Shown: in pieces, positions 1 through 8,754 of the stretch
Layout of the letters: the number at the start of each line of letters is the position of its first letter
Position numbering within the stretch: the stretch's first letter is position 1
From: Candidatus Wukongarchaeum yapensis
GTDB taxonomy: Archaea; Asgardarchaeota; Wukongarchaeia; Wukongarchaeales; Wukongarchaeaceae
Length of the DNA: 8,754 nt
Direction of reading: 5' to 3'
NCBI GenBank assembly: GCA_016840425.1
Contig: JAEOSI010000082.1
Coordinates: 1-8,754 of the forward strand
The notes under the pieces: model-generated
The model's database searches: none
The model's input: the letters and a program-made list of their open reading frames with translations, nothing else
What the model was told of the DNA's origin: nothing
Position numbers and translations under genes: made by a program

Positions 1-460
1 GGTTTGTCAAAAACTGCTGGGAAAAAGAAGTTTCAGAAATCGTCATAGGAGATATAACCCACATAAGAGAGAACAGTAGAAAGAAAATGAAAGGCAGAAA
101 AGCTAATGCGATGATAAACAACTTCTGGTCTTTTAAATACATCTACGAACGGCTTAGAGTAACAGCAGAAAATCACGGAATAAACACGAGGAAAAAGGAT
201 GAAAAATACACGTCTAAAACCTGTTCTCTCTGCGGAAAAATGCACAGAAACGGTAGAAAACACAGGGGACTATACATCTGTAAAACGCATGGAGTAACGG
301 TGAACGCAGACGTGAACGGTGTAGCGAACATAGCTAACCCGATATTCCCGAAGCCCTACTGGTGGGATAGGGATAACTGGCTGGTGGCACAGCCATCGGT
401 TGTAAAAGTTAAAACAACAACCGTAGAACCTCCAACCCTTTAGGGTAGAGAGTATGTCAG
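1..460 (+). mobile_element. IS200/IS605-family (IS1341-like) element, right-hand part with right end at about 460
   Basis: tnpB is followed by a typical right end: guide tetranucleotide GAAC (426-429), imperfect hairpin ctc-ca-accct-tt-agggt-a-gag (430-450), then AGTATGTCAG ending in TCAG (457-460). The left end and any tnpA lie outside the window. Confidence 0.85.
3..443 (+). CDS. tnpB: TnpB RNA-guided endonuclease (IS200/IS605 family), 5'-truncated by the window edge
   Basis: The frame is open from base 3 (FVKNCWEKEVSEIVIGDITHIRENSRKKM...), so ATG87 is internal. Motifs: RuvC-II region IVIGDI (G codon 48-50), WSF helix, DEKYTSKTC, zinc finger CSLC (222-233)...CKTH (279-290), RuvC-III NADVNGVANI (D codon 309-311). 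Confidence 0.93.
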   Translation, partial: FVKNCWEKEVSEIVIGDITHIRENSRKKMKGRKANAMINNFWSFKYIYERLRVTAENHGINTRKKDEKYTSKTCSLCGKMHRNGRKHRGLYICKTHGVTVNADVNGVANIANPIFPKPYWWDRDNWLVAQPSVVKVKTTTVEPPTL

Positions 461-480
461 TCAAGAAAGTAACCACATTG
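350..480 (+). ncRNA. Predicted omegaRNA/reRNA (3' scaffold plus guide) of TnpB; 5' boundary unknown and probably further upstream
   Basis: Consecutive stems: cccta/taggg (354-358/368-372), tggctg/cagcca (378-383/390-395), cggttgt/acaaccg (397-403/417-423) and the right-end hairpin 430-450. TnpB omegaRNAs are known to overlap the tnpB 3' end and take the guide from flanking DNA (here from 461: tcaagaaagtaaccacattg). Confidence 0.6.
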
Positions 481-1476
481 CAAACAGAAGTTCAAATCTC
501 TTGGTATAAATGCGCCGCATTGGGTGCAAAACTTTTTGAACCGTTCTTCCTCAGCACTTTCCAACATTGATAACCAGTAGATATCATCCATCGAGACACC
601 GCTTACTTCGAAACTCACAAATTTATCCCATTCAAACATTCTTTCTATAAGATCGTCTGCTTCTTCTTTGTTTTTTACAAAAAATCTCACACGTCCCCCT
701 AAACGCATGTAAGGATATCCAAAACCCTCGGAAATTTCTTCAGACATATATTTTTTTGGGACTGCTATTACATCATACTTATACGGGGATCTTTCAAAAA
801 TCTCCCCTACACTCCCTATTTTAAGAGTGGACCCGCCACGTTTCATTAATAACATCTTTGTACATAGCCTGTCCACGACTTCTGAATGGTGATCAACTAT
901 GATCAAAGTGATTCCTTTGACATAGTCTTCGAGATACTTAATTAGATGCTCTCTTCTGCGGAAGTCTAAAGTGGCAAAGACTTCGTCTAATAGTAGTATT
1001 TCAGGCTTTTTCATTAGTCCTATTGCTAATCTTGTCATGGCTTTTTGTCCTTCACTGAAAGTTTCCAGTCTCAAGTCTAGCATGGGCATAAGCCCCATAT
1101 ATTGCAAAAAATCGAAAGCCTGATCTATTTTGCTGTCTTGTATGTCCGCGAAAAATTTCAAGGTTTCTTTTAATGTCAATTTTTTCTGGAAATCAAGAGC
1201 AGGACTAACAAGCGATATCCTATTACGGACTTCTTCCGTATCCTTTATTATATCATATCCGTCAATTAAAGCGGTTCCTGAGTCTGGAAGATAAATTGTT
1301 GCAAGAATTTTTAAAAGAGTGGTTTTTCCAGATCCGTTAGGCCCAATTATGGCTAAAGATTCTTCTCGGTCGAGCTCGAAAGATACACCGTCAATAATCC
1401 TTATAGCTTCGCCCATGAAAAGGTTAGGTTTAAACTCTTTTACAATTTTATCCGCTACAACTATTTTATCTGCCAA
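457..1476 (-). CDS. ABC-2-type exporter ATP-binding subunit with C-terminal zinc ribbon
   Basis: Walker A GPNGSGKT (1321-1344), signature FSEGQ (1045-1059), Walker B ILLLDE, H-loop IIVDH; C-terminal FCTQCG-x8-FCLQCG (475-528). TTG start with TGGGGA upstream; adjacent to an ABC-2 permease. Confidence 0.93.
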   Translation of the reverse strand: MADKIVVADKIVKEFKPNLFMGEAIRIIDGVSFELDREESLAIIGPNGSGKTTLLKILATIYLPDSGTALIDGYDIIKDTEEVRNRISLVSPALDFQKKLTLKETLKFFADIQDSKIDQAFDFLQYMGLMPMLDLRLETFSEGQKAMTRLAIGLMKKPEILLLDEVFATLDFRRREHLIKYLEDYVKGITLIIVDHHSEVVDRLCTKMLLMKRGGSTLKIGSVGEIFERSPYKYDVIAVPKKYMSEEISEGFGYPYMRLGGRVRFFVKNKEEADDLIERMFEWDKFVSFEVSGVSMDDIYWLSMLESAEEERFKKFCTQCGAFIPRDLNFCLQCGYFLD

Positions 1477-1512
1477 CTTTCATTCCCCATATCATATCCT
1501 TATTCCAACTTT

Positions 1513-2358
1513 TTAATAGAATTCCAAGGTACCCCATTTTCTACTTAAATCGGTTATCTTCGCGATAAAAATGAAAGCAAAAACCAGCGCTATTACCGTA
1601 CCTATCAACATCCATTCTAGACCCTCCCAAACTGCAGTATGGGAAATTCCCCCACCTTTATCCTCTGGAATCACGATGTCCCGTATCATTACTAACCCTC
1701 TTGCAATAGGCAAGTAATTTTCAATCCACATCGCAACAGGACCAAATTCAGATTCCTTCCCATTCGACAAGGGGAAATAAAAACCGCTCAAAATTCTTGA
1801 GCTATGCAGAAAAATATTAATGATGACTCCTATTTTTTTGACTATTAATGTGAGGGCTGAAACAATAAAAACAAGGGCTAACATGAAGAACATGCTGATA
1901 AAAAGTATGAGAAAAATCTCTAATAGATATTCTGGAGGAATTCTCAAGTCCAAGACGTACATTACCGGGTATACAACAGCTGCTGCTATGATGGTAAATT
2001 TAAATACTGAAGAAACCATTCTGCCTGTTAACATTGTTGCGGGAGAAACTTGATTAGTTACCAGGAAACCTAGTGTTCCTCTTGCTGCTTCTTCTGGCAC
2101 AGCTAAAACTGATTCTTCGAAGGGTCTTGAGAAAAATGTCCAGTAAAAAATACCGGTTACAAGAATCCAAATGAATGCATTTGTTCCTTGATATTTTACG
2201 AAATTTTCGTTACCTTGTCCGGCAGCATAGCCCAGCGTTCCGAAGGCAACAACTGTTACCATGGTCCAAATCGCATCAGTAACAATTGAAAATTTATATC
2301 TCCAATCGATTTTCAGATAGCGCCATGTGCAGGCGTTTAATGTTTTAAAGTATCCCAA
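1513..2358 (-). CDS. ABC-2 type transporter permease
   Basis: About six hydrophobic segments; EEAARGTLGFL (E-x3-GT motif), LSGFYFPL and terminal R-x2-GTLEFY typical of ABC-2 permeases. TTG start with AAGGAGG at 2370-2376. Confidence 0.9.
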   Translation of the reverse strand: MGYFKTLNACTWRYLKIDWRYKFSIVTDAIWTMVTVVAFGTLGYAAGQGNENFVKYQGTNAFIWILVTGIFYWTFFSRPFEESVLAVPEEAARGTLGFLVTNQVSPATMLTGRMVSSVFKFTIIAAAVVYPVMYVLDLRIPPEYLLEIFLILFISMFFMLALVFIVSALTLIVKKIGVIINIFLHSSRILSGFYFPLSNGKESEFGPVAMWIENYLPIARGLVMIRDIVIPEDKGGGISHTAVWEGLEWMLIGTVIALVFAFIFIAKITDLSRKWGTLEFY

Positions 2359-2408
2359 ACTTTATTTTTCCTCCTTTTCTTTTTTTGTTTTAGTTACTTG
2401 GTATTCCT

Positions 2409-3404
2409 TTATTTTTCCTTTTTTGCAGTAAAAGCGTACCATGGTTTTTCGTAGAATTTTACTTGTTTAAATCCTGAATTTACGAGGGTTGCATTGAATT
2501 TTTCTTTGTCGGGATAACTTTTGAATTCTGCGATTACATGGTTTATCCATTCGTCATAAGCTTCTCCTGTGAAAAAGGTCGTTCCTGCAAATACTCCTTC
2601 TGGTTTAAGGATGTTTTCCACCTGTTCTGTAATATTTTTTAAAGAGGGGGAGTCTGGAAAATATTGGAGGCCGTCAAAGATGAAAACGTAATCATAATCG
2701 TTTCTGGCGGCATATTGGCTTATATTTTCAAGGTCTTTTATTACAGTAATAGAAGCTTCTTTTATGTTATAAATATCTACAACATAGTCTGCGGCTTTTT
2801 TAAATTCTTGGTTGAAGCACATTCCTTCTATCTCGAAAACTCTTCCATCTGTTATATCAAGAACGGTTTTTATACCGTACCCTGTTTCTTGTCCGATGAT
2901 ACAGACATATGTTTCTTTATTTTTCTTAAGATTAGCCTTTTCCATAACATATTCTCGTCTTATTTCGTCAAGAGTTGAACCGGCTATCGCATCATAAAGC
3001 CATAATTCCTTTTGCATAGGTTCTCGTTCAGTCTCATTTTTTATATAAGGAACAAAAACTTGATTCAACCTTTGATAACGTAAAATTTGAGGATATTTAC
3101 GTATTTCTTCAAGTAAAGGGGGGGAAAGCTGCGATATCTCTTTTCTTTTTTCTTCTGTATGTGTAGTGGTCGAAAAAAGGTCACCTTGTTTTTCTAAAAC
3201 CCCTTGGTTTGCTAAAAACGAAAGCCATTTCTCTAAAGTTTCATTTTTAACAAATCTTTTTTCCGAAGATATTTCAGTCATGGACTTTTGAGAAGCCAAA
3301 AGAGTAAATAATTTCTCTTCTTCAGCATTTTTCGTAGCAATTCTTGTGAGTTCGCTCAAAACCTTTTCTTCACCTATTATTAATTCTTCCTCTTTTTTCC
3401 CCAA
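2409..3404 (-). CDS. N-terminal winged-helix + class I SAM-methyltransferase-fold protein with degenerate SAM motifs
   Basis: N-terminal LFTLLASQKSMTEIS...LEKWLSFLANQGVLEKQGDLF looks like a wHTH. C-terminal VCIIGQETGYG (motif I-like, 2880-2906), IEGMCFN (motif II-like), YDYVFIFDGLQYFPD, ILKPEGVF and LVNSGFKQV follow the Rossmann methyltransferase pattern. TTG start with GGAGGAG at 3414-3420. Confidence 0.7.
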   Translation of the reverse strand: MGKKEEELIIGEEKVLSELTRIATKNAEEEKLFTLLASQKSMTEISSEKRFVKNETLEKWLSFLANQGVLEKQGDLFSTTTHTEEKRKEISQLSPPLLEEIRKYPQILRYQRLNQVFVPYIKNETEREPMQKELWLYDAIAGSTLDEIRREYVMEKANLKKNKETYVCIIGQETGYGIKTVLDITDGRVFEIEGMCFNQEFKKAADYVVDIYNIKEASITVIKDLENISQYAARNDYDYVFIFDGLQYFPDSPSLKNITEQVENILKPEGVFAGTTFFTGEAYDEWINHVIAEFKSYPDKEKFNATLVNSGFKQVKFYEKPWYAFTAKKEK

Positions 3405-3462
3405 AGCTTTTTACTCCTCCTTTTATCATAAACAAGTTTTCGTTTTTTCTTCTTTCTTTTTT

Positions 3463-4623
3463 TTATTGTACTATTGAAAGAAGACTTATGAGATTGCGGC
3501 TTTTAAGAAGTAGAAGATAATCTACGAGTCTGCCTATGTTAACGCCTGCTTTTTTGCTTATCTGATATATGGTTTCTTTTCCAGTCATTTCCTTGTACAA
3601 TGGTATCAAATCGCTGAAAAATTCTACCTCTATCGGTGTTTCTATTCCCTCTTTATTCTCATTTTTGGTGAGTGTAGAGGGAAGTAAAAGCTTCGAATAC
3701 AAAACTATTTCAATTAATTCTTTTCTTGTCATGTTTCTAACCGTTAAATCTTCATTACTTTCTAAGTATTTTATAAGTTCCATTACCAGTTCGGGGTCTG
3801 CATAGATCTTTTTTTCTTCTAAAACGTCCATAAGACTTCTTAACCATTCTTCAATAGCCTCATTTAAAACTGTTTTAGAAAATACGACTAGAACGGCTTT
3901 TCTGCCGCTTGAAGAGATCACGTAGAGATTTTGATCCTTCCATGTGGTTAAATTAACTCTTTTCACTCCCTCTTTCATCATCTCTTCAGTCATTTTCGCT
4001 ATTTTCACAGGCTCTATTTTAACCCCTTCTATGAAGTTTGGCACCAGCCGTGTATCAACATTATTCCTTTCAAAATCTATAAGAACTAAACCATGCAAAT
4101 TTTGGAATTCATCATGAGTCTTTACTATCTTTTCCCCTGGCACTAAAGTATACTCGCGTATCTTCCCTTCCCTTTCATACATGACAAAGGTGCGACCGGT
4201 CTCTTTAAATGCATCTTCAAACGCTCTAGGCATCCTTTTTGGTTCCCCTCGAGAACGAACTATTGATGCTTTAGCGATCCTTTCTAACTCTTCTGTCAAC
4301 GCATTTTCTTTACATATAAATAATAGTAAACTGGTTGTAATGGCACCATCTTTCTCTTTATCAAAGCGTGATGCAACCACTCTCTCATTCCCGATCTTTA
4401 AGATATCTATAGGCGTGTGGCTTAACCCTGTATATATCTCAATTAGTCGTGATTGATTTTGTTCAAACTCTGTTATTAAATAGGAGTCTTTAATTACTTT
4501 AAAAAGAAAGGCTATAGGTCCTTCTACAATGTCGAAATTTATGAGGCAAATCGATTTTACACCAAGATCTCGCAGCTTCGGGACAATCTTTTGGGGGAGT
4601 ATTAGATCCTTCAAATAAGCCAA
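3463..4623 (-). CDS. Longin/uDENN-like domain protein with a probable second longin/roadblock-like domain and C-terminal winged helix (NPRL2-like architecture)
   Basis: SICLINFDIVEGPIAF (FDIVEGP at 4516-4536) matches the F-[DH]-x3-G-P first-strand motif of uDENN/longin domains. A second alpha/beta block starts LHGLVLIDF; the C-terminal LYKEMTGKETIYQISKKAGVNIGRLVDYLLLLKSRNLI looks like a wHTH. Start placed at TTG 4623 (GGGAGG at 4631-4636, 7 nt spacing) rather than GTG 4644; 386 aa. Confidence 0.65.
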   Translation of the reverse strand: MAYLKDLILPQKIVPKLRDLGVKSICLINFDIVEGPIAFLFKVIKDSYLITEFEQNQSRLIEIYTGLSHTPIDILKIGNERVVASRFDKEKDGAITTSLLLFICKENALTEELERIAKASIVRSRGEPKRMPRAFEDAFKETGRTFVMYEREGKIREYTLVPGEKIVKTHDEFQNLHGLVLIDFERNNVDTRLVPNFIEGVKIEPVKIAKMTEEMMKEGVKRVNLTTWKDQNLYVISSSGRKAVLVVFSKTVLNEAIEEWLRSLMDVLEEKKIYADPELVMELIKYLESNEDLTVRNMTRKELIEIVLYSKLLLPSTLTKNENKEGIETPIEVEFFSDLIPLYKEMTGKETIYQISKKAGVNIGRLVDYLLLLKSRNLISLLSIVQ

Positions 4624-4644
4624 ATTAGTGCCTCCCTTTAACAC

Positions 4645-4893
4645 CAGTAATTCCCTGCTTTTTGTTCATGTTTTACTTATTCCTAAATATAATTCTCTTT
4701 CTTTAACTTTAATTTTTCGCTTTCCTTTTTTGCGGAAATCTCTCCTATTTAAATTAAATTTCTGCTTTACCATAATAGTATTAAGAAACACTCTCTAAAG
4801 AGAATATAGATAAAAAAATGAGAATAAGCTTAAAAAAGAAAAAACCATACTGTTTAAAAAATTATTTTCATACTATATAACGGGGGAAAATAT
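4645..4893. promoter_or_regulatory. AT-rich divergent promoter region
   Basis: Non-coding region between divergent genes. TATA-like TTTAAAAA at 4853-4860 (+) and purine-rich BRE + TTATATTT around 4684-4700 (-). Exact boxes cannot be fixed by eye. Confidence 0.45.
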
Positions 4894-5697
4894 TTGTCAG
4901 AATTGTTAAGCGTTCGAGAAGAAGAAGAAAGACAAAAATTTGAAAAATTCGTAATTAACGAAATTAAAGAGATAGAATCTTTTCTTATTAAACAAATAAA
5001 ACTATTATCTGAGGGGGAAATTAGAAGGATTTCTTCCTTAACCGGATGCAATCTTGAAGCAAGCCGTGTAGTTGCAATTTTGGAACAAAATTGGCAAATA
5101 GACCCAGATCTTGTTTGCGATGAACTTCAAACAGAACATGTAAGATTACGCCAAATAGGAGAGGAAGTTCCTTCCATAGAATCATATTTACTACAATTCT
5201 CGGTTAATGAGGGTGCATGGATTAAATTTTTTTACGTAAATTTTCCAGAACTTTTAAATGAAAAAATTAAAAATCTTAAACGTTTAGAAGAAGGAATTTT
5301 TGGAACAGTAAAAGAAGCAGAACCAGACGATGCAGTTTACTATATAGTGGAGCTTTACATTCTTCTTAAAACACTTATTGAAGTCGTTATAGAAACTTGG
5401 GTAAAAACCCATATCAAATCTTTTCCTTATGAAGCATCTATCAGAATAGTGGGAGGTCTAAGAAATAAAAGATATGCTGAGGGAGCCTTTGACTTAGATG
5501 AAATACGGAAACCACTTATCAAAAAATTCAATTTTTTAAGATCGATAATAGAAAATTTACAAAAATCGACTCATGTCGTTAAAAGTCTTGAAATTCTTTC
5601 CAGTATAATGGGAGAGTTAACTTCAGAAAAAGATACAAATGACCTATCACTGAAAACATTATCTTGCATGATCTTAGAAGTAGCCATGGAAAAATAA
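4894..5697 (+). CDS. Hypothetical, predominantly alpha-helical acidic protein (267 aa)
   Basis: Long ORF with E/K/I/L-rich composition like its neighbours; TTG start with GGGGG at 4882-4886. No motif recognised. Confidence 0.8.
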   Translation: MSELLSVREEEERQKFEKFVINEIKEIESFLIKQIKLLSEGEIRRISSLTGCNLEASRVVAILEQNWQIDPDLVCDELQTEHVRLRQIGEEVPSIESYLLQFSVNEGAWIKFFYVNFPELLNEKIKNLKRLEEGIFGTVKEAEPDDAVYYIVELYILLKTLIEVVIETWVKTHIKSFPYEASIRIVGGLRNKRYAEGAFDLDEIRKPLIKKFNFLRSIIENLQKSTHVVKSLEILSSIMGELTSEKDTNDLSLKTLSCMILEVAMEK

Positions 5698-5732
5698 ACG
5701 AAATACAAAAACAATTTAATAACATTTATTCT

Positions 5733-5774
5733 ATTTTTTCTAAATCTTAAACTATCTTTCTAATTTTTTCTAAA
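5733..5774 (+). terminator. Tandem oligo-T tracts (12-bp direct repeat ATTTTTTCTAAA), possible archaeal intrinsic terminator
   Basis: attttttctaaa occurs at 5733-5744 and 5763-5774, 36-77 nt downstream of the 4894..5697 stop. Oligo-T tracts terminate archaeal transcription. Confidence 0.4.
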
Positions 5775-5790
5775 ACAATTTTAGTGAGAT

Positions 5791-6405
5791 GTGTGGCTTG
5801 TGATCGATTTTCTTTTAAAAATTGGAAGGTTAAAACGTTACCCTAGAATGGGATGGATTGTTTCAGGTGTCAATCTTGCAGAAATTGAGACCGTTGGAGC
5901 TCATTCATTCAGAACTGCCTTAATCGCTTTAATTTTATCTATGAGGGAAAAGGAACTGTCGAGGGATGAAATTGATATTAGAAGAGTTTTAGAAATGGCC
6001 CTTTTACATGATTTTTCGGAAGCAGTCCTTCAAGATATTGACCGGCGGGTTATTCCTTATTTTGGAGAAGAATTTAAACAGTTAAAAAAGCGGGCAGAAA
6101 AAAGAGCTGTTGAAGAGATTATTTCAAGTATGGGCGACCATGTTGAAACTAAGCGAACTTTCTTGGAAGTTATCGAAGATTACATGCTTGAAAAATCAAA
6201 AGAGGCAAAGATAGTGCAGGTTGCAGACAGGTTAGAAGTGCTGATACAGGCTTTTGAATATGAGCAGCTTGGATATCCTAAGAAATTGTTTGAAGACTTT
6301 TGGAGTAACATCGTTAAAGAAGTGGAAAATTCGGGCATTAAAAGTGCAAACAAATTATTAGAAGAACTATTAAGATCAAGAAACAGAAAAAAAGGATCGT
6401 GTTAA
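5791..6405 (+). CDS. HD-domain 5'-deoxynucleotidase, YfbR/HDDC2 (YGK1)-like
   Basis: LKRYPRMGW, ETVGAHS, LLHDFSEAVLQDI and ADRLE give the H...HD...D metal ligands of this family. GTG start at 5791 or 5800. Confidence 0.9.
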   Translation: MWLVIDFLLKIGRLKRYPRMGWIVSGVNLAEIETVGAHSFRTALIALILSMREKELSRDEIDIRRVLEMALLHDFSEAVLQDIDRRVIPYFGEEFKQLKKRAEKRAVEEIISSMGDHVETKRTFLEVIEDYMLEKSKEAKIVQVADRLEVLIQAFEYEQLGYPKKLFEDFWSNIVKEVENSGIKSANKLLEELLRSRNRKKGSC

Positions 6406-7169
6406 GATTGAATTTTTTAACAGATGAGGAGAACGAGCGTTATCAAAGACAGATTGTTCTAAAAAGTATAGGAAAAGAAGGGCAAGAGCTGCTTAAAAAG
6501 AGCCGTGTTGCGATTGTAGGACTTGGGGGTTTGGGGAGTATTTCCGCTATGTATCTTGCATCAATGGGGGTCGGTTTTATCAGATTAATTGACAAAGATG
6601 TTGTAGAAGTCTCTAATCTACAACGACAAATACTTTACACCGTCCATGACCTAGCTTCTCCTAAAGTAGAGGTAGCAAAAAGCAGGTTAGAGGCTATGAA
6701 TCCTTACTGTAAAGTTGAACCTTTATCTGTTTTTGTAAGTCCAAAAAATATAAAAGAAATCGTGGAGGGAGTAGATTTAGTTATTGATGGATTAGACAGC
6801 TTTTCCTCAAGATTTGTCGTTAATAAGGCGTGTGTTCAAAAGAATATCCCCTATGTTTTCGGCGGAGTCTTAGGTACGCTTGGAAACACTTCCACCTTTA
6901 TCCCTTATGATGATTCTCCGTGCTTAGAATGTATTTTTTCTAAAGTACGAGACGAAGAACTTGAAACCACCGAAACAGCAGGCGTTCATCCTAGCATTAT
7001 AGGCATAATTTCCTGTATACAAATAAGCGAAGCTGTAAGAATCATCACAGGAAAAAAACCACTTCTTAAGGGAAAACTTTTATTCGGTGACCTTGAAAAC
7101 CTTGATTTTCAATCTATTGAAATCGTTAAAAACCCCTCATGTCCCACTTGCTCCAAAAAAAGACCATAA
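6399..7169 (+). CDS. ThiF/MoeB/HesA-family E1-like adenylyltransferase (UbaA/MoeB-like)
   Basis: RYQRQI, VAIVGLGGLGS (nucleotide-binding loop), IDKDVVEVSNLQRQ, DLVIDGLDSF, and Zn ligands CLEC and CPTC. Overlaps the HD gene by 7 nt; alternative TTG start at 6408. Confidence 0.93.
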   Translation: MLRLNFLTDEENERYQRQIVLKSIGKEGQELLKKSRVAIVGLGGLGSISAMYLASMGVGFIRLIDKDVVEVSNLQRQILYTVHDLASPKVEVAKSRLEAMNPYCKVEPLSVFVSPKNIKEIVEGVDLVIDGLDSFSSRFVVNKACVQKNIPYVFGGVLGTLGNTSTFIPYDDSPCLECIFSKVRDEELETTETAGVHPSIIGIISCIQISEAVRIITGKKPLLKGKLLFGDLENLDFQSIEIVKNPSCPTCSKKRP

Positions 7170-7176
7170 AGAGTCG

Positions 7177-8157
7177 ATGAACGTGGAAGAAAAAAATTTT
7201 TCAAAAAACTTAACCCCCTCAACCTCCCCAAAAAAGTCATCTCCTTTGGCTGAAGGGTTTTTGGCATTTTTTCTCATCACTGTAAGCCTCACATTTTTTA
7301 TTAGTATCGCTTTAATTGTGGATTTTGGAGCTTACTCGGTAATTTTTTCGCTTTTAGGATACTTAACCGGCTTATTGATCGTCCTTTTTTTCACGATGCA
7401 CTTTGACGGGATGGGGCTTAAATCTTCTTTTAAGTATTTAGGGATCAAAAGAAAACACGCTTTGCGTTATGCTGGATTCGGAATCGCCTTTTGCAGCGTC
7501 CAATTTTATATAAAAACTGTAATCGAATCTTTTTTCGGCATCAAGCCCATCCCTCTTTCATGGATTGACTGGCTGACGATATTTTTCATACTTTTTATCA
7601 TGATCCTTCTTGTAGGCTTCTTTGAAGAAATAACTTTTAGAGGATATATCCAATCAAAACTCATAGAAGCAAACTCGAACAAAGTTTTTCGCGATATCCC
7701 CATAGGCTTGGTTATCGCCACCTTACTATTTGGATTAGCCCATATCCCATCCTTAGTGATAACCACAATCGTCGAAGAAGGCCCAAGAGAAGTGTTAAAA
7801 ACCGTTTTTTTAATAGTTTTAATTTATCAGTCTACTATTTTAGCAATAGTAGGCTTAACATTGGGAATGATGTTTTACCGCTCTAACAACAACTTGTTCG
7901 GTAACATGACATGGCACGGCACATGGAACTTTTACGTCTTCATAAACCCCCTACCAGTAATAATAGCCCACCCTACCACATCATTAATAATAGTCCCCAC
8001 CTTGGACAATACCGATTTTGCCCTCCTAGTAGTCACCGAACTACTACTAATCCCCCTCATTCTACTCATAGGTTACGGGCTCATAGAACTCATGCCTCTC
8101 TCAAAAGACGAAAAAATCCAACACTTTAATAGCAAAGAGCTAAAAGTAAATATCTAA
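7177..8157 (+). CDS. CPBP family (Rce1/Abi, CAAX-protease-like) intramembrane glutamic protease
   Basis: Motifs FFEEITFRG (EExxxR), LFGLAH (FxxxH) and WHGTWN (HxxxN), with many TM segments. Start placed at ATG 7177, 7 nt after the E1 stop, rather than GTG 7087 inside the E1 gene; 326 aa. Confidence 0.9.
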   Translation: MNVEEKNFSKNLTPSTSPKKSSPLAEGFLAFFLITVSLTFFISIALIVDFGAYSVIFSLLGYLTGLLIVLFFTMHFDGMGLKSSFKYLGIKRKHALRYAGFGIAFCSVQFYIKTVIESFFGIKPIPLSWIDWLTIFFILFIMILLVGFFEEITFRGYIQSKLIEANSNKVFRDIPIGLVIATLLFGLAHIPSLVITTIVEEGPREVLKTVFLIVLIYQSTILAIVGLTLGMMFYRSNNNLFGNMTWHGTWNFYVFINPLPVIIAHPTTSLIIVPTLDNTDFALLVVTELLLIPLILLIGYGLIELMPLSKDEKIQHFNSKELKVNI

Positions 8158-8436
8158 AGATAAAAGGAGAAAAAGTATTCCAAATCCCATAAAGAAAGAA
8201 GCAACGCTTAAACGCAACAAAATATCCTTAAAAGTTTTATAAGGCGAAGTCTCAATAAACACAACAAAAATAAAGCCTGTCAAAATTCCAAGAAACATGA
8301 ATAAAATCGCCAATTTACCATAAGCTCCCGGTCCTATCCAAGGATCCCATCGGCCAAAATCAATCAAAGGAGCCCATTTAAACAACCGAACCACCAACAC
8401 TAAAAACAGGAAATAAGAAAAATACTTTACTTTCAA
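8140..8436 (-). CDS. Small hypothetical membrane protein (about 3 TM helices)
   Basis: Three hydrophobic stretches separated by WDPWIGPGAYGK and ETSPYKTFKD loops; fills otherwise empty space; TTG start; 18-nt convergent overlap with the CPBP gene. Confidence 0.55.
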   Translation of the reverse strand: MKVKYFSYFLFLVLVVRLFKWAPLIDFGRWDPWIGPGAYGKLAILFMFLGILTGFIFVVFIETSPYKTFKDILLRLSVASFFMGFGILFLLLSLDIYF

Positions 8437-8527
8437 TCATTAACCTTTAAGTTTTTAAATTTCTTTTTGATGAAATTTTTAAGTATTATGCCCTATTAAA
8501 AAGTAAATTTTTTAAGAAGGTGGATTT

Positions 8528-8754
8528 TTGTCCAAATCTAAACGGAAAACTAAACAAATTAAATGCAAAAATTGCGGCACCATAATCGACCCAAAGGAAA
8601 CAACTCCCAGTAAACAATGGACACTTGCTTCACCAATGCCCGACAAGGACGGAAACATCACCATAACCGCCATGGCTACTTGGAACTGTCCATCTTGCGG
8701 GAATACGGTTCGCGGAACTATGGGAAAATACAAAGAAACAGGTAAAACTAAAAG
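8528..8754 (+). CDS. Small basic four-Cys zinc-binding protein, Cren7-like; 3'-truncated by the window edge and missing from the ORF track
   Basis: TTG at 8528 after AGGTGG (8518-8523), with an in-frame stop at 8513. Translation: MSKSKRKTKQIKCKNCGTIIDPKETTPSKQWTLASPMPDKDGNITITAMATWNCPSCGNTVRGTMGKYKETGKTK..., with CKNC at 8564-8575 and CPSC at 8687-8698. Confidence 0.8.
   Translation, partial: MSKSKRKTKQIKCKNCGTIIDPKETTPSKQWTLASPMPDKDGNITITAMATWNCPSCGNTVRGTMGKYKETGKTK

Follow-up and report, generated by a model that had tools for sequence, protein, structure and literature searches.

In the rearranged TnpB nucleases, the alternative catalytic glutamate (Ealt) was defined by Yoon et al. as a Glu lying six residues before the first CxxC motif of the zinc finger (PMC10711439). 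This rearrangement arose in several TnpB branches, and the zinc finger itself has been mutated or lost in several branches of the family (PMC10691335). Altae-Tran et al. (2023) described a RuvX-like arrangement of the active site for the E-to-G clade RIIr-5 (PMC10691335). Activity of Ealt enzymes has been reported (PMC10530073; PMC10691335): Jiang et al. (2023) found that the Ealt enzymes TvTnpB and ApmFNuc cleave DNA and that an ApmFNuc mutant in the alternative Glu is dead (PMC10530073). In the solved structure of ApmFanzor2, the catalytic triad comprises D324, E467, and D501, the Glu being displaced by 50 residues (PMC11832414). The combination of Gly at the canonical position with a downstream Glu is the largest group of rearranged TnpBs catalogued and has already been validated biochemically and structurally. 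Several further systems provide reference points for the locus described here. IS608 inserts 3' of the tetranucleotide TTAC, which stays in the left flank, and has GAAT as its right guide (GR) and TCAA as its right cleavage site (CR) (PMC5934647). The sotRNAs are 3' transcripts of haloarchaeal IS1341-type tnpB genes (PMC4615843). The pro-Fanzors are recognized by a signature consisting of DPG at RuvC-I, Ealt, and an IS607 serine recombinase, which Yoon et al. found in cyanobacteria only (PMC10711439).

The window analyzed here, a stretch of 8,754 nucleotides, comprises bases 1-8754 of contig C63 of an Asgard archaeal genome. We interpret its first 460 bases as the right-hand third of a single copy of an IS608-like IS200/IS605 element, which is multicopy and encodes a TnpB of the known rearranged class; the copy was broken by the assembly, and we assign this reading a probability of about 0.85. 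Since the contig break fell within the repeat, the window retains no more of tnpB than its final 146 codons. The features recognized are listed in Table 1.

Table 1. Coordinates of the features recognized in the window
Feature	Position	Strand	Remarks
3' part of tnpB	1..443	+	frame 3-443; C-terminal 146 aa and TAG stop at 441-443
Gly at the canonical RuvC-II Glu position, end of strand beta-4	48..50	+	G16 in IVIGDI
Alternative catalytic Glu (Ealt), predicted	201..203	+	E67 in DEKYTS, six residues ahead of the first CxxC
Zinc finger CxxC...CxxH	222..290	+	CSLC...CKTH; C74 (222-224), C77 (231-233), C93 (279-281), H96 (288-290)
RuvC-III Asp	309..311	+	D103 in NADVNG (NADVN motif)
Omega-RNA (reRNA) 3' scaffold, predicted	340..460	+	overlaps the last ~34 codons of tnpB
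Omega-RNA helix 1	379-383/390-394	+	invariant loop GUGGCA
Omega-RNA helix 2	397-403/417-423	+	
Right guide tetranucleotide GR (GAAC)	426..429	+	5' of the foot of the terminal hairpin
Omega-RNA terminal hairpin	430-438/443-450	+	right-end imperfect palindrome, predicted to be bound by TnpA
Right cleavage site CR (TCAG)	457..460	+	element ends with base 460
Omega-RNA guide, predicted	461..480	+	length assumed to be ~16-20 nt by analogy with ISDra2/TnpB; read from the flank
ABC-transporter ATPase gene	457..1476	-	stop codon is the complement of 457-459

The tnpB fragment and its rearranged catalytic site

Translation of bases 3 to 440 of the forward strand yields 146 residues without a stop. No other long frame is found at the left edge, and this one is open at its 5' end because the window begins at base 1 of the contig, where the assembly was cut. 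The fragment matches the Pfam family PF07282 (53 bits) and, over the C-terminal part, the NCBIfam model NF040570 (guided_TnpB); a full-length sister copy (P0001) scores 137.6 bits against NF040570 (cut-off, 100), 63 bits against PF01385, and 50.6 bits against PF07282. A sequence-only reading of this DNA had proposed that Gly replaces the canonical RuvC-II Glu and that a Glu located 51 residues downstream occupies a position where Pro is usual. Both statements hold at the exact codons: in HMMER alignments to solved structures, on which this homology assignment rests, the Gly is matched to the catalytic Glu in MEDL of AsCas12f and the downstream Glu to the Pro of DPQYTS, the spacing from G16 to E67 being 51 residues. 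Its further observations of an intact RuvC-III Asp and of a His as the fourth zinc ligand are likewise correct. The window reads E-KYTSKT-CSLC, an exact fit to the six-residue ExxxxxxCxxC spacing of Ealt, and the sole mismatch to the full Ealt expression is the His in place of the fourth Cys. The proposed membership in the rearranged RuvC-II class (variously Ealt, TnpB2, or RIIr) is thereby upheld.

We recovered 3,279 representative relatives by an exhaustive HMMER search and counted the residues at the catalytic positions in 73 full-length relatives showing 28-54% identity. The RuvC-I Asp is kept in all 73 and the RuvC-III Asp in 71; Gly occupies the canonical RuvC-II position in 67, and the downstream Glu is present in 69. 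The exceptions covary, in that three proteins in which the canonical site is acidic (P0051, FIENL; P0080, ALEDQ; P0007, YVDDP) have Pro, Arg, or Ala instead of the downstream Glu. As the pattern is kept across the 73 relatives, it is not a product of chance, and the alignment points to a clade-wide, conserved, and compensated trait. The fourth zinc ligand is more variable, being Cys in 42 and His in 5 of the 73 relatives. Among the copies of the element, it is His in the window and on contigs C270, C117, and C263, reads as His from the DNA of C7 and L011, and is replaced by Gln in the copy on C5. Judged from these sequences, the CCCH finger is a real but minor lineage variant, the consequence of which is uncertain.

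An AlphaFold2 model of a full-length sister copy, built on 71 relatives (pLDDT, 91.4; pTM, 0.88), aligns with solved structures over ~345 residues and displays the WED-REC-RuvC-ZnF fold, with VIA Z scores of 22.3 to ISDra2 TnpB (PDB code 8h1j; 341 residues; rmsd, 3.6), 24.9 to AsCas12f, ~22 to ISFba1 TnpB, and 21.0 to ApmFanzor2 (PDB code 9b0l; 355 residues aligned). In the model, Gly285 ends the strand from 279 to 286 (beta-4 of the RNase H fold), Glu336 directly follows the strand from 330 to 335 (beta-5), and Asp372 opens the helix from 371 to 380, an arrangement that would be RuvX-like, as in RIIr-5. The RuvC-II Glu would thus have moved from the end of beta-4, where Gly now stands, to a point just after beta-5 and six residues before the zinc finger, and it and the Asp residues of RuvC-I (D193 in full-length copies) and RuvC-III may form a D-E-D metal-binding triad like that of ApmFanzor2. 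In the full-length protein, the predicted triad is D193/E336/D372, with a Glu shift of 51 residues. The structural alignment places residues 1-386 of the model on residues 129-517 of the 9b0l chain, with a constant offset of about +131, and on the basis of the spacing, the secondary structure, and these alignment ranges, the predicted triad residues probably map in order onto those of ApmFanzor2. Neither loss of the RuvC-I Asp nor an upstream frameshift, both of which the sequence-only reading had raised as potential objections, is seen in the sister copies on C5, C117, and C2, in which the motif is intact (AYADLG or AYVDLG).

Copies, ends, and target of the element

The genome (2.16 Mb in 277 contigs) contains many near-identical pieces of the element, mostly at contig ends, and we estimate that this Hodarchaeota-like metagenome-assembled genome (MAG) carries about 8-12 copies, with about 12 right ends. 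Full-length copies are found on C5 (415 aa; 92% identity to the window fragment) and C117 (417 aa), 5' fragments on C2, C268, and C70, and 3' fragments on C270, C60, and C172. There are also decayed copies, one on C263, which is 5'-truncated inside the contig and has an in-frame stop, and a frameshifted one on C135. A 58%-identical cousin is located on C235. Across the two full-length sub-families, the overall dN/dS is 0.18, a sign of purifying selection. At least five further, distant TnpB homologues with 24-35% identity to the family are present in the genome (C61, C97, C172, C177, and C275).

The 5' fragment closest to the window copy is that on C2, with 98.7% identity over a 229-nt overlap. 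We rejected C2 as the certain 5' partner of the window copy, given the 3 mismatches in these 229 nt and a left flank that is unrelated to the syntenic contig C60. A genome of the same genus (G001) matches the flank of the window copy from base 461 on with 87% identity and lacks the element. C60 is syntenic with the sequence to the left of this empty site and stops before any left end, and thus the 5' part of the window copy, about two-thirds of it, is unassembled. By the same synteny, C60 and C63 are neighbors, and C60 itself starts (1-124) with the right end of another copy. Two insertion sequence (IS) copies therefore appear to flank a segment of ~2.1 kb between C60 and C63 (1-460), which in G001 seems to hold a tRNA-like gene; this could be a composite arrangement.

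The transposase was found on C70 (7637-7990; PF01797, 139 bits) as a 137-aa ORF that encodes a Y1 HUH TnpA with the HVH and Tyr motifs and ends 2 nt before the tnpB ATG. A tnpA remnant is present on C117, and no tnpA is found in the window-type copies. In five copies, drawn from two sub-families, the left end directly follows TTAC, with flanks that are otherwise unrelated, and in sub-family B the left guide/cleavage pair is AAAG/TTAC. Imperfect hairpins of the CCCTTTAGGG type occur at both ends of the element. At the right end, the copies are alike up to ...GTATGTCAG (base 460 of the window), 17 nt past the stop codon, and then diverge. Here, the 12 elements with a TCAG end have GAAC as their guide and the 2 with a TCAA end (L012 and L031) have GAAT, a covariation that guide/cleavage pairing of the IS608 type would predict. 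In the empty site of G001 (...ACATTAT/TCAAGAAAG...), the flanks are joined directly, with TTAT instead of TTAC. Taken at the sequence level, these features mark a standard IS608-like IS200/IS605 transposon, with TTAC as the probable target-adjacent motif (TAM).

By analogy with ISDra2, the Y1 TnpA would excise the single-stranded element and insert it 3' of TTAC, and the TnpB-omega-RNA complex would cut TTAC-flanked empty donor sites, such that the element is restored by homologous repair. This homing function of TnpB and the length of its guide are both what we infer from that analogy.

The insertion abuts the ABC-transporter ATPase gene on the opposite strand, for which the right end of the IS now supplies the TGA stop and the third base of the last sense codon. 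The gene ends in CTT GAA TAA at the empty site of G001 (L049:2340-2360) versus CTT GAC TGA in the window; the stop in G001 overlaps the TTAT/TTAC target, and the insertion altered only the last residue (E to D). Further along the window, Pfam yields no match at E <= 0.001 for three ORFs in 2409-5697, two on the minus strand (331 and 393 aa) and one on the plus strand (267 aa). Within the right end, the window copy has A447 where the copies on C270, C5, C117, C60, and C172 have G, resulting in a C-A mismatch in the terminal hairpin, which would serve TnpA recognition and the omega-RNA alike.

The predicted omega-RNA

The 3' end of tnpB and the 17 nt past its stop would encode the scaffold of an omega-RNA, the guide of which would be supplied by the DNA beyond base 460, where the flank differs between all copies. 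In an alignment of 14 elements from five Asgard and other archaeal lineages (A5), the consensus fold comprises three helices, with compensatory changes in 9 of the 17 pairs. Paired cells amount to 90% versus 33-55% in slid controls, and the covariation score is 0.51 versus at most 0.17 in these controls; none of 500 shuffles reaches 0.51. Synonymous divergence between the two full-length sub-families falls from a dS of 0.46 to 0.23-0.29 over the omega-RNA codons, and the 64-nt stretch at 342-405 retains ~80-83% DNA identity in relatives with 45-48% protein identity. The DNA identity of this stretch (L023, L025, L026, L029, and L040) lies far above what the protein identity would lead one to expect. 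The most conserved part of the RNA, the hairpin GGCUG-GUGGCA-CAGCC, encodes the C-terminal tail of TnpB, which has low pLDDT values; the last ~33 residues are of low confidence in the model, which fits a tail whose sequence may be dictated largely by the RNA.

Searches of Rfam recovered sot0042 (RF02656) at 340-451 (25.8 bits; E = 7e-5; gathering threshold, 88) and HgcC (RF00062) at 380-473 (13.5 bits; gathering threshold, 50). Both matches have the expected location and strand and are below their thresholds; hence, the predicted RNA resembles these families and is a member of neither by the Rfam criterion.

Activity, origin, and comparison with known systems

Two alternatives to an intact, active element split by the assembly must be weighed. 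The window copy might be a decaying, nonfunctional remnant, either a solo right end or a 5'-truncated pseudogene, given that such remnants exist in this genome (C263 and C135), that its terminal hairpin has the C-A mismatch at A447, and that the contig expected to carry its left flank (C60) ends without a left end. We consider this unlikely, as all 146 codons are open, the catalytic and zinc-binding residues are intact, its overlap with the intact 5' fragment on C2 is nearly identical, and it starts exactly at a contig end, like six other copies. Copies breaking at contig ends are typical of repeat collapse. A still less probable reading takes the Gly as the mark of a TnpB that has lost catalysis and been exapted for RNA-guided DNA binding or regulation, the downstream Glu being incidental. 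The canonical RuvC-II Glu is indeed missing, and many inactivated, exapted TnpBs were described by Altae-Tran et al. (PMC10691335). However, the downstream Glu is retained in nearly all relatives and is gone precisely where the canonical position has regained an acidic residue, both catalytic Asp residues are near-invariant, and the gene lies in a mobile, multicopy element that has transposon ends and a TnpA, unlike the immobilized exapted forms. Moreover, characterized Ealt enzymes do cleave, and their alternative-Glu mutant is dead (PMC10530073). We therefore very much doubt that the enzyme is dead and retain the reading of a split copy of an intact mobile element. The low dN/dS, the intact triad of the full-length sister copies, the conserved omega-RNA, and the absence of the insertion from a genome of the same genus make it plausible that the TnpB of this family is active, with E67 as the residue that would act in catalysis.

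The sequence-only reading had also supposed an Asgard host, which is correct (the closest relative, at 87%, is from a Candidatus Hodarchaeota MAG), and, from the host and the active site, a special relevance to the ancestry of Fanzors, which is not borne out. Relatives at 44-58% identity come from Borr-, Jord-, Heimdall-, and Prometheoarchaeota on the Asgard side and from Methanolliviera, Archaeoglobales, Nitrososphaeria, Bathyarchaeia, and Thermoprotei among other archaea, and the clade is thus pan-archaeal, spanning Asgard archaea, TACK, and Euryarchaeota. The RuvC-I motif of the element is DLG; among the 73 relatives, it is DLG in 48, DIG in 10, DVG in 6, and DPG in 2, and none of the 73 matches the pro-Fanzor expression. 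The associated transposase (C70, with the remnant on C117) is a Y1 HUH enzyme, not an IS607 recombinase, the N-terminal extension is absent from the TnpB of the element, and the host is archaeal. In favor of a lineage specifically ancestral or sister to the eukaryotic Fanzors, one can adduce the Ealt layout that it has in common with them, the Asgard host, the profile match to ApmFanzor2 (E = 4e-27 in the PDB search, where 9b0l ranks 14th), the fold similarity (Z of 21), and P0033, an uncharacterized relative that joins DPG to Ealt. Against this, canonical TnpB and Cas12f rank above Fanzor2 by sequence as well as by structure, the score of Fanzor1 is marginal (E = 1.5e-4), Ealt is of multiple origin among TnpB branches (PMC10691335), and the clade occurs in TACK and Euryarchaeota as much as in Asgard archaea. 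The DLG motif, the Y1 transposase, and this pan-archaeal spread disfavor Asgard Ealt TnpBs as Fanzor ancestors; these sequences make any specific link of the clade to Fanzor ancestry unlikely, and a direct ancestral or sister position of the Asgard lineage is highly improbable.

We give no better odds to the idea that the pan-archaeal, Y1-associated Ealt clade, and not the cyanobacterial IS607 pro-Fanzors, was the source of Fanzors through inheritance or transfer from an Asgard ancestor. If that were so, rare members such as P0033 would represent intermediates. This metagenomic protein (L053:842-2200; 452 aa; 38% identity) has DPG at RuvC-I, Gly at RuvC-II, and the alternative Glu, a combination that was reported by Yoon et al. 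for cyanobacterial pro-Fanzors only (PMC10711439), and there is no transposase gene on its 2.8-kb contig.

In our preferred reading of an assembly-split copy, the locus matters little beyond annotation and illustrates a known class well; the element in the window sheds little light on where eukaryotic Fanzors came from. What it contributes is a well-documented Asgard example with a complete anatomy, comprising the TTAC target, IS608-type pairing, a covarying omega-RNA, and presence/absence polymorphism. For tests of a compact archaeal TnpB, the family offers a starting point.

Among known systems, ApmFanzor2 (mimivirus L79; PDB code 9b0l; PMC11832414) has the same D-E-D layout with a shifted Glu, the spacings being 143/34 in that protein versus 143/36 in the window family, whereas the Fanzor2 features of DPG, an N-terminal extension bearing a nuclear localization signal (NLS), IS607-type ancestry, and a eukaryote-virus host are missing here. 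The predicted RNA is like the sotRNAs in that these are sense transcripts overlapping the 3' end of an archaeal tnpB, the omega-RNA here being predicted from the sequence, and in sharing a GGCUGGU.GGCACAGCC hairpin and a terminal CCCUUUAGGG hairpin; it shares the ...GUCAG end with HgcC and differs from both in the middle part of the scaffold. The closest counterparts of the protein by published description, not by a named branch, are the Ealt/TnpB2/RIIr enzymes, such as Thermoplasma volcanium TvTnpB (PMC10530073; PMC10691335). These have the same Gly at the canonical RuvC-II position, the same compensating Glu ~50 residues on and immediately ahead of the zinc finger, the same NADxN RuvC-III motif in a protein of about 400 aa, and the same archaeal IS200/IS605 context with a Y1 TnpA and a right-end omega-RNA. 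However, TvTnpB-type sequences are only distantly related to the window TnpB, their fourth zinc ligand is Cys in contrast to His, and the TAM reported for TvTnpB is NTGAC as opposed to the apparent TTAC target of the window element. For the transposon as a whole, the best counterpart is IS608 of Helicobacter pylori (PMC5934647). The TnpB of IS608 retains the canonical RuvC-II Glu and its host is bacterial, neither of which applies to the window family, and most copies of the latter lack tnpA and are nonautonomous, unlike IS608. Nevertheless, both insert 3' of TTAC without duplication, have subterminal imperfect hairpins at both ends, and have the gene order tnpA(Y1)-tnpB, and the GAAT/TCAA right pair of IS608 is matched in the window family by its compensated version, GAAC/TCAG, with AAAG/TTAC on the left in sub-family B.

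Follow-up and report, generated by a model that had tools for sequence, protein, structure and literature searches.

A conserved pair of longin and methyltransferase-fold genes beside an ABC exporter in Candidatus Wukongarchaeum yapensis

In the genome of the Asgard archaeon Candidatus Wukongarchaeum yapensis, four closely spaced genes (A to D) raise the question of whether they make up one system. The original prediction described them as a putative operon in which, speculatively, a methyltransferase-fold protein (B) would act as sensor together with an NPRL2-like longin scaffold (A) and a zinc-ribbon ABC exporter (C and D), following a logic like that of SAMTOR and GATOR1 in animals. The answer that we favour, which we hold to be slightly better than an even bet, is that the core is a two-gene A-B module and not a four-gene system, with B as a non-catalytic subunit, A-B regulating a GTPase and C-D standing as a local neighbour.

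Layout and expression signals of the locus

The ORF listing and a direct reading of the window (the whole stretch of 8,754 nt analysed here) confirmed four co-oriented ORFs on the minus strand, with gaps of exactly 58 (A/B), 50 (B/C) and 36 nt (C/D), SD-like motifs and a TTG start codon in all four genes, as had been claimed (Table 1). For gene A, a GTG at 4644 offers an alternative start that would give 393 aa, versus 386 aa from the TTG. The relatives L010 and L001, at 84-90% protein identity, keep these TTG starts and SD motifs. Because TTG is common across the genome, where it makes up about 36% of SD-led starts according to an excess-over-background estimate, four consecutive TTG starts are unusual, not extraordinary. 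The predicted lack of minus-strand oligo-T terminators was also borne out, since runs of five or more T on the coding strand are absent from all three gaps and a terminator scan returned no minus-strand site in them. The bin 4501-5000, which includes the A/E intergenic region, has a GC content of 0.29, and gene E recurs beside A in families f1, f14 and f23.

Table 1. Coordinates of genes and signals in the window
Feature	Position	Strand	Remarks
Gene D	457..1476	-	339 aa; DrrA-like ABC ATPase with C-terminal extension; PF00005, E 4.6e-27
SD-like GGGG	1485..1488	-	weaker; spacer of 8 nt to TTG of D
Gene C	1513..2358	-	281 aa; ABC-2 type membrane permease; PF01061 ABC2_membrane, E 2e-11, above cut-off
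SD-like GGAGG	2370..2374	-	spacer of 11 nt to TTG of C
Gene B	2409..3404	-	331 aa; winged helix, helical linker and class I (Rossmann) methyltransferase fold
SD-like GGAGG	3416..3420	-	spacer of 11 nt to TTG of B; conserved in L010 and L001
Gene A	3463..4623	-	386 aa; NPRL2/NPRL3-like
Divergent intergenic region A/E	4624..4893		270 nt, AT-rich; presumed promoter region for both genes
SD-like GGGAGG	4631..4636	-	spacer of 7 nt to TTG of A; conserved in G001
Gene E	4894..5697	+	267 aa; short representative of a helical protein family widespread in Asgard archaea

The A-B pair and its predicted complex

Gene A has no Pfam or NCBIfam match, the Pfam NPR2/NPR3 models recognised none of 22 members of its family, and no PDB sequence was matched in a profile search. 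Its AF2 model (pLDDT 81) comprises a longin domain (residues ~20-147), a second longin/roadblock-like domain (~175-270) and a helical region ending in a C-terminal winged helix (~277-383). The top Foldseek matches of this model are NPRL2/3 chains of GATOR1/SEA (E 4.6e-6 to 1e-5), which VIA aligned over residues 16-384 with Z of 9.4/8.8. These chains were also the best match in an unbiased structural search of 48,161 chains and the only whole-length ones, and the nearest ESM Atlas clusters are C9orf72 and NPR2. The match is modest, as Z values of about 9 stand 1-2 units over those of single longin-domain matches, the superpositions have a global rmsd of 13-18 Å and TM of 0.2-0.37, and tri-longin Rab-GEF subunits (Mon1, Ccz1, Fuzzy, Inturned, BLOC-3) nearly equal NPRL2/3 in Foldseek scores. 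Weaker structural neighbours include IclR effector domains, the CodY GAF domain and TrmB-annotated Thorarchaeota proteins. In addition, A carries within its longin domain, at the start of strand 2, an FDxxxGP motif (F30, D31, G35, P36), in which F30 and G35 are invariant across the alignment and conservation of D31 and P36 reaches 90% or more. Such a GP motif, specific to GAP-type longins, has been described for FLCN, NPRL2, SMCR8, C9orf72 and some Asgard longins (PMC12290439). An arginine finger could not be placed in A, for which R86 and R18 are candidates only; R376, inside a W..SRNL motif of the winged-helix part, is invariant. The double-domain longin and winged-helix model, together with the motif and the structural matches, supports the claim of an NPRL2-like protein, in the sense that the modelled A resembles NPRL2/NPRL3 in structure without detectable sequence homology.

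The description of B as a degenerate methyltransferase-fold gene was likewise upheld by its AF2 model (pLDDT 92.7, pTM 0.89), its structural matches and its motif columns, with Pfam methyltransferase matches staying below threshold. Its highest VIA scores are to AprA MT2 (6d6y, Z 26), 8hd2 (25.9) and the CurJ C-methyltransferase (25.6), and the best of the 50 matches listed are polyketide C-methyltransferases and family-2 O-methyltransferases. None of the 50 is SAMTOR, and no Bmt2/SAMTOR Pfam match appears among the matches listed, so the proposed likeness of B to SAMTOR was not sustained. The structural neighbours of B include the complexes Bud23-Trm112 and Hvo_0019-Trm112, Trm112 being an activator of methyltransferases. 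The motif columns show that motif I reads G171-Q-E173-T-G175 (GxExG), where Glu replaces the middle Gly of GxGxG, and that Cys196 occupies the position of the ribose-binding acid at the end of strand 2, which makes SAM sensing by this copy doubtful. GxExG and Cys196 are found in f1, the signature is further eroded in the B-like proteins of f14, f19, f23 and G002, and it is intact (GxGxG and strand-2 Glu) in f4 only. B is thus probably a pseudoenzyme in this genome.

The A family is small: among 1.84 billion representatives it forms 24 clusters at 50% identity. Only six Asgard families (f1, f2, f4, f14, f19 and f23) yield full-length matches, and N-terminal-domain or marginal matches are all that appear elsewhere. 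A and B are adjacent in 38 of the 51 genomes with A and in four of the six families (f1 2/2, f4 26/27, f14 9/10, f19 1/1); these counts overstate independence because the genomes are kin, all of them from one phylum and 22 from the single genus g29. Across the adjacent pairs, identity to the window copies is 22-29% for A and 13-22% for B, and the two genes overlap by 38 nt at one extreme and stand 152 nt apart at the other (median spacing ~55 nt). The pair persists while the flanking genes change between these four families, as seen in the order HD-A-B-Band7 of f4 and E-A-B-CAAX/helicase of f14, and partial conservation extends to further neighbours (HD, ThiF, E, CAAX protease, helicase). In the 10 genomes of f23 and in G002 there is no linkage between A and the B-like gene. 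We found no paper on this pairing of a longin and a methyltransferase-fold gene; Asgard NPRL2-like proteins themselves have already been published.

Complex prediction on the two proteins gave an ipSAE of 0.76 (runs 0.78/0.76/0.74), the best of three controls being 0.00. Of 80 solved complexes 58 score up to this mark, as do 2 of 110 mismatched pairs, a calibration that is only rough here because the alignments were custom-made. The runs share at least 94% of contacts, with a partner pLDDT of at least 89. In the predicted structure, B would dock onto the C-terminal winged helix of A around Arg376, where the interface joins the most conserved C-terminal residues of A (the invariant R376, W/F372, S375 and P330) with the conserved acidic D/E138 and D/E210 of B, whose lid helices, motif I loop beside the cofactor pocket and helix after strand 2 provide the docking surface.

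Competing readings of the locus

That all four genes form one metabolite-sensing system, in which B senses SAM and signals through scaffold A to control, or couple to, the exporter, we regard as very unlikely. In its favour are the tight spacing, common orientation and lack of T-run terminators, the identical A-B-C-D order in L010 and L001, and the contact of the predicted interface with the motif I loop near the cofactor pocket; f14, moreover, has homologues of the ABC-2 permease and ATPase genes 3-6 kb downstream of A-B. However, a CAAX protease and/or a DEAD helicase separates these homologues from A-B, the ABC genes directly follow B only in genus g1, and neither f4 (26 genomes, the largest group) nor f19 has C-D at the A-B locus. 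Gene D (TIGR01188 drrA, E 1.3e-41, below its cut-off) ends in a CxxC...CxxC zinc ribbon (~316-336, with sub-threshold DZR and zinc-ribbon matches at 315-336), and its residues 299-339, ribbon included, fall outside the alignment with the f14 homologues. Longin proteins are not known to us to be linked with ABC-2 exporters, which we also count against this reading, as we do the loss of both SAM-binding hallmarks in this B. It is unlikely, too, that B is an active methyltransferase, at least where its motifs are intact, with A as its substrate, substrate-recruiting subunit or activator. The intact f4 signature, a fold closest to bona fide enzymes (Z up to 26), the Trm112 complexes among its neighbours and, as a precedent, the methylation of NPRL2 by PRMT1 in animals, as cited in PMC13708097 and PMC13738686, speak for it, but the signature is eroded in most lineages and no substrate is evident; that the catalytic site is dispensable counts against catalysis being the conserved role of B.

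A winged helix is present in both proteins, a sub-cut-off HTH_45 match occurs in one B orthologue, and the IclR, CodY and TrmB-annotated neighbours of A would fit DNA-binding regulators with a ligand domain that control neighbours such as the exporter, the longin likeness then being that of a common alpha/beta fold. Such regulators are quite unlikely here, since the winged helix of A is predicted to be buried against B and unavailable to DNA, the whole-length matches of A are NPRL2/3 alone, its GP motif is specific to GAP-type longins (PMC12290439) and the neighbouring genes are not conserved between families. We give an equally slim chance to adjacency as inherited synteny, without functional or physical link and with a false-positive complex prediction. 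The single phylum with its 22 g29 genomes, the partly conserved additional neighbours, the separation in f23 and G002 and the two mismatched pairs reaching the mark are compatible with it; on the other hand, both flanks change around the pair, all three controls stay at 0.00, and the predicted interface unites the sole invariant C-terminal residue of A with conserved acidic residues of B.

Under the favoured two-gene module, a double-longin and winged-helix protein bearing the GP motif would pair with B, which, having lost two hallmark SAM-binding positions, most likely serves A in a non-catalytic way, as a regulatory or scaffolding subunit, and is neither enzyme nor SAM sensor. The conserved unit would be the A-B pair, and C-D a lineage-specific neighbour, probably co-transcribed with A-B in g1. 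The heterodimer might regulate one of the 21 Ras-superfamily small GTPases of this genome; it counts against this that genes for such GTPases lie near A or B at only 3 of ~22 loci, versus ~1 expected by rough estimate. A search of this genome (92% complete) for a Rag-type GTPase found none, so the likeness to SAMTOR-GATOR1 is an analogy, with homology not demonstrated. Altogether, the earlier interpretation stands for an NPRL2-like A and a degenerate methyltransferase-fold B that form a conserved pair predicted to bind, but not for the exporter or the SAMTOR likeness, and SAM sensing is doubtful.

Comparison with known systems

Genes C and D resemble DrrAB/ABC-2 exporters in their ABC2_membrane permease and DrrA-like ATPase, and D differs from the f14 homologues in its unaligned ribbon end. 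The whole-length architecture of B, with an N-terminal winged-helix/helical lid and a Rossmann domain, matches that of family-2 O-/polyketide C-methyltransferases (AprA MT2 6d6y, CurJ 5thy, DszA 6cca, 8hd2, DnrK, BchU) with Z 19-26 and rmsd 2.8-4.3 Å over 281-321 residues. Identity to these enzymes is nevertheless 11-16%, most copies linked to A have a degenerate motif I and ribose-binding acid, and B is paired with a longin gene and has no biosynthetic gene context.

NPRL2 and NPRL3 (Npr2 and Npr3 in yeast) are the longin subunits of GATOR1/SEACIT, the GAP complex for RagA/Gtr1, and provide the best whole-length structural match to A in the PDB and ESM Atlas. Their matched chains (363-405 residues) are similar in size to A, and an N-terminal longin precedes additional alpha/beta and helical parts, with A ending in a winged helix; NPRL2 also has the GP motif where strand 2 begins (PMC12290439). 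In contrast, sequence homology is undetectable, an NPRL2/NPRL3-type paralogue pair is not seen because this genome holds a single A-family member, no Rag GTPase was found in the genome, no arginine finger could be placed in A, and the partner of A is a methyltransferase-fold protein.

SAMTOR (BMT2), which senses SAM in animals and binds GATOR1-KICSTOR when SAM is scarce, shares with B a class I methyltransferase fold after an N-terminal helical part. To our knowledge it is known from animals only, and the likeness is therefore probably convergent; B differs in its N-terminal winged helix, in the lack of a SAM-binding signature in this genome's copy and of a Bmt2 Pfam match among the matches listed. 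SAMTOR joins the NPRL2/3-containing complex through a site on its methyltransferase domain, and the human D190A variant is unable to bind SAM (PMC10883374).

The reported Asgard NPRL2-like and GP-motif longins (10.1101/2020.10.19.343400; PMC12290439) have, as A does, an NPRL2-like longin with a C-terminal domain and GAP-type GP motifs. The family of Liu et al. occurs in most Thor and a few Loki MAGs and includes fusions to two-component domains, the main text making no mention of a methyltransferase (10.1101/2020.10.19.343400), whereas the A family is small, belongs to six Asgard families and is paired with a methyltransferase-fold gene.

Gene layout and conservation of the A-B pair

The window is contig C63 of an Asgard MAG with a size of 2.16 Mb and a completeness of 92%, and its minus strand carries four co-oriented genes, for an NPRL2/NPRL3-like longin protein (A), a methyltransferase-fold protein (B), an ABC-2 permease (C) and an ABC ATPase (D), which the original prediction had joined in one putative operon. 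Its description of this stretch was correct, since reading frames, gaps, TTG starts and SD-like motifs are all as described, the motifs lying 7-11 nt from the TTG across A-D, and the A/B, B/C and C/D gaps (58, 50 and 36 nt) are free of coding-strand runs of at least five T and have no minus-strand site in the terminator scan. Moreover, starts and SD motifs are kept in two relatives with 84-90% protein identity. On such sequence evidence, co-transcription of A-B-C-D is plausible. Five successive genes of the window, D, C, B, A and the divergent gene E (starts at 1476, 2358, 3404, 4623 and 4894), all begin with TTG and carry an SD-like motif. Genome-wide, SD-led starts were estimated, as the excess over the internal-codon background, at about 36% TTG, 56% ATG and 8% GTG; this TTG share is unusually high for a prokaryote.

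Features of the window and of loci in relatives (L-numbers)
Feature	Locus	Position	Strand	Length	Start or match
A, longin protein	window	3463-4623	minus	386 aa	TTG start, GGGAGG ahead
B, methyltransferase-fold protein	window	2409-3404	minus	331 aa	TTG start, GGAGG ahead
C, ABC-2 permease	window	1513-2358	minus	281 aa	TTG start, GGAGG ahead
D, ABC ATPase	window	457-1476	minus	339 aa	TTG start, GGGG ahead
E, helical protein	window	4894-5697	plus	267 aa	TTG start; no Pfam match
HD-domain YfbR-like 5'-deoxynucleotidase	window	5791-6405	plus		
ThiF/E1-like protein	window	6399-7169	plus	256 aa	
CAAX protease	window	7087-8157	plus		
Ost5-matching ORF	window	8140-8436	minus	98 aa	PF05251, E 1.1e-11, above cut-off
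TnpB/Cas12f-like 3' part	window	3-443	plus		Cas12f1-like_TNB, E 2.8e-14
Gtr1/RagA-type GTPase	L015 (G002:C4)	13450-14409	plus		PF04670, E 1.5e-32
Ras-like GTPase	L015 (G002:C4)	11149-11817	minus		
Ras-family GTPase	L023 (G084:C7)	4711-5226	minus		E 8e-51
DUF5814 helicase	L013	10924-13604			
DUF5814 helicase	L014 (G015)	10105-12852			

Profile searches for the A and B families in 400 Asgard genomes found full-length A in six families, namely f1 (that of the window), f2, f19, f4 (27 of 31 genomes), f14 (10 of 12) and f23 (10 of 12). In 38 of the 51 A-bearing genomes the next gene downstream of A belongs to the B family (2/2 in f1, 26/27 in f4, 9/10 in f14 and 1/1 in f19), two of the 51 being undecidable at contig ends, and the spacing goes from a 38-nt overlap to 152 nt; in the ten genomes of f23 and in genome G002, the contig of A is clearly not that of the B-like gene. 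The order is HD-A-B and then a convergent Band-7 gene in f4, and E-A-B-(CAAX protease)-(DEAD helicase with DUF5814)-ABC permease-ABC ATPase in f14, with other flanking genes again in f19. As the flanks vary and A-B stays, the pair is the conserved unit, a real module. Synteny thus upheld the A-B part of the prediction, in four families, but not the exporter as a component of a four-gene system, because C-D stand directly behind B only in the window genus and lie further downstream in f14; the A-B result corrects this over-reading. By sequence, C and D are an ordinary ABC-2 exporter, with permease (PF01061, E 2e-11, above cut-off) and DrrA-like ATPase (PF00005, E 4.6e-27, above cut-off; TIGR01188, E 1.3e-41, below cut-off) genes side by side. 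The C-terminal extension of D ends in a CxxC...CxxC zinc ribbon, which is unaligned to the f14 homologues (42-43% identity). Literature searches on SAMTOR in archaea and on NPRL2-like longins of Asgard archaea turned up no paper describing the A-B pairing, and the main text of Liu et al. (bioRxiv 10.1101/2020.10.19.343400) never mentions a methyltransferase; GP-motif longins are already published (PMC12290439).

Architecture of the longin and methyltransferase-fold proteins

At the sequence level A stands apart. Pfam and NCBIfam gave no match, none of 22 A-family members matched the Pfam models NPR2 (PF06218) or NPR3 (PF03666) at E <= 0.1, and its profile found only chance matches among PDB sequences (E >= 0.09), with no GATOR1 chain. 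A word-index search with A, and likewise one with B, returned only relatives of 83-99% identity, and HMMER, run exhaustively on 1.84 billion representatives, found only 24 clusters of A homologues, mostly of 385-410 aa and 20-27% identity; the window genome yielded a single A-family match, where GATOR1 has the paralogues NPRL2 and NPRL3 together with DEPDC5. The AlphaFold model of A (pLDDT 81), built on an alignment of 22 of these clusters, shows a longin domain at about 20-147 and a second longin/roadblock-like domain at about 175-270, followed by a helical region and, at the C-terminus, a winged helix. The first domain (E22-31, E35-42, H48-68, E74-77, E80-91, E94-104, H110-147) has the beta-beta-alpha-beta-beta-beta-alpha-alpha topology of the N-terminal longin of NPRL2/NPRL3, and the longin part aligns to sigma-adaptin, zeta-COP, VAMP7 and LAMTOR longin/roadblock domains at Z 7-8.3. 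The best Foldseek matches in the PDB are NPRL2/NPRL3 of GATOR1/SEA complexes (9v0j_A, E 4.6e-6 over 376 columns, then 8adl_S, 9o5a_H and 9o5d_D), with tri-longin Rab-GEF subunits ranking after them. Similarly, 8fw5_C (Z 9.4, 168 aligned, rmsd 18.2) and 8adl_S (Z 8.8, 175 aligned, rmsd 13.6) were the top two in an unbiased VIA-align search of 48,161 chains, both over residues 16-384, the high global rmsd resulting from hinged domains. The match is therefore colinear over the whole length including the C-terminal domain, with a small margin over single-domain longin matches (Z 7-8). The nearest ESM Atlas clusters contain C9orf72 (TM 0.37) and NPR2-family proteins (TM 0.35 and 0.30).

Support independent of these structural matches comes from the sequence motif FDxxxGP, with F30 and G35 the same in all members and at least 90% conservation of D31 and P36. 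Its G35-P36 open strand E35-42, the second longin strand; GAP-type longins carry their GP motif in the loop ahead of this strand or at its start. The motif is reported to be specific to the GAP-type longins FLCN, NPRL2, SMCR8 and C9orf72 and to some Asgard longins (PMC12290439). R86 and R18, also at least 90% conserved, are candidates for the catalytic arginine finger that would be expected next to the GP motif. Altogether, we read the model of A as having an NPRL2/3-like architecture, short of proven homology: the predicted NPRL2 likeness held for structure and GP motif but not for the NPR2/NPR3 sequence models.

For B, Pfam gave only sub-threshold matches to methyltransferase families. Its model (pLDDT 92.7, pTM 0.89) combines a winged helix and a helical linker or lid with a methyltransferase domain of Rossmann type, which has the seven-stranded fold of class I SAM-dependent methyltransferases, to which all 1000 aligned chains score Z >= 8, with a top Z of 26. 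The closest structures are polyketide C-methyltransferases, a ladderane-cluster methyltransferase and family-2 O-methyltransferases (6d6y, Z 26.0; 8hd2, Z 25.9, rmsd 2.8 over 281 aligned; 5thy, Z 25.6). In class I enzymes, the acid ending strand 2 binds the SAM ribose. Across the alignment, motif I is GxGxG in f4, G171-Q-E173-T-G175 in the window and its genus, and unrecognisable in f14, and the strand-2 acid is Glu in f4, replaced by Cys196 in the window and lost too in f14, f19, f23 and G002. The degenerate methyltransferase fold anticipated for B is thus borne out, and the SAM sensing attributed to it finds no support in the window genome, with GxGxG and acid both gone; with its degenerate motif I and Cys196, this B is a weak candidate for a SAM sensor and most probably counts as a pseudoenzyme.

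Genes around the pair

Gene E is a short, helical member of an Asgard family that occurs in 150 of 400 genomes, is missing from f4 and f9, and usually has proteins of about 400-560 aa. It adjoins A in f1, f14 and f23, also at loci to which B is not linked. Neither features nor structure gave a usable ESM Atlas match for E (pLDDT 0.50 for its Atlas model), and its orthologue in G015 has a sub-threshold COG4_m match (E 1.1e-5). In f4 the YfbR-like gene is the immediate upstream neighbour of A, in f1 gene E stands between it and A, and in G002 it is next to the B-like gene, which is unlinked there (loci in the window, L011, L012, L016-L018 and L024). A DEAD/DEAH helicase with C-terminal DUF5814 lies behind the B-family gene in f14 and f23 (L013, L014, L020, L022, L025 and L028); in f23 it remains with the B-like gene and E with A, and L013 has it as two overlapping ORFs, for which a frameshift is a possible cause.

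The ThiF/E1-like protein of the window is shorter than those of G001, G035 and G015 (350-355 aa), and from its sequence it seems to be without their C-terminal ~100 residues; the CAAX-protease gene nearly abuts it, the alignment of the protease to G001 beginning at residue 32 of its ORF. Ost5, matched by the 98-aa ORF, is subunit 5 of the eukaryotic oligosaccharyltransferase, a eukaryotic signature protein. The TnpB/Cas12f-like 3' part ends 14 nt from the convergent stop of D. Behind D, only a small 78-aa ORF follows directly in G001 (L010), and in the relative L001 a 331-aa gene with faint nitroreductase matches follows after about 330 nt.

Predicted A-B contact and the SAMTOR-GATOR1 comparison

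The predicted interaction of A with B came out at ipSAE 0.76 (runs 0.78, 0.76 and 0.74), versus 0.00 for all three controls, a score of model confidence as opposed to measured binding. Of 80 solved complexes 58 scored as high, as did 2 of 110 mismatched pairs, a calibration that is only rough since custom alignments were used for A and B. The runs agreed in at least 94% of contacts, with partner pLDDT of at least 89. The predicted interface sets A 292-299, 319-335 and 368-378 against B 98-142, 174, 176 and 200-213, and comprises the invariant R376 and conserved W/F372, S375 and P330 of A, and the conserved D/E138 and D/E210 of B. As the motif I loop of B falls within it, the predicted contact would lie beside the cofactor pocket.

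NPRL2-like longins are among the eukaryotic signature proteins from which it is argued that nutrient/GTPase signalling machinery is older than eukaryotes. A conserved, predicted physical partner of A offers a concrete two-protein target for biochemistry, and repeated erosion of the SAM site in B would exemplify, in nature, a methyltransferase turned regulatory subunit. We consider it unlikely that A-B is an archaeal ligand-gated small-GTPase regulator, SAM/SAH-switched in f4 and with window-type copies as locked, ligand-blind binders. In such a regulator the cofactor-pocket face of B would dock on the winged helix of A, an NPRL2-like GAP longin, SAM/SAH occupancy would switch the association where the SAM site is intact (f4), and SAMTOR-GATOR1 logic would have arisen in Asgard independently of, or before, the eukaryotic pathway. 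The window genome has 21 Ras-family matches, and Pfam PF04670 found there only weak G-domain matches (E >= 2.4e-7, profile 1-172 of 232, most of them within reading frames 172-210 aa long); no Rag/Gtr-type GTPase, with G domain and C-terminal roadblock domain, was found in this 92%-complete genome. Only in G002 is there a Gtr1/RagA-type gene near the A homologue, at a distance of 3.7 kb. A Ras-like GTPase gene likewise lies less than 4 kb from this homologue, Ras-family genes of G002 standing some 2 kb or less from A and from the B-like gene; in L023 a Ras-family gene is the divergent neighbour directly at A. GTPase genes near A or B were set aside as a functional link because, at 21-34 such genes per genome, about 3 cases observed among some 22 loci versus roughly 1 expected do not go beyond chance.

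A SAMTOR-like nature of B was not supported: the Bmt2 Pfam is absent from the matches of the window B and from the 25 families listed, of 35, for 22 B-family members, which are generic methyltransferase families only, and no SAMTOR chain is among the best 50 Foldseek and VIA matches listed, a weaker match being possible. SAMTOR has an intact SAM site, with glycine-rich motif I and acidic ribose-binding residue, unlike the window B, and it binds an NPRL2/3-containing partner via the methyltransferase domain, where for B a contact with A is predicted. Human SAMTOR D190A, changed at a position that may or may not be that of Cys196 in B, loses SAM binding (PMC10883374); were A-B ligand-gated, window-type copies might resemble this SAM-blind, constitutively binding mutant. 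The parallel with SAMTOR-GATOR1 is an analogy, for which the f4 orthologues would be the place of interest.
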